Part shown: piece by piece, positions 1-64,000 of the stretch
Numbering within the stretch: the stretch's first letter is position 1
How the letters are laid out: each line of letters opens with the position of its first letter
Assembly: GCA_002010215.1 (NCBI GenBank)
Contig: MTMY01000002.1
Location: forward strand, 9,728 to 73,727
Source of the DNA: Archaeoglobus sp. JdFR-37
GTDB taxonomy: Archaea; Halobacteriota; Archaeoglobi; Archaeoglobales; Archaeoglobaceae
Direction of reading: 5' to 3'
DNA length: 64,000 nucleotides
Notes under the pieces: generated by a model
The model's input: the letters and a program-made list of their open reading frames with translations, nothing else
Database searches by the model: none
What the model was told of the DNA's origin: nothing
Program-made: the position numbers and the translations under genes

Positions 1-1118
1 CTGCAGAGAAGTGGATAAATGAGATTTATGGCGGTATAAAGGTTGGAAACAAGGTTTACAAAATAGAAGTGAAGTATTACGATGATGAGTCAAAGAAGGA
101 GAATATTCCAAGCCTTGTTGAGAGGCTTATAACCTCAGATAAGGCCAACTTCCTCCTTGCTCCCTATAGCTCCGGCCTTACGCTTGCAGGAGCACCAATA
201 GCCGATAAATACGGAGTGATTTACATGAGCCATGGCGGTGCAAGTGATCGCATCTTCGAGCAGGGTTACCAGTACGTCGTTCAGACACTCAGTCCGGCAA
301 GCAAGTACCAGACCGCATTCCTTGATATGGTAAAGGAGCTTGACCCAGATGCAAAGAAGGTGGCAATGATCTATGAAGACAATGAATTCGCAAAGGCAGT
401 CTTTGCAGGAGCAAGGGAACATGCCGAAAAGCTGGGCTTGGAAGTGGTATTTGACAAAACCTACCCAAAGAACCCCACAGATCTGACGCCCATACTCTCA
501 GAAATGGCTGCTAAGGAGCCTGATGTAGTTATTGGGGGTGGACACTTCGCTGACGGCCAGCTTCTGGCACAGCAGATGGCTGAACTCAAGATAAACGTTA
601 AGGCTATATCCATACTAGTCGCTCCTGCTCTGCCAAGCTTCTACGAGGCTCTCGGTACAAAAGCTGAAGGTATTGCAGCTCCAGCCCAGTGGGAGATCGG
701 AGCAGCTTACAGCCCAGATGCTGCCAAGGAGCTCGGTATTGACTGGTTCGGGCCTACGCAGGATGAGTTCCTTAAGCTGTTCAAGCAGTTTGCGGGCAGC
801 GATAAACAGCCCAGCTATCATGCAGCCGAAGCTGCAGCAGCCATCCTTGCATACGCCAAGGCTATAGAAAAGGCTGAAAGCATTGATAGCGATGCTGTCA
901 GAAACGCAATGAACGATCTGGACTTCATGACCTTCTTCGGCAGATGGAAGATTGATCCAGAAACAGGAAAGCAAATAGGCCACGACATGGTTGTCATCCA
1001 GTGGCAGGGAGGCGAGAAGAAGATTATATGGCCGCCGTCAGCAGCAACATCCAAGCCCTACTATCCGATTCCAACTTGGGAGGAGAAAGATCAGGGCAAG
1101 CTGGCAGTACCTGAATAA
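1..1118 (+). CDS. Branched-chain amino acid ABC transporter substrate-binding protein (LivJ/LivK type), 5' end truncated by window edge
   Basis: Frame is open from nt 3 (AEKWINEIYGG...), so the start listed at 69 is internal. Type-I periplasmic-binding-protein-like sequence, directly followed by LivH/M/G/F-type genes. Confidence 0.85.
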   Translation, partial: AEKWINEIYGGIKVGNKVYKIEVKYYDDESKKENIPSLVERLITSDKANFLLAPYSSGLTLAGAPIADKYGVIYMSHGGASDRIFEQGYQYVVQTLSPASKYQTAFLDMVKELDPDAKKVAMIYEDNEFAKAVFAGAREHAEKLGLEVVFDKTYPKNPTDLTPILSEMAAKEPDVVIGGGHFADGQLLAQQMAELKINVKAISILVAPALPSFYEALGTKAEGIAAPAQWEIGAAYSPDAAKELGIDWFGPTQDEFLKLFKQFAGSDKQPSYHAAEAAAAILAYAKAIEKAESIDSDAVRNAMNDLDFMTFFGRWKIDPETGKQIGHDMVVIQWQGGEKKIIWPPSAATSKPYYPIPTWEEKDQGKLAVPE

Positions 1119-1164
1119 AAATTTTTAAATAAATTTATTTTTTAAAATAGCTGGAGGAGCAATA

Positions 1165-2061
1165 ATGGGTTTCTGGGAACAGCTAGCATCGAACTTAGTT
1201 TTTGGCATTCTGCTGGGCTCTGTATACGGGCTTGCCACTATGGGTCTGAGTCTCATATTCGGGGTTCTCAGGATTGTCAACGTTGGACATGGAGCCTTCC
1301 TGATGATTGGCGCCTACGCAGCTTTCTGGCTCTTTACCCTCTTCGGCCTTTCGCCAATAGCATCAATATTCATGGCTCTGGCAGTAGGTCTGGCTCTTGG
1401 GTTCATAACCTTCTACAGCGTAATCAAGAGGCTTATAGGCGCTCCAGAGCTATCAACGCTTCTTGCAACCTTTGGTATAGGACTTTTCATTGAAGAACTG
1501 GCAAAGCTTGTCTGGGGGCCGGATTACAGGGGATACAGCTGGGACACACCCTACATCAGTCTAGGGATTTCTGCAATCTCGTTCTCCAAGATTTACGCTC
1601 TGCTCGCCTCCATAGTCATAGCATTCTTGCTTTTCATGTGGTTCAAGAAAACGAAGCTTGGAATGGCTGTTAGAGCAGTGGTGGAGGACAAAGAGGGGGC
1701 AATGGTTTGCGGAATAGATGTTACCAGAATTTATGCATTGAGCTTTGCACTGGGCATAGCTTTAACCGTTGCCAGCGGGGTTCTCATCACCCTCTTTGTT
1801 CCCGTCGGTATAAATCCCTACATGGGTGGCGAATACACTCTGAAAGCCTTCGTCATTGCCGTGCTTGGTGGTCTGACTTCTCCATGGGGTGCCTTTTACG
1901 CTGGTTTCATTTTCGGATTGCTGGAAAACGGTAGCTACACTTTGCTGGGCCTCATCCCGGACGTTGAGCCTTTCAGCCTCACTAGATTCATAGCTTTCAC
2001 AACCCTCCTGATAATACTGCTGATTAAGCCAACGGGGTTGCTAGGAGGTGAAGAGATGTGA
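1165..2061 (+). CDS. livH: Branched-chain amino acid ABC transporter permease (LivH type)
   Basis: 298-aa polytopic membrane protein with GGAGG upstream of the ATG. It sits between the binding protein and the second permease and overlaps the next gene by 4 nt. Confidence 0.9.
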   Translation: MGFWEQLASNLVFGILLGSVYGLATMGLSLIFGVLRIVNVGHGAFLMIGAYAAFWLFTLFGLSPIASIFMALAVGLALGFITFYSVIKRLIGAPELSTLLATFGIGLFIEELAKLVWGPDYRGYSWDTPYISLGISAISFSKIYALLASIVIAFLLFMWFKKTKLGMAVRAVVEDKEGAMVCGIDVTRIYALSFALGIALTVASGVLITLFVPVGINPYMGGEYTLKAFVIAVLGGLTSPWGAFYAGFIFGLLENGSYTLLGLIPDVEPFSLTRFIAFTTLLIILLIKPTGLLGGEEM

Positions 2062-3035
2062 GAGGTGTACATACACTCCTCATTATCTACGCCATCCTTC
2101 TGATAGTAGGTCTGACGGTTCCAGGGATGTGGCAGCCAGTAGCGTTTCTGATGTTCTACGTGGCTCTGGGTCAGGCTTTTAACATATTCCTTGGCCTTAC
2201 AGGCTACGTAGATTTCGGATACGTGGCTTTTCTGGCTCTGGGCTCGTACGGGATGGCTATAGCAATGGATAGTTTATATCAGACAGGTCTCGGAGCAGCA
2301 ATTCTTCCCATAGGTCTCCTTCTGGCGGCACTGATGTCCATCATGCTAAGTCTGGCTGTGGGAGCTGTTGCATTGAGATTGAGAGGGGCTTACTTCGCTA
2401 TAGCCACCATCGGCGTAAATGAGGGCTTCAGGTACCTCATAGAAGGTGCTAGACTCTGGGGAGGCTCTGAAGGGATAATAATAACCGGAGCAATGAGGAA
2501 GATTTTTGGGAGGGAGATGGCCAACTTCATTTCCACAATGGTGGCAGATGTCCTAGTATTCGGCATAGGTCTCCTTGCAGCTCTGACGACCTATGTGATC
2601 ATCCACAAAAGAATGGGATATGCACTGATGGCCATCAGAGAAGATGAGGATGCTGCCAGAGTTATGGGAATTAACGTCACTAAGTACAAGATAATGGCCT
2701 TCATCACCAGTGCATTCTTTGCCGGGTTGATTGGTGCCTCGGCATGGACGCTGAAAATGACCTATGTCTTTCCAAGCGATGTCTTTCTGATAACATATAC
2801 GGTTGAGGCCATCGTTATCGTCATGCTCGGTGGTGCAGGGACGCTTCTCGGCCCCGTCGTCGGAGGAATCACCTATGGTCTGCTGAAGTACTACCTTTCC
2901 GTCATTCTGCCAGGATTCCAGCTGCTGATTCTTGCACCGCTACTTGTTGCCATAGTCGTCGCTTTCCCTGAGGGCATCGTGGGCTACCTGAAGGAGAGGG
3001 TCAGAGGAACCAGATTTGAGGGCTATATACTCTGA
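2058..3035 (+). CDS. livM: Branched-chain amino acid ABC transporter permease (LivM type)
   Basis: 325-aa polytopic membrane protein, translationally coupled to livH and followed by two ABC ATPases. Confidence 0.9.
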   Translation: MRGVHTLLIIYAILLIVGLTVPGMWQPVAFLMFYVALGQAFNIFLGLTGYVDFGYVAFLALGSYGMAIAMDSLYQTGLGAAILPIGLLLAALMSIMLSLAVGAVALRLRGAYFAIATIGVNEGFRYLIEGARLWGGSEGIIITGAMRKIFGREMANFISTMVADVLVFGIGLLAALTTYVIIHKRMGYALMAIREDEDAARVMGINVTKYKIMAFITSAFFAGLIGASAWTLKMTYVFPSDVFLITYTVEAIVIVMLGGAGTLLGPVVGGITYGLLKYYLSVILPGFQLLILAPLLVAIVVAFPEGIVGYLKERVRGTRFEGYIL

Positions 3036-3059
3036 ATATCAAATAACAGAGGTGATAGC

Positions 3060-3821
3060 ATGTTGCTGAAAGTTGAGGACGTTACCAAGCGCTTCGGAGG
3101 GCTTGTGGCAGTGGACTCTGTAAGTTTTGAAATCAAAGAAGGTGAAGCCTTCGGGATAGTGGGACCAAACGGAAGCGGGAAGACGACACTTTATAACATG
3201 ATAAGCGGAGTGTATCAGCCGGACAGCGGCAGGATAATCTTCGATGGAAGGGATATAACAGACCTTCCAGCCCATGCAAGGGCTCCGCTGGGGATTGGAA
3301 GGACTTTCCAGATACCCCGTCCCTTCCCTTCGGCAACCGTCAGGGAGAACGTTGCCGTAGGTGCAATGTTCGGCAGAGCCCAAGCTGATGTTAAGGAGGC
3401 AATGGAGATCTCAGATTATTATATAGAGCTTGTAGGACTCTCAGAGCAGGCAAATAAGGCTGCTGGGACACTTACGCCTCTTGAAAAGAGGCTAATGGAG
3501 CTGGCACGGGCACTGGCAATGAAGCCCAGGCTTTTGCTGCTGGATGAAGTTATGGCGGGGATGAATCCCAAGGACATAGGCAATATAATTGAGCTTTTGC
3601 AGAAGGTGAGGCAGGAAGAGAAGATTGCCGTTGTTGCTATGGTGGAGCATCTGATGCATGCGATTACAAAGTTTGCAGAGAGAGTCATGGTTATGCACCA
3701 AGGAAGGAAGCTGCTTGAGGGGCCAACAATGGAAGTTCTGAACGATGAGAGGGTTATTGAGGTTTACCTAGGGAAGAAGATTAGGGAGGGTGCTGAAGGT
3801 GCTGAAGGTCACCGGACTTGA
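3060..3821 (+). CDS. livG: Branched-chain amino acid ABC transporter ATP-binding protein (LivG type)
   Basis: Walker A GPNGSGKTT and Walker B LLLLDEVMAG. Typical LivG length of about 250 aa. Confidence 0.9.
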   Translation: MLLKVEDVTKRFGGLVAVDSVSFEIKEGEAFGIVGPNGSGKTTLYNMISGVYQPDSGRIIFDGRDITDLPAHARAPLGIGRTFQIPRPFPSATVRENVAVGAMFGRAQADVKEAMEISDYYIELVGLSEQANKAAGTLTPLEKRLMELARALAMKPRLLLLDEVMAGMNPKDIGNIIELLQKVRQEEKIAVVAMVEHLMHAITKFAERVMVMHQGRKLLEGPTMEVLNDERVIEVYLGKKIREGAEGAEGHRT

Positions 3822-4503
3822 ATCAGGTTACGGAACCATGCAGGTTCTTTGGGGAGTGGATGTGGAGGTTGAGAAGGGAACTATTACAACAATTCTCGGC
3901 CCTAACGGAGCAGGTAAGACGACGCTGCTCAAGAGCATCATGGGTATCGTGAGTCCGTGGAAAGGGAAGGTAGAATTCAACGGAGAGGATGTGACATATC
4001 TGCCGCCACACAGGAAGGTGGAGAAGGGGATGACCTTGGTTCTGGAGGGCAGACACCTCTTTCCATATATGAGTGTTGAGGAGAACCTGAGACTTGGAGC
4101 ATACACAAAGAGGGCTGAAGAGAAGATTGAAGAGTCTCTGGAACTGGTTTACCAGCTCTTCCCTGTGCTGGAGGAAAGGGCAAAGCAAAAAGTGGGAACC
4201 ATGAGTGGTGGAGAACAGCAGATGGTGGCTATAGCTCGCGCTATCATGGCCAGCCCTGAGATAGTACTTATGGACGAGCCGAGTCAGGGGTTAGCACCGA
4301 AAATTGTGGCTGAGGTCTTCGACACGATATTGAAGTTAAAAGAAGAAGGCCTGACGATCCTGCTGGTGGAGCAGAACGTTTACGCATCCCTTGAGATATC
4401 GGACTACGGTTATGTCCTCCATGAGGGAATGGTGGCGTTGAAGGGAACAGTGGATGAAATAATTGAGTCAGAGGAGGTCAGGAAGGCTTACGTTGGAGTA
4501 TAG
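3790..4503 (+). CDS. livF: Branched-chain amino acid ABC transporter ATP-binding protein (LivF type)
   Basis: Walker A GPNGAGKTT, signature MSGGEQQM, Walker B VLMDEPSQGL. The start (GTG 3790 or GTG 3799) lies inside a 9-nt tandem duplication and overlaps the livG end. Confidence 0.9.
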   Translation: MLKVLKVTGLESGYGTMQVLWGVDVEVEKGTITTILGPNGAGKTTLLKSIMGIVSPWKGKVEFNGEDVTYLPPHRKVEKGMTLVLEGRHLFPYMSVEENLRLGAYTKRAEEKIEESLELVYQLFPVLEERAKQKVGTMSGGEQQMVAIARAIMASPEIVLMDEPSQGLAPKIVAEVFDTILKLKEEGLTILLVEQNVYASLEISDYGYVLHEGMVALKGTVDEIIESEEVRKAYVGV

Positions 4504-6166
4504 CCTGGAAGTCTTGGAAATAATTCCCGTATTTTTCTCTCAATACCTTCTTATCGAACTTGCCCACGCTGGTTTTCGGAATCTCAGTCACAAATATAAT
4601 ATCGTCAGGCAGCCACCACTTGGGGAATTTCTCTCTGAGGTGATTTATTAGTTCCTCCTTCAGTTTATCCTTCAGCTCTTCTTTGTCAATTTCTGTATCA
4701 GTCTCAAGAATAACGAGAGCGAGAGGCCTTTCCTGCCACTTCGGATGGGGGACACCTACTACCACTGCCTCTTTAACCGTAGGGTGCAGCATGAGGTGAT
4801 TTTCTATATCCAGACTTGAAATCCACTCTCCACCACTCTTAATCAGGTCTTTTGCCCTGTCAACTATCTTTATGTATCCCTCCTCATCCACCACAACGAT
4901 ATCCTCCGTTCTGAACCAGCCGTCAATGAATTTCTCGGCAGTTTTTTCTGGATCTCTGTAGTATTCCTTCGTCACCCACGGTCCTCTTACATAAAGCTCT
5001 CCCATTTCTCTCCCATTCCACTCAACTTCTCTCCTCTCTTCGTCTCTCTCTCCAACGACTTTCATTTCCAGTAGCGGAAGGGGCAAACCCTGCTTTCTCG
5101 AGTGTTCGTAAAATTCATCGCCCTCAAGCTTCATGTAGCTCTTAGGTCTGTTGACGGTGAGAACGGGGGTGGTTTCTGTAAGGCCGTATGTGTGGATGAT
5201 GGTAATGCCAAATTCCTCCCTGAAGGCTTTAAGCAGGGAAGCGGGAGGGGCGCTGCCCCCTGTAAACGCTTCCTTCAGGCTGCTTATGTCATATCCCGGA
5301 TTTTCCTTCAGGAAGTTGTAGATCATGAACCACACCGTGGGAACGCAGGCTGTGAAGTCAACTTTCTCATTCTGGATGAGTTCAACGTAATCCCTTGGCC
5401 TGGGATGTTGCCCCGGGAGAACCTGCTTGGCTCCAACCATGGTTGCTGCGAAGGGGATTCCCCATGCGTTGACGTGGAACATGGGGACGATGTGGAGAAC
5501 GCAACGCTTTTCGCTGAGGTTCAGAGCATCAGGCAGAGCTGTTACAATGCTATGCAAAACGAGGTTGCGGTGGGTGTACTCAACGCCTTTCGGCAGCCCT
5601 GTCGTGCCTGAAGTGTAGGCCATGCCTGCAACAGTATTCTCATCCAGCTCAGGCCAGTCATAGCTCTTTGGTTTTCCTGAAATCAGCTCTTCATAGGCTA
5701 TGGAGTCAAAGGAGGTATCATAGCTCTTTTCCTTCCCCATGACTATGAAGTGCTCAACATTTAGCCTGTCTGCAATTTGCTCAACAACAGGAATCTGGTC
5801 ACTGTCAAGGAAGAGGACTTTGTCCTCAGCATGGTTGATGACGTAGGCTATCTGCTCAGCAGAAAGACGAAGGTTTATGGTGTGGTATGCTGCGCCCATG
5901 CATGCTGGGGCAAAATAGAGCTCAAGGTGACGGTGGGTGTTCCATGCCAGAGTTCCGACTCTGTCTTTCTCTGCAACTCCAAGCTCTTCCAGCGCATTTG
6001 CAAGCTGGCAGACTCTCTTGTAGAAGTCAGCATACGTGTAGCGGAAAATGCTGCTATCTTCTTCTCTGGAAACTATTTCTTTCTTCCCGAACAGCTTTCT
6101 AGCCCGCTGTAAGAAGTTCAGGAGGGTGAGTTGACCAAATCTGGAAAGACTTTCAATAGAAGTCAT
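4478..6166 (-). CDS. AMP-dependent acyl-CoA synthetase / fatty-acid-CoA ligase
   Basis: 562 aa with the AMP-binding motif YTSGTTGLPKGV and the ANL-superfamily C-terminal region (GGEWISS, PKTSVGKFDKK). Confidence 0.85.
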   Translation of the reverse strand: MTSIESLSRFGQLTLLNFLQRARKLFGKKEIVSREEDSSIFRYTYADFYKRVCQLANALEELGVAEKDRVGTLAWNTHRHLELYFAPACMGAAYHTINLRLSAEQIAYVINHAEDKVLFLDSDQIPVVEQIADRLNVEHFIVMGKEKSYDTSFDSIAYEELISGKPKSYDWPELDENTVAGMAYTSGTTGLPKGVEYTHRNLVLHSIVTALPDALNLSEKRCVLHIVPMFHVNAWGIPFAATMVGAKQVLPGQHPRPRDYVELIQNEKVDFTACVPTVWFMIYNFLKENPGYDISSLKEAFTGGSAPPASLLKAFREEFGITIIHTYGLTETTPVLTVNRPKSYMKLEGDEFYEHSRKQGLPLPLLEMKVVGERDEERREVEWNGREMGELYVRGPWVTKEYYRDPEKTAEKFIDGWFRTEDIVVVDEEGYIKIVDRAKDLIKSGGEWISSLDIENHLMLHPTVKEAVVVGVPHPKWQERPLALVILETDTEIDKEELKDKLKEELINHLREKFPKWWLPDDIIFVTEIPKTSVGKFDKKVLREKYGNYFQDFQAILQRKPS

Positions 6167-6232
6167 AATTAATCACCAAAGTTCCTGAAAAAATTCTGAA
6201 ATAAGTAGTTAACGAAATTCTGTCGAGAATCT

Positions 6233-6259
6233 GTAACAGTTGTAACAGGTCCGTAACAG
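6233..6259 (+). repeat. Three direct GTAACAG repeats in a divergent promoter region
   Basis: GTAACAG at 6233, 6242 and 6253. Confidence 0.6.
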
Positions 6260-6349
6260 AATCTCAACGAAAGTTTAATCAATTCCTCGTTGTGCCGTGA
6301 GAGCATGGGTAATGGTGTGACTGGTATGACTGGTGATAAAAGTCTTGAG

Positions 6350-7621
6350 ATGGATGGCCTGAAAGGCACTCTGGCTGAGAAAATACTTTCAAGGGCATGT
6401 GGTAAGGCTGTAAAGGCTGGCGATTATGTTTTTGCCTCCATAGATGCTGCCATGATTCACGATATTACCGGTCCTCTTGCCATTAAGGCGTTCAAGGAGA
6501 TAGCAGGTGAGGATGGAAAGGTGTGGGATGCCAGCAGGATTGTCATAGCCTTTGACCATCAAGTTCCTGCTGATAGCGTGTCTGCTGCTGAAAACCACAA
6601 AATGCTCAGGAAGTTTGCTGAAGAGCAAGGGATACTGAACTACGACGTCCATGAAGGCATAGCCCATCAGATAATGGTGGAGAAGGGGCACGTCCTACCG
6701 GGGATGGTTGTTGTTGGAGCCGACAGCCACACCTGCATGTATGGCGCCTTAGGAGCCTTTGCAACAGGCATAGGTTCAACAGACATGGGAAGTGTCTTTG
6801 CTTTGGGAAAGCTCTGGTTCAAGGTTCCTGAGACGGTTAAATTCGTCATCAGCGGAAAGCTGGGGAAGCACGTTTACGGCAAGGATGTGATTCTGAAACT
6901 GATAGGAATAGTTGGGGCAGATGGGGCCAATTATAAGGCTTGTGAATTCGCTGGAGAAGTTGTGGAGAAAATGAGCATGAGTGAGCGTCTAACCATGAGC
7001 AACATGGTCATCGAGATGGGTGGGAAGGCTGGCATAATCCAGCCTGATAAAGTGACGGAGGATTATCTGAGAAGCATAGGCGTTGATTTCCAGATTCCTG
7101 AATGGCTGAGAAGTGACGAGGATGCCAAATATCGGACAGTTGAGCTGGATGTTACGGGAATGGAGCCCCAGGTGGCGAAGCCCCACAGAGTGGATAACGT
7201 TGTCGGAGTGGGTGAGGTAGAGGGCGTCAGAGTTGATCAGGTTTTCATAGGCTCATGCACCAATGGGAGATACGAAGATCTGAAGGTAGCAGCGGAGTTC
7301 CTCAAAGGAGAGAAAATAGCCAAGAACGTCAGGCTAATAGTGATTCCCGCAACCAGAACTCAGTACATGCAGGCTCTTAAAGATGGGCTGATTGATGTTT
7401 TTGTTGAGGCAGGAGCCATTGTTGAATTCCCAAGCTGCGGGCCGTGTATGGGAGGGAGCTTTGGGCTGATAGCAAGCGGAGAAGTGAGCGTATCCACTTC
7501 AAACCGCAACTTTGTGGGCAGACAGGGGAGTCCTGAAGGCAGAATATATCTGGTATCACCAGCCACAGCAGCGGCAACAGCAATCTATGGTGAAATAACA
7601 GACCCCAGAAAAGTGAAATAA
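6350..7621 (+). CDS. Aconitase-family dehydratase large subunit (3-isopropylmalate dehydratase LeuC / homoaconitase HacA type)
   Basis: Fe-S ligand motifs GADSHTC, GSCTNGR and CGPCMG. The ORF is open from 6290, but [13 protein letters not shown] at 6350 gives the usual length of about 420 aa. No small-subunit gene is adjacent. Confidence 0.85.
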
Positions 7622-7682
7622 AGGTGAAATAACTTTTAAACTTTAAGCGACATTCATCGGAAATTCAATTATTTTCATTCCA

Positions 7683-7892
7683 ATGAAAAACTTTATCTTA
7701 ACATATGTGTCAACATCAACCGTGCGGGAAATCGAAGTCCCCCACGAAATAGCCTTCATGTTGAGAAATAGGCTGAAACTTTACGAAATTCCATACGAGG
7801 ATATTTTTATCACCAAAATAGCTGTGCCTGAAGAGCATTACGAAAGGTGCCTAGATATTATAGAGGATTTGAAGAGGAGAGTTTTTGAGTAG
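7683..7892 (+). CDS. Hypothetical small protein (69 aa)
   Basis: Only an ORF in an otherwise non-coding gap. No recognisable motif. Confidence 0.3.
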   Translation: MKNFILTYVSTSTVREIEVPHEIAFMLRNRLKLYEIPYEDIFITKIAVPEEHYERCLDIIEDLKRRVFE

Positions 7893-8197
7893 ACTTTTGA
7901 AGGTTTAAGGGTTTTCTGTTCTGAATTTCGGTGGATTTTAGCTTACCTTGAATTAATGGAAAGGGGTCCCCATATCCCCATAGATACTAGTAGTTTTTCT
8001 TCTTCATAATATCACCACATCACCACACTATATCAACCACTAACATCTCAATACCACCGTACACCACCGATTACGCGAAACATAACTCAAAATAGGAGTA
8101 TTTTCTGAAAAATCTTCTACAACAGTACTCTGCCATCTTATTTTGGAAAGAAACAACGGTTTCGCTTTAACACCAAGTCTCTGCAGATGTGAATAAT

Positions 8198-8250
8198 AAC
8201 TTCACTAAAATGGCAACTTCAATGATGACTTCAGTGATAACTTCATTCAC
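8198..8250. repeat. Imperfect 12-nt tandem repeats (RACTTCAKTGAT-like) abutting and overlapping the stop codon of the surface-protein gene
   Basis: AACTTCA or GACTTCA at 8198, 8215, 8227 and 8239. Confidence 0.6.
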
Positions 8251-9947
8251 CTCCTTCCAAATTTCCTGTAAATCACCAACAGTACTAAGAAAGAGATTAC
8301 AATAACTGCACCACCTATGAGAGCTGCATTGCTTTTCTCCTTCACCACCACCTTAAACTCTTCCTGAAGGCTTGTCTGATCTCCTTCCGCCTTCACCTTT
8401 ACTTTGTACTCGCTCGGCAGAGTATCTGATGGAATTACTGTACTGACTGTAACCATAACACTATCTCCCGGCATTAAAGCGGAAATCTGAGATGGTTCAG
8501 CAGACACGCTCCAGCCTGATGGAACTTCAGCATCTATCCTCAGATTGGTGACTGATGCACCTCTCCCTGAATTCATGAGGAGGAACCTCAACTCTACCAC
8601 TTTTCCCGGTTCTGCTGTTACCAAGTACCGTCCCCCAACAGGTTCCAGCCTCAGTACATATTCTCCTCTCAGGACTAGTATGATGGTCTTCTCCATGTCA
8701 TAATTTCCGTCAGCTTTCACACTCAGATTGTAGCTTCCCGGTTCAGCGTTGTAGGGAAGGATAACCTCCAAATAAATCTCCTTTGCCTCACCACTTTTTA
8801 CAAAAACCTCAGAAACCCCTTCAACTGACTCCTGAGATTCCTTGAATCTGTAATAGAAGTTTTCCGGCAAGCCATAAACCTTGAGCTTAAATATGTCATC
8901 CAGATATCCTTTATTCTCCATTCTTAATCTGAAAGTGGGATTTCCGGTTCCAAGAGTGAAGGATAATTTCGGATTTGCTACAACAAGTTCCGAATAATAG
9001 GGTTTCTTCTCCAGCACTATTGTTCCCAAATCCTTAACCTTCCCTGCCTTTACCTCTACATCTTTAATTTCCTTGCTGAAATACCCATTCTTTATTACTT
9101 CTATACTGTAAACTCCCTGTGGAAGCTCTACAACAGCCTCTCCCTCTGCAGAAGTCATGAAGGTTTCTTCAACCGCTCCTACTGCCCTTACCTGTGCCGA
9201 TTCAACAGCTCTGCCATCTTTACCAACAACTTTGAGCTTTACTTTTCCTTTCTCACCTTTGTGGGTTTTGGTTATGTAAACAAGAATTTCCGTCGTTTGG
9301 TTATTCATTTTGGGCTTAACGGCATATTCTCCCACATCAGCCTGGCTGTCCGTCTCAATTTCAAGGTTGAGCTGTCTCGTTTCGCCTGGCTTTAAAATAA
9401 GCCTATATACCTCAGTCTCACCATCAAGATATCGCCATGTCCAGTTCTCTGGGACAGTACAAGACAAATTCACCTCAAGCTCTGTATTGACCTTGTTTTT
9501 TAGCTCAATTGGAATCGTTACCTTCTCTCCAGCTTCAACCCTTATGCCAGAAAAGCTTGGGGTTATTTCTATAGAAGTTTCAGGCATTCTTACTTTAATT
9601 CTGAGGGTCGTGGAGTCAAGAGCATAAACCCAGACGGTGTACTCCTTCTCCTCTGCATCCCTTGGCACTTCAAGCCAGAACTCAATTATCCTGCTCTCTT
9701 TGGCATCAAGCTGTATCCAGTTTACCTCCTTTCCATTGTAGAAAAACTTCCCACTGAAGCCTTCAGGAGCTGTGTAGCTGAGTTTAACAGAAGTTTTCGT
9801 TTCATAATCATTGGTGATTGTTAGCCAGAACTTCAGAACTTCTCCAGGAACCGCATTCACACCCTTCACATCACTTTCTATAGAGCCTACAATTAGCAAG
9901 GCCGCTAAAAGGATGACAATAATCTTTACATTTCCGGTGGGCACCAT
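8247..9947 (-). CDS. Large surface-exposed repeat protein (NEW3/COG1470-like beta-sandwich repeats plus a carboxypeptidase-regulatory-like domain) with C-terminal membrane anchor
   Basis: N-terminal signal/anchor. Several modules of about 100 aa with similar patterns (EVPxxAEPGxY-like). Central KVVGKDGRAVESAQV...GVYSIEVIKNGY segment. C-terminal TM helix followed by YRKFGRR. Last gene of an ABC operon. Confidence 0.6.
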   Translation of the reverse strand: MVPTGNVKIIVILLAALLIVGSIESDVKGVNAVPGEVLKFWLTITNDYETKTSVKLSYTAPEGFSGKFFYNGKEVNWIQLDAKESRIIEFWLEVPRDAEEKEYTVWVYALDSTTLRIKVRMPETSIEITPSFSGIRVEAGEKVTIPIELKNKVNTELEVNLSCTVPENWTWRYLDGETEVYRLILKPGETRQLNLEIETDSQADVGEYAVKPKMNNQTTEILVYITKTHKGEKGKVKLKVVGKDGRAVESAQVRAVGAVEETFMTSAEGEAVVELPQGVYSIEVIKNGYFSKEIKDVEVKAGKVKDLGTIVLEKKPYYSELVVANPKLSFTLGTGNPTFRLRMENKGYLDDIFKLKVYGLPENFYYRFKESQESVEGVSEVFVKSGEAKEIYLEVILPYNAEPGSYNLSVKADGNYDMEKTIILVLRGEYVLRLEPVGGRYLVTAEPGKVVELRFLLMNSGRGASVTNLRIDAEVPSGWSVSAEPSQISALMPGDSVMVTVSTVIPSDTLPSEYKVKVKAEGDQTSLQEEFKVVVKEKSNAALIGGAVIVISFLVLLVIYRKFGRR

Positions 9948-9987
9948 TTACCACTCACCTTTCTCATATAGCCCTTAATATAGCCCT

Positions 9988-10965
9988 TCATACAATATCC
10001 ATCCTCAGGAATTTTATATAGCTCAAAATAAAGAAAATTACTGGCAGCGCAATGAATCCGATCAGATTTTTGGTTGTGTCTTTGGTCTCAAAAATGGGCC
10101 GTGTACCGAGAGATGAGAGGAGAGCAAGATAGTTTGTTGTTGGAGAGAGGATTGAGAAAGTATCAGATACTGCCCGCTTTTTCTTCCAGTACTCATCTCT
10201 TTGCCTTTCATACTCCTCCCATAGTTTTTTCGCTTCCTCATTTTCAGCCGGCATTTTTCCTTCATCAATCTTAACTACCGGAGCACTCCCTCCACTTGGT
10301 GGAGGGACAGGCATGCTGGGGGGTGGAACTGAAGGAGGTCTTGGTGGTGGTCCAACAATGGATTGGGCCACAATTTCCCCAAATATCGGTAAGATTGCCA
10401 TAAAAAGAATTAAGAATCCGAATGCTATTATTAGGGCAGTTCCAGAATTTCTTGCAATCGTTGAAGCGAAGAGAGAGATGGCAAAGAAGGTAAAGGTGTA
10501 TGCCAAAGTCAGCACTCCAAATTTGAATACATCAACTACATCAGAAAAGGAAGGATAAATCCCGTAGAGCAGGAGAATGCCCAATGAGATCGTCAGAATC
10601 AGAAAAATCGCGATGCTTAGTGCAGCAAAGGCTCCAATGGCTTTACAGTTTATAACCGAATCTCTGTAAACCGGGTGAGATAATAGAGTTTTAAGCGAGC
10701 CTTCCTCCTTCTCTTTGGTGACAAGGTCGAAGCCCATAAGCAGTCCAAGAAAGGCTCCAAAAGTCATAAAACCAAGGCTGCTGGATATTCCAAAAATAGA
10801 GACGAAAGGTCTCTCCATCCCGGCAGTATATGCGTTATAAAATCCTTGAACTCCCTGATAAACAGTGTACACTGTAATCAACAGAATTACACCTGCAAGA
10901 GCCAGAAATCTCTTGCTGGAGATCTGGTCTGCAAACTCCTTTTTGGCAACGATTGACACGCTCAA
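9988..10965 (-). CDS. ABC-2 type transporter permease with proline-rich extracytoplasmic insert
   Basis: Polytopic membrane protein downstream of the ABC ATPase. Unusual insert VGPPPRPPSVPPPSMPVPPPSGG followed by a charged helix. Confidence 0.65.
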   Translation of the reverse strand: MSVSIVAKKEFADQISSKRFLALAGVILLITVYTVYQGVQGFYNAYTAGMERPFVSIFGISSSLGFMTFGAFLGLLMGFDLVTKEKEEGSLKTLLSHPVYRDSVINCKAIGAFAALSIAIFLILTISLGILLLYGIYPSFSDVVDVFKFGVLTLAYTFTFFAISLFASTIARNSGTALIIAFGFLILFMAILPIFGEIVAQSIVGPPPRPPSVPPPSMPVPPPSGGSAPVVKIDEGKMPAENEEAKKLWEEYERQRDEYWKKKRAVSDTFSILSPTTNYLALLSSLGTRPIFETKDTTKNLIGFIALPVIFFILSYIKFLRMDIV

Positions 10966-10976
10966 CCTATACCCTC

Positions 10977-11906
10977 CTAGCCCTCCTGAATGATTCTAAG
11001 ATATATTTCCTCGAGACTTGGTTCCTGAAGGTGCAGCTCTTTAACAACGTAGCCCATTTCAAAAAGCGTTTTTGCGATTTCTACTCTGCAGTCCCTCTCA
11101 CATTCCAGAATATACCGCCTATGTCCCTCATCATCCCCATCAACTATCTCTATTCTCGATGCAAATGGTTTTAAAACCGATTCATCTTCAAGCTGCGGTT
11201 CGGTCTCAAGGAATATTTTCATCGAATCATTGAGGTTCTTCGTCAGCTCTTTTATATCTCCTTTAATTATTAATCTGCCTCTAGATATTATTCCGATGGT
11301 CTTGCAGACCGCCCTGACTTCAGAGAGAATGTGGGAGGAGAAGAATATTGTCTTTCCCTCCCTTTCCAGCCAGGTAACGAGTTTCCTGAATTCTGCTGCA
11401 CCTTCTGGATCCAAGCCCGATGTTGGTTCATCCAAAAACACAATTTCAGGGTCGTTGAGTAAAGCTTGAGCTAAACCAAGCCTCTGCCTCATTCCCCTGG
11501 AAAAACTCCCTACCTTCTTATCCGCCGACTCCGCCAGACCGACAATCTCGAGAAGAGTATCTATCCTCTCCCTCACATCGTCAATTTTGTAGAATTCAGC
11601 AAAGTAGGTTAAATTCTGCATTGCAGTCATATGCCTGTAAAATCCCACATTCTCAGGAAGATAACCGGCAATTTTCTTAACCTCTATGGGGTTTCTCACC
11701 ACATCTATCCCCGCTATCCTTATCTCACCAGAAGTAGGCTGAATCATTCCCATGAGAAGGTTGATGGTTGTGGTCTTACCAGCTCCGTTAGGACCAAGAA
11801 ATCCGAAAACTTCGTTCTTTTCGATGTGAAGATTGAGATTGTCCAAAGCCTTAATCTGAGCGTAGCTCTTGCATAAGTTTTTTGTCTCAATCATTACACT
11901 TGGCAC
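10977..11906 (-). CDS. ABC transporter ATP-binding protein (ABC-2/NosF-like subfamily)
   Basis: Walker A GPNGAGKTT, signature FSRGMRQRL, Walker B VFLDEPTSGLD. Confidence 0.9.
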   Translation of the reverse strand: MPSVMIETKNLCKSYAQIKALDNLNLHIEKNEVFGFLGPNGAGKTTTINLLMGMIQPTSGEIRIAGIDVVRNPIEVKKIAGYLPENVGFYRHMTAMQNLTYFAEFYKIDDVRERIDTLLEIVGLAESADKKVGSFSRGMRQRLGLAQALLNDPEIVFLDEPTSGLDPEGAAEFRKLVTWLEREGKTIFFSSHILSEVRAVCKTIGIISRGRLIIKGDIKELTKNLNDSMKIFLETEPQLEDESVLKPFASRIEIVDGDDEGHRRYILECERDCRVEIAKTLFEMGYVVKELHLQEPSLEEIYLRIIQEG

Positions 11907-12123
11907 TCCATTAAAAACACTATTTAAATTTTTTCAATATGTTAGTTTATATAAAAATCGAATCTGGGTAAGAAGTAATATAGGAAATATTAATTAAATC
12001 AAATTCAAACTAGATTTAAAATATTTAAATTTAAAAGATTGTCTCAGCAGGACCTTAGTAGATACAATTATATATCAACCACGAGAGAAATCTTTACAAG
12101 TTGTTAAAGGGAAATATGGTTAT

Positions 12124-12462
12124 ATGAGTAGTATTACTGCTGAAGTTGCTGCCCTGTCCGCAACTTTCCTGCTGAACCTTCCATTTGGTTACTGGAGAAA
12201 AATGACCAGAAAGATGACAAAGGAGTGGTTCCTTGCCATTCACTCTCCCGTTCCTCTGGTGTTTTTGACTCGACTTCTTGCAGGTGTTTCTGTATCCCAC
12301 ATACCCTTTTTCATATTCTCATTCTTCCTAGGCCAGTTCACTGGAGGAAGAATACGGGATATGCTTGGGAGGAAGTACAGGCAGCTCAGCAAGTGCATGA
12401 TAGTTGACTTAACTAGAATTATAAGAAAGGATATTAATGGGACCTTTGATTTTATTAATTAA
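12124..12462 (+). CDS. Hypothetical small membrane protein (112 aa)
   Basis: Two to three predicted hydrophobic helices. No recognisable family. Confidence 0.35.
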   Translation: MSSITAEVAALSATFLLNLPFGYWRKMTRKMTKEWFLAIHSPVPLVFLTRLLAGVSVSHIPFFIFSFFLGQFTGGRIRDMLGRKYRQLSKCMIVDLTRIIRKDINGTFDFIN

Positions 12463-12489
12463 AAAAAATATAAAGTAGAACAAAATTTG

Positions 12490-13989
12490 CTATTTCCTAC
12501 GCTTTACCAGCAATGCTATCCAGACCATGGCTGCCAGAGCAACAGGGAGTCCAACAAAAGGTGTAGCTTTTGGCTGACTTTTCTCTGGTGTTTGCGCTGT
12601 TTCTGAAACTTGCTGGGTCTTTGCAGCTTCAACCATTGCCTCAAGCTTCTTTATTTTGAGTTGCGTATCATACCATGCCTGCAACCTGCCGTATTTATCC
12701 ATCAGTGTATCCACAATTCCATTCCAGTGTGCCCAGTCGGGACCCATCATGCTGGCCCCCATCCTCCATCTCCTGCCGTCATGATGCCATATGTAGTACC
12801 ACATGAATTCCGGAAATTCGTCGAGAGAGTTGCTGTCATCCGCCAGTCCCTCCTCGTATATCTTGTATAGTAATGCTTTGGCTGATTTTGCAACCTTATT
12901 GTAATCCTCTACAACCCTGTCGAACTCGTCGAAGTACATCTTCACCCACCTGGGGCTATGGCATCCCTGACATACCTGCATCATATTCTTCCTGTTCTCC
13001 TGTGCTTTAGCCTCATCTGGACTGTACTGCCCAATAGCAACGAGATTTGCAGGATACCACTGAGGAGTGCTTATCTTTGGTTGAAGTTCCCAGTAAAGCC
13101 TTTCTCCAACATCGTGGGTTGTTGGCACTCCATTAAAACCACTCATGTGGCATATAGCACACGTCGGAGCGGGCGTATTCTCAGGAGTTAGATCCTCCTC
13201 CTTCAGGAAGCTCTTGTCTTCCAATGAGAAGAATATGTTCCCGTGCTTACTCTCTTCATATATCTCCATCTGCGGATGGTCGGGGCCGAGATGACATTGT
13301 CCACACGTTTCAGGTGCTCTTGCCTCTTCGATGCTGAATTTGTGTCTAGTGTGACATGAAGCACATGAGCCCGGCACTCCGTCAGGGTTCAACCTGCCAA
13401 CTCCGTTGTTGGGCCATCCCTTCACTATCTTTCCTTCATCATCAACTATTACTGCACTCCCGTGGCATTCCAGACAGTAGAGGATGTTTCCATAACCATC
13501 TAGTTCTTCTCTCAACCCCAGTCTGTCCATCATCCCGCTAGCAGGATACAGCGGAGTTACTCTGCTTCTGAGATCTCCATATGGATTATTTTCCCTCATT
13601 ATTTTTTCAGTGGGCGCCTCACCAGCCTTCAACTTCCCCTGATTTACCAAATCATTATACCAGGGCTTGAACGGTCCTATCAAAGCTGTCCATGCATGTT
13701 TGCTGTTCATGAATTCCCGAACCTGCTGTGCATGGCATCGTTCACAATACTTTGGAGACGGGACGGGCGTTATGCGGTTTCCATAGTGAGTTACAACACT
13801 CGGATCATCATGTCCCGGAAGCTCACCATGACAGTCCAAGCAGCCAACGCCTTTCTCAGCCATCACTGAACGCTCATAATCTGCCACTATCCCCGGAGTG
13901 AGAGATTTATGGCAGTTGATACACTGTTCTGTGGCCTGAACAACACCTATTGTTAACAGAAGGGCTGTCAGAAACACAATGGCTCGCAT
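12490..13989 (-). CDS. Octahaem c-type cytochrome, hydroxylamine oxidoreductase (HAO) family-like, with signal peptide and C-terminal membrane anchor
   Basis: Eight CxxCH motifs (CINCH, CLDCH, CERCH, CLECH, CASCH, CGQCH, CAICH, CQGCH). N-terminal signal sequence. C-terminal Thr/Gln/Pro linker, then TPFVGLPVALAAMVWIALLVKRRK. Confidence 0.8.
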   Translation of the reverse strand: MRAIVFLTALLLTIGVVQATEQCINCHKSLTPGIVADYERSVMAEKGVGCLDCHGELPGHDDPSVVTHYGNRITPVPSPKYCERCHAQQVREFMNSKHAWTALIGPFKPWYNDLVNQGKLKAGEAPTEKIMRENNPYGDLRSRVTPLYPASGMMDRLGLREELDGYGNILYCLECHGSAVIVDDEGKIVKGWPNNGVGRLNPDGVPGSCASCHTRHKFSIEEARAPETCGQCHLGPDHPQMEIYEESKHGNIFFSLEDKSFLKEEDLTPENTPAPTCAICHMSGFNGVPTTHDVGERLYWELQPKISTPQWYPANLVAIGQYSPDEAKAQENRKNMMQVCQGCHSPRWVKMYFDEFDRVVEDYNKVAKSAKALLYKIYEEGLADDSNSLDEFPEFMWYYIWHHDGRRWRMGASMMGPDWAHWNGIVDTLMDKYGRLQAWYDTQLKIKKLEAMVEAAKTQQVSETAQTPEKSQPKATPFVGLPVALAAMVWIALLVKRRK

Positions 13990-14210
13990 ATTACCACCAA
14001 ATTACTATGATATTCGTAAATTTTTAAACTTTTCGATTTTTACAAAACATTAGTATCTTTTTGTTTTTTTAATCATACACTTTTTGAAAAATAAGTTATA
14101 TCGAATAAATTCTCAAAGATTCAACTTTTCACAGATTCAGGGCGGAATCTGGCCGTTTAAAAAATCAGTATATATCACCAGATACTTTCCATGGCCTCAA
14201 CAAAATTACG

Positions 14211-15377
14211 TTATCCAACAAAAAAACTGTAGAGTTCTGAGATCTTCCACGCCGCATCCAGCTTAAATCCTGCTTTTTTCCTTATTAATTTCCATAAAAC
14301 ACTATAACTGTTTTCTTCCCTCGCAAGTTTTAAAACAGCATCCATCAGCTCCTGGTTCTCTTTAAGAAAACTATACGCTTTACGGGGCGAAAAGTGAAAT
14401 ATCATGCTGAGTCTTCTTGCGTATTCAAGTTCTGAGCAGATCTCCTTCGCTACTCTGACGTCGTACTCCCTCAATTCCATGTCACCATCCATCACCCTTT
14501 CAAGCACTTCACCGCCAATTCTAGCACTTTTAACAGCGTAGTATATCCCCTCACCAGTAAATGGGTCAGCAAGAGATGCAGCATCCCCCGTAAGCAATAT
14601 ACGATTTGTCGAAAGCTTCGACACTCCATCAAATACTGGAAGGAGTGAACCATACCTCTTCTCACTCACAACCCTTCCAGCAATTTCCTGCTCTTCGAGG
14701 AAATAGTCATAGTACTTTCTGAGTTTCTTTGTCTTACCTCTCAGGCTCCCAATTCCCACAGAAAGCACATCTTTTTTAGGAAAGATCCACCCGTAACCAC
14801 ATGGAACCGATCCAAAATCAAAGTGAAGGTGTCCGTTATATTCAGACAGCAGTGCTTTTTCAACGATGAGCTCACCATCTAGTAGCACTGCAACCCTCCG
14901 TCGTAGCTTCAACCCCGTACTAGACGCGACAATGCTATTCGCGCCATCTGACCCTACAGCAAATTGAGAATAATAAACACCATCTCTGGCCACAACTTTT
15001 ACTCCCCCCTCCTCTTCCCCGACTCCTGTAACCTTCTTTCCTTCTATGATTTTCACGCCTGCTTCTTTGGCTTTCTGCATCAGATAATGGTCAAACTTAT
15101 CCCTCATAACCAAATAAGCAACAGGATGATTTGATTCAATAATAATACTATCTTCTCCCCTGAACGTAAACCCGATTTTGTATATGTCTCTTTCCACCAC
15201 CTCTTTAAAGTCGCTGCCAATTACCTTTTCTACTTTTGCAGTAACTCCTCCACCACATGGTTTATACCTAGGGAAGCGTTTTCTGTCTATAGCAATAACT
15301 CTGAATCCTTTCCTAGCAAGTTCATAAGCAGCCGTAGCTCCTGCAGGCCCTAATCCAACTACGATAACATCATACAT
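14211..15377 (-). CDS. FAD-dependent geranylgeranyl reductase family oxidoreductase (paralog 1)
   Basis: N-terminal dinucleotide fold YDVIVVGLGPAGATAA. About 390 aa, with the GDAA motif (LLTGDAASLADPFTGEGI) typical of the GGR family. Confidence 0.8.
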   Translation of the reverse strand: MYDVIVVGLGPAGATAAYELARKGFRVIAIDRKRFPRYKPCGGGVTAKVEKVIGSDFKEVVERDIYKIGFTFRGEDSIIIESNHPVAYLVMRDKFDHYLMQKAKEAGVKIIEGKKVTGVGEEEGGVKVVARDGVYYSQFAVGSDGANSIVASSTGLKLRRRVAVLLDGELIVEKALLSEYNGHLHFDFGSVPCGYGWIFPKKDVLSVGIGSLRGKTKKLRKYYDYFLEEQEIAGRVVSEKRYGSLLPVFDGVSKLSTNRILLTGDAASLADPFTGEGIYYAVKSARIGGEVLERVMDGDMELREYDVRVAKEICSELEYARRLSMIFHFSPRKAYSFLKENQELMDAVLKLAREENSYSVLWKLIRKKAGFKLDAAWKISELYSFFVG

Positions 15378-15622
15378 CTTTCAATCACCTACAAAGCACA
15401 GTGAAGTATCGTCTGAACTCGAAATTGGAAGTTAACAAATATCTGAATAAATAATCTCGAAAATATAACTGCAGCATATCTAGGGTTATTTTACATCAGA
15501 TATAAATAAGTTGTTCGAATTGTATGAAGATTTAAATTCCGGAATAGCTATTTAAATTAAAAATTTAAATGGAACATTGCAATACCACCAGCATCAAAAT
15601 TTCGCCACCATACCACCATAAT

Positions 15623-15635
15623 TCTTAAATATCCA
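15623..15635 (+). promoter_or_regulatory. Putative BRE/TATA promoter box of the 5S rRNA gene (TCTTAAATATCCA)
   Basis: AT-rich TATA-like box about 20-30 nt upstream of the 5S 5' end. The identical 13-mer precedes rpl21e on the other strand at 20341-20353. Confidence 0.55.
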
Positions 15636-15653
15636 GCAATTAGTGTAAGATTT

Positions 15654-15774
15654 GCCGACGGTCATAGGGGTGGGGGAAACACCCGGTCTCATTCCGAACC
15701 CGGAAGTTAAGCCTCGCCCCGTTCCGCGTTGTACTGTGTTCCGAGAGGGCACGGGAAGCGCGGAAACTGTCGGC
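15654..15774 (+). rRNA. rrf: 5S ribosomal RNA (stand-alone, not linked to 16S/23S in this window)
   Basis: Canonical 5S core ...GGGAAACACCCGGTCTCATTCCGAACCCGGAAGTTAAGC... The terminal helix pairs 15654-15662 with 15766-15774. Followed by a T6 tract. Confidence 0.9.
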
Positions 15775-15787
15775 CTCCCTACCCATG

Positions 15788-15793
15788 TTTTTT
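15788..15793 (+). terminator. Oligo-T archaeal terminator after the 5S rRNA
   Basis: TTTTTT lies 14 nt after the 5S 3' end. Confidence 0.5.
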
Positions 15794-15875
15794 AAGATTA
15801 ATTGTGACCCTAAGTTTAACTGTAACTCTGGCTGCAACTTCGAAAGCAATTAATTCTCCCAGACCAACTCTTTAT

Positions 15876-16499
15876 GTGAAAAAGGAGCTTGAGATTATAC
15901 TTGAGAAACTCGAAGGTTTCAGAACTCCCAAAATTCAACTCGAGCAGTACGTAACTCCACCAGCCCTTGTAGCTGAGATGGTTGTAACTGCTAAGCTTAT
16001 GGATGACCTCGAAAACGTTGTCGACCTAGGCTGCGGGACAGGGATTTTATCCATAGCTGCAGCAATGTTTGGTGCTAATGCTGTGGGGTTCGACATAGAT
16101 ATAGAGGCATTACGTACAGCCAAGAAAAATGCTCGAAAAATAGGAGTCGACGTGGATTTCGTCCAATCTGATGTCCGCACGCTTTGTCTCAGAGACTTTA
16201 AAGGCTTTACTACCCTAATGAACCCCCCATTCGGCATTCAGGTGAGAGGTGCTGATAGACCTTTCTTGGAAAAGGCCATGGAATTCTCGAAAGTTATCTA
16301 CACTATACATTCAGCAGGGAGTGAAGAATTCGTAGCCAAGCTGGCGGAAGAGAGAGGATATGTCATTACCCACCTCTGGAAGTACAGCATACCTTTGCGG
16401 AGAACATACTCCTTCCACGAAAAAGCATTTAAATATATACCTGTGGAGGTATTCAGACTGGAGAGGAAAAAAGATGAAGTTCGTAATGCCCGGAGATAA
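15876..16499 (+). CDS. SAM-dependent RNA methyltransferase, METTL5-like (NPPF-type N6-adenine/amino methylase)
   Basis: SAM-binding VVDLGCGTGILS and catalytic NPPFG. The ORF track begins at 15729 inside the 5S gene; the in-frame GTG at 15876 (MKKELEIILEKLEGF) gives about 207 aa. Confidence 0.7.
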   Translation: MKKELEIILEKLEGFRTPKIQLEQYVTPPALVAEMVVTAKLMDDLENVVDLGCGTGILSIAAAMFGANAVGFDIDIEALRTAKKNARKIGVDVDFVQSDVRTLCLRDFKGFTTLMNPPFGIQVRGADRPFLEKAMEFSKVIYTIHSAGSEEFVAKLAEERGYVITHLWKYSIPLRRTYSFHEKAFKYIPVEVFRLERKKDEVRNARR

Positions 16500-17016
16500 A
16501 CTCGGTTATGCTGAAGAATATGCAGCAGGAAAAGGAGTTTATGAGGAAAATGGTGAGCTTTTTGCCTCAGTTGCTGGAAAAGTAGTTATGAGAGACAGGG
16601 TAATCAGCGTTGAACCCGTAAAAAGAATACCCGAAATAAAAAAGGGAGATGTTGTGGTTGGGAGAATAATTGACCTCCGCAACTCTCTCGCTCTGGTGGA
16701 AATAGCCAGAAAAGAAGGTTTTGATAGAGAGCTCATGCACACCGGCCTGGGAGCCATACACATCTCCAACGTGCAGCCTGGATATCTGAAAGACATATCA
16801 ACGGCTTTTGGGTACAGAGATATTGTGAGAGCCAAGGTTGTAGATGTTGAACAGATGAAGCTTTCCACCAAGGAAGAGGGAATGGGTGTGATAAAGGCTA
16901 TATGCAGCATTTGTAAGGAAGGTCTTGTGCTGGAAAAAAACAAGCTCGTCTGTCCGAGCTGTGGAAACGTTGAAAAAAGGAGAGTATCTCCTGAATATGG
17001 TAAAGGAAGGTGGTGA
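16474..17016 (+). CDS. csl4: Exosome complex RNA-binding subunit Csl4
   Basis: Start MKFVMPGDKLG. S1-like central domain and C-terminal zinc ribbon CSIC...CPSCG. About 180 aa. The upstream part of the 218-aa ORF overlaps the methyltransferase gene. Confidence 0.8.
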   Translation: MKFVMPGDKLGYAEEYAAGKGVYEENGELFASVAGKVVMRDRVISVEPVKRIPEIKKGDVVVGRIIDLRNSLALVEIARKEGFDRELMHTGLGAIHISNVQPGYLKDISTAFGYRDIVRAKVVDVEQMKLSTKEEGMGVIKAICSICKEGLVLEKNKLVCPSCGNVEKRRVSPEYGKGRW

Positions 17017-17018
17017 AT

Positions 17019-17279
17019 GTGGAGATAAAGGTGCTTGAGCTTACAGATGACTACATCAGGCTTGTGGTGAAAGGGGAAGACCACACACTCCTCAACCTCC
17101 TCACCCACTACCTGCTGGAGGATGAAGAAGTTCTGCTGGCAAAATACCATATCCCCCACCCTCTCACTGGGGAACCGGAGCTTGTTGTCAGGACGAACGG
17201 GAAAAGCCCGGTTCAGGCAATAAAAGAGGCTAACGAGAGGATCATAAAGGCCACTGAAGAGCTGATTTCCCAGATCTGA
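17019..17279 (+). CDS. rpoL: DNA-directed RNA polymerase subunit L (Rpo11)
   Basis: (M)EIKVLELTDDYIRLVVKGEDHTLLNLL is the typical Rpo11 N-terminus. GTG 17019 follows the GGTGGTGA RBS. The ORF is open from 17010. Confidence 0.85.
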   Translation: MEIKVLELTDDYIRLVVKGEDHTLLNLLTHYLLEDEEVLLAKYHIPHPLTGEPELVVRTNGKSPVQAIKEANERIIKATEELISQI

Positions 17280-17336
17280 GGGTTGATTTTGTTTGCGGTA
17301 ACTCTCTTTTTAAATGGATCTTTATGGAGATTTAAA

Positions 17337-17624
17337 ATGCCGGGTAAAAACCGGAAATTTCGCCACTTCATGGGGATGAGGTTTGATGAGGCAGTAAATT
17401 TTTTCATTAAAACACTCGAGAAAATGGGGTTCATCGTTGAAGATCTGGACGCTGACGGAGAGCTCATTAGAGCTCATAAAGGAGAGATCGTAGTGTCCAT
17501 ACGCTTCAAACAGCTCCAGAACGCATTTATGCACATACCCCGAACGGAAGTTCTTATAGAAGCGCCAGAATATGTTCATGACACCATCAAGCAGCATATA
17601 ATGCGATCAAAGGCTGGCGGTTGA
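17337..17624 (+). CDS. Hypothetical protein (95 aa)
   Basis: ATG at 17337 preceded by TATA-like TTTAAAA. No recognisable family. Confidence 0.35.
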   Translation: MPGKNRKFRHFMGMRFDEAVNFFIKTLEKMGFIVEDLDADGELIRAHKGEIVVSIRFKQLQNAFMHIPRTEVLIEAPEYVHDTIKQHIMRSKAGG

Positions 17625-18170
17625 ATCGGATTTGTTCCCGATTCTAACGGCATACAGCTCCTCAAAAAAGAGTTTTTTCCTTGCCATGATTCTGTAGTCA
17701 AAGCCCTCCTCACGAATGACTCTGAACACTTTATCGGAAGTGTGGGAAGAAACTATGACTATTGCCCGCCCCTTATTGCTCATCACCTGCCTTAAGCCCG
17801 TAATGAACCTCGTCAAGACCTCAATTCCACCTTTCCCACCATCAATTGCTTTTTCCAGCCAGTCACCCCTCTTTTCCCAATCTTCCAGCTCGAGATAAGG
17901 TGGATTGAACAGAATAAGGCTGAACTTCCTGCATATTCCTGTGAAGAGGTCTGTTCGTATCACTTCTAACCCTTCTCTTTTCGCCGATTTAACGGCCAGG
18001 GGGGAAATGTCAGTTGTAACAATCTCCCTGCAATGCCCCTTAAGACATGCCGCAACGTATCCGCTTCCCGTACCCACTTCCAGAACCTCGTCATCGTCTT
18101 TTATTTCCATAAGGGCTACCTCTAGCAGAAGCTGGGAATCTTCGCCGGGAGGATAAACGCTCTCTTCCAA
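17607..18170 (-). CDS. HemK-related N5-glutamine methyltransferase (Mtq2/PrmC-like)
   Basis: VYPPGEDSQLL N-terminus, SAM motif VLEVGTGSGYV and catalytic NPPY. Confidence 0.75.
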   Translation of the reverse strand: MEESVYPPGEDSQLLLEVALMEIKDDDEVLEVGTGSGYVAACLKGHCREIVTTDISPLAVKSAKREGLEVIRTDLFTGICRKFSLILFNPPYLELEDWEKRGDWLEKAIDGGKGGIEVLTRFITGLRQVMSNKGRAIVIVSSHTSDKVFRVIREEGFDYRIMARKKLFFEELYAVRIGNKSDSTASL

Positions 18171-18183
18171 TTCGCCCGCCCCC

Positions 18184-18942
18184 TTATATCACAGCTGAAT
18201 CGCTCAGCTCCGCAAAGGTTTCCGGACTTACCTGCTCCGGCCTCAAATCCCTGAGCCTCTCTGGCAAATCAATGGTCACTCCTTTTAGCTTGCAGAATTC
18301 CTCGACGCTCTTTCCGAGCTTCTTCCTCCGTCTGCTGAACAGGAAAGTTACGAAGTCCTCAAACAGCTCTCTGTTCTCCACCTTCAGCTCTGGCTCAGGG
18401 TAGAGTTTAACGATGGCTGAGTTCACCTTTGGTCTCGGTATAAAAGCCCATCTGGGGACGCTTTCGACTATTTCAGCTCTGCAGTATGATCTGGCAACTA
18501 CACTGAGCCTTCCGTAATCCTTGCTTCCCGGTCTGGCCACAAGTCTTCGGGCAAATTCCATCTGATACATCACCACAGCAATCTGAAAACGGCTTTTAAG
18601 GAGTTTGAAGGTAAGAGGAGAGGAAATCTTGTAGGGTATGTTGGATACGAACTTATCAAACCGTGGGAAGTCAATCCTCAGGGCATCAGCGTGGATGATT
18701 TCGAATCTGCCACCTTCGATAAACCCTGAGAACTTTCTTTTCAACAACTCCACCATTCTGGAGTCAATTTCGATTCCTATAACCTTCCCGGCTTTTCTCA
18801 GCAGGTAGGCTGTGAGGTTCCCCGTACCGCATCCGACTTCCAGAACGGCATCATCAGCTGAGAGCTCCGCATAACGTGTGATCCTCCTCAAAACGCCCCT
18901 GTCGACAAGAATGTGCTGGGATTTTCCTTTAAAAAGCTTCAT
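18184..18942 (-). CDS. rsmA: 16S rRNA (adenine-N6,N6)-dimethyltransferase KsgA/Dim1
   Basis: QHILVD start region, SAM motif [12 protein letters not shown] and NIPY motif. About 250 aa. Confidence 0.9.
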
Positions 18943-18964
18943 GGTCTTTTCAGTGTATAATGGT

Positions 18965-19552
18965 TCACGCAGTAAACAGACGGTATTTTATGTTGGGCTG
19001 CCTCAGCTCCTCGATTATCCTGTTTACAATGAGCTTTTCTGGATGCTGAAGCCCTTTTACCCTCTTTGAAATGTCTTCAAAGTTCTTAAAGGGCTCCTTT
19101 TTCCTCTCATCAAGTATGGCCCACATGGTCTTCTTGCCGATTCCCGGAAGGAGCTCAAGCTGGTGTAGACGGGTTGTTATGGACTCAGATTTGTTGAAGA
19201 ATTCCACAAACCTCTCTTCCTGCTGCTTCACGATGTGCTCCAGAACGAAGGGGAGTTCACTCCTGGCTGCAGGGGTAAGATCATCATACCTCAGCCTTCT
19301 CTTTATCTTGTGTACAGCATCTCTCTCCCCTTTACCGATATAAAGTCTGTCCATAACCAAGGGATTCGCATCCTTCTTCAGGCTGACTTCGAGAAGGGTG
19401 AAGTATTTGTCCCCCACAACCTGGGCCAGGGGTTCACGCCTGTGCAATGGGCGCTTGTCATCAGGGTGACCATATGGCATGAAATCAAGTACGTAGGCGT
19501 AATCTTCCATCCGCTCTCTGTCTCTTTCCCTGACCCTGGCCTTTCCCTCCAT
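18965..19552 (-). CDS. DUF655-type RNA-binding protein with helix-hairpin-helix
   Basis: Occupies the conserved archaeal position between ksgA and rpo[22 protein letters not shown] HhH-like segment. Confidence 0.65.
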
Positions 19553-19650
19553 TCGCTCATCTCCCGAAAAGATTATCTTGAAAAACTATTTAATTCTTTC
19601 TTCAAAACTCAAGTACATTTTCCCATCGAAAACACGCTGTCAGTCCCGTT

Positions 19651-20010
19651 TTATCTGTATTTGTCAATAACGTCCAGAATCTCCTGAATCTGCTCAGCAG
19701 TCACGGTATACCTTTCCTTTGCATAAATTGTCCTGATCTCATCGGGAACGGAAGGCATTATGTCAACTAGCTTTACAGCCAGATCTCTCCTGCCAACCTG
19801 GGGGAGTTTCATTAGCTCCTCAACAAGCTCTCTTGCTCTATCGGCAGGAAGTTTGGAAAATTTTCTGAGGTGGAGAAGGGCTCTCCTGGTCTCAAAAAGC
19901 AGTTCACTTCTTTCCTTCCTCTTTTCAGCTATTTCCTCCAGGATATCTTTAGCTTCAGATATGGTAATATATTCGAATTCGATAATCTCCTTAAAGGACA
20001 TAAAAAACAC
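19651..20010 (-). CDS. rpoF: DNA-directed RNA polymerase subunit F (Rpo4)
   Basis: About 115 aa helical protein in the conserved rpl21e-rpoF-DUF655-ksgA cluster, with an Rpb4-like C-terminal region. Confidence 0.8.
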   Translation of the reverse strand: MFFMSFKEIIEFEYITISEAKDILEEIAEKRKERSELLFETRRALLHLRKFSKLPADRARELVEELMKLPQVGRRDLAVKLVDIMPSVPDEIRTIYAKERYTVTAEQIQEILDVIDKYR

Positions 20011-20012
20011 CT

Positions 20013-20312
20013 TTATCCTGCCGGTTTCAGGTGTTCGGGTCTCACAATCAGAGTTTTGTATTTGCCACCATCCCTGATTTGAACCAGGTATGCTCTCCCC
20101 CTCTGGCCGATGACCTTCCCTGTCCTTCCCTGAAAACGGGGATGGGGCATTCCTTTGTGAACACCCGAATCAATATCGATGTGAACCATCTGTCCAATCT
20201 CAAAGGTTTGCAGAGCCTTGGCTATAGATATTCTCTTCTCCCTCACATGTTTTCTGAGTTTCCTACCGGATTTAATTCGTAAACCGTGTGATTTCCAGCC
20301 CATTGACGTCAC
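20013..20312 (-). CDS. rpl21e: 50S ribosomal protein L21e
   Basis: SHGLRIKSGRKLRKHVREK...GMPHPRFQGRTGKV is characteristic of L21e. GTG start. Confidence 0.9.
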   Translation of the reverse strand: MTSMGWKSHGLRIKSGRKLRKHVREKRISIAKALQTFEIGQMVHIDIDSGVHKGMPHPRFQGRTGKVIGQRGRAYLVQIRDGGKYKTLIVRPEHLKPAG

Positions 20313-20340
20313 CTCGACTTGCTCAGCAAGAATACCTGAA

Positions 20341-20353
20341 TGGATATTTAAGA
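20341..20353 (-). promoter_or_regulatory. Putative BRE/TATA promoter box of rpl21e (TCTTAAATATCCA on minus strand)
   Basis: Same 13-mer as upstream of the 5S rRNA, about 30-35 nt upstream of the rpl21e start. Confidence 0.5.
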
Positions 20354-20512
20354 CTTCCCATGATAAGTTGTGCCTTTAGTTCTGCCGTAGTTTTGCTGTT
20401 ACAATATATTCCTTTAACTCCTATATTCTTCTAACCTCCCCATCTTCAGCCAGCTTCCCCCATCTCCCATATCTCCTCTATCCCCCATATCTCCCTCGTC
20501 CTACCTACTTTC

Positions 20513-21214
20513 TCAATCTCTCTTCATACTTCTCAGCCTGCCCCAAGAAAATATCAATATCCAGCCTCCCAGCAGTAAAACTTTTCTGATTGCCGGCATC
20601 GAATCCCAAAGCACGGCTTTCCAGGAATCGTAATATGTCTTCAAATCAACCAGCTCTGGCAGTTTCCACCTTCCGTCAGAGTATATGGCTGTCTTTGGAT
20701 TTTCATATTTTTTCGTGAACTCGTTCTCCTCCTTACCCGGATAATCAACCCAGAAGTGGACAGGAGATATGTGGAAAGAATACGGCACACCTTTTTCTTC
20801 AAGAATTGCTGCAAGCAGTATAGCCCGGCTTTTACAATCGCCTTTCCTCTTTTCTACAACTTCTGCAGGGGTGGGAAAATACCAAGGAACTCCATATACA
20901 TTGAAATCGTAGTCGTATTTTACATACCCTACAACGAACTCCTCTATTTTCCTGGGATTTGAGGGTAGTCGGTTCATTTGTTCCCACTTTTCCACTGGTA
21001 GAGGGTGTTCAGAGCTTACTGGTGGGTTGAAAAGTCTGTAAACACTCTCAGTTAGAAGGAGGGGATTGGGATAAAGCACCAGTAAAGTCCAGATGAGGGC
21101 GAGAAGGATTTTTCTCCTCAACCTCACATGCCGAATAATCCATCGCGAGGCAAAAAGGTTTTGGGGTGGTGAGGTAAGAGAGGACGGGGAAAAATATCCT
21201 AGGAGAGAAGGCAT
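20513..21214 (-). CDS. Membrane protein with transglutaminase-like (papain-fold) cysteine protease core
   Basis: KGDCKSRAILLAAILEEKG (Cys), then a downstream HFWVDY (His/Asp candidates), plus N- and C-terminal TM helices. A likelier start is GTG 21127 ((M)RLRRKILLALIW), which leaves an 87-bp divergent promoter region. Confidence 0.5.
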   Translation of the reverse strand: MPSLLGYFSPSSLTSPPQNLFASRWIIRHVRLRRKILLALIWTLLVLYPNPLLLTESVYRLFNPPVSSEHPLPVEKWEQMNRLPSNPRKIEEFVVGYVKYDYDFNVYGVPWYFPTPAEVVEKRKGDCKSRAILLAAILEEKGVPYSFHISPVHFWVDYPGKEENEFTKKYENPKTAIYSDGRWKLPELVDLKTYYDSWKAVLWDSMPAIRKVLLLGGWILIFSWGRLRSMKRD

Positions 21215-22174
21215 ATGCTAAAATCCACCAATCTAATCCTCCGGGGACTAGGACAGCATGTACGTGGGAGACCGGTTATCCTTGCACATACAATCAATGC
21301 CGAATGTAATCTGAAGTGTCCTTTCTGCCCCTTCTGGAGGAGAAAAGGAGAGGAGATGTCGAAGGAGGAGATTTTTGAGTTCCTAAGGAAATGCAGAGAC
21401 TTCGGCATCACTGTTTACAACGTCTGGAGTACCGAGCCCCTTCTGAGAGAGGATTTAGGAGAGTGCTTGAGGTTTGCGAAATCCCTCGGAATGGTAACGT
21501 TTGTCATAACCAACGGCACTCTGCTGAAGAAAAAGCTGGAGGAGCTCAGATACTGCGACTATTTGGCTGTCTCAATTGATGGGATGAAAAGCTACCAAGA
21601 GCTCAGAGGTGGAAATCTGGATGAGGTACTGGAAGGAATCGTCATGGCTAAAAATGCCGGAATACGCATTTCCATCAACTGCGTCCTGAATGGCATGAAT
21701 CTGGATGAAGTGGACGAGCTTGTAAGGCTTGCCGAAAATCTGGGAGTTGGCATCCTTTTTGAGCCCGTGCATGAATACGGGAGCATTCCCGATACTGTCT
21801 GGGAGGAAATAGGAATAAGGAACCAAGACAAATACGTAAAGACGGTCGACAGGATAATAGAAATGAAAAGACATGGGAAGCCCATACTCAACTCCTTTGC
21901 GTACCTGAGAATTATTCGCAATCTGAAACCCGAGTTCAGATGCAGAGTGAATGAGGTGATACTCCACCTGGGATTGAATGGGAAAATTGAGAGCTGTTCA
22001 GGGGTTATAGGAGATTTCAGAGATGACCTGGATGAATTATGGAGTTCGTGGAGAAGAGAGGCAAAAAGTCTGGCAGAAGACTGTGAGGGCTGCCTTTTTT
22101 CCGGATACGTAGAGACAAGCCTGCTTTTCAACTTCAATTTGAGGGTTATGTGGAACTACCTGAGGTGGCTGTAA
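21215..22174 (+). CDS. Radical SAM enzyme with C-terminal Cys-rich (SPASM/twitch-like) extension
   Basis: CNLKCPFC (Cx3Cx2C) cluster motif. C-terminal cysteines in FRCRV..., ESCSG and DCEGC. Confidence 0.85.
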   Translation: MLKSTNLILRGLGQHVRGRPVILAHTINAECNLKCPFCPFWRRKGEEMSKEEIFEFLRKCRDFGITVYNVWSTEPLLREDLGECLRFAKSLGMVTFVITNGTLLKKKLEELRYCDYLAVSIDGMKSYQELRGGNLDEVLEGIVMAKNAGIRISINCVLNGMNLDEVDELVRLAENLGVGILFEPVHEYGSIPDTVWEEIGIRNQDKYVKTVDRIIEMKRHGKPILNSFAYLRIIRNLKPEFRCRVNEVILHLGLNGKIESCSGVIGDFRDDLDELWSSWRREAKSLAEDCEGCLFSGYVETSLLFNFNLRVMWNYLRWL

Positions 22175-22184
22175 CAGCTGGGAA

Positions 22185-24038
22185 CTATCTGATCACCTCA
22201 TAAATCCTTATCCAGCCTTCTTTGTAAACAAGCTGGAGCCTGGTGGAATTTCTGACAACATTGAGGATTCTGGAATTGTAAATCTCCTCAATGCCCACGT
22301 AAACGTAATCGACCCCGTATTTCTCCAGAACCCTGTCCATATCATCGGGATTGTTGAATGCTGCCTTCACGTCCTCCACTCTTTCCCATATTTTATCTAC
22401 CTTTACTCCATGTCCGTAAGCCCAGTTTGCGTACCCCAAAACCCTCAATCTCCCTCCGATCATTGTAGGAGGAGAATGGATAGATGGCCAAGTCAGGAAT
22501 ACGGCTTTTTCTGGCGTATTTTCCCTCACCCACATCCCGGCCTGAAGCTCATCCTTGCTGGCAGCCCCGTAATCCGTGAGGTTCCAGAGGACGACGTTCA
22601 GTGTTGAGAGTGTAGAGAGGACCAGCAGAACGGGAATGACAATCCTGAATCTTCTGATGGTTGCCAAGAACTGCCCGGATAAAACGCTCAGCGGAATCCA
22701 AGCTATGAGGAAGAACTTGTACATATCCCAGGGATTCGGGGTGAAAGAAGGTAGAAAAGAAAAGAGGAGCATTACCGTCATCCACAAAGCCATCAGCTTC
22801 CATCTTTCAACCTTTACCACCATCGCAGCCAGAGCCATGATTAGCGGCAAGCCCAGATTTGCGAGATAGTGCAGAACAAAGTTCCCTCGAACGTATTCGA
22901 TGACCCAGGGCTTCTTGAATTCCGCACCGGATGACAAAAAACCCAGATGAGGTATAAAAAGGAGGACAAAAACGGCAAAGGGGAGCAGGAGCCTCAATTC
23001 TTTTTTCAGATCGTGCAATCCTACGAAAGCCGAGAGATAAATTGCAATGAAGACCAGAATGGAGAAGGTTGAGAGGACATGGAACGGCAGCAGCAGTCCG
23101 GTAATTATTCCCGAAAGCAGGATGTGATTCCTTTTCTTCTCCTCATAGCCTGAAATAAAGAAGTAAATTGCGAAGACCAGTCCCGGCAGTCCCACAAGCA
23201 GCGGTCTCTGCTGCAATAGATTGTCCAGGATAGGAGGGAGATTCAACAGCCCGTCGTAATCCATAACGTAACTCTGCTTTGGGTCGAAAGTTCCGGAAAG
23301 TATCGCATCAAACAGCCATAAATATGTAAAACCCCATCCAAAGACGGCAATAATTCCTGAATAAAGTGCTGCTGTTCTGGATGATACTTTGAGGGTGAGT
23401 GCATACACACTGAGGAAAAAGAGCGGGAAAAAGAGGGAGTTAAGGTAAAGCATCAGCCTTGGCTGGTAACCCAGAGGTTTCTCCAGAATGGCAGTATGAA
23501 GGCCCACGAAGTAGTGGTAGCGAAGAGGGCGGCCGGCAAAAGACGGTTCCTGAGGCGGAAAGTTCCCGTTGTTTATGCTTTCGACGATTTCGTAGTGATA
23601 GGGGGTATCCTGCCAGTTTGAACCGGTGAGGACGATGTAATCTCCCTTATCGTACCATAGGCTGTGATATAGAAGGGCGAATGAAAATAAAAAGAGAATG
23701 AGAAAAACCGCTCCTTCAACCACCTCTTTTCTTGTAATTTCCGGCCTTTTAGCCAGCAGTGCGGGAAGTAAAAGCATGAAGACGGAGATTTTCAGTGTTG
23801 CCAGCGAATACCCCATGAGAAGGGAGAGCAGAAATATCAGCTGGGTAGATACCAGAACGCTCATAAGAATGTACAGCGCCAATTTCCCTGAAACATCTCT
23901 GAAATACCTCTCCACAATCAGGTAGCCGGGCACAAAGATGGTGGATAGAAGGAGTGAAATGAAGAGGGCGGTGTTTGACAGGGTTGAGATTATTAGAAGG
24001 GTTGCCAGCAGGACGATTTTGAGATGGTGACTAAACAT
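22185..24038 (-). CDS. Large polytopic membrane protein, GT-C-type (ArnT/PMT-like) glycosyltransferase candidate
   Basis: 617 aa with more than 10 TM helices, an extracytoplasmic loop TPYHYEIVESINNGNFPPQEPSFAGRPLRYHYF and a soluble C-terminal domain. The family assignment is tentative. Confidence 0.45.
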   Translation of the reverse strand: MFSHHLKIVLLATLLIISTLSNTALFISLLLSTIFVPGYLIVERYFRDVSGKLALYILMSVLVSTQLIFLLSLLMGYSLATLKISVFMLLLPALLAKRPEITRKEVVEGAVFLILFLFSFALLYHSLWYDKGDYIVLTGSNWQDTPYHYEIVESINNGNFPPQEPSFAGRPLRYHYFVGLHTAILEKPLGYQPRLMLYLNSLFFPLFFLSVYALTLKVSSRTAALYSGIIAVFGWGFTYLWLFDAILSGTFDPKQSYVMDYDGLLNLPPILDNLLQQRPLLVGLPGLVFAIYFFISGYEEKKRNHILLSGIITGLLLPFHVLSTFSILVFIAIYLSAFVGLHDLKKELRLLLPFAVFVLLFIPHLGFLSSGAEFKKPWVIEYVRGNFVLHYLANLGLPLIMALAAMVVKVERWKLMALWMTVMLLFSFLPSFTPNPWDMYKFFLIAWIPLSVLSGQFLATIRRFRIVIPVLLVLSTLSTLNVVLWNLTDYGAASKDELQAGMWVRENTPEKAVFLTWPSIHSPPTMIGGRLRVLGYANWAYGHGVKVDKIWERVEDVKAAFNNPDDMDRVLEKYGVDYVYVGIEEIYNSRILNVVRNSTRLQLVYKEGWIRIYEVIR

Positions 24039-24080
24039 ATTTGTTAATTAAAAAATTTTGAATATAAATTTTTTGTTAGG

Positions 24081-24563
24081 CTACTCTATCCAGGTCGTGA
24101 GCCAGTAGAAGCCGTTGATTATTTCCAATTTTTGTTTCATCGGGGTAGCGTTCACTGGTTCCACAGTAGGCACATCGTTGTTCCACTTAATTGGCCACCA
24201 TTTGTAGCCATCATAATAATATAGATACATGTTTTTGAACGTATTTTCACCACAGGGTTGAAACTGGCTGGCAGTTCCAGCAAAAGCTTCATGAGATACG
24301 TCAGCTTTGTTATAGATATCCAAACCAACTAAACCCTGTCTTTTTAGATTGCCATCCCAATACATATAAACCAGTGATTTAGTCGAGGTATATGGGTAAA
24401 ATATTATTTCAACGGTATGTTGACCGGTAGTTGTAGTCGAGTGGGCTTGGAACGGTTCAGTTGCATCACCTATAACCGTAAATACAGTGTGCTGAGGAAA
24501 CTCTCGCCAATCCCTCACCACACCAATTTCTACCCATGTGTCGACCCCATATTGACCACCCAT
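24081..24563 (-). CDS. Hypothetical Trp/Tyr-rich beta-type domain protein with no signal peptide of its own; possibly the 3' part of a frameshifted gene
   Basis: Overlaps the upstream ORF by 34 nt in another frame. Contains an N-glycosylation sequon (NAT) but has no export signal. Confidence 0.4.
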   Translation of the reverse strand: MGGQYGVDTWVEIGVVRDWREFPQHTVFTVIGDATEPFQAHSTTTTGQHTVEIIFYPYTSTKSLVYMYWDGNLKRQGLVGLDIYNKADVSHEAFAGTASQFQPCGENTFKNMYLYYYDGYKWWPIKWNNDVPTVEPVNATPMKQKLEIINGFYWLTTWIE

Positions 24564-25075
24564 ATGGGTGGGGTTAAATAGTGTCTATGTGTTCCACTTT
24601 CTGAGACGCTCAAATCGCCGACATCAATTGTTAGATAAATTCTAGAGAAATCTTCATTGATGGTTTGCATTGTAACACTTCTTTTCTCATCTGCAGCTAT
24701 AATTACCTCTCCCCCATTCTTCTTCCAAAGATTGTCATGAGGTGGTTGTTCTGCCAGCGCTTTTTGCATTCGTTTCATCACTTCTGGTGAGAATTCCGAA
24801 TAAACATACTCCTTTCCTCCTGAAAGATAGCCCTTGATAAGGTCCTCTGCGTACTTGTCACCGAGTTGCTCTTTTGCAGCTCTTATTGCCATCTCTGCCT
24901 TGAGAATCTCCTCATTAGTTAAGCCCTGTCCTTTTAGTGCTTTTCTGACTTCATTAATCTTCTTTTCAAATAACCTGTTGCTCTCAACGCTGTCAACAGT
25001 ATACGCTAATGCAGATGCTGTTAGTACCAACATCGCCACCAAACCTACAACAAAATTCCTAAGCTGCATAAACAC
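24530..25075 (-). CDS. Hypothetical secreted/anchored protein (signal peptide plus helical domain); possibly the 5' part of a frameshifted gene
   Basis: N-terminal hydrophobic signal VGLVAMLVLTASALA. The ORF ends 34 nt after the next ORF's ATG. Confidence 0.45.
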   Translation of the reverse strand: MFMQLRNFVVGLVAMLVLTASALAYTVDSVESNRLFEKKINEVRKALKGQGLTNEEILKAEMAIRAAKEQLGDKYAEDLIKGYLSGGKEYVYSEFSPEVMKRMQKALAEQPPHDNLWKKNGGEVIIAADEKRSVTMQTINEDFSRIYLTIDVGDLSVSESGTHRHYLTPPIWVVNMGSTHG

Positions 25076-25188
25076 ATTATGAAAAACAGATATAAAATTA
25101 TTTGTATTTTGGTAGGTTTTACCCTAACAAAATTTAGATTTGCCTAATTACCAAAACCTATTTTAATTCTTGTTATATTTTAAAGATT

Positions 25189-25698
25189 ATGGAAATCATT
25201 AAATTTGATACAAAAAGTTTTTACGCTCTATCCTCTGAAAATAGAATCAAAATACTTAAAACTCTGAAATCCAAGCGTATGACTCTTTCTGAACTGTCAA
25301 GAGAATTGAATTTATCCAAAACGTGTGTTAAAGAACATCTTGATGTATTAATAGACACAGGATTTATTAAAAAACTAGATGAAGAAAACAGAAAATGGGT
25401 TTACTATGAACTGACAGATAAAGGCGAGAAAGTTGTAAAAAATAATATAATAAAAATTTATATTGTAATCATGTTTTCCGCATTAATCATAGGTTCAGGG
25501 CTATATGAGCTAAATAAATATATAAAATCTATAGAAATAAAATCTATATCAACTCCTACCCCCACACCCATACCAACTACAACACCAATACCTTCAACAC
25601 CTCCCCTACCAGCAGAAGCCCATATAATTGCAGGAGTGATTTTATTAATAACTGGATTGTTCCTTTTGTCCAGAATATACTCCCAAAGGAAATTATGA
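25189..25698 (+). CDS. Membrane-anchored ArsR-family winged-helix transcription regulator
   Basis: ArsR-like wHTH (NRIKILKTL...MTLSELSRELNLSKTCVKEHLDVL), then a TM helix, the Pro/Thr linker TPTPTPIPTTTPIPSTPPLP and a second TM helix. Low-GC gene. Confidence 0.7.
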   Translation: MEIIKFDTKSFYALSSENRIKILKTLKSKRMTLSELSRELNLSKTCVKEHLDVLIDTGFIKKLDEENRKWVYYELTDKGEKVVKNNIIKIYIVIMFSALIIGSGLYELNKYIKSIEIKSISTPTPTPIPTTTPIPSTPPLPAEAHIIAGVILLITGLFLLSRIYSQRKL

Positions 25699-25742
25699 TT
25701 TCCATAGAACTTACAAGACTTCCTTTTTCTTTCTACTGCTTT

Positions 25743-26897
25743 CTACACCTCCAGACCACCCTCAACCGTCACAACATCCAGCTTCTCCACTCTGCTTTCC
25801 ACGCCAAGCAGTTCCGCAAGACTTGGCTTCGTCCTGCCCTCATCTCCGCTTACCAGTTCTTTGATGTAAAGACCGCTTTCAGCTTCAATCTTTATGATGG
25901 CAATTTTTCCGCGATAATGCAGTAACTCAGCCCTGTAAACCCTCCTTTTCCTTACCAGATTTGCTCTTCTGTGCTCAACTCTCCTAGGTGTTCTCTGGCT
26001 TATCACAACTTCCAGCCGTTTCAATGCTCCTCTTAGAGTGTTTTCATCAATTTCTCTGTCAAAAACAACCTTGGCTCTGTAAATCTTCCTGAATCTTCCT
26101 TCTTTCAACCATTCCACATGCTTGGGGTCTGCAAAGGAGAGATCGAGTATCTCTATTTTCCCCCCTGCACCATTATTTATCCTCTTTCTGAGTTCTTCGA
26201 GGTCGATGCATCTTTTTCTGGGCTCTCTAACCTCCACAATGAAAGGTCGGCCATTGCCCAGCATTCTGGCATCAACGTCCTCTCTACCTGCTCCATGGAG
26301 AAAAGCCTCTTTTCCATGACATACCTCAAGAACTGGAGTGATTATAAGCTCTTCAACACTTGTAAGGTACTTCTTACCTGTGAAATTACAGAGCTCGCAT
26401 CCCCGACCCTTGCACGCGCCGCAAATCCACCTGGTCTGTGGGATGTTTCTCACCCTCTTCTTGTATCTGCCGTAGATATAAAGAGGCCTTACAATTAACT
26501 CCGAATCAAGGGTTTCAGGGGAGAAAATGACGGTTATGTCGGGTTTCTTGAATTCGGTTGTTTTTCCAAGAGCAACGGCGATTTTCGCCCCAATCTCCCG
26601 ATTGAGCTGAAATTTGATGCTCCTATCCTCTTCCACCCCATATTTCTCCGCCAGATAATCTTCCATGGCCTTGACACTGCCGTTAAGCCTGCAACCCACC
26701 AGAAATGTATTGAATTCATATTCGGACAGCTTCTCAATTATTCTGGACGCTATCTCTTCTGTTTTCCACAGTAATCCACCACATAACAGGCATTCTTCGC
26801 CTTCGACACTTCTAGCTTCAATTCCGGTTCGAGCAATGCATTTAGAGCATAACTCCAGTTCAGAAGATTTCAGCTTTGCACCGCTCACTCCATTCAT
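25743..26897 (-). CDS. pus10: tRNA pseudouridine(54/55) synthase Pus10
   Basis: N-terminal zinc-binding cysteines, a THUMP-like region and the catalytic GAGREDVDARMLGNGRPF motif. Confidence 0.85.
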   Translation of the reverse strand: MNGVSGAKLKSSELELCSKCIARTGIEARSVEGEECLLCGGLLWKTEEIASRIIEKLSEYEFNTFLVGCRLNGSVKAMEDYLAEKYGVEEDRSIKFQLNREIGAKIAVALGKTTEFKKPDITVIFSPETLDSELIVRPLYIYGRYKKRVRNIPQTRWICGACKGRGCELCNFTGKKYLTSVEELIITPVLEVCHGKEAFLHGAGREDVDARMLGNGRPFIVEVREPRKRCIDLEELRKRINNGAGGKIEILDLSFADPKHVEWLKEGRFRKIYRAKVVFDREIDENTLRGALKRLEVVISQRTPRRVEHRRANLVRKRRVYRAELLHYRGKIAIIKIEAESGLYIKELVSGDEGRTKPSLAELLGVESRVEKLDVVTVEGGLEV

Positions 26898-27440
26898 TTA
26901 ACCACCCAGAATTGTATGGACGGTTCTCTCCACAAATATGCTGAGCAAAGCCGTGACCAGGCCCATAACCACCATTTTAAGAGCCGAAATCATGAGGCTC
27001 CCCCTTGAGATTTTTCCAAGATATATCCCAATCAAAGACAGACAGAAGGTTGTCAGGGCTATTGCTGTCATAGTTGCGGAGAATACGCTGGCTCCAATGT
27101 ACAGTGCCACAACAAAAGGAAGAACAGGCACAATGCTACCTGCCACCGTTGCCATACCATCCGTGAGGCCGCCAAGAATTGCCTTTTTCTTAACCTCACC
27201 GTAGATTGTTGTATCTTTCATTTCCCTAAGCATTGATCTCTCTATCTTGGATATCCTCATTTCCTCCGCTGCCCTTTCTGCTGTCAACGCCCCGAATAAA
27301 TTCGAGAGGCCGTTTGCAACGCCTCCTCCAACGCCAGCGGTTATGATGATGGTAAACTGGGCACCTGATGCGCCTATAACCACACCCAGAGTGGACAGTG
27401 CCCCGTCAATGAAGCCCCTTATGAGTTGCCTTTCCATCAA
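26898..27440 (-). CDS. VIT1/CCC1-family (DUF125-type) membrane protein, short form
   Basis: 180 aa. RGFIDGALSTLGVVIG N-terminus followed by Gly-rich TM helices. ATG at 27437 (TTG at 27440) overlaps the trmY stop as TTGATG. Confidence 0.6.
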   Translation of the reverse strand: MMERQLIRGFIDGALSTLGVVIGASGAQFTIIITAGVGGGVANGLSNLFGALTAERAAEEMRISKIERSMLREMKDTTIYGEVKKKAILGGLTDGMATVAGSIVPVLPFVVALYIGASVFSATMTAIALTTFCLSLIGIYLGKISRGSLMISALKMVVMGLVTALLSIFVERTVHTILGG

Positions 27441-28045
27441 ACTCCCTCCCTCTGTTTTCTGTCAAGTTCGTAATGTACAATTACGATGCAGTGATCCGCC
27501 TGCAGTTTTCTTGTAGGTATTGAAATAATTTCCCTGCATCTCTCTTCGATTACGATTTCCATATCTTCTCTTACCCCTATATGATCCCCCAGTATAAAAA
27601 GGGAGTTTTCTCCAAACCCAACATCTCGGATGTCTTTTCCATCTTCTCTTAAATAATATACCTCGTATTTCTTAATCAGTTCATCCAGCAGCTCTTCCAG
27701 AGACTTTCGGGCAACATAAACGCCGGGTGTGCTCTGTTTCCAGCCCTTATCCACCTTGACTGTGAGGGCTTTTGAAAGTATCCCTCCAATATTCCTCTCA
27801 TCCGGTGCCATGTACCTCACCTTCCCTCCCACCACCCTAACAGCCTTCGGCGGGTCGGGAGGGCCCAACAAAAGAAGGTACACCTCAACGTCTCTCCTCA
27901 CATCATGGGAAAGAAAAAGGGCTGAAGCTATGCACCTGCACATGATATCCATCCGCCCAGCTGAACCCGGAAGGTCGTTCAGATTAAGTTTTCCGGTTAC
28001 TGCTCTGTTTCCAACAATCAGAAAAGCTCTCTTATTCCCCATCAT
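27437..28045 (-). CDS. trmY: tRNA (pseudouridine54-N1)-methyltransferase TrmY (SPOUT, DUF358)
   Basis: The MMGNKRAFLIVGN start gives about 202 aa. The longer 330-aa ORF extension overlaps the divergent binding-protein gene and is rejected. Confidence 0.75.
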   Translation of the reverse strand: MMGNKRAFLIVGNRAVTGKLNLNDLPGSAGRMDIMCRCIASALFLSHDVRRDVEVYLLLLGPPDPPKAVRVVGGKVRYMAPDERNIGGILSKALTVKVDKGWKQSTPGVYVARKSLEELLDELIKKYEVYYLREDGKDIRDVGFGENSLFILGDHIGVREDMEIVIEERCREIISIPTRKLQADHCIVIVHYELDRKQREGV

Positions 28046-28093
28046 ATTCGAAAATGTAAAATAGGGGCAGTTTTTAGCTTTGCCGGTGATGAC

Positions 28094-28927
28094 ATGAAAT
28101 TGAAATATCTGGTTGCAATTCTTTTGATTACAGCCCTCTTCCTGGGCTGTGCTGGCGAGAAAAAAGAGGCTGCGACGCCTACTCCTGAGAAAACAGCGAT
28201 GCCCGAGAGTACACCTGAGAGTGCGCCAAAATTCAAGCTTGTAGAGCCAGGAGTTCTTACGGTAGGAACGGATGCCGCATATCCGCCATTTGAGTCCATA
28301 AACGAGGTCACAAATGAATTCGAGGGCTTCGACGTAGATCTGATGAAGGAAGTGGCGAAAAGGATTGGACTTGAGGTCAAATTCGTGAATGTGGCATGGG
28401 AAGGGATAATCCCCGGGCTTGTGGCCCACAAGTACGACGTTATAGCATCTGCCATGACGATAACCGAGGAGAGGAAGAAGCAGATTGACTTCAGCGATCC
28501 CTACTTCGAGGCCTGGCAGGTTATAGTGGTCAGAAAGGATGACGACAGGATTTCAAAGGCTGAAGACCTTGCAGGTAAAATAGTGGGAGTCCAAATTGGA
28601 ACCACCGGCCAGTTTGTAGCAGAGGACCTGGTTAAGGAAGGAATAAACTTTGAGATCAAGACGTACGACACCACCCCTGACGCTTTGCTGGACCTGAAGA
28701 ACGGAAACATTGACGCCTGTATAATTGACAACGGTGTAGCTGAGAAGGCTCTGAAGAATAACCCTGACACGTATAAGATTGTCGGAGGTAAGCTCAGCTA
28801 CGAGGAATACGGAATTGCAGTGGCAAAGGATAACCCTGAGCTTCTGAAGGCCATAAACCAGGCTCTGAAGGAAATCAAAGAGGACGGAACATACGATAAG
28901 ATTTACCAGAAGTGGTTTGGCGAGTAA
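28094..28927 (+). CDS. Polar amino acid ABC transporter substrate-binding lipoprotein
   Basis: Lipobox-like LFLGC and a family-3 SBP sequence (GFDVDLMKEVAKRIG, ...DFSDPY...). Confidence 0.85.
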   Translation: MKLKYLVAILLITALFLGCAGEKKEAATPTPEKTAMPESTPESAPKFKLVEPGVLTVGTDAAYPPFESINEVTNEFEGFDVDLMKEVAKRIGLEVKFVNVAWEGIIPGLVAHKYDVIASAMTITEERKKQIDFSDPYFEAWQVIVVRKDDDRISKAEDLAGKIVGVQIGTTGQFVAEDLVKEGINFEIKTYDTTPDALLDLKNGNIDACIIDNGVAEKALKNNPDTYKIVGGKLSYEEYGIAVAKDNPELLKAINQALKEIKEDGTYDKIYQKWFGE

Positions 28928-29184
28928 AGTGTTTAACCCTGCTTTTATTTTTTATTTGAATTAATTGTGTGAATTGTTTTGTGCTTTCTTGCCATCTCTC
29001 CAATCTAAATGAAGTTAGACAGTGAGTTTAGTCGCCGTGTTTAGCTCATTCTACCAATTCCCTACTTACAATTTCACTATTTTACAAAAGCATCACCTGC
29101 CCAGTGTCACCCTGAGTCACAAATTAACAATCTAACGCCCGATAAAGCGAACATTTATATTCCCATAATTTTTCCGGCTTAAAG

Positions 29185-29859
29185 ATGGCTGGAATAAGCC
29201 AGTTTGACCCCCAGCTTTTTGTAAAAATCCTTCCAAGTCTGGCATACGGAGCGTATATTACCGTAAAGCTCACTTCCATTTCCATTCTCCTTGGGCTCAT
29301 CCTAGGAACCATTCTAGGGATGGGCAGAATCTCCAAAAACCCCCTCTTCTTCAGCATCTCCACATCTTACGTTGAATTCATCAGGGGCACACCCCTTCTG
29401 GTGCAGATAATGATTGTCTACTACGGCCTGCCAGCAATAGGCCTGAATCTCCCAGCAGAACCGGCAGGAATTTTGGCTTTAACCCTGAACAGCGGAGCCT
29501 ACATCGCTGAAATCATCAGGGCGGGTATTCAGAGCGTTCCTAAAGGCCAGATGGAGGCGGCAAGGTCCCTGGGGATGACATACCTGCAATCCATGAGATA
29601 CGTCATATTTCCACAGGCATTCCGAAACGTTTTACCAGCTCTCGGAAATGAGTTTATAGCCCTGCTCAAGGACTCATCCCTTCTCTCAGTCATAGCAATA
29701 GCAGAACTCACAAGGGTTGGGAAGCAGATATACTCCACAACCTTCAATGCTTGGACTCCGCTGCTGGGCGTAGCCCTTTTCTACCTTATGATGACTCTTC
29801 CCCTTAGCAGACTTGTAAATTACGCCCAGAGGAGGATTGGTGGTCATGAGCTTGCTTAA
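29185..29859 (+). CDS. Polar amino acid ABC transporter permease (His/Glu/Gln/Arg/opine family)
   Basis: EAA-loop region [24 protein letters not shown]. 224 aa. Confidence 0.9.
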
Positions 29860-30577
29860 AATAATTGATCTCCACAAATATTTCAGAGAGAATCACGTTC
29901 TCAAGGGTATAAACATGGAAATCAAAAAAGGAGAAGTGGTGGTGGTAATTGGCCCTTCTGGAAGCGGGAAATCTACTCTGCTCAGATGCATAAACAGGCT
30001 TGAGGAGCCAGACAAGGGGAAAATAATCATTGACGGCGAAATAGAGATTACCCACCCGAAAGCCGACCTGAATAAGATCAGACAAAGAATAGGAATGGTT
30101 TTCCAGCAGTTCAACCTCTTCCCTCACCTCACAGCCCTTCAGAATATTACCCTTGCACCTATTAAGGTAAAGAAGATGCCAAGAGATGAAGCTGAAGCTC
30201 TTGGAATGGAATTGCTGGCAAAAGTTGGTCTTGCTGATAAAGCCCATGAGTACCCGCATCAGTTAAGTGGAGGGCAGCAACAGAGGGTTGCCATAGCCAG
30301 AGCCCTTGCCATGAATCCCGAGATAATGCTCTTCGATGAAGTTACCTCTGCTCTGGATCCTGAGCTTGTCAAGGAAGTGCTTGACGTCATGAAGCAGCTG
30401 GCAAGAGACGGCATGACCATGCTTGTTGTTACCCATGAAATGGGCTTTGCAAGAGAGGTTGGGGATAGGATCGTTTTCATGGATGAGGGGGTTATAGTTG
30501 AGGAGGGTAAGCCTGAAAAGATTTTCACAGACCCCCAGAATGAAAGGACAAGAAAGTTCCTCAGCATGATACTGTAG
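29837..30577 (+). CDS. Polar amino acid ABC transporter ATP-binding protein (GlnQ-like)
   Basis: Walker [10 protein letters not shown], signature [15 protein letters not shown], Walker [12 protein letters not shown]. Confidence 0.9.
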
Positions 30578-30671
30578 TCTGGATTATCCTGCTTCACGCA
30601 ACCTCCAGCGGGTTAAAAAGTAAAAGTTCTTATACCCCAGCCTTCGGAAGGGCACAGCCAGAGGTGATGAA

Positions 30672-31766
30672 ATGAGTAGTTTCGTTCCACATAATATACC
30701 GGCAGAACCTGTTCCAGCCATCGCTTTTGGCCTCGGTCTCATTTTCGTTCTGGTTCTGGTTCTCCCTTTCAGAGTCAGAAAGGTGGAGGAGAACCTTGAG
30801 CCCTTCTTCTTCGTCATGGGGATTTTTGCCGTTACAGTCTCAGGTCTGTGGAGTCAAGAGCTGGTGAAGGAAGCAGTAATTGCTCCAGTAAGCATCGGCG
30901 GTCTGCCAATAGGCATATTTCAGGTTGTTCTTCTAGCTGGGCTGTTCATTCACTTTTTCAATCGACAGATTTATTCAGCAATTCTTGCACTTCTGGACAG
31001 AATAGGGCTGAAAGCCTTTATCTTCATATTTGTTGCATTTCTCGGCCTCATCTCAAGCCTGATATCTGTGATTGTCACAGCGGTCATAATGGCTGAAGTG
31101 ATTGCAGCGCTTCCAATTGACAGGAAGAAGAAGGTGGAACTGACCATCATTACCTGTTTCTCAGTAGGAATGGGTGCGGCCCTTACACCAGTAGGTGAGC
31201 CCCTCTCCACTATTGCCGTATCAAAGCTCAAGGGAGAGCCATACCATGCAGACTTCTTCTTTCTGATTAACCTCCTCGGAATCTACATCATCCCCGGTGT
31301 TCTTGCACTGGCGGCCTTTGCAACCTTATACATCTCAAGAGGGGTTAAGGTGGAAAAAGCAGAGCTTCCCGAATACACCGAATCCCTCAGGACGGTGATA
31401 GTAAGAGCTCTAAAGGTCTATCTTTTCGTTGCTGCTCTGGTTTTCCTCGGAGGCGGTTTCACACCCCTGATAATCTGGTACTTCACAAAAATACCGCCAG
31501 CGATTCTTTACTGGGTCAACATGATTTCAGCCATCCTAGATAATGCAACCCTCGCTGCTGCAGAAATCGGCCCATACCTTGAGATTCACCAAATAAAAAG
31601 TGCTCTGCTGGCTTTGATAATATCTGGAGGTATGTTGATTCCAGGAAATATCCCGAACATCGTCGCTGCCGGGAGGCTTCGTATAACAAGTAAAGATTGG
31701 GCAAGGCTGGGCGTTCCTCTGGGTCTAGTAATAATGCTGATTTACTTCGTTATTCTGATGATCTGA
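30672..31766 (+). CDS. Polytopic membrane protein, DUF1646-like putative cation transporter
   Basis: 364 aa with about 10 TM helices. The family call is from memory of archaeal DUF1646 proteins and is tentative. Confidence 0.45.
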   Translation: MSSFVPHNIPAEPVPAIAFGLGLIFVLVLVLPFRVRKVEENLEPFFFVMGIFAVTVSGLWSQELVKEAVIAPVSIGGLPIGIFQVVLLAGLFIHFFNRQIYSAILALLDRIGLKAFIFIFVAFLGLISSLISVIVTAVIMAEVIAALPIDRKKKVELTIITCFSVGMGAALTPVGEPLSTIAVSKLKGEPYHADFFFLINLLGIYIIPGVLALAAFATLYISRGVKVEKAELPEYTESLRTVIVRALKVYLFVAALVFLGGGFTPLIIWYFTKIPPAILYWVNMISAILDNATLAAAEIGPYLEIHQIKSALLALIISGGMLIPGNIPNIVAAGRLRITSKDWARLGVPLGLVIMLIYFVILMI

Positions 31767-31874
31767 TATCAGACAACATTTTTGAATTTTTAAATTCTTG
31801 TGATTCCTCTTTCCAGAATCAAATAGTTTCTGTTTTCGGCACTATTTGGAATCATGTCATCAAATTGCTCCGTA

Positions 31875-32771
31875 TCATCTTTCAATTCTCACTGGCAGGA
31901 AGTACTCATATCTTCTGCCAGCTATTGTGGTGAAAAACCTGTGTATCTTTCTAGCGTTCAGATAGAGACTCCAGATTGATGCATCGCTGTCGTAGTACTT
32001 TTTAACTTCATCATAGGTAAGAGGCTCAATACCTCTCTCCCCGAAATAATCGCTGGCAATCTCAACCAGTTTCGGAATAGCATCACTTCTCCTCTCCTTG
32101 AATAGATTGGCGATTAGGTCGACAACCACAAGCCGGAAATCGAAGTACCTATCGAGTATCTCCTGGAGAAACATTTTCTTGAGAATTGTTCTCAAAACTG
32201 GAGGTGCAGCTCGCAGAAAAACCTCAGCATTTATCTGATGCTGTCCATTTATTCTGACCATGGGCGTGCTTGTATCAAAGTAATGAAGCTCCTCATCCTT
32301 TAGAGCCCAGTTGGATATCTGCCCATCAATCCCTATCTCAACTCCCTGATTTTCTTCGTTGAATTTCCAGACTTTCTCAAGCTCTTCTATGATGTCAATG
32401 AAAATCTGAGTTATATCCTCATGCTGATGGATGATTTTATTACACACTTGAGAAGGGTTAACCTTTTCCTGAACGATGTAAAGCACAGCCTTTCCATCTT
32501 TCCTCAGGACATAAGTGGCATGGCTCTTCAGCAACCTCATCCCTGCATTCCTAAGAAGAGACTCATAGTAATCGAACAGCTCAATGTAACCCTTTACTTC
32601 TTCCTCTGATTTGAAATTTGGAATCCTCTTGAAAGCAAACCCTGCATACTCTGGAATTTCGAAGACAACACTTATCTCACCGTATCCGAGGACGTTTATT
32701 CTGTACTTGCTTCTACCCCTTGAAGGATCAAGGTTCTCCTCAAAATCCAGAAGAAAATCTTCGGGAATCAT
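31875..32771 (-). CDS. Protein-kinase-like fold protein (APH/choline-kinase-like small-molecule kinase candidate)
   Basis: Gly-rich loop LGYGEISVV, Lys in FAFKRI, catalytic-loop-like IDGQISN (Dx4N) and metal-binding YFDTS. 6 nt downstream of the aminotransferase and in the same frame. Confidence 0.45.
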   Translation of the reverse strand: MIPEDFLLDFEENLDPSRGRSKYRINVLGYGEISVVFEIPEYAGFAFKRIPNFKSEEEVKGYIELFDYYESLLRNAGMRLLKSHATYVLRKDGKAVLYIVQEKVNPSQVCNKIIHQHEDITQIFIDIIEELEKVWKFNEENQGVEIGIDGQISNWALKDEELHYFDTSTPMVRINGQHQINAEVFLRAAPPVLRTILKKMFLQEILDRYFDFRLVVVDLIANLFKERRSDAIPKLVEIASDYFGERGIEPLTYDEVKKYYDSDASIWSLYLNARKIHRFFTTIAGRRYEYFLPVRIER

Positions 32772-32777
32772 ACGGAA

Positions 32778-34049
32778 TCATACCAGCATTCTTATCATTC
32801 CAAGCAGGTCCTTTCTCTGAGATGCAAACTCCATCACCTTTTGCAGGTGCTCGAGAATATAGCTTGCGTGCTCCCCTCTGATTATGAGGGGTGGCAAAAG
32901 CTGAAGCACAGATGTATCGTTGTTGGCATAGACAGCAAGGATCCCGTTCTGATAACAAGCTATAGACATGAGCGGGCCGTAGGCGGGATCACTCATTTTA
33001 ATCCCAATGAAAAGTCCTTTCTGTCTTATCTCCTCTATAAAATCAAACTCGTTCCTCAGCCTGTCAAGCCCAGCTGAGAGTCGCTGCCCCATTTCCACTA
33101 CATTATGGAGAAACTCTCTGCGACTGATGATTTCTATCACCTTTTCCGCTACAACACATCCTACCTCAGCTCCACCGAAGGTTGACACGTGGATGAACGG
33201 ATTTTCCATCATGAAGTTGTCAAACTCATCTCTGAAGCAGGTTGCAGATATGGGATAAACTCCACCTGACAGGCCCTTGGCGGTGACAATCACATCGGGC
33301 TCGACACCGTAATGCTCTATACACCACATTTTTCCAGTTCTCCCAAGCCCTGTTTGCACCTCATCGAGAATCATCAAGGCACCCTTTTCATCGCAGATCT
33401 CCCTCACTCTCTGGTAGAAGTCTACTGGCGGTAAGGGCATGCCAAGGGTGGCGGGAATGGTTTCGAAAATCACTCCTGCTGTTTCGCTGTCAACAGCCTT
33501 TTCCAGTGCCTCCGCATCTCCAAATGGAACTTCAACGAAGCCGGGAGCTAACGGTTCGAAGAGTTTCTTATACTTTTCATCTCCAGCAGAAAGAGCAAAG
33601 CCGGTGTGACCGTGATAACCGCCTCTGGCATAAACAATCTTTTTTCTTCCTGTATAACCTCTTGCAAGCTTTATTGCAAAATCTACTGCTTCTCCACCAC
33701 CAACTCCGAACACAACTCTTTCCATTCCCGGCATGGTTGAGAGGAGCTTCTCAGCCAGGGATGCGCGATGTTCGCTGATGAGGTGATGGTTTCCGATGTC
33801 CAGCTCGTCCAAAGCCTTCTTGAAAGTTTCAATTATTTCAGGATGTCTGTGACCCAAGTTAAAAACGCCACCATTGCAGTGGCAGTCCATTATCTTCCTG
33901 CCATCCAGATCCCAGTACCATACTCCCTCTCTTTTTGCAGGGACGAAGTCTATTCCTGCAAGGCTGAAGAATCTGGCTTTTGCAGGAGAAACGTGTTTTG
34001 CAAAGGAATTTATGACTTCCTGCTTGGACATTCTTCCGGTAAAGGTCAT
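32778..34049 (-). CDS. Class-III PLP-dependent aminotransferase (putrescine/ornithine/acetylornithine aminotransferase-like)
   Basis: LMILDEVQTGLGRTGKMW and PLP-lysine DVIVTAKGLSGGVYP. 423 aa. Confidence 0.9.
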   Translation of the reverse strand: MTFTGRMSKQEVINSFAKHVSPAKARFFSLAGIDFVPAKREGVWYWDLDGRKIMDCHCNGGVFNLGHRHPEIIETFKKALDELDIGNHHLISEHRASLAEKLLSTMPGMERVVFGVGGGEAVDFAIKLARGYTGRKKIVYARGGYHGHTGFALSAGDEKYKKLFEPLAPGFVEVPFGDAEALEKAVDSETAGVIFETIPATLGMPLPPVDFYQRVREICDEKGALMILDEVQTGLGRTGKMWCIEHYGVEPDVIVTAKGLSGGVYPISATCFRDEFDNFMMENPFIHVSTFGGAEVGCVVAEKVIEIISRREFLHNVVEMGQRLSAGLDRLRNEFDFIEEIRQKGLFIGIKMSDPAYGPLMSIACYQNGILAVYANNDTSVLQLLPPLIIRGEHASYILEHLQKVMEFASQRKDLLGMIRMLV

Positions 34050-34218
34050 AATTTATGCATTTATTTGTAGGATATAAGTCTTGTTTATAGATTGCAGTGT
34101 CTAGTCGATCCGTAATTGCCTTTTACAAGAGCCGACAACTAGGTTCTCTTTGCGCAAAGCTTACTGACATCCAAACCAAAAAACAAATGGAATTCTGTAG
34201 TAAAAACATGATATAAAA

Positions 34219-35394
34219 TCAAATGAAAAGGCTTTTTATATCCCACAGCAACCGGGGATTCTTCTTTACAAGCTCAAGAACCAGCTTTTTCACGCTCATC
34301 TCGCCAAGATTATAGCCTGCAATGCTTCTTGCCAGTTTGTTGAGGGTTTCGTCATCCATTTTTATGAACTTTTGCTGCAGTATCTTGTTCCTGTGAAGGC
34401 TCTTTCCAAAGTCGTTTTTCCATAGCTCATCATACTTCCTCAGCATTATCGCCGAGAAGTCTCCTTTTTCAACGGCCTCTTTCGCAACCGTTCCGGCGAA
34501 GTAACCAGCTTTCATAGCATTTGCAATTCCTCCACCAGTAATAGGGTCTGAATGTCTAGCAGCATCTCCAGCAAGCATCACATTATCGGCCACAGCAGTC
34601 TCTATAGGTCCTTTTACCGGCACTCCGCCAACCACAACTTCCACTACTTCTCCTTCGGGGAAGACCTCTTCCATAAATCTGTCAAGATACTCTTTTGGGC
34701 TCCTATCGGCCATTGACGGGAGTACACCAATCCCTACATTAGCTGCAGAATTTCCCTTGGGGAAAAGCCAGATGTAACCACCAGGAGCGATGCTCTTTCC
34801 CAGCCAGAAGTACGTGTATTCGGGGTCGAAGTCAATTCCCGTAACTAGATACTGGACGCAACTCTCTATTTCTCCAAGCTTAAGCGTCGTGTCTATGCCT
34901 GCCCACTTCCCAACCCTACTCTCCACACCATCGCATCCGATGACTATCTTTGTTTTAGCATTAAAATTCTCACCCATACTCCTCATGGAGACCTCAACGA
35001 GCCCATCCACTCTCTTTATACCTGTAGCAGTGGTTTTTACTAGAACATTTGCTCCAGCCTTAGCCGCCAATCTTGCCAGATGTCTGTCAAATATTTTCCT
35101 CTCAAGAACGAAGCCAACCTCGTTGCCTGCCATCTCTTCCCCCATCACGATCTCAGTGCCGTCGGGAGCGTACACCTTTGCCCCCACCACTTCAGCAGCA
35201 ATCCAGCGTCTGTCTATCTCAACAAATTGCTGAATTGCCTCCTTGCTCACGCCCTCGGCACACCTAACTGGAACACCTATCTCCTGCCTTTTCTCAATTA
35301 AAAGAACGTCCAAGCCATTCTCCGCTGCTGTTTTTGCTGCGAGGCTTCCTGCAGGCCCTGCACCTATTACAACAACATCGTAATCAGTCTTCAT
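34219..35394 (-). CDS. Digeranylgeranylglycerophospholipid reductase (geranylgeranyl reductase, paralog 2)
   Basis: [19 protein letters not shown] fold, RCAEG and [17 protein letters not shown] motifs. 4-nt overlap with the upstream ferredoxin gene. Confidence 0.85.
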
Positions 35395-35576
35395 TCTTCA
35401 ACCTCCAGTGCCTGCATGGGACATGTCTTTACACATGCCATACAGAGGGTGCACTTATCCTCATGAATCGTGAGGAACGTTTCAACCAGTTCGTTTGCAT
35501 CGAACTTGCATACAGCAACACACGCTCCGCAATAAGCACATCTGTAACGGTTTATTGAGATGCGCCGCATAAGCAA
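35391..35576 (-). CDS. 2x[4Fe-4S] ferredoxin (61 aa), likely electron donor to the downstream reductase
   Basis: [11 protein letters not shown] and [12 protein letters not shown] cluster motifs. Translationally coupled to the GGR gene. Confidence 0.8.
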
Positions 35577-35657
35577 AGTTCAGCAGTTAATTAAAAAAGT
35601 TAATCCTTTGTGCTTTTATAAAGTACTTACAACTCCGTTATAAAAAAAGAAAAAAGA

Positions 35658-37055
35658 TTAATCAGCTTCTGGGGGTTTCATTAGATACGCCAGAATCAGT
35701 GCAATCAGAGTCATTGTGCCTGAAGCTGCGTACGCAACCTCGTATCTGCCGGTTATGTCTCTGATGAACCCTGCCAGCTGAGGTCCAAGCAGACCAGCTG
35801 CACCCCATGCCGTGAACAGCACTGCGTAGTTAAAGCCTAGGTTCTTAGCTCCGAAGAAGTCAGCACAGTATGTTGGCATCAGTGCCAGAACACCACCGTA
35901 GGCGAGACCGACCAGTATAACTGCAATGAAGATGCCTGCAACTCCAAGAGCCTTCACCAGTGCTAGGAACGAGTACATCATTATGGTCATCAATGCAGCA
36001 TCCAGCATCAGTGCGTTTCTTCGTCCTATCTTGTCTGAAAGGCCTCCAAAGCCCGGTCTGCCGAGACCATTGAAGAGTGAGAGCATGCCCACAGCAATAA
36101 CACCTGCTGTGGTTCCCATCATTGGTAAGTCTGCTCCGTACTCCTTAGCAACAACTTTCATGTGGCCTATTGTCAGCAGACCAGCTGCAGCCATGAACCA
36201 GTACCAGAACCATAGCATCCAGAACTGCTTCGTCCTGATCATCTCTCTCCATTCGTAGTCCTTATGGGCAACATGAACCTTGGCCTTCTCGGGCTCCTCG
36301 GCTGGTTTTGGTGGAGTCCATCCCTCAGGCACCCAGCCCTCCGGTGGGAACTTAAGCACTGCACCAGCAGCAGTAATAACGATCAAGAAGAGAATACCGA
36401 GATACAGGAACGCGTAGCTCCAGCCAAAGTTAAGTATCAGTACAACCGATGGTGGAGCTAGGAAGAGAGCTCCCATACCGAAACCCATCACGGTCAGACC
36501 AACTGCCAATCCTGACTTATCCGGGAACCAACGTCGTGCTATAGGAATTGGCACGTTATACGCCAGCCCTATACCGAGACCACCAATAATACCGTACCAC
36601 AGATACAACCAGTATAATGTCCCGTAGTTAAATCCAACTCCTCCTCTCTCCTCAATTATTACTTTCTCCAGCGTCTTCTTGTCATTGATTACAAATGTCT
36701 TGCCATTTACGGTTACTTCCTTACCCAAGAACTGCTTGCTGGTTGGGTCGGCAAATATGAACTCCGGATCGGCAAAAGCTCCTCCGAAGCTTGTCATTAT
36801 CCATCCCAGAGCCAGCAGAACTCCTCCTACCCATACCACTTTCCTTGGTCCCCACTTGCCAAGCAAAAGTCCGCCTATTAGCATACCGGGTGCGAAGAAC
36901 GCGACGACCAGAGTAAAGGCTCCCGAAGACATTGCTCGAGTCCAGCCAAAAATGCTCTCAAGAGGGCCAATGAACACTGACCAGCTGTAGATGACGCCCA
37001 GCATCAGGTTTATCAAGAACCCCGCTAGAAGGTAAATCCATCTGTTCGTAGCCAT
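35658..37055 (-). CDS. MFS transporter, oxalate/formate antiporter (OFA) family-like
   Basis: 465 aa with 12 TM helices and a central insertion. N-terminal RWIYLLAGFLINLMLGVIYSWSVF is typical of the OFA family. Confidence 0.8.
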   Translation of the reverse strand: MATNRWIYLLAGFLINLMLGVIYSWSVFIGPLESIFGWTRAMSSGAFTLVVAFFAPGMLIGGLLLGKWGPRKVVWVGGVLLALGWIMTSFGGAFADPEFIFADPTSKQFLGKEVTVNGKTFVINDKKTLEKVIIEERGGVGFNYGTLYWLYLWYGIIGGLGIGLAYNVPIPIARRWFPDKSGLAVGLTVMGFGMGALFLAPPSVVLILNFGWSYAFLYLGILFLIVITAAGAVLKFPPEGWVPEGWTPPKPAEEPEKAKVHVAHKDYEWREMIRTKQFWMLWFWYWFMAAAGLLTIGHMKVVAKEYGADLPMMGTTAGVIAVGMLSLFNGLGRPGFGGLSDKIGRRNALMLDAALMTIMMYSFLALVKALGVAGIFIAVILVGLAYGGVLALMPTYCADFFGAKNLGFNYAVLFTAWGAAGLLGPQLAGFIRDITGRYEVAYAASGTMTLIALILAYLMKPPEAD

Positions 37056-37294
37056 ATCACCACCTCTTTTTTAACGATTAAACATAAACGAATTGTCATA
37101 TTTATAATTTTCTGAACCATAAATGAATTTTGTAAAATATAGCCTTTTTGTTCTCTAGTATCAAAACTCTTAAATACTAAGATACCAATTAACTAAATTA
37201 AACTAACTATAAATAGTTATCGGTATAAAATACCGCAATCCTTAAATATGAAAATTGTATGAATTAAACATGTAATTTCTGGGAGGTGTGATGT

Positions 37295-37888
37295 GTGACA
37301 GAAAAAGATGTTGAGCTATTTCACCCAGAGAAGCAGATTGAAGTGCAAAGGGAGATCTGGGCCAATCCGGCAACACTTGGATTGATGGGCTTCGCCCTGA
37401 CAACAATGGCCACAGGACTTCACAATGTGGGATATTGGGGAGCTGGACCGACTCTCGCCATGGCACTTGCCTTTGGTGGAACTGCACAGTTCTTCGCTGG
37501 TGCCATAGCCTTTAGAAAGGGTGCAATGTTCCCCGGCACCGCCTTTTGCTCCTATGGTGCCTTTTGGTGGTCGCTGTTCTTCATGCTCTTCGTCCTACCG
37601 ATGGGCGGTGTGAAAATCGATGCAGCCCAAGAATTCGGGTTCTTCCTGATGTGGACATTGTTTACACTGCCGTTCGTAATTGCTTCGATTAAACATGGAA
37701 AACTTTTGTTCATTCTGTTCGTCCTGCTGGAAATAGCCTTCATACTGCTAGACTTAGTTACACTGGGAACCCTCAGTGCAGTGGCAGCTGGATGGGAGAT
37801 ATTCATAACTGGCCTGCTGGCCTGGTACATCGGCGCCGCAGATCTCGTCAACCACGACTTCGGAAGGGAAGTGCTGCCCAATCCATAA
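37295..37888 (+). CDS. GPR1/FUN34/YaaH-family acetate/succinate channel (SatP-like)
   Basis: Signature NPATLGLMGFALTT. Six TM helices. GTG start after the GGGAGGTG RBS. Confidence 0.85.
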   Translation: MTEKDVELFHPEKQIEVQREIWANPATLGLMGFALTTMATGLHNVGYWGAGPTLAMALAFGGTAQFFAGAIAFRKGAMFPGTAFCSYGAFWWSLFFMLFVLPMGGVKIDAAQEFGFFLMWTLFTLPFVIASIKHGKLLFILFVLLEIAFILLDLVTLGTLSAVAAGWEIFITGLLAWYIGAADLVNHDFGREVLPNP

Positions 37889-37923
37889 TTTTATTTTTAA
37901 AATTTTTTAAATCTTTTAATCTT

Positions 37924-38913
37924 TTAAACAAACTCATCTATTGGCTTGAGTTTAGTGAATTCGAAGATCGTTTCATTGGCTCTTACATCCGGGTTGTAGC
38001 CCAATTCAAAGAGTGGTGCAAAGTAATTCAAGCCAGTAACAACGATTAGCTTCGCCCTTTTTCCTTCATAGATGCCAAAACTTTCTCGTCTCGGCATGAT
38101 TACTGCCACAGCTCCTCTGATGCCCCGAGCATCTGCCAGATACAGCTCCCTCTCAAGTATGTTCATCATGTGGGGAGATACCTCCTTCACATCGGCAATT
38201 GAATATCCGCTCCCTTTTTTGACGATTTCCAACACAGAGGTGTACCTCCCCCTCAAAAACAGTACAGAGGGGCTTATAGTGGTTCCACTGTAGCTTATGA
38301 GCTCCACCAGACCACGAGGCTTCAACCGGAAATAATGGAGGAGGCCAGCAGAGGATGACTCAATATCTATTTTTATATTTTTGGCTATGACATCATAAAT
38401 TGTATTGGAGACAACAGCAATCCCAACTTTTTCCTCGGGAATTTCGGTGAAGCCAATTTTCTCCCCCTCATCAGCCAAGGTGATGAGGTCGGAAACAACA
38501 AGATTGGAATCGTAAACTTCCAGCATAATTTTGAGAGTTTTTTCCACCAGATCCTTATCGATTATGACTATGTGAACTGGCACAGTTCCCTTCATTTTAT
38601 AGAGGTCGAAGGTGGACATGAACACCTCTAACTGAATGATTTCCTTGAACCCATCAGTTCTGTCAAAAACCGTACTTTTTTTCAAAAATTCTATTCCCAG
38701 CTCAGTTATTGCTAACGTCTCCTCTGTATTCGTTGCCAGCCCTTCATTCACCATTTCTCTTATGACTTCCTTTAGCAGTTTTCTATCAACATCAGGATTT
38801 ACCTGCCTTAGATCATTAAATATGTCCTTGATGGATGCCTTCACACGTTTTTCCAGAATTTTTAAAACTTCGATGAGGATTACGTCTCTTAAATGCCCTC
38901 TGTTGACTTTCAT
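37924..38913 (-). CDS. Winged-helix regulator with NrpR-type (DUF128) regulatory domain, candidate nitrogen repressor homolog
   Basis: N-terminal wHTH plus one C-terminal domain whose pattern (KVGIAVVSNT...ELISYSGTTISP...GSGYSIADVKEV) resembles NrpR domains as I remember them. Not verified. Confidence 0.45.
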   Translation of the reverse strand: MKVNRGHLRDVILIEVLKILEKRVKASIKDIFNDLRQVNPDVDRKLLKEVIREMVNEGLATNTEETLAITELGIEFLKKSTVFDRTDGFKEIIQLEVFMSTFDLYKMKGTVPVHIVIIDKDLVEKTLKIMLEVYDSNLVVSDLITLADEGEKIGFTEIPEEKVGIAVVSNTIYDVIAKNIKIDIESSSAGLLHYFRLKPRGLVELISYSGTTISPSVLFLRGRYTSVLEIVKKGSGYSIADVKEVSPHMMNILERELYLADARGIRGAVAVIMPRRESFGIYEGKRAKLIVVTGLNYFAPLFELGYNPDVRANETIFEFTKLKPIDEFV

Positions 38914-39061
38914 AATCTGCTCACCAATTTCAAATTGTCATAGTTAATACAACACCAATTAATACTAAACCTTTCCTATCATTAGCCTTTGTCTTATTAG
39001 CTTCTGCACTACCAAAACCCAAGGAAATAATTTAAAAAGATTCGTCTCCTTGTTCCTCTGA

Positions 39062-39409
39062 ATGCTAAGAAGAGAGAAGAGACTTGAAAGAAAGATCGCC
39101 AAGGAAAGAATATCAATTTTACTGAATATGGCCGATAAAATGAAGTTTGAGGATTATGCTCTTGCCAGGAGATATGTGGAACTGGCCAAAAAGATTGCCA
39201 TGCGCTATAGAATCAGAATTTCAAAAGACCAGAAGAGGAATTTCTGCAAGAAGTGTCTCTACCCATATCGTCATGACAGGGTTAGAGTTAGGGTTAGAAA
39301 ATCCAGAGTTATGATTACCTGCCTTAACTGTGGATTTATTCGACGAATTCCCATCAGACCCATCAAATCTTCTCAATCTAAAAAAATTAATGAAGTTAAT
39401 AAAAAATGA
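39062..39409 (+). CDS. rnp4: RNase P protein component 4 (Rpp21/RNP4)
   Basis: Helical N-terminus (ARRYVELAKKIAMRYRIRI) and zinc ribbon CKKC...CLNCG. Confidence 0.8.
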   Translation: MLRREKRLERKIAKERISILLNMADKMKFEDYALARRYVELAKKIAMRYRIRISKDQKRNFCKKCLYPYRHDRVRVRVRKSRVMITCLNCGFIRRIPIRPIKSSQSKKINEVNKK

Positions 39410-39467
39410 AAAAGTTAAAATAGTAGTCAGAAAAGAGGCAAGTAAAATAGAGGTTGGTGAAAAGAAA

Positions 39468-39833
39468 ATGGTATCCGAAGTTGTAAGGGAGAAAGCACTT
39501 GCTCTGGCAAATGCAATTCTTGAAACAGAAGAATATAGGGATTTTGTTGCCAAGGAGAATGTTCTCAAAAATGATGATGAAGCACAGAAACTGTTGTTAG
39601 AGTTTCAGGAGAAACAGCAAGAGTTTATTGGCAAACAGCTTTCTGGTGAAGTTGATCAGGAACTTCTGGGGCAACTTACTGAAATTCAGACCAAACTCAA
39701 CAGTAGAGAGAGCGTTGTTGAATTTATCCAGTCCTACAACAAGCTTCTTGACATGCTGGGTGAGATTGGAGATATTATAAGCGAGACGATCGATCTTGAT
39801 TTTGGAGAAGTTTATAGGGCCCAGCCAGGCTAG
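39468..39833 (+). CDS. YlbF/YmcA-like (UPF0342/DUF964-type) helical protein
   Basis: ANAILETEEYRDFVAKENVLKNDDEAQKLLLEFQEKQ pattern. ATG 39468 was chosen to avoid overlap with rnp4; the ORF is open from 39330. Confidence 0.55.
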   Translation: MVSEVVREKALALANAILETEEYRDFVAKENVLKNDDEAQKLLLEFQEKQQEFIGKQLSGEVDQELLGQLTEIQTKLNSRESVVEFIQSYNKLLDMLGEIGDIISETIDLDFGEVYRAQPG

Positions 39834-40396
39834 ATGGCCTCAACAGGTCTCGTTTTTCTAATATCTTCTTCTATTTTTAAAATTTCTCTAGAATATAAAC
39901 TGCATACTTCAAGAGCTATCCTCTGAACATCGTAAACTCCCATCTCCGTCAGAGATGCATACTCTTCGCTTTCAATGTTAATACCCAGATGTATCTTTGA
40001 GGATACAGGAGAGACTGTCGCAACACTCACACTCAATTTTTTCCCATTCCAGAACATGTCGCTCCCTTTTATCTCTATTTCTCTTCCAATGATTTCCTTC
40101 GCCATGTAAACTAGTAGTCTCTGACGGGTGGTGATCAGTTTCATACTAACATCATCGAAGTGCTCCACTATGAAGTGAAGCATCTTAGGAGAGTAAATTC
40201 TCTCCCCCTCAACACGATCCTCCATATCCACCATGTGATTTGGTTGAACGTCACACTTGCCAATAAACGCGATGATACAATCGTCTTTTATCCCAAAATT
40301 CCTGAAAGCCCATAAAGAAGCAAGTTGTGAGCCATCGTACTCAATTTCCTCTTCTAGGAAGACCCAGTCCATGACTTCCACCGTCTTCTGGCTCAT
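39830..40396 (-). CDS. Conserved hypothetical protein (DUF366-like)
   Basis: 188-aa soluble protein. The family assignment is from memory only. Confidence 0.4.
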   Translation of the reverse strand: MSQKTVEVMDWVFLEEEIEYDGSQLASLWAFRNFGIKDDCIIAFIGKCDVQPNHMVDMEDRVEGERIYSPKMLHFIVEHFDDVSMKLITTRQRLLVYMAKEIIGREIEIKGSDMFWNGKKLSVSVATVSPVSSKIHLGINIESEEYASLTEMGVYDVQRIALEVCSLYSREILKIEEDIRKTRPVEAI

Positions 40397-40543
40397 AAAG
40401 CAAGTATTTAAGAATTTTGAAAAATTTTAAATCTCAATTGTTGAATAAAACTAATTTAAAACCGACTTTGAATAATACTAATAACGAAAATCTTATTAAC
40501 AATTGCTACAATATCGATTTCCAATAACAAGAGGGGTGATAAG

Positions 40544-41431
40544 TTGCACATACCCGACGGTTTTCTGGACCTGAGTATAGCCGCCATCTTTTACCTAATG
40601 ACCATGTCGGTGGTTGGATTTTCTTTACTGAAAATGAGTAAGCAGAAATTCAACGGAGCCCTTATTGGTATCGTTGCTGCAGCAATATTTGCCGTCCAAA
40701 TGCTCAACTGGCCTATTCCGGGTGGCACCTCAGCTCATTTTGTTGGCGGTGCTCTTGCAGGAATTTTGCTGGGTCCATATGCTGGCTGCCTTGCCATGAC
40801 GCTTGTGCTAGTCATTCAGGGGCTTGTCTTTGCTGACGGTGGTTTGACTGCTCTTGGGGCCAACATCTGGAACATGGCTGTTGTAAATGTATTCGTTGGT
40901 TATTACATCTACAGAGCTCTGGAGAGAACTAATAAGAGTGTTGCAGCCTTTGCAGCAGGATGGCTGGGCATTACAATGGCAGCCATATTCACTGGCATGG
41001 AAGTGGGCCTCTCTTCATCTTTCAAATACAGCCTCACAACGGCAGTAACGGTAATGGGGACGTGGCACGGGATTCTCGGGATAATAGAGGGCATAATAAC
41101 CACAAGTGTTGTGACGTACATAGCCAGCATGAGACCAGATTTGCTTGAAGGTAGGGCTGAGACTGCTCCGGGAAAAATGGCCTACGCAGCGATTACAGTG
41201 ATGATCGTTCTTTCACCACTCTTCGCCTATACTGCAGAATTGGTTGGGTATTCAGAACCGCTGGAGAATGTTGCAGAGATGCTGGGTGCTGAAGAACACC
41301 CCATATACGAAGGATTGCTCCCTGATTATACTGTACCAGGGCTTGATCCATACATTGGGACTATAATATCAGCGGTGACGGGAGTCGCAATTGTTATGGG
41401 TATAGGATACGGAATGAGAAGGTATGCATGA
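40544..41431 (+). CDS. cbiM: ECF transporter substrate-capture component CbiM fused to a PDGLE/CbiN-like C-terminal module (cobalt/nickel uptake)
   Basis: Classic (M)HIPDGFLD N-terminus (TTG start). An extra C-terminal TM pair contains the YSEPLENV (PDGLE-like) motif. Confidence 0.85.
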   Translation: MHIPDGFLDLSIAAIFYLMTMSVVGFSLLKMSKQKFNGALIGIVAAAIFAVQMLNWPIPGGTSAHFVGGALAGILLGPYAGCLAMTLVLVIQGLVFADGGLTALGANIWNMAVVNVFVGYYIYRALERTNKSVAAFAAGWLGITMAAIFTGMEVGLSSSFKYSLTTAVTVMGTWHGILGIIEGIITTSVVTYIASMRPDLLEGRAETAPGKMAYAAITVMIVLSPLFAYTAELVGYSEPLENVAEMLGAEEHPIYEGLLPDYTVPGLDPYIGTIISAVTGVAIVMGIGYGMRRYA

Positions 41432-42167
41432 ACTCATAGAGAGGAGCATAAAAGAGGCATCGCAATATTTTCAAAATTTTTTTATACATGATTACGGAAG
41501 GCAAGGCTTTTTGCACATGATTGATGCTAGAATAAAACTTCTGGGAACTTTTTTGCTGATTGTGTTAGCTGTATCAACTTTTGACCCTATGAAGGTCGGG
41601 GTCATTTTTGTCTCATCTCTTATTCTGGCTGCTTTTTCCAGAATCGGTATTAAAAAGGTTCTGAAGAGGATTTGGCTTTTTACCCTATTTTCTTTCATAA
41701 TAGTTCTGCCCCTCACCCTGAGCTTTAGAGTTGAAGATTTGCTATATGTTCTTCTCTTCACCCTCAGGGTTGCCACATCTTTGATAGCAATTCAGGTGCT
41801 CATACTCTCCACACCTTTCAATGACATCGTTTATGCCATGAGAGGTCTCAAATTCCCCAAAGGTTTTGTTTCGACCCTCTGGCTGGCATACCGCTACATC
41901 ATTCTGATGTTCACCGAGCTCATGAGAGTGATGCTGGCAAGAGAGAGCCGGAGAATGACAAAAGGAAGCCATATGGATTTGTGGAGGAAAGGGGGGGAAA
42001 GCCTGGGTTTATTTTTCATCAGAACATTTGAGAGAGCTGAGAGAGTTCAGCTGGCCATGAGAGCCAGAGGTGAGAAAGTTGTGGCAATCAAAGGCAGTTT
42101 TACCCGACTTGATAAAATATATATCCTCTTTATGGCAGCAGTAACCCTCTGGTGGATGGCAATATGA
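41424..42167 (+). CDS. cbiQ: ECF transporter transmembrane (T) component CbiQ
   Basis: IDARIKLLG start region and the ARESR/ARG motif region (MLARESRRM...AMRARG). Coupled to cbiM and cbiO. Confidence 0.8.
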   Translation: MHELIERSIKEASQYFQNFFIHDYGRQGFLHMIDARIKLLGTFLLIVLAVSTFDPMKVGVIFVSSLILAAFSRIGIKKVLKRIWLFTLFSFIIVLPLTLSFRVEDLLYVLLFTLRVATSLIAIQVLILSTPFNDIVYAMRGLKFPKGFVSTLWLAYRYIILMFTELMRVMLARESRRMTKGSHMDLWRKGGESLGLFFIRTFERAERVQLAMRARGEKVVAIKGSFTRLDKIYILFMAAVTLWWMAI

Positions 42168-42883
42168 TTGGAAGTACCATAAATGCCATCGAAGCTGAGA
42201 ACATCAGCTACATTTATCCTGACGGAACCACAGGTTTCAGGGATGTCAGCTTAAAGATTGGAGAGGGTGAAAGAGTTGCGATAATAGGAGCCAACGGTAG
42301 CGGGAAGTCGTCGCTCCTGATGGTGCTCTCTGGTCTCCTAAAACCAAAAACAGGTTACGTGAGGATATACGGTATTGAACCCAATAAAAAGAATGTGGAG
42401 ACGATAAGGAGGATGGTGGGTGTTGTTTTTCAGGATCCAGATGATTTCCTTTTCAATCCCACAGTGAGAGACGAGCTGATGTATGCTCCTCTTCAGCTCA
42501 GCTGGAGCACAGAAGAGATAGAAAAAGCAGTAAAGGAATACTCTGAAATCTTTAATCTCCATGAGATTTTGCATAAGCCACCTTTCAGGCTGAGCGGTGG
42601 AGAGAAGAAGAAGGTTGAAATTGCCAGCGTTATGATTGCAAAGCCCAAGATTCTCTTTCTGGACGAGCCCACGGCAAATATAGATGGCAAGGCCAAAAGG
42701 AAGATTATGGAGCTTCTGAATGATTTTAATGGTACCCTCGTTTTAACATCCCACGAGCTGGAAGTTGCCAGAAAGTTATGCGGGAAGGCAATTGTGATGA
42801 GTATGGATAGGAAAATCATGGCGGAAGGCGATATAGGTTTGCTGGATGATGAGGGTCTTCTGGAAGATGCCGGAGTGCTGTAG
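42152..42883 (+). CDS. cbiO: ECF transporter ATPase CbiO
   Basis: Walker A GANGSGKSS, signature LSGGEKKKV, Walker B LFLDEPTANID. Confidence 0.9.
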   Translation: MDGNMIGSTINAIEAENISYIYPDGTTGFRDVSLKIGEGERVAIIGANGSGKSSLLMVLSGLLKPKTGYVRIYGIEPNKKNVETIRRMVGVVFQDPDDFLFNPTVRDELMYAPLQLSWSTEEIEKAVKEYSEIFNLHEILHKPPFRLSGGEKKKVEIASVMIAKPKILFLDEPTANIDGKAKRKIMELLNDFNGTLVLTSHELEVARKLCGKAIVMSMDRKIMAEGDIGLLDDEGLLEDAGVL

Positions 42884-42968
42884 GGAGGCACTATACATAC
42901 CGTGAACCGAATTCTGAATCAAAAGCATAACGACAGGTTTTTATTTAACGATAAATAATGACCCATCA

Positions 42969-44294
42969 ATGCTGGAAAAAATGTTCTATCCTGAATCTGT
43001 TGCAGTTATAGGTGCTTCTGCCGACTCCCGAAAGCTCGGCCATACAGTGCTAAAAAACATAATTGACGGAGGATTTAAGGGGAGAATTTACCCCATTAAC
43101 CCGAAGAGTGGGGAGATTCTGGGTCTAAATGCTTATCAGAGCATTCTTAATGTGCCGGATGAGATTGATCTGGCAGTGATTATCGTTCCGGCAAAATTTG
43201 TTCCCGGCGTTATGGAAGATTTAGGAAGGAAGGGGGTAAGAGCTGCTATAATAATTACAGGCGGTTTTAGAGAAGCTGGCAATGAAGAGCTGGAGAATCA
43301 GGTGCTGGAAATCGCAAAGAAATACGGTATAAGGGTTGTTGGGCCCAACTGCCAAGGCATAAATAACACCCACCATCAGCTCTGCGCTTCCTGGCCCCTG
43401 ATAACTTTGAAGGGGAGAATTGCAATAGCATCTCAAAGTGGCACCGTTGCTGCTGCCCTCGCAGACTGGAGCCAGGATGACGGAATTGGCTTTTCAACCT
43501 TTGTCAGCCTTGGAAACAAGTCAGATGTTGATGAGGTTGACATAATAGAGTTCTTTTCAGAAGATGAAAACACGGCGGTCATAGCCCTCTATGTGGAAGG
43601 AGTAAGAGATGGCAGAAGGTTCATGGATGCCGCAAAGATGTGCAGGAAACCCATAGTGATTTCGAAACCGGGAGTGACAGAAAGGGGAGCGAAGGCTGTT
43701 GAAAGCCATACTAAATCCATGGCTGGCAGAGATGCTGTGTTTGAAGCAGCATGCAAGCAGAGCGGGATTATAAGGGCGGAAAATCTGGAGGAGCTTTACG
43801 ATTTTGCCAAAGCATTTGCGTATCTAAGGCCTTTTAAAGGAGAAAGGGTGCTTATAGTAACCAGTTCCGGCGGTGCAGGGATTCTGGCAATTGACGTGCT
43901 GGAGAGCAATGGGCTGAGAGTTTTCGAGGCTGATGAGGAGCTGAAGGCTAAGCTGAGAGACTTGGTGCCTGCCCACGCAATCCTCGACAACCCAATCGAC
44001 CTGACAGGAGATGCCACCGCCGAGATGTATCTGAATGTTGTTAAGGCGGCTTTCGATTATGCGGACGCTTTCCTGCTCATTTTCGGTGACCCGATAGAAG
44101 GGGCTGCCGATACCGTAATTGAGACAGTCAAGATGGCAGATGCCGCAGAAAAAACGGTGGTTGTTGCTTTCCTTGGGGGTGCGGAGGTAGAGAAGGAAGA
44201 AGTGGCGAAGATGCACAGTCATGGCATACCCGTTTTTCCTACCCCTGAAAGGGCTGCGAGGGTTCTGGCAGCTTTAAAGAGGTGGGGTCATTGA
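42969..44294 (+). CDS. acdA: Acetyl-CoA synthetase (ADP-forming) alpha subunit
   Basis: CoA-binding N-terminus PESVAVIGAS and succinyl-CoA-synthetase-like domains with GPNCQG. Followed by the ATP-grasp beta subunit. Confidence 0.8.
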   Translation: MLEKMFYPESVAVIGASADSRKLGHTVLKNIIDGGFKGRIYPINPKSGEILGLNAYQSILNVPDEIDLAVIIVPAKFVPGVMEDLGRKGVRAAIIITGGFREAGNEELENQVLEIAKKYGIRVVGPNCQGINNTHHQLCASWPLITLKGRIAIASQSGTVAAALADWSQDDGIGFSTFVSLGNKSDVDEVDIIEFFSEDENTAVIALYVEGVRDGRRFMDAAKMCRKPIVISKPGVTERGAKAVESHTKSMAGRDAVFEAACKQSGIIRAENLEELYDFAKAFAYLRPFKGERVLIVTSSGGAGILAIDVLESNGLRVFEADEELKAKLRDLVPAHAILDNPIDLTGDATAEMYLNVVKAAFDYADAFLLIFGDPIEGAADTVIETVKMADAAEKTVVVAFLGGAEVEKEEVAKMHSHGIPVFPTPERAARVLAALKRWGH

Positions 44295-44348
44295 GCTCTG
44301 TCTTAAGTTCTGTCTTAAATCAAAAGTATAATCGTGAGAGGTGGTATC

Positions 44349-44996
44349 ATGCATGAGGTTATCGAGAAGGCTTTAAAGGAGGGGCGATATCCAACTGAAC
44401 CTGAATGTAGAGAGATGCTGAAGGAGTACGGCATTCCAGTTCTAGATTATGCCATCGCAAGGAATGAGGAAGAGGCTGTTAAGGCTGCTGAAAGGATTGG
44501 ATATCCTGTGGTCATGAAGGTTATTACTGCAAGAGGAGAGCATAAAACCGAGATTGGTGGAGTAGTGCTGGACATAAGAGGTGAGGATGCTCTTCTGAAC
44601 GCTTTTCTAAGGCTAAGCTCACCAATGGGTGTTCTGATTTCTCCGATGGTTAAGGGTATCGAGCTCCTGATAGGTGCATTTCAGGATGAACAGTTCGGTG
44701 GCGTCATCGCCTTCGGAACCGGCGGAAAGTTTGCAGAGGTGTATGAGGATGTGGCTTACAGAATTACACCTGTGGATGCGGAAACGGCAATGGAAATGAT
44801 GAAGGAGACGAAGGTTTACAGAATTCTCACGGGATTTAGAGACGTTGAGCCGAGAGACGTCAAGCAGATTGCTGAACTGCTGGCGAATCTATCAAAGCTC
44901 GTGGAGGAGAATCCGGAGATAAAGGAGATAGACCTGAACCCCACGTTTTCCTTGCCTGAAGGAGTATTTGTGGGGGATGCACGGTTTATTCTGTAA
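44349..44996 (+). CDS. acdB: Acetyl-CoA synthetase (ADP-forming) beta subunit (ATP-grasp)
   Basis: ECREMLKEYGIPV...GYPVVMKV ATP-grasp pattern. ATG 44349 follows the GAGGTGG RBS (the ORF track starts at GTG 44334). Confidence 0.8.
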   Translation: MHEVIEKALKEGRYPTEPECREMLKEYGIPVLDYAIARNEEEAVKAAERIGYPVVMKVITARGEHKTEIGGVVLDIRGEDALLNAFLRLSSPMGVLISPMVKGIELLIGAFQDEQFGGVIAFGTGGKFAEVYEDVAYRITPVDAETAMEMMKETKVYRILTGFRDVEPRDVKQIAELLANLSKLVEENPEIKEIDLNPTFSLPEGVFVGDARFIL

Positions 44997-45063
44997 TTTT
45001 TCTATTTTTGGCGAATTACATTACCGGTTATCCAAATTGTCAAAGATTTGCCAAACGCAACAC

Positions 45064-45729
45064 TTACCTCAGCAAAATCACCGCCAGAAACAGGGCTGCA
45101 ACCCCTAATAACCCCAGAACCAGAGGAGGATATCTAAAACCAAGAGATGATGCCAGCTCAGGGATTCCGAAGGCAATCATTAATGCTACTATGCCGAGCA
45201 ATAACGAGTATCCCAGCCTTAGGGAGAAGATTCTATCTGTGCTAACTCTATGAACTCCATAGTCTCTTGCTTCCACCTCTACCTCTGCCCCAATTTCTGC
45301 AGCTTCTTTGACAGCCCACCAAGAGACTTCTGAAATAGAGAACAGAAGCACCACGGGAAGTAAAGCAGATTCTACTCCTCTATAAAGGGTGAGAAGCTGG
45401 TAGAATTCAAAAATATATCCTATACCGACGTAATCAGCTAAATTGACAATTCCCTTCACGAACTCGGATCCATAGAAGTACGGAATAAGATTTAGGAAAA
45501 GGAGAATAGAGAATAGTGGAAAGTTGAAGGGCTTTCTGTTTGCGAAAATGGTGATGACGGGGATTAGATAAAGAATTTCCGAGTAGGGGATGAACTCCTT
45601 TAACGGTGTGACATATATGGCCAGCTCAGCCATTATGAGTGATGGGAGTGAGTATTTTATCCTCTGCCAGTTCATCTTGCTTATCTGACTCATTTGACTT
45701 ACTTGGCTGATCTGGCCAATTGAAGTCAT
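45064..45729 (-). CDS. Hypothetical polytopic membrane protein, last gene of the MoxR/DUF58/transglutaminase operon
   Basis: ATGA start/stop overlap with the DUF58 gene. 5-6 hydrophobic helices. Confidence 0.4.
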   Translation of the reverse strand: MTSIGQISQVSQMSQISKMNWQRIKYSLPSLIMAELAIYVTPLKEFIPYSEILYLIPVITIFANRKPFNFPLFSILLFLNLIPYFYGSEFVKGIVNLADYVGIGYIFEFYQLLTLYRGVESALLPVVLLFSISEVSWWAVKEAAEIGAEVEVEARDYGVHRVSTDRIFSLRLGYSLLLGIVALMIAFGIPELASSLGFRYPPLVLGLLGVAALFLAVILLR

Positions 45730-46952
45730 CTTGCTACACTCCTCAAAACCCAGTCAACGGGCTTTGAAATCTCCCATTCCACCACATCCGCCATCCCTGA
45801 GAGAGACGAGATGAAAGCCCTCCTAACACCATCCATTATCCTCGCCCCGTATCCCTCGCCCCATTCAAATTTCAGGGAGATTATCATCACCGGTAGACCT
45901 CTCCTCCATATTCTCCTGAGCCTAGCAATTCCCCTGCCGGGCTTCAACTTCTCAACCCGAGTAATCAGGATTACCAAGGGCTTTTCTGCTATCAGAAACG
46001 GCTTGCATTCCTCAAAGGCCCTTTCGAAGCTCTGAAATTCGTCGCTCACATCCGTCAGCAGAAGCTCTCTGGCAATTTTGCTGAACTGCCTAGTTCCACT
46101 GTCAGGATAGACAAGTCTTTTCGCCCCAATTATGTACATGCCCAGCCTGTAGCCTCGAGATGTGAAGTAATAGGCCAGAGCGTTGGCAGCCTCAACAGTA
46201 GCCTCCAAAAAGTTTCTGTTTGACTCGCCGTAAATCATGTAGGGGTTTGCGTCAACAAAAATCCATACTGCCTTCTTCCCCTCGACCTCAAACTGATTTA
46301 CCATCACCTCCCCTTTTCTGGCAGTCGCTTTCCAATTGATGAACTTCACCGGATCGCCGGGAGTGTAATTCCTGATCTCCCTAAAGTCTGTTCCCGGAAC
46401 GCCCAGCTTTGCAATATCCATTTCTGGAAAAGGCTTTCTGGCTACTCCTCTTGCCAGCCTTACCCTCTTTACGCTCCTCACCTTATGCTTAACCTCAAGC
46501 TGGATGTCCAGCTTCTCAACGCCTTCCCTGAAGGTCACCATGAGAGGGTCTTCAAAACCCCACCTGAGCCTTTCCAGGCGGTAAACCCCCCGTCTGGTTG
46601 CTATGGCTCTGTATCTTACTTTGACATCCCTTAGTATGGGTATGAAACTGGTAATAGTATTGCTTCCATCCACCAGCTCGAAAAACTCTGGGAGCTTGTG
46701 CTCGAGTCTGAGTAGCCCAATACCATAGGCCCTAACCCTCACCTCCACTTCAAACTCCTCACCAACGTACTTCCCGCCCGAGATTGCATAAGATGTAACT
46801 TTCAGACCAAAGGGTGTGGCTATGGAAGATACCAGCATGAAAACCGGAATGAACGCAGCAAGAATTAGCTCAGGGATGAGGGTGAGTACTGCCAGAACCG
46901 CCAAGAAGGTTCCCAAGAGAGAGAGTGAAGCAAAGCTGTGCATTACCTTCAT
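45726..46952 (-). CDS. DUF58 family protein (vWA-like, MoxR partner) with N-terminal TM helices
   Basis: Follows the MoxR ATPase after 6 nt. RNYTPGDPVKFINWKATAR and VWIFVDANPYM motifs are typical of DUF58. Confidence 0.75.
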   Translation of the reverse strand: MKVMHSFASLSLLGTFLAVLAVLTLIPELILAAFIPVFMLVSSIATPFGLKVTSYAISGGKYVGEEFEVEVRVRAYGIGLLRLEHKLPEFFELVDGSNTITSFIPILRDVKVRYRAIATRRGVYRLERLRWGFEDPLMVTFREGVEKLDIQLEVKHKVRSVKRVRLARGVARKPFPEMDIAKLGVPGTDFREIRNYTPGDPVKFINWKATARKGEVMVNQFEVEGKKAVWIFVDANPYMIYGESNRNFLEATVEAANALAYYFTSRGYRLGMYIIGAKRLVYPDSGTRQFSKIARELLLTDVSDEFQSFERAFEECKPFLIAEKPLVILITRVEKLKPGRGIARLRRIWRRGLPVMIISLKFEWGEGYGARIMDGVRRAFISSLSGMADVVEWEISKPVDWVLRSVAR

Positions 46953-46958
46953 TTTTTC

Positions 46959-47924
46959 TTAACTCCTCATATCAGGAGCCTTGGGAACTTCAACCTCCCT
47001 CAGCACTTCCTCAACAACGCTCTGTGGCTTCACGCCCTCTATTGCATACTCCACGTTCAGAATTATCCTGTGAGACAAAGCATCAACAGCAACCCTCTTC
47101 ACATCATCCGGAATAACGAAGTCTCTGCCCTCCATGGCTGCAATGGCTCTCGAAATTTTCAACAGTGCAAGCCCGCCCCTGGGACTTGCTCCTATCTCCA
47201 CCAGCTCGTTTTGCCTGGTAGCCCTCACAAGCTCTGCAATGTACTTTAGAACGCTCTCATCAACGTATATTCCCTCCACAATTCTCTGCATCTCCCTGAA
47301 TTCTTCCAAGCTAACAACCGGTATCACGTCATCTGTCGGATCGTCCTTCATCCAGCTTATCCTTCTGCTGAGTATTTCCACTTCTTCGTCGACGCTTTCC
47401 GGATATCCTGGCGATAAGCGGAGCATGAAGCGATCCATCTGGGCCTCAGGTAGAGGATAAGTCCCTTCCTGCTCTATAGGGTTCTGGGTGGCCATGACGA
47501 AGAAAGGCTCTTCAAGCTTCATGGTGTCTCCTTCTATGGTCACCTGTCTCTCCTCCATAGCTTCCAGCAGCGCTGCCTGAGTCTTTGGCGGGCTTCTATT
47601 GATTTCGTCTGCAAGCAGCACATGGGTGAATATAGGGCCTTTAACAAGCTGAAATCCGCTCTGCCTCCATACCTTCGTTCCGATGATATCTGAAGGGAGC
47701 AAATCGGGTGTGAACTGTACCCTTCGATAGTCTGCTCCGATAACTCTTGCAAAGACCTTTGCCAGCAGGGTTTTTCCCAGACCCGGGTAGTCTTCAAACA
47801 ACACATTACCGTTGGACAGACAAGCTGCCAATACTTTCATCACCATCTCTCTGTCTCCAACGTAAATCTCGCAAACCCTATCAACTATCTCACGGCTTTT
47901 TTCCAAAAATTCCATCAAGTCCAA
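46959..47924 (-). CDS. MoxR-family AAA+ ATPase
   Basis: Walker A YPGLGKTLLAK, Walker B LLADEINR. About 320 aa. Confidence 0.9.
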   Translation of the reverse strand: MDLMEFLEKSREIVDRVCEIYVGDREMVMKVLAACLSNGNVLFEDYPGLGKTLLAKVFARVIGADYRRVQFTPDLLPSDIIGTKVWRQSGFQLVKGPIFTHVLLADEINRSPPKTQAALLEAMEERQVTIEGDTMKLEEPFFVMATQNPIEQEGTYPLPEAQMDRFMLRLSPGYPESVDEEVEILSRRISWMKDDPTDDVIPVVSLEEFREMQRIVEGIYVDESVLKYIAELVRATRQNELVEIGASPRGGLALLKISRAIAAMEGRDFVIPDDVKRVAVDALSHRIILNVEYAIEGVKPQSVVEEVLREVEVPKAPDMRS

Positions 47925-48921
47925 GCTTTATCCCCTCCTCATCAATTCTCTTCATCATCTCAAATACCTTCTCTTTCCTCCTCTTCATGTTCTTCTGCTG
48001 AACTCTCCTTTTCTCCCATCCGAAAGCCAGTTTTGATGGGAGTTCATCTGAATGATCAGCTACAGGCTGGATAATTCTGGCAATGCTCTCAAAATCTCTG
48101 ACCTCAGATAGGACGGCAACAACTGCCGAGAGCAGCAGCTCTTTCCTGCCCTCTTCGATGAATTTTTTAATGGCGTCATCCAGCACGTGAACCGTTTCGT
48201 CTCCCCTCAGGAAAATTCTCTTCCGGTGCGGTTTGAAGGGCTCGGGCTCTCCAACCTCCACACTTCCTTTAAAGCCTGATCTGAAAGAGAACAGCACGGC
48301 GAGAACCACCAGCCACTCAATGAGCATTCTGACTCCAGGGTAAGGTATGAGTGGCCTTAGATATCCAAGATAAATTCCCACAAAAAGTGCGCCCGAGAAA
48401 ATTGTCCTCCTCTCCCTGAACATAAATTCTAAGACTTCGCTTCTCAGGTAGTACTGGAGGTACGTAAAGGCCACGAAGAGCGTTGCAATTGTTACTGCCA
48501 TCACCACCTCACTCTTCAAAATCCCTTCTAACAGGCGATAAAGCAGAAATGAGGCAGCTATAAGGGATGCCATGCTTATAATAGGCTGATGTCTCCATAT
48601 TTCCACGGAAGACAGGGAGAATAGAAGTATGAGAGCGATAATTTCCATTTTCCTAGCACTGAAGATGAGATAAGGTTCAGGATACAGAGTGCTCAAGTTC
48701 AGCAGAATCAAATCAGCAAGGAAGAAGAGAAGTATCCATGAAACTGCGGATTTAAACTTCCTTGTTCTTTCAGAAAGACCCAGCACCGCAGATATCAGGC
48801 TGAGTGAAGCTATAAGAGCTGTTTGCTGCATGTCAATGGCTAAGGGTATGTAAGGTTGAAGGTAGGGGGATGCGAGGTAAACTGCTACAACAAGTAAGGC
48901 CAGCAGTATTTCCTTAAACAT
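47890..48921 (-). CDS. Hypothetical polytopic membrane protein with cytoplasmic C-terminal domain (operon member)
   Basis: Overlaps the upstream TGase gene by 8 nt and the moxR start by 35 nt. About 8 TM helices. Confidence 0.45.
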   Translation of the reverse strand: MFKEILLALLVVAVYLASPYLQPYIPLAIDMQQTALIASLSLISAVLGLSERTRKFKSAVSWILLFFLADLILLNLSTLYPEPYLIFSARKMEIIALILLFSLSSVEIWRHQPIISMASLIAASFLLYRLLEGILKSEVVMAVTIATLFVAFTYLQYYLRSEVLEFMFRERRTIFSGALFVGIYLGYLRPLIPYPGVRMLIEWLVVLAVLFSFRSGFKGSVEVGEPEPFKPHRKRIFLRGDETVHVLDDAIKKFIEEGRKELLLSAVVAVLSEVRDFESIARIIQPVADHSDELPSKLAFGWEKRRVQQKNMKRRKEKVFEMMKRIDEEGIKLGLDGIFGKKP

Positions 48922-51559
48922 TCAGCTCCCTCCTGAGAGCATTCACAATTTCCCAGAACTTCTTAAGCTCTTTTCTGCCGATGTCTATTCTACCGTACTT
49001 TGCTCCTTCGAAGAGGTCGATTACTCTTTGTTTGACTTGCTTGCCTGTCTGCTCATCAAAAGCACCACCCACACCAAGCATTTCCAGAATTTCCCTTGCC
49101 GTCAGATTTTCCAGGTTGATTTCTCTCTTCCTCCCCACATCTTCCACGAATCTGGAAAAGATTTCGGCAATTCCTTCTGAATAGGGCATTATTCTGAGCT
49201 CCATGGTTTTAACCTCTACCACCTTCCCCTCAACCAGCCTTTCGGCCCTAAGCAAATAATCTCCTTCAGAAAGTGTCAGCTTGACCTCAAGTTCCTTCTC
49301 TTCTAATCCTAGTGGCTTGACTTCTTGCTCATTTTCTTTAAAGCCAGCTTTACCTGCCAGTATTGCCCTTACGACGCCTTCTCCACCATTGATTATCCTG
49401 ACCGCAATCTCTTCTCCCGGCTCGTAAATGGGTGGTTCATCGTAAACAAACTCCAGAAAGCTCCTTCTTTCCTTCAGCATTCTGGTTACAAGATATGCTG
49501 CTACAGGAGCCGGGATTATGAATATCCAGAAGGGGAACGGCTTCGGTATTTCCTTTGAGGCCGGGAGATACTTTTCATTACCCTCGAAGTATACCGAATC
49601 TCCTTCATACTCCTGAAAAACCGCAAAGCCCTTGGCATACTTCCTCTGGTTTCCCACCTTCACAAAACCCTCGGCAGGGTTGCCTGAATCATCGTATATT
49701 CTCACCTCCAGCTTACCGTCAGCCTTTACATCCAGCTTAACCCTTGATTTGACAAAAATCTGAACCTCAGTGGAGTAGTTTATTTCCGGCAAAACAATAG
49801 TGGCTTTTTGCTTTCCAAGCTGAACATTCTGAGCTTTCTCAACCCACATTCTGAAGCTGAAGTTTCCGGCAGTGGCATAGCTCTCAGCTTTGCCAAATTC
49901 AGTCTGAATGATTACTGAGGTGCTCAGCCCCTTGCCATTAAACCTCACAACTCCACCACTTTCCCAAACTTCTCCCCTGATTGCCGTTATGTTGGTCAGC
50001 TTCACCTCAACCTCGCCAACTTCCACCTTTCCAGTCACTTCAGCCGGAAGCCTGAAATCATGCCCCTCATACCTGAGCTTGACCTCGTGCACACCCCTGC
50101 CAAGCTCTAGGGAGATGTTGAAGCTTCCGTTTGTTGTGCTAACAGTATGGAGTAAAAAGCCATCAACGTAAACCTTTATCTCGTCATCCAGAGGTGTCCC
50201 GTTGTGGTCTATGAGCATTCCCGAAATAGTGAGCTTCCCGGTGGATATTCGAGGGATGGCAGCATCAATCTTCGTTGGGCGATATATCCTCACCACTGGG
50301 TCGCTCCAGGATTCTTTGTAAACCAGACTGCCAGTATAATGGGCCAGAACGTGATATTCTCCGGCCAGATCAGGAACTGGAAGCTCTCCCTGGAAGATGC
50401 CGTTCTCTACTGGAAGCAGGCCTATAAGGTCCCCTCTAATGTTCTTGTCAGGAGTTATGTAAATTTCCACGAAGCCTGAAGGCCTTCCCGTTTCTGCTGC
50501 CTTTGCTTTAACCACACCCTTCAAAGTGAAATTCATCCCGGTTCTGAGCTCGCTTTCAATGAATGTGATTTCGGTTGAAGTTGGTATCTTCTTCATGTTC
50601 CATGTGGGAGTTGGATCAACCTCCATCCATCCGTTCTCCATCATCACTTCCGCCCACATGTGGGCCTGATCCTGAAATACAGTCTGATTGTAGCTCACCG
50701 GCTTGGCAAGATAGCCAACAACAGCTCTCGCAGGCAGCCCTATGCTTCTGGCCATAGCAACGAAAGCTGAGGCGAAGTGCTTGCAAATCCCAGCTTTCTT
50801 GACGAAGAGAAATTCGTAAACTGGATGCTCGCCAAAGGTTGCAGTAGGATCGTACTCATAATTTTTTTCAAGAAATAGCTCTATGGCCTTTATCTTCTCG
50901 TAATCCGTCTTGGCATCCTTCGTCACCTTGAGTGTTAGCTTTTTGATTTCTTCAGCACCATAAAATCTCATCTCAGTGTATTTCCGGTATTTCTCGTCGT
51001 CCCTTAAAGCATTCTCCGAATAGTCAAAGCTCACAGCCACACCCATATAAGGCATCGAGTAGTTTTCAACAAGAAAGGACATGGTGTCAGCCTCATAGCC
51101 CGCATCTGCGGTGTTAAAGATTGTGTAGGTCGGAACCGGGATGTGTTTCGGGAAAGTTGCAATGGGTGTCACCCTGAACCTAGTTATTCTCCCGGGGGTG
51201 GGGGAGGGCTTATCAGCGTAATCCCCTTCCTCCTCCACCCAAACCCCATTGGCATACTGATATGCTGTAAAAAGGCGGAGGTGGTTTGTTTCATTGTTCA
51301 GCCCCTCCACAAAAAATATCGGAACGTGGGGCGGTGAACTCTGGGAGCTAAGATTTGTTAAGCCACTGTCAGACGGGCTAAAGCTGGAAGGGAGTGGCGC
51401 AGCCTCTGTTTTGCCAGCAGGCTGGCTTCCAAGGATACCTGAGAAACCAGAAGGGCTGAAGGATATTGATTTTATGAAGCTGAGGAGTAGAGCTATAGAA
51501 ATTATGAGGAGAATGAGTCCCAGAATTCTCCTGGTCTCGATAAAGAAGGATTCTTTCAT
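48914..51559 (-). CDS. Transglutaminase-domain membrane protein with Ig-like repeats and DUF4129-like cytoplasmic tail
   Basis: Catalytic core GICKHFASAF (Cys) ... AHMWAEV (His) ... EVDPT (Asp). N-terminal anchor, a late TM helix, and the C-terminal LTAREILEML...LFEGAKYG pattern. Confidence 0.8.
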   Translation of the reverse strand: MKESFFIETRRILGLILLIISIALLLSFIKSISFSPSGFSGILGSQPAGKTEAAPLPSSFSPSDSGLTNLSSQSSPPHVPIFFVEGLNNETNHLRLFTAYQYANGVWVEEEGDYADKPSPTPGRITRFRVTPIATFPKHIPVPTYTIFNTADAGYEADTMSFLVENYSMPYMGVAVSFDYSENALRDDEKYRKYTEMRFYGAEEIKKLTLKVTKDAKTDYEKIKAIELFLEKNYEYDPTATFGEHPVYEFLFVKKAGICKHFASAFVAMARSIGLPARAVVGYLAKPVSYNQTVFQDQAHMWAEVMMENGWMEVDPTPTWNMKKIPTSTEITFIESELRTGMNFTLKGVVKAKAAETGRPSGFVEIYITPDKNIRGDLIGLLPVENGIFQGELPVPDLAGEYHVLAHYTGSLVYKESWSDPVVRIYRPTKIDAAIPRISTGKLTISGMLIDHNGTPLDDEIKVYVDGFLLHTVSTTNGSFNISLELGRGVHEVKLRYEGHDFRLPAEVTGKVEVGEVEVKLTNITAIRGEVWESGGVVRFNGKGLSTSVIIQTEFGKAESYATAGNFSFRMWVEKAQNVQLGKQKATIVLPEINYSTEVQIFVKSRVKLDVKADGKLEVRIYDDSGNPAEGFVKVGNQRKYAKGFAVFQEYEGDSVYFEGNEKYLPASKEIPKPFPFWIFIIPAPVAAYLVTRMLKERRSFLEFVYDEPPIYEPGEEIAVRIINGGEGVVRAILAGKAGFKENEQEVKPLGLEEKELEVKLTLSEGDYLLRAERLVEGKVVEVKTMELRIMPYSEGIAEIFSRFVEDVGRKREINLENLTAREILEMLGVGGAFDEQTGKQVKQRVIDLFEGAKYGRIDIGRKELKKFWEIVNALRRELNV

Positions 51560-51687
51560 TTACATAACAGAGTGGAGATATATATTTATATTAATTGCTC
51601 TGACTTTTGCTCCGACTTTAATTGCCCCATACCTACTCTGGCTCTGAATTTGAGTGTTTGTAGAGTGATTCATGGAATAACTATCAA

Positions 51688-52221
51688 CTAAACCCCGGCC
51701 ATTCTTCTGATGATTTTTACAAAATCTTCAGCATACTCCTCAGCCGGAATGCGCCAGAAGTTCTTTTCCCAGCGCTTCAGAGAGCCTTTTATCTGATAGT
51801 ATCGTCGTTTCTTCCGAAGTTTGAAAACAACATATGTCAGAAGCGATCCCGTCAGAATAGCTGGAACGGAGAACACAGGAGGTAAAAAGGCAATTAAAAG
51901 CAAATAAAACCAGAATATGCCTATGATGACAATAAATAGAGATTTGTCAATGTTGTACTCCTCAATCAGGTCAAAATCCTCAATTTTTGAGTAGGGGAGC
52001 TCTACAAGCTCAGGAAATTTATCCACAAATACTCCCAGCAACCTCTTGTTGGTGGCGAAAAAGTAGTAATCGTAGATTGTCGGGATGGCTGCAACATTAT
52101 ACGTTGCTGTCCACGCCTCTTTCCTGTAATGGAGCCTTGCAAGAACTTCTTCGTCTGGGTCCATTGCCTCTTTGAGGATTTTTTCTACTGCATTTTCCGA
52201 CGCTTTTTCTGGTGCGTCCAT
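51688..52221 (-). CDS. Hypothetical membrane protein (soluble N-domain plus two TM helices)
   Basis: ORF with a central hydrophobic hairpin. No confident family. Confidence 0.35.
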   Translation of the reverse strand: MDAPEKASENAVEKILKEAMDPDEEVLARLHYRKEAWTATYNVAAIPTIYDYYFFATNKRLLGVFVDKFPELVELPYSKIEDFDLIEEYNIDKSLFIVIIGIFWFYLLLIAFLPPVFSVPAILTGSLLTYVVFKLRKKRRYYQIKGSLKRWEKNFWRIPAEEYAEDFVKIIRRMAGV

Positions 52222-52323
52222 TTATACCATCTTTGTTTTGATCTGATAAAAATTGTTTTTTCTGGTGATTTAAAGGATTTTATCATTCAGCAAAAGTTTT
52301 AACCCAGCTGAGAAACAAAAATC

Positions 52324-53655
52324 GTGCCATTTGCAATCATGGTTGCCGGCACCCACAGCAGTGTTGGGAAGACCACTGCTTCCCTCTGCATAGCAGCAGC
52401 CCTGAAAAAGAGGGGGTTTGCTGTTCAGCCTTTCAAGGTTGGCCCCGATTTCATCGATCCCACCCACTACTCCTTCTGCAATCCTACTGTTATTCCCGCT
52501 GTTAATCTGGATGTTTTCATGATGGGCGAGGAAGGCGTTGAGCAATCCTTCAAAAGATGGCTGTCAGACAGCGACTTTGGAATTGTTGAGGGTGTTATGG
52601 GCCTCTACGACGGCTACAAACTGACCACCTTTGCTTCTTCAGCCCACGTGGCAAGGATTCTCAGTATTCCCGTAATCCTAGTTATGGATGTGAAGGGCAT
52701 GGCAAACTCAGCTCTGGCAGTGTTTAAAGGCTTTAAAACCTTTGAAGACGTTAATATCGCTGGCGTTATTTTCAGAGGTGTCAGCGAAGCATATTTTCAG
52801 CGGATCCGCAGGCTTTTCGAGAACGAAGGCGTTAGAGTTTTCGGGTACATTCCCGATAACGATGCGCTGAAGATTCCCAGCAGACATCTGGGCCTGAAGC
52901 TTGGTATGGAGGTTGAGAAGGACTGGAAGGCTTTTGCTGAGACTGGAGAAAGCTATCTCGACATAGACAGAATATTGGAGGCGTCTGCTCAGGTTGAGGT
53001 GGAGGAATATTACAGCTCTAAAGCTGGAACTCAGACAGCTGATGCCCCAACAATAGGCATACCCTTCGACTCCTGCTTCGCCTTCTATTACGCCGATAAT
53101 CTTGACGTGCTGAAGAAAATCGGAAAGCTGGAGTTCTTTTCACCCCTCAAAGGGGAGCTTCCTCAGTGCGACGCCTATTACATAGGCGGAGGGTATCCCG
53201 AGCTGTATCCGGAGCTCTCACCATACGCAAAAAAGTTCGCAAAAATCTGTCAGGACGAGATTCCAGTTTACGCTGAATGCGGAGGGATGATGTTCCTGGC
53301 CAGAGAGATAAGGAAAGATGAATCTGGATCCAATTCACACTCAGAGTCCAAATCAAAAATAAAAATGGCAGGTGTTCTTGACCTTGACATCATTTTCACC
53401 CAGAAACTTCAGGCACTGGGCTATGTAAAGGGTGAAATCATCAGGAGCAATCCAATTTTCCGGTCTTCATTCAGGGGGCATGAATTCCATTACAGTTATG
53501 CCGAAGCTGATGATGATGTGGTATTTGCTTTCAAGACTGACGGAAAGGGAATAAAAGGTGGCTACGATGGGGCTATGGTTTACAAAACCGTGGCAGGATA
53601 CTCCCACATCCATTTCTTCTCAACAAAAATTAGCATGGAATGTAAAAGAGGATGA
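52324..53655 (+). CDS. cbiA: Cobyrinate a,c-diamide synthase (CbiA/CobB family)
   Basis: P-loop GTHSSVGKTT. C-terminal glutamine amidotransferase region with AECGGMMFL and GHEFHYS. Confidence 0.85.
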   Translation: MPFAIMVAGTHSSVGKTTASLCIAAALKKRGFAVQPFKVGPDFIDPTHYSFCNPTVIPAVNLDVFMMGEEGVEQSFKRWLSDSDFGIVEGVMGLYDGYKLTTFASSAHVARILSIPVILVMDVKGMANSALAVFKGFKTFEDVNIAGVIFRGVSEAYFQRIRRLFENEGVRVFGYIPDNDALKIPSRHLGLKLGMEVEKDWKAFAETGESYLDIDRILEASAQVEVEEYYSSKAGTQTADAPTIGIPFDSCFAFYYADNLDVLKKIGKLEFFSPLKGELPQCDAYYIGGGYPELYPELSPYAKKFAKICQDEIPVYAECGGMMFLAREIRKDESGSNSHSESKSKIKMAGVLDLDIIFTQKLQALGYVKGEIIRSNPIFRSSFRGHEFHYSYAEADDDVVFAFKTDGKGIKGGYDGAMVYKTVAGYSHIHFFSTKISMECKRG

Positions 53656-54020
53656 AACAGTGTCTGGAAGTCCATTGCCCCTCTCTCCGCCCTTCTTAAT
53701 CAATAATTATCCGATTACAAAATATTAAAAAATCCGGCAAATGGCCATAAAATAACAGAAAAAACCGGTTTAGCTCAAAAATGACATGAGAATTTCTAAA
53801 TAAACTAAATCTGGACAGTGGTGCTTTTTTTATTTTGCCTGAGCTCTGTGCAAACTCCTTCAAATTGGGCGAAAACTTTAAAAATCAATATACTTTACGA
53901 TGTTTTCGAGTCGAATCGTAGCTTACCGGTTTAAGAGTGTAATTTCCCGAATAAAAGGCCGTAAGGCTGCTAAACCGTCAGAATAATTGAAAATTCCGTA
54001 AAGGTGGTGAAAAAAGATGG

Positions 54021-54368
54021 GTGATGGCGATGATTGTCGGAAAGCACATAATTGCCGAATTATATGGAGTTCCAAAGGAGTTGATTTCATATGAGAAGAC
54101 AGTCAGAGACATCGTGGAGGAGGTTGTAGATGCGGCTGGATTGACAAAAGTAGGAAGTGTTTACAAGCAATTCAATCCCCACGGCGTAACAGGCATTGTT
54201 TTGATTGCCGAGAGCCACGTAAGCATCCATACCTGGCCGGAGTATGAGATGGTGAACCTCGATATCTTCACGTGTGGGGACATCAAGAAGACAGAGAGGG
54301 CATTTGAACTGTTTTTGGAAAGATTTAAACCAAAAGAATACCGGCATTATGTTCTTGACAGGGGTTGA
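54021..54368 (+). CDS. speH: S-adenosylmethionine decarboxylase proenzyme (SpeH, small archaeal/bacterial class)
   Basis: KHIIAELYG start region and the self-processing site AESHVSIHTWPEY. The exact start is ambiguous (54021/54024/54030). Confidence 0.85.
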   Translation: MMAMIVGKHIIAELYGVPKELISYEKTVRDIVEEVVDAAGLTKVGSVYKQFNPHGVTGIVLIAESHVSIHTWPEYEMVNLDIFTCGDIKKTERAFELFLERFKPKEYRHYVLDRG

Positions 54369-54395
54369 ATGTTTGTTTGTTAAGAGGTTATAGCG

Positions 54396-55430
54396 ATGAT
54401 GCGAAGAATAAGAAACCAGATTTTTCAGGCACTGCTTTCTGGAGGGGTGTCAGGTCTGTCAGTTTACAAGCTCATAGACAGCCAGGATTCCTCGCTTCCC
54501 GAATTCTTCCAGCTCCTCCACCAGTTGGAGGATGAAGGGCTGATTGCACTGGAAGGTGGTAAAGTATCCCTGACCCAGAAAGGCCTGGAATTATGCAGAG
54601 AAATGAACATCAAAAGCACAGACGTCTCATGTCAATATTGCGGAAGAACTGGCTACTCCATTGCAGGATTTTTCCAGGAGGTCCTTAAAACCTACAAGGA
54701 GATTTCAGCAGAGAGACCCGAGGCAATTGAGCTTTACGATCAGGGCTTTATCAGCCACGAGGGGGTCATAAGAAGGGTTGAATTCGTCCATGAGAGGGGA
54801 GATTTAGCTAATTCCAAGATTTTCGTGGTTGGAGATGATGACCTCTTCAGCATAGCTGCAGCTCTAACAGGTATGCCGAAAAAGGTGACTGTTGTTGAGA
54901 TAGATGAGAGGCTGGTTAATTTCATCAACAAAACCGCAGATGAGTACTCTCTGCCTGTTGAGGCAAGAGTTTATGATGTGCAGCAAGCCTTTCCGGATGA
55001 TTTGAGGGGCAAATATCACGTTTTTGTTACGGATCCGGTTGAGACTCTTCCCGGCCTAAAGCTTTTCCTCTCCAGAGGTGTTTCCACACTTGAAGGGCCT
55101 GGCTGCAGCGGTTATTTCGGAATAACAACACTAGAAGCCTCAAGGAAGAAATGGTACGAGATTCAGCGGATGATACACGAAATGGGTTTCATAATCACAG
55201 ATCTCAGAAGGAAGTTCAGCGTGTATCCGCAGGAGGAGAAGAACTTCTTCCGTTTCCAAGAGAAGCTACCTATCGTGAGAAAGCTTGGGGCAGAAATAGA
55301 CCACAACTGGTACACCTCCACCCTCTTCAGAATAGAGGCTGTAAAGGAGCCCAAGCCCATTGTAGAGGGGGAGATGATCATAGACGAGAAGGTTTACAAG
55401 GACGATGAGAGCTGGGCCACCCCCTACTGA
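54396..55430 (+). CDS. bpsA: N4-bis(aminopropyl)spermidine synthase BpsA-like (branched-chain polyamine synthase, DUF43)
   Basis: N-terminal wHTH-like region and the VVGDDDLFS motif. About 345 aa, immediately downstream of speH. Confidence 0.75.
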   Translation: MMRRIRNQIFQALLSGGVSGLSVYKLIDSQDSSLPEFFQLLHQLEDEGLIALEGGKVSLTQKGLELCREMNIKSTDVSCQYCGRTGYSIAGFFQEVLKTYKEISAERPEAIELYDQGFISHEGVIRRVEFVHERGDLANSKIFVVGDDDLFSIAAALTGMPKKVTVVEIDERLVNFINKTADEYSLPVEARVYDVQQAFPDDLRGKYHVFVTDPVETLPGLKLFLSRGVSTLEGPGCSGYFGITTLEASRKKWYEIQRMIHEMGFIITDLRRKFSVYPQEEKNFFRFQEKLPIVRKLGAEIDHNWYTSTLFRIEAVKEPKPIVEGEMIIDEKVYKDDESWATPY

Positions 55431-55499
55431 TTCTTTTTTACTTCTTTTTACTTCATTTTCTCCTTTTCCCCATTCCTCGCTTCCCCTTCACGATTAACT

Positions 55500-56537
55500 T
55501 CACTGATCCCTTATTCTCTTTTCCAGAATTTTCACTCCCAGCAGAAGAGAGGCTGCAGAAACTGCTGCATACAAGGATATCTCAACGGGCAGGAAATAAG
55601 ATCCCGCTGAGACTCTTGCAATTAAACCGGAGGGCATGAAGGGGGAGATGTAGAAGAGGGGTAGCAGCGAGACTATTGTTAAGGAGAAGATCAATTGTGC
55701 CCTCTCCCTATCTCCACTGAGACTGGAGAAGCAGGCTACTGCTACAAAGAGGGAGGAAATTGAGAGGGTTATCACCAGCACCAATATAGGTCTGGCGATG
55801 TCTATGCCATTTATCATCAGCAGAAGAATCCATACGGGTGTCAGAAGAGCTGATAAAGAGAGAGCCGCCGCAACCTTCCCCATCACAATTTCCCATGCCC
55901 TCAACGGTGTTGAGAGTAGAACATGAGCGGTCTTGCTTTCCACCTCTTCACTGATGAGGTCTATGAAGAGTCCGCCTGCACTAAGAGCTGTGGTAATGAC
56001 AAGGAGAGGAATCAAAACCATGTATATGAATTTGAAGGATGCAGATATTCCGTTAGGCTCTTCTACCTCCTTCATTTCTGGAGAGAAAACCTTAATTGGG
56101 ATTTTCCCTGGAATTCCGTTCATGCTTCTGAGTTTTGCCTCATACTCCATCAATTTCTCCCTCAAATACGAGGTTGCTACTATCGCCACAACTTCCTCCT
56201 TAGGGAGGTAAACCGTTACGAAGTTCTCGGAACTGTTTTCCTCAGGCAGCAAAACTATTGCATCTATTCTTCCTGCATAAAAATCCTCAAAAGCTTCATC
56301 CAGGCTACCATATTTCTTCTCAGGCTTCAAAACACTTGCTAGGACGGGGGCATCTCCCACCAGTCCAACCTTCGCCTGATTTGCTGCCAGGAAGGTGGGA
56401 TTATACAGCACCAGCATTCCAATGGTTATTATGGATGCAAGCCCAGCAACAAATAGTTGGAGGAGTACTATGCTCACGAATGTCTTTTCTTTCAGGGCTG
56501 ATCTGATGTCCTTTACCATCACGTTAAGCCAAGACAA
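55500..56537 (-). CDS. ABC-2 type transporter permease
   Basis: N-terminal TM helix, a large extracytoplasmic loop, then 5 TM helices. Overlaps the upstream permease-like gene by 14 nt. Confidence 0.6.
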   Translation of the reverse strand: MSWLNVMVKDIRSALKEKTFVSIVLLQLFVAGLASIITIGMLVLYNPTFLAANQAKVGLVGDAPVLASVLKPEKKYGSLDEAFEDFYAGRIDAIVLLPEENSSENFVTVYLPKEEVVAIVATSYLREKLMEYEAKLRSMNGIPGKIPIKVFSPEMKEVEEPNGISASFKFIYMVLIPLLVITTALSAGGLFIDLISEEVESKTAHVLLSTPLRAWEIVMGKVAAALSLSALLTPVWILLLMINGIDIARPILVLVITLSISSLFVAVACFSSLSGDRERAQLIFSLTIVSLLPLFYISPFMPSGLIARVSAGSYFLPVEISLYAAVSAASLLLGVKILEKRIRDQ

Positions 56538-58221
56538 AAGTCACCACCCCGAGGTTGTAGGCGAAATGTAGTAGGGTTGCAGCCACGTAGGCCAGCCAGT
56601 ACCCCTTTGGATTCAGGCGAATCAGGTAGCTGAAAAGCAAAAGGGTAGAAACGTGGAGGGCAAGGGGTAACACCAGCATTCCAGCCATCATAGCGTTGCT
56701 GAAGATACCAGCATCAACAACCACCAGCAATTTCTCAAAAATCAGGAAAGTTATGCCTCCAACAACCCCTGCTTTCCACCATTCCAGTCCATTCCTGATG
56801 GCTGAGTGCAGAGCTACAGTCTTGAAGAACTCCTCTACTGCGGCGATGGTCATGAGGAAGAATGGGATGGAGACGTGAAGCGGAAAGGCAAAGAGGGTGG
56901 TTGCGAGCATGAACTCTACCATGAAAATAGGTGCTATTGACAGCCCCATGTAAGCTATGAGCGAAGGGTATCCCGTCACTACCCGCCTGCACGCCTCCAG
57001 AAACCTCTCTACAATTCCACCCTGATACTCAAGAAATTCAGCATCCAAAGCTCTTACACATATCAGGCTGATAAAGATGAATGCAGCAAAAAACTGGAGG
57101 GTGGAGACGAAGTATTCTCTGAGAGTCACCGTTTCTCCTTCGAGGTTTGAAAGGAGGAGAGTTATGGGAGAGACTTTACTGAAGGGCACCGTTCCTGCAA
57201 ATATAGCAGGGATGAACAGGTATCCAGTTATCACAAGAGACGATACCAAGATTAGGAACGTCATCTCCTTATAGCTTCTTGAAAGCAGGGCAAACAGCGT
57301 CTGGATGGAGAATAAAAATAGAAGTGGAGGAAGAATGTAGAGTGCTGAACTAGGATTTGCCAGAAGGATTGATGAAAAGAGGACGAGAGAAGTGGATAGC
57401 AAAAAATAGGGCAGCATTTTACCCAGCAGTATGTCTCGGGGAGAAAGAGGCGTTGAAAGAAGAGACACAAGCCTCCCGCTGAACCTGTCTTCTATAAATG
57501 AGGAGGAATAAACTTGAATAGCGAAATATGACGGGAGGATCAGGAGAAATGCATAAATCATCTTTCCCATGAGGCTCGGTGGCGAAAAAGTCGATGGGGT
57601 CGTGTATCCTTTCTCACCAAAGATGAGCTTTCCAACATCAAAGGTTCTCTTTTCTCCTCCCGATGGAATTTTAGGCTCCGGGGTGTGCTCAGGTATTCCG
57701 CTTTTCTCCTTGGGTTTTCCAACTTCAGTTTCACCTCTCTCAACAGCCTTTCTGACCTCCTCAAGGTTGACGGTGCCAGAAGGGGTTGCGATGTGCCCAC
57801 GATCCACGTAAACAGCCCTAACAAAAACAGGATACGCTTTCTTTCCATACCTCTGATACAGAAACTCCTCAAAATCTGATCTTATAGCCTTAATCAATTC
57901 CTCAGTTGCTGCAAGAGACTTTTTGCTGCCAGAGGTGATTACGTAAAGAGTGCCATCAAAACCCAAGTAAACATCTGCATACTCTTTTTTCACCGTTTCT
58001 CTCCCTTCTGGTGGTTCAGCATGGAAAGTTATGAATCTCGAATCCTTCAACTCTATTTGAGTGGCTGCGGTGTACATCATGTAATCGGATTTAAAGCCTG
58101 AAAACGACATGATGGCTGAAAGGGCAGCGAATGTTATCAGGAGGAGGAGCAGGAAGGTGAACCTCTTTCCGTACTTCTTTCTTGATTTCTTTATCTCCAG
58201 AAGGGTTACTTTTAGCATCAA
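56524..58221 (-). CDS. Fusion membrane protein: ABC-2 permease-like N-terminal half plus CPBP (CAAX/Abi) intramembrane protease-like C-terminal half
   Basis: ABC-2 pattern LLSTPLSPRDILLGKMLPY. C-terminal AAVEEFFKT (EExxxR-like) and HFAYN (HxxxN) motifs. Confidence 0.5.
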   Translation of the reverse strand: MMLKVTLLEIKKSRKKYGKRFTFLLLLLITFAALSAIMSFSGFKSDYMMYTAATQIELKDSRFITFHAEPPEGRETVKKEYADVYLGFDGTLYVITSGSKKSLAATEELIKAIRSDFEEFLYQRYGKKAYPVFVRAVYVDRGHIATPSGTVNLEEVRKAVERGETEVGKPKEKSGIPEHTPEPKIPSGGEKRTFDVGKLIFGEKGYTTPSTFSPPSLMGKMIYAFLLILPSYFAIQVYSSSFIEDRFSGRLVSLLSTPLSPRDILLGKMLPYFLLSTSLVLFSSILLANPSSALYILPPLLFLFSIQTLFALLSRSYKEMTFLILVSSLVITGYLFIPAIFAGTVPFSKVSPITLLLSNLEGETVTLREYFVSTLQFFAAFIFISLICVRALDAEFLEYQGGIVERFLEACRRVVTGYPSLIAYMGLSIAPIFMVEFMLATTLFAFPLHVSIPFFLMTIAAVEEFFKTVALHSAIRNGLEWWKAGVVGGITFLIFEKLLVVVDAGIFSNAMMAGMLVLPLALHVSTLLLFSYLIRLNPKGYWLAYVAATLLHFAYNLGVVTFVLA

Positions 58222-58267
58222 AATGTGGTCAAAACCACTAAATATATGTTTAACCGTTATTAATCTT

Positions 58268-59107
58268 GTGCTGAAAGTTGAGGGTTTGAGAAAGGTTTAT
58301 GGCGATATAATTGCCGTTGATTCCATCAGCTTTCACCTTGAGAAAGGAGAAATCCTCGGACTGATCGGTGAGAACGGAGCTGGCAAGTCCACAACTCTCA
58401 AAATGGTTTCGGGGCTTATAAAACCCGATGCCGGGAGAGTGGAGTTTTCTGGGAAAGAGCTGTTTTCCAATCTGAATGAAATAAAAATGAGAATAGGGTA
58501 CCTTCCCGAATTCGATGCCCTCTATGATGGGATGACCGCTAAAGAATACCTGATGTTCTTCTCTTCCCTCTATGGTGTAGAGGGCGCCCAAGCTGAAGAG
58601 AGAGCTGAAAAGCTTATGGAGATGCTCAAAATACCTTCCGATCGAAGACTCGGGGCTTTCTCCAAAGGCATGAAGAGAAAGGTATCCATCGCCAGAACTC
58701 TCATGCACGATCCAGAATATCTGATATACGATGAGCCTACCGGCGGGCTGGATCCGGGCACATCCCTTTTCATTGCCGAATTTCTTGGTGGGTTGAGAGA
58801 TGAGAAAAAATCAATCATTTTCTCCGCCCACAACATGTATTACGTGGAATCGGTCTGTGACAGGGTTGCAATAATGAAAAAGGGTAAGCTCATCTATTTC
58901 GGTGATATTGACGAGCTAATAAAAGCTGGCAGAAAATACGTGATCGTTTACTCTGAAAATGGCCGAGAGGAGAGGATGACCACTGAAAGTATTGATGAAC
59001 TTAATAGAATTTTGAGGGATGTAATTTCCTCTGGAGGGAAAATACTGAAAGTAGAGCCTGAAGTCATGAGACTGGAAGATGTGTACTTTTCTCTGGTTGG
59101 GAAATAA
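58268..59107 (+). CDS. ABC transporter ATP-binding protein (ABC-2 subfamily)
   Basis: GTG 58268 gives (M)LKVEGLRKVYG. Walker A GENGAGKST, signature FSKGMKRKV, Walker B LIYDEPTGGLD. The upstream part of the 332-aa ORF overlaps the divergent gene. Confidence 0.9.
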   Translation: MLKVEGLRKVYGDIIAVDSISFHLEKGEILGLIGENGAGKSTTLKMVSGLIKPDAGRVEFSGKELFSNLNEIKMRIGYLPEFDALYDGMTAKEYLMFFSSLYGVEGAQAEERAEKLMEMLKIPSDRRLGAFSKGMKRKVSIARTLMHDPEYLIYDEPTGGLDPGTSLFIAEFLGGLRDEKKSIIFSAHNMYYVESVCDRVAIMKKGKLIYFGDIDELIKAGRKYVIVYSENGREERMTTESIDELNRILRDVISSGGKILKVEPEVMRLEDVYFSLVGK

Positions 59108-59188
59108 GTGGAATATAAGTGGAATGACTGGGTAAAAGATATATTACATGTGATGTAAAACAATTCCAAAGGAGGTGATGGTGTGGCG

Positions 59189-59347
59189 ATGGATCCAGTA
59201 TGTGGGATGGAGGTGGACGAGAAAACTGCAAAGTTCAAAACTGAATATAAGGGGAAGACCTACTACTTCTGCGCCCCCGGCTGCAAGTTCATGTTTGAGA
59301 GAGATCCGGAAAAATATCTTAAAGAGGGTCCTGTGGGGATGGAGTGA
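59189..59347 (+). CDS. YHS/TRASH-domain small metal-binding protein (52 aa), absent from the ORF track
   Basis: My own translation: MDPVCGMEVDEKTAKFKTEYKGKTYYFCAPGCKFMFERDPEKYLKEGPVGME. GGAGGTGA RBS at 59171-59178; an alternative GTG start lies at 59183. Confidence 0.7.
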   Translation: MDPVCGMEVDEKTAKFKTEYKGKTYYFCAPGCKFMFERDPEKYLKEGPVGME

Positions 59348-59458
59348 CGTGAAGAGTTTGGTCAGTGACGGTCACTGGCAGTAGTTGATGCTAAGTGTTG
59401 CTAAGTGACATTAAATGCACTACCATAAAATGCAACATTGTTAAACATTACTTTTTCA

Positions 59459-59483
59459 CCCCCACCCCTTTATTTCCTGTGGA
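59459..59483 (-). promoter_or_regulatory. ORB-like origin recognition box (Orc1/Cdc6 binding-site consensus), left inverted copy
   Basis: The minus strand reads TCCACAGGAAATAAAGGGGTGGGGG, a 25/25 match to 63323-63347. Confidence 0.55.
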
Positions 59484-59515
59484 ACTATCTGTAGAGCTAC
59501 ATGGATTATGCGGGC

Positions 59516-60955
59516 CTACCCCAAAAACCCTCTTATTTTTCCTGCCCTCGTTACAGCTTCTCTAGGGTCTCCTCCCATAGAAAGAGCTTCAATAACATCT
59601 GAAGTTGCCCTCAAATGCTCTTCATCTGGCTTATAATCAAAGAACTCTAGAGCTCGATTTACATCGTCCTCTAGAGGGATGATTTTAAGGCTTTCAGGAT
59701 TGTAACAGGACAAGGCTTTTTCCATGACATCTTCAAAGCCTCCAAAGTGCTCCATGACCGCTTCCAGATCTTTATCTGTAAAACCAGAGAACCCTATGAG
59801 TTCTGGAGGAAATCCGATGGAGTAAAGAGTTGCACAGAAAGTTATGGCTCTAGGTAACTTAACACCATCACCTCTCGCATATCCAAACAGTCCGATATGG
59901 AGTTTTCTCATTCTTCTTCTTGGTATATAACGGCTGAAGGAGTTTACAAAGTTTGCAACAGCAGGTATTCTATCCCTATAGGACTTGCTCATTCTTTCAA
60001 TAATTTTGATTATGCTTTCATCGATGTGTTGCGGTCTGCCAAGCTTCCTATGCTTTATCCTATCAATTGCCTTTCTAACAATATCTGGAGGATAATCATA
60101 TTTAAAGGCTGACTGAACTGTGAAGGTTAAGACTGAAGTATATTCTTCAAGAACGCCCAGATTCTCAGGGGTAAGGAAGCCTCTGAAGGGTGTGGTTCCG
60201 ACACCTATTATTGGATGGACATCGAAATTATCAATTTCAGAGAGTTTTAGCAGTGCTATCTTCGCAGCAAGAGTTGCCGGGATGAATCCATAATTCAATG
60301 CTGGATCCGACCTAGCAAGAAAAACTCTTATCTCCTCGAATTTCTTGTCCCTCATATATTCCTCGAGGATTTTGTGACATTCCAGCATTACTGGTATATC
60401 CTCAAAAAGTGGAATTATGCTTATTTCCTCGGGTTTAAATTCCCCAAGCCAGTCTCTGATCCTAATTCCATCCCTTAAGTATAAGTCCCCTTTACCCGCT
60501 ACAAAATCCTTATAGTAATAAAAAATCCTGTTGAGTTCTTGGGAATTTGTAACCATTGGAACTATGACCTCAAAGATGGGGCATACTTCTTCTCCATAAA
60601 ACACCTCAGCGGCATCGTAACTTCTAGGTATTATTTCCAGAGTTTCAGGTAGCAGCTTTGCTTCAGTAGCCTCTACTGAAGGATTTGGGACCCTTAGTGT
60701 AATTCTAACATCCTGACCCAGTTTATGAGCTGAGAAAAAGTCGGGATAATATGTCAGCAATTTTTTGACTACAAACTCGTCTACTTCCTTACCCTCACAA
60801 TCCCACATCTGCTCATCACAGCCCAGATGGGAGAAAACGTAGTAAGCCTCCCTTATTTCATCCTCGCCATCAAAATACTCCCTGTTAACGAAGAAGGGCA
60901 TGGTAACATTATCAGGATGTTGCGTGCTCATAGCCCTTGGAATTTTCGGAATCAT
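59516..60955 (-). CDS. ppcA: Archaeal-type phosphoenolpyruvate carboxylase
   Basis: N-terminus MIPKIPRAMSTQHPDN is diagnostic of the archaeal PEPC family. About 480 aa. Confidence 0.85.
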   Translation of the reverse strand: MIPKIPRAMSTQHPDNVTMPFFVNREYFDGEDEIREAYYVFSHLGCDEQMWDCEGKEVDEFVVKKLLTYYPDFFSAHKLGQDVRITLRVPNPSVEATEAKLLPETLEIIPRSYDAAEVFYGEEVCPIFEVIVPMVTNSQELNRIFYYYKDFVAGKGDLYLRDGIRIRDWLGEFKPEEISIIPLFEDIPVMLECHKILEEYMRDKKFEEIRVFLARSDPALNYGFIPATLAAKIALLKLSEIDNFDVHPIIGVGTTPFRGFLTPENLGVLEEYTSVLTFTVQSAFKYDYPPDIVRKAIDRIKHRKLGRPQHIDESIIKIIERMSKSYRDRIPAVANFVNSFSRYIPRRRMRKLHIGLFGYARGDGVKLPRAITFCATLYSIGFPPELIGFSGFTDKDLEAVMEHFGGFEDVMEKALSCYNPESLKIIPLEDDVNRALEFFDYKPDEEHLRATSDVIEALSMGGDPREAVTRAGKIRGFLG

Positions 60956-61112
60956 TGTTGGTTTATTTTTTGTAGGACACAAAAGAGTTATTGTGGGATG
61001 TTAGTAAAGTGTACTAATAAGAACACATCGGAATGTATCTCTATATCGATATTTGTGTGGTTTGTTTGAAGATTACAATCTTGAGATTGATTTTGTGTAA
61101 TGTCATGAATTA

Positions 61113-61724
61113 CTACGAATAGAGAATTGTAGCGAATTCGTAAACCACAGCAGTAACCAATGGGACTGAGAAATTATCGTTTATGTAGTATTTTCCAATT
61201 TTAGTAAGCTTCGTTTCCACAATAACAGCAATAATGGTTGCTAGAAACGCAGCGGGGAGAGATATGTAAATGTATGCGCTGATAAATAAAATTACGAGTA
61301 GTGATGAGAGTAACATAGAAAGTGGTGCAATATTTTTCCAAATTTTTTTCACTATACCAGCAACTCCATCTCCAGCGGATCCACAAGCAATTGCTACAAA
61401 ACAAGCTTGAGGTGAGAATAGCAGAGTTACCGGTAGCATAGATATGCCAAAGTAAACATATGCCCCAACACCACCCCTTTCATAACCTCTCAGGATCCAC
61501 TTGGGGAAAATCTCAGTTTTTCTCCTTAAAATTTCCAGAAAAATAGCGATGAGAGTTAAAAAAGCCACGACAGTGAATGTGGTCCAGCGATCAGTAAAGA
61601 TGTAAAATGGAATATAAGCCAGTCCCGCTAAATGAATCCCCTTCCTTAGTAACTCTCCTTTTAGACTGTCTTTTATACTATCTGCGTTACTCAACAGCGA
61701 TTCTCTCCAGCTGACTAGAAACAT
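61113..61724 (-). CDS. Polyprenol/dolichol kinase family membrane protein (CTP-dependent, SEC59/VTE5-like)
   Basis: GELLRKGIHLAG motif and 6 TM helices. An alternative TTG start at 61694 overlaps the upstream stop. Confidence 0.6.
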   Translation of the reverse strand: MFLVSWRESLLSNADSIKDSLKGELLRKGIHLAGLAYIPFYIFTDRWTTFTVVAFLTLIAIFLEILRRKTEIFPKWILRGYERGGVGAYVYFGISMLPVTLLFSPQACFVAIACGSAGDGVAGIVKKIWKNIAPLSMLLSSLLVILFISAYIYISLPAAFLATIIAVIVETKLTKIGKYYINDNFSVPLVTAVVYEFATILYS

Positions 61725-61944
61725 TCCAGATTAAAGTTCTGACATGCATGGGTATGTTTGGATCCGATGATATTTCTTCGAGAATTGAAATGGCAGATGC
61801 CGCTCTTACAGCCAAGCTCTCCTCACCGTGGAGAAGGTTCTCTTTTATCTCACTTGCAGTCTTTCTTATGTTTCTGGGAACTGTATCATCATGGATTATT
61901 CTATCCAGAACCTCAAGAACACTCTCTGGCACCTTCTGCCCCAT
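61687..61944 (-). CDS. UPF0147 family protein
   Basis: 85-aa helical protein with the DDTVPRNIRKTASE ... DPNIPMHVRTLIW repeats typical of archaeal UPF0147. Confidence 0.7.
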   Translation of the reverse strand: MGQKVPESVLEVLDRIIHDDTVPRNIRKTASEIKENLLHGEESLAVRAASAISILEEISSDPNIPMHVRTLIWNVSSQLERIAVE

Positions 61945-61998
61945 GCAACCACCTCCTGAAAACTGAATGTTTTTATTTCTCTGTTGTGCAGTAAGGGT

Positions 61999-62346
61999 AT
62001 GGAGGATAAAAAAATTTCGGAAGCAGCAAAAGCACTCGTTCGCGGTGCAAAAATGTTATCACAACACTGTCCAGAGTGTAAACTTCCTCTTTTCCAAGAA
62101 GGTGAGAGAGTTTACTGCCCATCATGCGGCAGGGATGTGGTGATTGTATCCGACGCTGAGGATGTTTCTGACATTTCCAATAAAGTCGAAGTGCCTATGA
62201 CAATTTCAAAAAATGCTGAAAGAAATTTGGAGAGACTCATTGATGAATTATCAGCCAAGCTTCTAGAGTCGAGTTATAGTGAGATGAGAGAAATCCTCGA
62301 TATTATGCTCAAAACTGTAGAAATTCTTAATAAACTGAAGAAATAA
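61999..62346 (+). CDS. Zinc-ribbon protein of the Sjogren/scleroderma autoantigen p27-like (UPF0148) family
   Basis: GAKMLSQHCPECKLPLF...VYCPSCG pattern. ATG 61999. Confidence 0.7.
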   Translation: MEDKKISEAAKALVRGAKMLSQHCPECKLPLFQEGERVYCPSCGRDVVIVSDAEDVSDISNKVEVPMTISKNAERNLERLIDELSAKLLESSYSEMREILDIMLKTVEILNKLKK

Positions 62347-62580
62347 ATAAATTTTTCGAATCGTCTTTTAACCATAACTAACCTGAAATGATTAATACAA
62401 AAGATGCAGAATACTGGTTAATCAGCTTATATTCTAACTAATTAATCTTTTTGTTATTTTAATACTAATTATAATTTATAATAAAATAGTCTATAAAAAT
62501 TTGAAATCCGTACTATTTAGCTATTGAAGACTAAATAAAAAGAAGGAAAAGTTTAATAATTATAAAGGGATTTATCCAGT

Positions 62581-63336
62581 ATGGATATTGCCCTAATCGG
62601 GAAGATAACAGCCGTACTAGGGATGATTGCATCACTCTCTCTGCTTTATTTCTTGGGTACAATGAAAGACGAAGACTTCGATAAAATGATATGGTATTGG
62701 AACTCTTTAAACAAGCACTTTATCCTTTCAGCTATTGTCTTCATTATGATTTGTATTATGGAACTGCTAGAACTAATTTCAAACTTTACGGGTTTTAGGA
62801 TTGGTAACTTTAGAATAGCATATTATTCTATAATATCCTTTACTTTGTTTGTAATCATACTGAATATTGTGAAGATAATTACAAAAATTGAGGGATTAAT
62901 ATCAAATCTTGAAAGTTCTATGTTTTTTAGCAGATTTAGTATAATATTACTTTATATTATTGTCATCTTGATCTCTGTCGATCATGTCAAGGATATTTAT
63001 CCTATTTACTACTTTGCTGAAATCTTTTCCGAGGTAGTTTATGTTCTTTCAATCCCTATCATCATCCACATTGTTTTTAGATCAATCAAGTACGATAAAC
63101 TCATTAGGAATGGGATAATAGTTGTTCCACCACATATTCCAGCAAAGTTTCTTGGCGTCGCCACTTCATTTATTCTATTCTCTGCAGCTTTTATAATGCT
63201 CCTAGCCGGTAATGAGAAGTCCTATGATATTTTGGAGTTTGGTGCTCTAATTGCTTTTGTATTAGCGGGGGATTCTTACAGAAGGGATATGGATAAAGCT
63301 CTCAAGTTGGTGAGTTCAAATCTCCACAGGAAATAA
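62581..63336 (+). CDS. Orphan polytopic membrane protein in a markedly AT-rich segment
   Basis: A 251-aa open frame in AT-rich DNA is unlikely by chance. Ile/Leu/Phe-rich TM helices. The stop codon lies inside the right ORB-like box. Confidence 0.4.
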   Translation: MDIALIGKITAVLGMIASLSLLYFLGTMKDEDFDKMIWYWNSLNKHFILSAIVFIMICIMELLELISNFTGFRIGNFRIAYYSIISFTLFVIILNIVKIITKIEGLISNLESSMFFSRFSIILLYIIVILISVDHVKDIYPIYYFAEIFSEVVYVLSIPIIIHIVFRSIKYDKLIRNGIIVVPPHIPAKFLGVATSFILFSAAFIMLLAGNEKSYDILEFGALIAFVLAGDSYRRDMDKALKLVSSNLHRK

Positions 63337-63347
63337 AGGGGTGGGGG
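63323..63347 (+). promoter_or_regulatory. ORB-like origin recognition box (Orc1/Cdc6 binding-site consensus), right inverted copy
   Basis: TCCACAGGAAATAAAGGGGTGGGGG. With the 2 preceding nt it reads TCTCCACAGGAAATAAAGGGGT. Confidence 0.55.
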
Positions 63348-63453
63348 GCAGTGGGTATCAGGTGTTTCACTGTGTTATAGCTGAGTTAGAGATTAGTCAA
63401 TGTGCGGGGGTGGGTGTTATAAGTAAGTGGACAATCAGGTATGAAGACTTTAA

Positions 63454-63705
63454 TTACTCCCTGATTATTCTGAAAATGACCGTATTTTCCGGGTCAGGAC
63501 ATTGCAAAACCTCGACAACATTTATCCAGTCTTCAGGTGGGGTCTCTCTATATGCGGCAGTGATATATGGAAGCAAGGCTGATATTGCGTATATGCAAAG
63601 CCTACCGGTTATGACCGGGTCCTCAACTTCTATTACGTCCCCTTTCTGATAACCTGCATAACACTCTCCTCTGACGTTTTCCACTACGATTCTCAACTTC
63701 TTCAT
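63454..63705 (-). CDS. TIGR04076-family small protein
   Basis: 83 aa. GECYAGYQKGDVIEV ... LQCPDPENTVIFRI matches my memory of the TIGR04076 family pattern. Confidence 0.6.
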   Translation of the reverse strand: MKKLRIVVENVRGECYAGYQKGDVIEVEDPVITGRLCIYAISALLPYITAAYRETPPEDWINVVEVLQCPDPENTVIFRIIRE

Positions 63706-63851
63706 GATTGTACGTTATGATATCTCTTCTTAAGGTTTGGCATATTGTGCTGTTAAGTCTGGATTGGAAGGTAAAAGGAGCAAGATAACAAAAACTGGAA
63801 AGTTTGAGATCCAAAACCTTGTAAAAGTTAAAAAATCGAATTCCCCGAAAA

Positions 63852-64000
63852 TCAGGGCTGCTTTATCTCTTCCGGTCTGTAATGTTTGGACAGCTTGTCC
63901 AAGAAATCCTCAAAACTTATCGTGTTAAGAATGCTCCAGTCGAAAGGTTCAGCATCTCTTTCCTCAATGTAGAGGGCGTTTGTGGGGCAGACTGCTATGC
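63852..64000 (-). CDS. C-terminal fragment of a 4Fe-4S ferredoxin-domain protein (5' part beyond window end)
   Basis: My own translation of the minus strand: ...AIAVCPTNALYIEERDAEPFDWSILNTISFEDFLDKLSKHYRPEEIKQP stop (TGA at 63852-63854). Confidence 0.5.
   Translation of the reverse strand, partial: IAVCPTNALYIEERDAEPFDWSILNTISFEDFLDKLSKHYRPEEIKQP

Follow-up and report, generated by a model that had tools for sequence, protein, structure and literature searches.

Two adjoining genes on the minus strand of an archaeal contig raise the questions of what their products do together and whether the short boundary that separates them has a function of its own. The genes lie in a 64,000-nucleotide stretch of the genome of Archaeoglobus sp. 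JdFR-37 (contig MTMY01000002.1), here called the window, and encode a class III pyridoxal phosphate (PLP) enzyme and, downstream of it, a protein of the DUF6206 family (Table 1). A preliminary description of this DNA had proposed that the two proteins carry out a kinase plus phospho-lyase (or kinase plus aminotransferase) pathway, and that the genes are recently split or can be fused by readthrough.

Table 1 Features of the two-gene locus, in window coordinates
Feature	Coordinates	Strand	Remarks
Atypical class III (fold-type I) PLP enzyme, 423 aa, candidate phospho-lyase	32778..34049	minus	Partner of the DUF6206 protein
DUF6206 protein, 298 aa, candidate small-molecule kinase	31875..32771	minus	Pfam PF19709; divergent protein-kinase-like fold
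10-nt tandem duplication	32764..32783	none	TGA of the upstream gene in one copy, ATG of the downstream gene in the other
Out-of-frame 13-codon ORF, MIPYDSRRFSSGF-stop	32740..32781	minus	Starts at the ATG in the upstream copy; overlaps the real DUF6206 start
A/T-rich stretch with TATA-like elements	34050..34110	minus	Just 5' of the PLP-enzyme start codon; ...ctataaacaagacttatatcctacaaataaatgcataaattATG

The DUF6206 protein is predicted to adopt a protein-kinase-like fold

The downstream gene product matched the Pfam family DUF6206 with an E value of 1e-31 (110 bits against a gathering cut-off of 30.4), as did all 30 of the homologues that we aligned. The family comprises about 830 sequence clusters at 50% identity, and no mention of it was found in the literature searched. 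When an AF2 model of the protein (pLDDT 92, pTM 0.90) was compared with the PDB using Foldseek, the 50 matches listed were all kinases or pseudokinases, nearly all of them eukaryotic-type protein kinases (PKR, PknG, AAK1, and GAK; WaaP was also among them). The best had an E value of 6e-6, and many kinases were matched with a probability of 1.00, at TM-scores that were modest (0.32–0.43). Foldseek matches to the model with E <= 0.001 numbered 325.

The motifs that the preliminary description had quoted as kinase landmarks (GYGEISVV, FAFKR, IDGQISN, and FDT) are all found in the protein. Moreover, G29, G31, K48, D149, N154, and D166 are invariant, with kinase-like spacing, in 30 diverse homologues, as are the GYGEIS loop and the D149-x4-N154 arrangement, such that DUF6206 has the Gly-rich loop, β3 Lys, Dx4N motif, and metal-binding Asp of the protein-kinase-like (PKL) fold. 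The αC Glu is not conserved, the C terminus bears an invariant LP-x-x-I-x-R, and the N-terminal extensions found in variants of 400–527 aa contained no detectable Pfam domain. No kinase Pfam family, PF01636 (APH/choline-ethanolamine kinase) included, was matched at E <= 10 in the 30 members, and phmmer and family-profile searches of PDB sequences with DUF6206 found no kinase; the predicted kinase fold is visible by structure comparison only. The earlier assignment to a protein-kinase-like fold is supported by the model, the Foldseek matches, and the motifs; the missing PF01636 match speaks against membership of the APH family.

Like the atypical PKL kinases (APH, choline/ethanolamine kinase, WaaP, Kdo kinase, and fructosamine-3-kinase), the DUF6206 protein combines a bilobal core and the catalytic motifs with a metal-binding Asp 12 residues past the Asn and with a C-terminal substrate domain that consists entirely of helices. 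However, its sequence homology to the atypical small-molecule kinases is not detectable, and the structures that it matches best belong to protein kinases, not to small-molecule kinases. On balance, we read DUF6206 as a probable small-molecule kinase that would use ATP and whose protein-kinase-like fold has diverged strongly.

The PLP enzyme lacks the carboxylate-binding residues of ordinary transaminases

The upstream gene product contains the motifs DEVQTGLGRTG and TAKGLSGG, as previously noted, and is a clear member of the Pfam family Aminotran_3 (E = 5e-92; 309 bits against a cut-off of 30.5). The residues that hold PLP, namely K258 (the Schiff-base Lys), D229 (the pyridine Asp), and Q232, are invariant in 60 orthologues. 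In place of the canonical HG(R/K), EPxQGEGG, and R-x-x-P-P-L, however, the family has H148, ETIPATLG (with T201), and Q383. Among the 60 orthologues, the positions equivalent to R180, E235, and R413 of OAT are occupied by H (50/60), T (60/60), and Q (51/60) or K (9/60), respectively, whereas the genome's own ArgD, encoded elsewhere, has canonical residues there, as do E. coli ArgD, PatA, and GabT (R/K, E, and R; K, E, and R in PatA). The enzyme thus lacks the carboxylate-handling residues of the Glu/2-oxoglutarate ω-aminotransferases. Because the R/E/R set for binding Glu and 2-oxoglutarate has been lost, the chemistry of the enzyme is expected to differ from ordinary transamination. Two basic residues, K24 and R40, are new and invariant in the family, and R95 is specific to it.

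By overall similarity the enzyme is nearer to true transaminases than to lyases. Its best matches of solved structure are PatA/YgjG (PDB 4uox; E = 2e-70) and the transaminase domain of PigE (PDB 4ppm; 8e-64), with which it has in common an N-terminal extension, GxFNxGH, and DEVQTGxGRTG, a likeness that points to a terminal primary amine as its likely substrate; neither PatA nor PigE is known to have a kinase partner. Sequence identity is 34% to PatA (240 bits) as against 26% to the human phospho-lyase ETNPPL (148 bits) and, likewise, 26% to the Arthrobacter phospholyase (PDB 5g4i), and the enzyme also scores higher against ArgD and PigE than against these lyases. Even so, none of the best 25 of 69 matched NCBIfam models (PigE, ArgD, PatA, LysJ, OAT, PbfA, and others) was matched at its cut-off, the highest scores being 300 bits for PigE (cut-off 850), 289 for argD (410), and 279 for PatA (612).

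ArgD and LysJ have the same fold and about 33–35% identity to the enzyme, yet in our trees the window family forms a separate clade (support 100/99) outside ArgD/GabT. Together with the separate ArgD-like gene in the genome, this bears out the view that the enzyme is not the housekeeping ArgD/LysJ. The trees placed the family as sister to the two lyases (support 92–93/88), a grouping that joins two long branches, and an AU test did not reject a clade of the family with PatA (P = 0.535). At present the genes for the PLP enzyme are annotated as 'aminotransferase' or '4-aminobutyrate aminotransferase', and those for DUF6206 as 'hypothetical protein', so that metabolic reconstructions of the organisms that carry them mis-assign the PLP enzyme.

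The two genes occur together in diverse archaea and bacteria

The pairing of the two genes proved to be strongly conserved. In 69 of 80 loci a gene for an orthologue of the PLP enzyme (42–76% identical) adjoins the DUF6206 gene on the same strand, in either gene order, and these loci span Archaeoglobi, Asgard archaea, Thermoproteota, and about ten bacterial phyla; the other 11 loci have DUF6206 without an adjacent aminotransferase gene. The identical 11 of 81 Archaeoglobi genomes carry both genes, which are contiguous in every one. Furthermore, the pairwise identities of the two proteins are correlated (r = 0.78, compared with at most 0.16 in permutations).

Within the Archaeoglobi the pair is found in 4 of 20 genera and is absent from the other genome of the same genus, a patchy distribution that is in keeping with an accessory role in catabolism or salvage. 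Any further gene family recurred as a neighbour in at most 7 of the 80 loci. The best reading of these data is that the two genes are a self-contained, horizontally mobile module, and one not previously characterized. Genes found beside the pair include those for an AMP-binding acyl-CoA synthetase (7/80 loci) and a secernin-like Peptidase_C69 (6/80); no Peptidase_C69 was found in the window's genome.

A candidate kinase and phospho-lyase module

Several known systems have the same self-sufficient two-step logic as the window pair, and in these, too, a kinase of protein-kinase-like fold is encoded next to, or fused to, a class III PLP enzyme. A 1-amino-2-propanol kinase and phospho-lyase are found in the mycobacterial RMM microcompartment. 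To our knowledge, the phospho-lyase pair is the sole recurrent precedent for a kinase that accompanies a class III enzyme. Further pairs are ethanolamine kinase with ETNPPL (AGXT2L1) and hydroxylysine kinase (HYKK/AGPHD1) with PHYKPL (AGXT2L2), both from Veiga-da-Cunha et al. 2012 as cited in PMC8154272. The kinases of the known pairs belong to the APH/choline-kinase family, unlike DUF6206.

The active sites of two validated lyases invite a similar comparison. At the three OAT positions human ETNPPL (PDB 6tor) has H, C, and K, and the Arthrobacter phospholyase has N, T, and K, as compared with H, T, and Q in the window family; that is, the lyases have Lys at the R413 position, where most members of the window family have Gln. 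The S/T-R loop of both lyases aligns with an invariant H88-H89 of the family. The idea of a phospho-lyase is strengthened because the three carboxylate-binding residues of Glu/2-oxoglutarate transaminases are missing, as they are in the two lyases. By sequence similarity, however, the enzyme falls outside the AGXT2L/ETNPPL clade, whereas the trees set its family beside the two lyases and the AU test also allows a place with PatA. In the literature on phospho-lyases we found nothing on the PLP-enzyme/DUF6206 family.

The best explanation of the locus, and one to which we give an even chance, is a phosphorylate-then-eliminate module consisting of a DUF6206 kinase and a PLP partner that is not a transaminase, with a junction that arose by neutral slippage. 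Together, the two proteins would probably degrade an amino alcohol, which is first phosphorylated and then loses its phosphate by elimination. In particular, DUF6206 would transfer phosphate to the hydroxyl group of a primary amino alcohol similar to ethanolamine or 1-amino-2-propanol, after which the PLP enzyme would form the external aldimine and eliminate phosphate from the neighbouring carbon, thereby releasing ammonium and phosphate together with an aldehyde, in the manner of the known kinase/phospho-lyase pairs. Kinase activity, lyase chemistry, and a substrate of this class are, we infer, the most likely assignments. Slightly more doubtful than the module itself is the fuller proposal that DUF6206 is a new family of amino-alcohol kinases whose obligate partner is a phospho-lyase derived from a PatA-like transaminase, independently of the AGXT2L-type lyases of animals and actinobacteria, and that the two have spread horizontally as a B12-independent route. 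If this proposal is correct, it would provide a first function for DUF6206, a domain of many uncultured anaerobes including Asgard archaea, and a new kinase family within the protein-kinase-like superfamily; it would point to B12-independent use of ethanolamine-type compounds by anaerobes; and it would mean that phospho-lyase chemistry arose more than once in the class III aminotransferase fold, through similar losses in the active site.

Other assignments can be weighed against the same observations. The PLP enzyme might be a genuine aminotransferase acting on a terminal amine or aldehyde, with an unusual donor or acceptor or with carboxylate binding relocated to residues such as K24, R40, or R95, and the kinase would then phosphorylate its substrate or its product as one step of a short pathway of biosynthesis or salvage. 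We think this unlikely. The sequences most similar to the enzyme are those of real transaminases (PatA, PigE, and ArgD), the PLP-binding residues are all intact, the invariant K24 and R40 could stand in for the lost arginines, and the AU test permits a clade with PatA; however, the three residues of dual substrate recognition have been lost jointly in 60 orthologues, and biosynthesis would normally need more than a pair with no further conserved pathway gene. The fold itself allows a wider range of reactions, given that racemases, a decarboxylase, and lyases are among the members of class III (PDB names; PMC8154272), and loss of the transaminase triad tells us only what the PLP enzyme is not. 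It could thus be a racemase, epimerase, aminomutase, or decarboxylase, with DUF6206 supplying or removing a phosphorylated intermediate or, for example, adenylylating. Such a role is rather improbable, in that the known class III racemases and decarboxylase use α-amino acids, require the carboxylate site, and are not known to have a kinase partner.

It is also conceivable, though in our estimation distinctly improbable, that DUF6206 does not act on a metabolite and that, as a protein kinase or an inactive scaffold, it instead regulates the PLP enzyme or forms an assembly with it. The protein kinases among its best Foldseek matches are in keeping with such a role, and strict co-occurrence and a single fusion would suit a regulator and its target too. 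Nevertheless, the C-lobe appears to have no activation segment or APE-type substrate platform, and, being all-helical and rich in invariant residues of aromatic, acidic, and basic character, it would seem to resemble that of small-molecule kinases; also against a regulator are the 11 of 80 loci in which DUF6206 has no neighbouring enzyme gene.

The boundary between the genes

The details of the junction are as the preliminary description had given them. On the minus strand the TGA of the PLP-enzyme gene (32780–32778) is followed, after a 6-nt spacer and in the same frame, by the ATG of the DUF6206 gene (32771–32769), so that the sequence reads ...CTG GTA TGA TTC CGT ATG ATT CCC... (...MLV-stop-F-R-MIPEDF...). 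The tandem duplication at this point is perfect and consists of two copies of GGAATCATAC on the plus strand, or of GTATGATTCC on the minus strand.

This arrangement had been taken to indicate a recently split gene or one in which readthrough of the TGA gives, or once gave, a fusion of about 83 kDa, a claim that we consider very improbable. That the genes share a frame with nothing but the TGA and two codons between them, and that a fused homologue exists in another genome, would be in its favour. Yet the frame is common to both genes in 19 of 50 orthologous pairs, which is the rate expected by chance (P = 0.55), and in the relatives examined the genes overlap or are separate. Nor did the junction show a match in an Rfam scan or an unusually stable structure upon RNA folding (z = 0.39), such that neither the conserved in-frame arrangement nor the stimulatory RNA element of programmed readthrough or recoding was found. 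A search for fusions, in which the readthrough product served as length template, identified a single true fusion cluster (P0123; 751 aa), with DUF6206 first and Aminotran_3 second, that is, in the opposite order; there were none among the best 150 library representatives. An apparent 807-aa fusion in the order of the window genes, in locus L079, was discarded, as its aminotransferase is in a different frame and the long ORF is an artefact of open frames at high GC.

The junction between the PLP-enzyme and DUF6206 genes is therefore ordinary, and their common frame is probably incidental. At the same boundary, the stop and start codons overlap as ATGA in four relatives within the Archaeoglobi (L004, L005, L007, and L010). 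Neutral replication slippage that duplicated 10 nt would have converted an ancestral 4-nt overlap of this kind into the 6-nt spacer (−4 + 10 = +6). In the nearest relative, whose DUF6206 protein is 86% identical, the junction differs (GTA AGG TAG C ATG), so that for the window's own lineage an ATGA ancestor is something that we infer rather than observe.

The whole window contains three perfect tandem duplications whose repeat unit is at least 10 nt long, compared with 0.12 expected from first-order Markov simulations of its sequence. These are real mutational events, and the one between the two genes is not unique. Of the two others, one is found in an intergenic spacer and one spans the stop codon of another gene, sites that tolerate a frame-breaking duplication harmlessly. 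The junction presents a neat case of a short slippage duplication that uncouples an ATGA overlap with harm to neither gene.

The upstream copy of the repeat retains an ATG (32781–32779) that overlaps the TGA as ATGA and is now out of frame. The 13-codon ORF that it opens, the frame of which is the terminal part of a listed ORF (32740..32958), is possibly a decoy site of re-initiation that could influence expression. Just upstream of the PLP-enzyme gene, the A/T-rich stretch may contain a separate archaeal promoter of the two-gene unit, as its TATA-like elements suggest.

A conserved and widespread gene pair

The preliminary description had placed, in one reading frame, a class-III PLP-dependent enzyme of the aminotransferase fold (here AT) and a gene for a 298-aa protein, joined by a short tandem duplication; the stop and start coordinates, the 6-base in-frame spacing, the tandem repeat and every motif it quoted were all borne out by the sequence. 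The downstream protein matches Pfam DUF6206 (E 1e-31), a family of about 830 clusters at 50% identity that has no NCBIfam model and is mentioned nowhere in the papers searched.

Features of the gene pair, its surroundings and the other tandem duplications in the window
Feature	Window position	Strand	Remarks
AT ORF, 423 aa	32778-34049	-	TGA stop at 32780-32778
DUF6206 ORF, 298 aa	31875-32771	-	ATG at 32771, 6 bases past the AT stop, same frame
GTATGATTCC x2 in tandem	32783-32764	-	direct sequence reading
DUF6206 C-terminus	31875-31900		coding region
Geranylgeranyl-reductase family gene (digeranylgeranylglycerophospholipid reductase-like, 391 aa) and preceding 61-aa 4Fe-4S ferredoxin-like ORF	34219-35576	-	4-nt overlap; just upstream of the pair
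Perfect tandem duplication, unit 10 nt	55435-55454		intergenic spacer between convergent genes
Perfect tandem duplication, unit 11 nt	59104-59125		across the stop codon of ORF 58109-59107

A DUF6206 scan that took one genome from each prokaryotic species yielded 80 loci, whose hosts span the Archaeoglobi, Thermoproteota, many Asgard lineages, Chloroflexota, Thermodesulfobacteriota/Myxococcota, Actinomycetota, Bacteroidota, Bacillota and others. At 69 of these loci an AT orthologue (42-76% identical to that of the window) adjoins the DUF6206 gene on the same strand, usually with AT first (50 loci; the reverse order at 9), and no other neighbouring gene is generally conserved around the 80 loci. 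Within the class Archaeoglobi, DUF6206 occurs in 11 of 81 genomes and an AT orthologue (E <= 1e-90) in exactly those 11, always contiguous; only one more genome represents the window's genus, and it lacks both genes. Two of the 11 (G043 and G074) show stops or frame breaks in both genes, each with two in-frame TGA codons in the AT orthologue and a DUF6206 gene that is split or contains stops; these are lower-quality, low-coverage assemblies, and the disruption may thus reflect sequencing error rather than joint decay. The pairwise identities of the two proteins correlate (r = 0.78 over 56 loci; at most 0.16 in permutations), and in one cluster, P0123 (751 aa), an N-terminal DUF6206 is truly fused to a C-terminal Aminotran_3 domain. 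The pairing that had been noted from a single genome is strongly conserved, and we regard it as a genuine module, widespread and uncharacterised. An apparent second fusion, at locus L079, was rejected as a high-GC artefact.

DUF6206 is predicted to be a divergent kinase

Searches with the single DUF6206 sequence and with a 30-member profile found no kinase family, either in Pfam (E <= 10) or among PDB sequences. We made an AlphaFold2 model from a 30-sequence alignment (pLDDT 92, pTM 0.90), with which a Foldseek search of the PDB gave 325 matches at E <= 0.001; among the matches listed there were kinases only (PKR, PknG, AAK1, GAK, EGFR, WaaP and others), at probability 1.00, a best E of 5.9e-6 and TM-scores of 0.32-0.43. 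Alignment and model together place the invariant residues as follows: G29-x-G31 between strands 1 and 2, K48 on strand 3, D149-x4-N154 after a long helix (residues 121-140), and D166 another twelve residues on. Because the invariant residues sit at the positions that a kinase requires, in a confident model whose structural matches are kinases, we conclude that DUF6206 belongs to the protein-kinase-like superfamily, as a member that has diverged very far but is predicted to be catalytically competent. Of the kinase-like/APH fold originally proposed, the kinase-like part therefore stands on the model, the Foldseek matches and the invariant residues; membership of the APH/choline-kinase family does not, there being no Pfam kinase match, and DUF6206 lies outside that family.

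The C-terminal half of the protein is all-helical, with many invariant aromatic, acidic and basic residues, and the motif Y-x-x-x-L-P-x-x-I-x-R forms the exact end of nearly every homologue in the family alignment, the last residue being an invariant Arg. A tail that is invariant to its last residue suggests insertion into an active site or interface. In the fusion protein P0123 this Arg runs straight into the linker that leads to the PLP domain. A sizeable subset of homologues (P0139-P0212; 400-527 aa) is extended at the N-terminus by 110-210 aa, in which no Pfam domain was found.

The PLP enzyme resembles phospho-lyases at key positions

By its Pfam match (E 5e-92) AT is a class-III enzyme of full length, but it scores below the cut-off of the NCBIfam models matched (best 25 of 69), and its nearest relatives of solved structure are PatA/YgjG and PigE. 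Since the host genome encodes separate ArgD-like and HemL-like genes, AT is not the housekeeping enzyme. Maximum-likelihood trees gather the DUF6206-linked family into a single long-stemmed clade (100/99) that lies outside ArgD/GabT/PuuE/BioA; with its own clade, and an ArgD-like gene elsewhere in the genome, AT is distinct from housekeeping ArgD/LysJ.

We aligned 60 AT orthologues with four reference transaminases, namely ArgD of the host genome and the E. coli enzymes ArgD, PatA and GabT. The residues for the cofactor (K258, D229 and Q232) are intact, and all three carboxylate-handling residues of Glu/2-oxoglutarate transaminases (equivalent to OAT R180, E235 and R413) are replaced: HG(R/K) has become H148 in 50 of the 60 orthologues, EPxQGEGG has become ET-I-P-A-T201 in all 60, and the Arg before PPL has become Q383 in 51 and K in the other 9. 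Residues K24, R40, G60 and H88-H89 are invariant and specific to the family. Two validated phospho-lyases, human ETNPPL (6tor, chain A of which matches the ETNPPL sequence exactly over residues 1-441) and an Arthrobacter enzyme (5g4i), have H/N, C/T and K/K, respectively, at the three positions replaced in AT, and an S/T-R loop conserved in both aligns with H88-H89 of the AT family. The trees place the AT family as sister to these two phospho-lyases (92-93/88); a clade of the AT family with PatA was not rejected in an AU test (p = 0.535), and pairwise identity favours PatA over the phospho-lyases (34% versus 26%), so that the deep affinity of the family may lie with either.

The one recurrent case known of a class-III-fold enzyme paired or fused with a kinase-fold protein is the amino-alcohol kinase/phospho-lyase system. 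Known pairs are ethanolamine kinase/ETNPPL, hydroxylysine kinase/PHYKPL and the aminopropanol kinase/lyase of RMM microcompartments. The present pair is a self-contained accessory module of a predicted kinase and a PLP enzyme predicted not to be an ordinary transaminase. By analogy, a hydroxyl would be phosphorylated first, and PLP-dependent 1,2-elimination of phosphate would then yield an aldehyde, ammonium and phosphate. Such a mechanism would fit the active-site substitutions of AT, which parallel those of validated phospho-lyases, the lack of additional pathway genes conserved beside the pair, its patchy, seemingly transfer-driven distribution, and the PatA/PigE likeness of AT, which suggests that its substrate is a terminal primary amine. 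We regard the chances of phosphorylation followed by elimination as evenly balanced, and rate much higher the proposal that both proteins act jointly on one small molecule. Ethanolamine and aminopropanol suggest themselves as candidate substrates. The pair is best described as the known kinase/phospho-lyase theme drawn from different kinase and PLP-enzyme lineages.

The junction: a slippage duplication

The minus strand within 32860-32700 reads ...ATG CTG GTA TGA TTC CGT ATG ATT CCC GAA... across the junction. At four related Archaeoglobi loci (L004, L005, L007 and L010) the genes meet in an ATGA overlap (...ATG CTA TGA AGG..., gap -4), and the window minus one repeat copy (...CTG GTA TGA TTC CC) has this same arrangement. 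We infer an ATGA ancestor for the window's own lineage, in which the 10-nt duplication would have turned the -4 overlap into a +6 spacer, with the stop codon in one copy and the start codon in the other. The nearest relative available, L087 (DUF6206 86% identical), has a different junction (GTA AGG TAG C ATG), and the spot is evolutionarily labile. The upstream copy retains an ATG that overlaps the TGA. No longer in frame, this ATG starts an ORF of 13 codons that overlaps the true start and may draw off re-initiating ribosomes.

The in-frame spacing had raised the possibility of a recently split gene or of readthrough into a fusion product. Of 50 orthologous AT-then-DUF6206 pairs, 19 have both genes in one frame (one third expected, p = 0.55), Rfam has no match within window positions 29000-37500, and the predicted RNA fold at the junction is not better than that of shuffled sequence (z = 0.39), all of which argues against that idea. 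Perfect tandem duplications with a unit of at least 10 nt number three in the window, versus 0.12 expected from first-order Markov simulations. In this genome, then, such duplications are genuine products of slippage. Slippage duplications persist at sites where a frame-breaking insertion is harmless; here the short ones seem to survive only at gene ends and in spacers. The junction is an ordinary slippage duplication, without sign of recoding.

Other genomic contexts

Distant homologues of the geranylgeranyl-reductase family gene lie about 3-4 kb upstream of the pair at L011 and L025, a linkage that is not general. At 6 of the 80 loci, in bacteria (including L038, L053, L054, L059 and L076), the operon also contains, immediately next to the pair, a gene for a secernin-like Cys-Ntn hydrolase (Peptidase_C69, starting MCDT); Peptidase_C69 is absent from the genome of the window. 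At 7 of the 80, in Thor- and Hermodarchaeota (L017, L036, L037 and others), the genes directly downstream of DUF6206, on the opposite strand, encode a small membrane protein and an acyl-CoA synthetase of the AMP-binding type (about 584 aa). These hydrolase and synthetase neighbours give a faint hint that the precursor could be amide-linked, for instance an N-acyl amino alcohol. Five Promethearchaeota loci (L024, L031, L044, L052 and L058) have DUF6206 without an adjoining AT-like gene, near a D-2-hydroxyacid dehydrogenase gene and genes resembling a HAD-type phosphatase and an ADP-forming CoA ligase, and may represent a second context for the putative kinase.

Follow-up and report, generated by a model that had tools for sequence, protein, structure and literature searches.

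The closest described counterparts of the locus reported here are archaeal origins that carry origin recognition boxes (ORBs). In Pyrococcus abyssi oriC, Sulfolobus oriC1 and Aeropyrum pernix oriC1, long, footprint-sized boxes of one class (a TCCA-dyad, GGAAA, a short spacer and GGGGT) are present as inverted copies whose dyad sides face a stretch of AT-rich DNA, and Sulfolobus ORBs have been reported at 36 bp (PMC1904270). In these canonical origins, the boxes lie within one intergenic region of less than 1 kb next to orc1/cdc6, usually with extra mini-ORBs. The 64-kb stretch of DNA analysed here (the window) shares with them the box class, the long box, the inverted arrangement and the dyad-side AT-rich stretch, but its boxes number only two, are 3.84 kb apart and enclose five genes, and orc1 was not found in the ~70 kb examined.

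Archaeoglobus fulgidus belongs to the same order as the window organism; mapping reportedly placed its origin in the 'central region' of the map, and this origin, to our knowledge, adjoins neither cdc6 gene. A single origin was inferred in A. fulgidus by marker frequency (Maisnier-Patin 2002, as cited in PMC4010727), and the legend to Fig. 6A of Dueber 2011 describes the alignment of its ORB with the A. pernix and P. furiosus ORBs (PMC3089459). In G. ahangari, an ORB adjoining either cdc6 gene was not found (PMC4600277).

Two inverted origin recognition boxes

The 25-mer TCCACAGGAAATAAAGGGGTGGGGG occurs exactly twice in the 64-kb window, at 59459-59483 (minus strand) and 63323-63347 (plus strand). 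This confirmed the perfect inverted pair claimed in an earlier sequence-only reading, and the plus copy with its flanks reads TCTCCACAGGAAATAAAGGGGT, as quoted there. A repeat search returned arms of 25 nt each, 100% complementary and 3839 nt apart, with the match between them ending at each border of the 25-mer; the number of copies expected in shuffled sequence is 0. A third copy was not found in the window with up to 3 mismatches allowed, and no additional full ORB or mini-ORB exceeded chance level there, in agreement with the earlier count of only two full copies and no clear mini-ORBs. The left box (ORB_L, 59459..59483, minus strand) is located where the YHS and ppcA genes converge, 33 nt 3' of the stop codon of ppcA. 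The right box (ORB_R, 63323..63351, plus strand, the 25-mer part ending at 63347) covers the final four codons and stop of a 251-aa gene, encoding its C-terminal LHRK and the stop codon. Both boxes are positioned between convergent genes, at gene 3' ends, and their G-strings point outward, to the left in ORB_L and to the right in ORB_R.

Comparison of the 25-mer with the published pan-archaeal 'Common' ORB consensus, TCCA[CG]T[TG]GAAA[TC][GA]AAGGGGT (PMC4164010 Table 1), showed agreement at 19/20 positions. We then scanned the motif TCCACAGGAAANNNAGGGGT through a collection of 185,579 genomes, and at least 120 stretches matched. Among the matches listed, 108 of 120 were archaeal and came from many phyla (assigned by record title), and the three free spacer bases of the archaeal matches were strongly skewed to T/C-R-A. 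The most frequent neighbouring protein family among these listed matches was Orc1/Cdc6 (31-34 loci), with the Pfam domains Cdc6_lid and Cdc6_C. The motif was present at most 500 bp upstream of orc1 at 20 of the listed loci, with the G-string aimed at orc1 in 17 of them. Additionally, an unrelated archaeon (L127/L128) carries the exact 25-mer 200 bp upstream of its orc1, and there the identity extends to the 29 nt TCCACAGGAAATAAAGGGGTGGGGGGCAG of ORB_R plus flank. The consensus match, the presence of the class upstream of orc1/cdc6 in many phyla and the exact 25-mer beside orc1 uphold the assignment to an ORB-type box; on sequence grounds, the 25-mer is a genuine ORB and a predicted Orc1/Cdc6 binding site. 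The ~70 kb contain two copies, and the matches listed in the collection scan amount to one or two stretches of 8 kb for each genome, so that the 25-mer is not the dispersed gene-3'-end element that the earlier reading had considered.

Genes and AT-rich DNA between the boxes

Five genes are enclosed between the boxes. The gene for the archaeal-type PEP carboxylase, ppcA (59516-60982, minus strand; Pfam PEPcase_2, E = 1.5e-181), is a passenger in the bracket; by comparison of loci, the brackets of Ferroglobus, A. veneficus and L130 lack it. An ORF for a 203-aa membrane protein (61113-61724, minus strand) has homologues in L136, L140 and L051. The divergent pair formed by UPF0147 (61687-61944, minus strand; Pfam PF03685, E = 1e-34; NCBIfam NF053638, 'stationary phase-response protein') and a p27-like zinc-ribbon gene (Auto_anti-p27, 61984-62346, plus strand; Pfam PF06677, E = 1.1e-13) is the conserved core between the boxes; UPF0147 adjoins ORBs in 9 loci, and the p27-like gene in 12 loci from three clades. 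Pfam thus supported the earlier identification of ppcA, UPF0147 and the p27-like gene, but the 203-aa ORF, then called polyprenol-kinase-like, had no Pfam or NCBIfam match. The fifth gene (62581-63336, plus strand, 33.5% GC) is a conserved ORF for a 251-aa membrane protein. Across three lineages it is of equal length with zero indels, its substitutions by codon position are 61:23:121, and it is a real, conserved gene.

A tblastn search with 32 Orc1 queries found no orc1/cdc6 in the 64-kb window, as had been stated earlier, and none is present in the 5.5 kb past its right end. This absence counts against an origin, as do the 3.84-kb box spacing, the five enclosed genes and the failure to find mini-ORBs.

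The AT-rich intergenic tract at 62347-62580 (234 bp, 17-28% GC) that the earlier reading had pointed out was confirmed, but the remainder of its ~1 kb of AT-rich DNA is the 251-codon gene. The short direct repeats described at 59389-59456 are present, but are imperfect, trivial 10-12-mers that are not conserved in relatives. Within the 64 kb, the lowest-GC windows of 100 bp and 200 bp are both in the tract at 62347-62580, which is weakly supportive of an origin, and the lead of this tract is marginal (19.5% GC as against 21.5-22.5% at three other intergenic regions of the window). Alignment with L136 and L140 showed conserved TATA-like promoter blocks, TTTATAAAAATTT and GGTTTAATAATT, in the tract and divergence in the remainder, and the tract doubles as the promoter of the 251-aa gene. 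Both the small margin over the other three regions and the promoter function count against an origin. We regard the tract as a candidate duplex-unwinding region.

Across 89 archaeal instances among the matches listed, AT excess over 300 bp was +4 to +6 percentage points on the dyad side and 0 to +3 percentage points on the G-string side. The dyad side of both window boxes is the inside of the bracket. Because the AT excess sits dyad-side in these listed instances, the inward dyads and outward G-strings, correctly described before, suggest that unwinding would take place in the DNA that the boxes enclose. GC skew across the 64 kb of the window tracks gene orientation and says nothing about an origin. 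To the left of the locus, 62% of coding bases are transcribed away from it, which is weakly supportive of an origin.

Conservation and inversion of the bracketed segment

An inverted ORB pair with outward G-strings is found around the divergent UPF0147/p27 genes across Archaeoglobales, with a spacing of 1 to 10 kb: 1.07 kb in L130, 2.9 kb in a Ferroglobus MAG (L075), 3.9 kb in this window and in L136 and L140, 5.3 kb in L051, ~8 kb in A. veneficus (CP002588, ~161-169 kb), 9.6 kb in L135 and 10.2 kb in F. placidus (CP001899, ~1.218-1.228 Mb). Box identity between lineages is 25/25 and 24/25, while the flanking DNA is 73-80% identical or unalignable. No ORB was found within 10 kb of UPF0147/p27 in A. 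sulfaticallidus, and therefore the association is not universal; this counts against an origin, as do compact ORB/mini-ORB pairs found immediately 3' of p27 in close relatives. In a Geoglobus relative, three ORBs are present next to AF_0155/Fer4, the genes adjoining ORB_R in the window.

A blastn comparison of the window with the related species L136 showed that the segment 59459-63349 is reversed with collinear flanks, so that the box-to-box segment (59484..63322, 3.84 kb) has the opposite orientation between the same flanking genes. Two gene orders (configurations A and B) of the bracketed segment were found among relatives. The breakpoints with respect to L136 fall inside both boxes, ORB_L forming the left and ORB_R the right one. 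Within one genome the two boxes usually have the same sequence, which differs from genome to genome, and the two boxes evolve in concert. We suggest that the two identical inverted boxes recombine with each other, which keeps them identical, and that such recombination has flipped the DNA between them one or more times in this lineage. Breakpoints inside the boxes and a 3.9-kb piece indicate recombination between the boxes, and not between distant fork positions.

A probable origin and alternative explanations

Together, the two boxes most likely mark the chromosomal origin, or one of the origins, of this uncultured Archaeoglobaceae archaeon. The locus is probably a chromosomal replication origin that is unlinked from orc1 and has genes embedded between its boxes, and we infer that it fires. 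By analogy with characterised ORB origins, one Orc1/Cdc6 molecule would bind each box, with its winged-helix domain on the TCCACAGGA dyad and its AAA+ domain on the G-string. Since the boxes are inverted with dyad ends inward, both initiators would face the enclosed DNA, and this orientation could steer MCM loading and unwinding into it, most plausibly into the tract 62347-62580.

It is possible, though rather unlikely, that these are true Orc1/Cdc6 sites without initiation, the locus being a dormant or relic origin or being used by an Orc1 paralogue, for example in regulating the UPF0147/p27 locus or shaping its architecture, or as a barrier at convergent gene ends. The missing linked orc1, the wide spacing, the failure to find mini-ORBs, the position of both boxes between convergent genes and the NCBIfam name of the UPF0147 family would fit such a role. 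Sulfolobus Orc1-2 is described as a regulator paralogue and non-initiator in PMC9738581, and origins are described as dispensable in some archaea, e.g. T. kodakarensis, in PMC5663688. However, full-length G-string boxes of this class are found at orc1-linked origins in more than 20 other archaea, and in a Methanothrix counterpart of this layout, orc1 and an AT-rich spacer are physically attached. The boxes are at gene 3' ends and not at promoters, and therefore fit a transcription-factor role poorly. A relic would be expected to decay, yet the boxes are conserved at 25/25 and 24/25 across genomes that are 73-80% identical.

A perfect inverted repeat bounding a segment known in both orientations, with arms evolving in concert, also recalls a programmed invertible switch (Hin/Gin-type or shufflon) that flips the 3.8-kb cassette to alter expression. 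We consider this very unlikely: no recombinase gene was found in or near the segment, the orientations are split between lineages 73-80% identical in DNA with no sample containing both, and the repeat is a pan-archaeal ORB and not a lineage-specific site. Both junctions are at gene 3' ends, and flipping would therefore rewire no promoter. Both ppcA and the 251-aa gene have a sense-oriented copy at the 3' end, as might be expected of a terminator, 3'-UTR element or REP-like gene-end repeat acting at the RNA level, but such a role is highly improbable, given that no Rfam match at E <= 1 was found, neither box has a hairpin or T-run of terminator type, folding was no better than shuffled (z = -0.7 and +0.4), the box is upstream of genes (e.g. 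orc1) in other genomes, and the 25-mer is not dispersed in the window or among the matches listed. Inverted termini of 25 nt, and the fact that the 251-aa gene and the tract preceding it are AT-rich relative to the genome, could suggest a transposon or mobile element carrying the enclosed genes, but this can practically be dismissed, as no transposase or integrase, no target-site duplication outside the arms and no empty site was found, the flanks are unchanged in relatives, the cargo is housekeeping ppcA and a gene pair conserved here across the order, and the repeat matches the ORB consensus. The 25-mer is neither a dispersed repeat nor a transposon end, and does not act as a terminator or RNA element.

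Returning to a probable chromosomal origin, in the DNA-damage regulon of Sulfolobus Orc1-2, as described in PMC9738581, an Orc1-family protein binds specific motifs remote from orc1 genes, as is predicted for the window boxes. The regulon sites differ in motif and belong to promoters, whereas the window boxes are full initiator-type ORBs at gene 3' ends. Symmetric inversions centred on replication origins occur in bacteria and Thermococcales. As in those cases, a putative-origin segment is reversed here between related genomes, but the breakpoints lie exactly within two initiator boxes and the piece is only 3.9 kb. The Methanothrix locus (L065) has the order ORB(-), p27, UPF0147, AT-rich spacer, two ORB(+), orc1. 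Unlike the window, it has orc1 directly after two right-hand boxes and a spacing of 1.7 kb without passenger genes; like the window, it carries the gene pair between inverted boxes with G-strings outward.

An inverted pair of origin recognition boxes

The sequence-only reading had claimed a perfect inverted pair of 25-mers, and our search confirmed that TCCACAGGAAATAAAGGGGTGGGGG occurs exactly twice in the 64 kb, at 59459-59483 (-) and 63323-63347 (+). A repeat search returned the pair as 25 nt, 100% complementary, with 3839 nt separating the arms, and identity between the copies stopped at either edge of the 25-mer. No further copy was present in the window at up to 3 mismatches, and none was seen in 100 shuffles. 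The left copy lies 33 nt beyond the ppcA stop, while the right copy overlaps the 3' end of a 251-aa ORF (its stop and final four codons); from these gene ends, both copies therefore lie between convergent genes. The G-rich ends of both face outward, in agreement with the polarity proposed earlier (dyads inward, G-strings outward). The repeat does not appear to be a dispersed element, a possibility that had been raised, since the window and the adjoining 5.5 kb together hold two copies in ~70 kb and the matches listed in the collection scan described below number 1-2 stretches per genome. The earlier count of only two full boxes without clear mini-ORBs also stood: the full 20-mer consensus at up to 4 mismatches added chance-level matches only, and the mini-ORB TCCACAGGAAAT at up to 2 mismatches gave 15 matches in the window against 8.7 expected, none convincing near the locus. 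The short direct repeats described beside the left box proved to be imperfect 10-12-mers that are not conserved in relatives.

We then compared the repeat with known origin recognition boxes (ORBs). Its first 20 nt match the published 'Common' archaeal motif of the Ori-Finder 2 paper, TCCA[CG]T[TG]GAAA[TC][GA]AAGGGGT (PMC4164010), at 19 of 20 positions, as expected from the initial assignment to the ORB type. A scan of 185,579 species genomes with TCCACAGGAAANNNAGGGGT matched at least 120 stretches, and 108 of the 120 listed were archaeal and 12 bacterial by record title. The archaeal matches listed spread over many phyla, with Woesearchaeota, Methanosarcinales, Methanoregulaceae, Thermoplasmatota, Thorarchaeota, Bathyarchaeia, Aigarchaeota, Desulfurococcales and Archaeoglobales, and their three free spacer bases were far from random, with TGA, TAA, CGA, CAA and TCA dominating. 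Clustering of the ORFs in the matched loci gave as the commonest neighbour a ~400-aa protein (at least 31 loci), which is Orc1/Cdc6 by Pfam (Cdc6_lid and Cdc6_C domains). In at least 20 loci the motif is located upstream of orc1 at a distance of at most 500 bp, with the G-string toward orc1 in 17 of 20; among the matches listed, subunits of DNA polymerase D and a Hel308-like helicase came next as recurrent neighbours. Metagenomes scanned for the exact 25-mer gave six contigs, all from other organisms, and no alternative (inverted) junction of the source species. In loci L127 and L128 the 25-mer (29 nt including flank) is found ~200 bp upstream of orc1, with more boxes around it. Taken together, the motif match, the orc1-adjacent members of the class and the exact 25-mer beside orc1 show that the two copies are, as judged by comparison, ORBs in the strict sense.

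The boxes are under strong constraint. Positions 63323-63336 of the right box encode the LHRK C-terminus and stop of the 251-aa membrane protein (compared with positions 261-280 of the related contig L140), and both common ORB spacers, TAA and TGA, preserve the stop codon in this frame. Box and gene end therefore co-vary, with neither broken. The bacterial-record matches (12 of the 120 listed, L006 among them) had random-looking spacers; L058, labelled 'uncultured bacterium', has a TAA spacer of the archaeal type and could be an archaeal contig placed in the wrong bin. A literature text search for CCACAGGAAA matched only unrelated primer sequences.

Genes between the boxes and recurrence of the layout

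The segment between the boxes holds ppcA (59516-60982, -), a 203-aa membrane protein without family assignment, the pair of UPF0147 and p27-like zinc-ribbon genes (61687-62346; PF03685 and PF06677), a 234-bp AT-rich spacer (62347-62580) and the 251-aa membrane-protein ORF (62581-63336, +). YHS, TIGR04076 family and ferredoxin genes are its neighbours. Several metagenomes contain identical contigs that carry the sequence 5.5 kb further to the right, with genes for a ferredoxin, an AF_0155-family protein, a GATase, a solute symporter, eIF2-gamma and a PIN protein. The window was said to lack orc1/cdc6, and tblastn with 32 Orc1 sequences indeed matched nothing in it; orc1 was likewise absent from the 5.5 kb and from every Archaeoglobales locus compared. 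Archaeoglobus veneficus is the closest named relative by UPF0147 (91% identity).

The AT-rich DNA reported within the bracket was upheld in part. Measured over 100 bp or 200 bp, the AT maximum of the 64 kb lies in the spacer at 62347-62580, by a narrow margin. The 251-aa ORF is a genuine gene: its 251 codons are kept without indels in three lineages, with substitutions per codon position of 61:23:121. Its GC content of 33.5% compares with 45% across the window, and the gene has changed faster than those around it (72% amino-acid identity vs 85-100%) and has no match in Pfam or NCBIfam. An old insertion of foreign DNA between p27 and the right box may account for it. The spacer itself has conserved TATA-like blocks, doubles as a promoter and lies 0.75 kb from the nearer box. 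Near-equal AT stretches (16-24% GC) occur at 11909-12108, 25068-25543, 37077-37276 and 40405-40504, and the kilobase at 25-26 kb has 35% GC overall.

An inverted box pair with outward G-strings flanks the divergent UPF0147/p27 pair in a series of related loci. The bracket spans 1.07 kb in an uncultured relative (L130), where these two genes stand alone between the boxes, 2.9 kb in a Ferroglobus MAG (L075), 3.9 kb in the window and the related contigs L136 and L140, 5.3 kb in Archaeoglobus sp. UBA234 (L051), ~8 kb in A. veneficus (where one side has two direct boxes and the opposite side a box with two mismatches), 9.6 kb in a second Ferroglobus MAG (L135) and 10.2 kb in F. placidus. L130 (6091-6215) and A. 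veneficus (L132 9310-9474) have an additional compact inverted box/mini-box pair just 3' of p27. These compact pairs have inward dyads 90-130 bp apart and resemble a minimal origin core; the window is without one. In a Geoglobus relative, three direct boxes occupy one intergenic region adjoining AF_0155/Fer4, the genes that follow the right box in the window, and this fits the report in the G. ahangari genome paper of no ORB beside either cdc6 gene (PMC4600277). The complete genome of A. sulfaticallidus (L145, CP005290 1665111-1685371) has no ORB within 10 kb of UPF0147/p27; an IS605 OrfB gene lies 1 kb from the pair, so this locus may be rearranged. Apart from this case, the bracketing of UPF0147/p27 by an inverted pair extends across the order. 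No protein named as A. fulgidus was present among the best 120 matches for UPF0147 (P0108) or the AF_0155 homologue. Mobile or selfish genes accompany the ORB loci of complete genomes: an IS240-family transposase is found near that of A. veneficus (L132 4443-5081), and a HEPN/nucleotidyltransferase pair inside the F. placidus bracket (L134 7026-7710).

The bracket layout is also common to the orc1-linked origin region of Methanothrix, where the order in L065 is ORB(-), p27, UPF0147, an AT-rich spacer, two ORB(+) and orc1. In three Aigarchaeota/HR01 loci, p27 directly adjoins an ORB pair and orc1. The p27-like gene (PF06677), often with UPF0147 (PF03685), is thus found beside ORBs in Archaeoglobales, Methanothrix and Aigarchaeota/HR01, and in the latter two groups right beside orc1 (L065 3176-3944, L033 4217-4684, L044 6399-6782 and L120 5658-6032 outside the order).

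A candidate replication origin

Across 89 archaeal instances of the motif, the 300 bp on the dyad side showed an AT excess of 4-6 percentage points over the locus mean, and the G-string side an excess of 0-3 points. Since the orc1-proximal box has its G-string toward orc1, one would expect the unwinding region at the dyad side, which in the window, where both dyads point inward, means inside the bracket. The spacer at 62347-62580 would then be the best candidate for this region. Orc1/Cdc6 presumably binds the boxes, and we infer that replication starts between them. Coding bases left of the locus are transcribed away from it in 62% of cases (62:38), a weak strand bias that adds weak support for an origin; GC skew over the 64-kb window tracks gene orientation.

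The locus is probably a chromosomal replication origin that is unlinked from orc1 and has genes embedded in it. Against this reading stand the wide spacing, the presence of two boxes only, the missing orc1, an AT tract that is not unique and the A. sulfaticallidus exception. Alternatively, the boxes could truly bind the initiator without firing at this locus, as in a dormant origin or in some other role, which we consider unlikely. All other explanations together are very improbable.

Inversion of the segment and comparison with known origins

The two boxes of a genome are usually identical to each other beyond the consensus, and differ between genomes. Spacer and tail are TAA and GGGGG in the window, TAA and GGGGGGC in L136, TGA and GGGGG in L140 and L142, and TAA and GGGTGTT in L075; the spacer is CAA in F. 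placidus, and TGA in L135, where the identity between the boxes runs to 33 nt in all. A comparison of contigs encoding an identical UPF0147 protein revealed two gene orders. YHS is at the ppcA end and the TIGR04076-family gene at the 251-aa end in configuration A (window, L137, L140, L141 and L142), and this arrangement is reversed in configuration B (L136, L138 and L139). In blastn against L136, 52001-59347 and 63454-64000 were collinear and 59459-63349 was reversed, and the breakpoints therefore lie inside the two boxes. Sequence comparison thus shows that the boxes evidently recombine with each other. Inverted initiator sites acting as recombination substrates would explain both the perfect identity of the boxes and the inversion of the candidate origin segment.

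In Ferroglobus, F. placidus (L134 7808-10258) and the MAG L135 (7826-10259) carry an inner ProRS-p27-UPF0147 block in opposite orientations, and in the MAG L075 the boxes lie exactly at the ends of this block. The breakpoints of the inner inversion showed no clear repeat in F. placidus and L135, apart from a weak 16-nt inverted pair in L135 only. The block is flanked by Big_1 and T2SSE/F genes and lies within the ~10-kb ORB bracket in both genomes.

Inverted repeats bounding a segment that is known in both orientations could also mark a programmed invertible DNA switch. However, no gene for a dedicated recombinase or an invertase is present within the segment or close to it. Orientation B was confined to a lineage that shares 73-80% DNA identity with that of A, and no sample among the assembled contigs had both. 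The flip is, on these comparisons, best described as an evolutionary inversion, and programmed switching is not demonstrated. Terminal inverted repeats of a transposon would likewise give an inverted pair, but no transposase or integrase lies in or near the segment, there is no target-site duplication, and the sequences outside the arms (…TTTTCAC / GCAGTGG…) are not direct repeats. As regards an intrinsic terminator or structured RNA element at the gene ends, neither box shows a T-run or a hairpin of the terminator type, Rfam gave no match at E <= 1, and transcript folding was no better than that of shuffled sequence. A tRNA fragment or attachment site, suggested by GTTCAAATC before the right copy, was rejected, as ARAGORN gave no tRNA for the 64 kb and the two copies form an inverted, not a direct, repeat.

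The occurrence of p27 beside ORB/orc1 in Aigarchaeota and the NCBIfam name of the UPF0147 family, 'stationary phase-response protein', prompted a broader, speculative proposal. Archaeoglobales and Methanothrix would share a split origin in which two initiator boxes enclose a conserved cassette of UPF0147 and the p27-like zinc-ribbon protein. These boxes would also serve as partners in recombination, inverting and homogenising the cassette again and again, and both proteins might be origin-associated factors not recognised before, such as growth-phase regulators of initiation. We regard this combination as doubtful; no link of either family to replication was present in the literature searched.

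ORB origins are well known. Origins in Archaeoglobales are poorly defined, with a marker-frequency map in one species. According to the legend of its Fig. 6, one paper aligns an A. fulgidus ORB (PMC3089459). The literature searched held no description of a kilobase-wide, gene-enclosing bracket conserved across Archaeoglobales and Methanothrix, of its linkage to UPF0147/p27-like genes, or of concerted box evolution and inversion with breakpoints in the boxes. The locus offers a concrete, sequence-defined origin candidate that recurs in Archaeoglobus, Ferroglobus and Geoglobus and can be tested in cultivable species. It suggests that an ORB origin can work, or persist under selection, with boxes kilobases apart, genes enclosed and the initiator gene unlinked. 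Because UPF0147/p27 are recurrently linked to ORBs in three clades far apart, these two small, uncharacterised proteins become candidates for a function at origins.

In a canonical archaeal oriC, boxes and unwinding element share one intergenic region of up to ~1 kb and orc1/cdc6 or another initiator gene adjoins, whereas the boxes here are separated by 3839 nt and five genes, with no initiator gene beside them. A canonical oriC also has two or more inverted ORBs flanking an AT-rich unwinding element; the inverted pair here, with its inward dyads, encloses an AT-rich tract that could serve as such an element but is only narrowly the most AT-rich in the window, stands 0.75 kb from the nearer box and is also a promoter. 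The Methanothrix L065 bracket resembles that of the Archaeoglobales, but with the initiator gene still attached.
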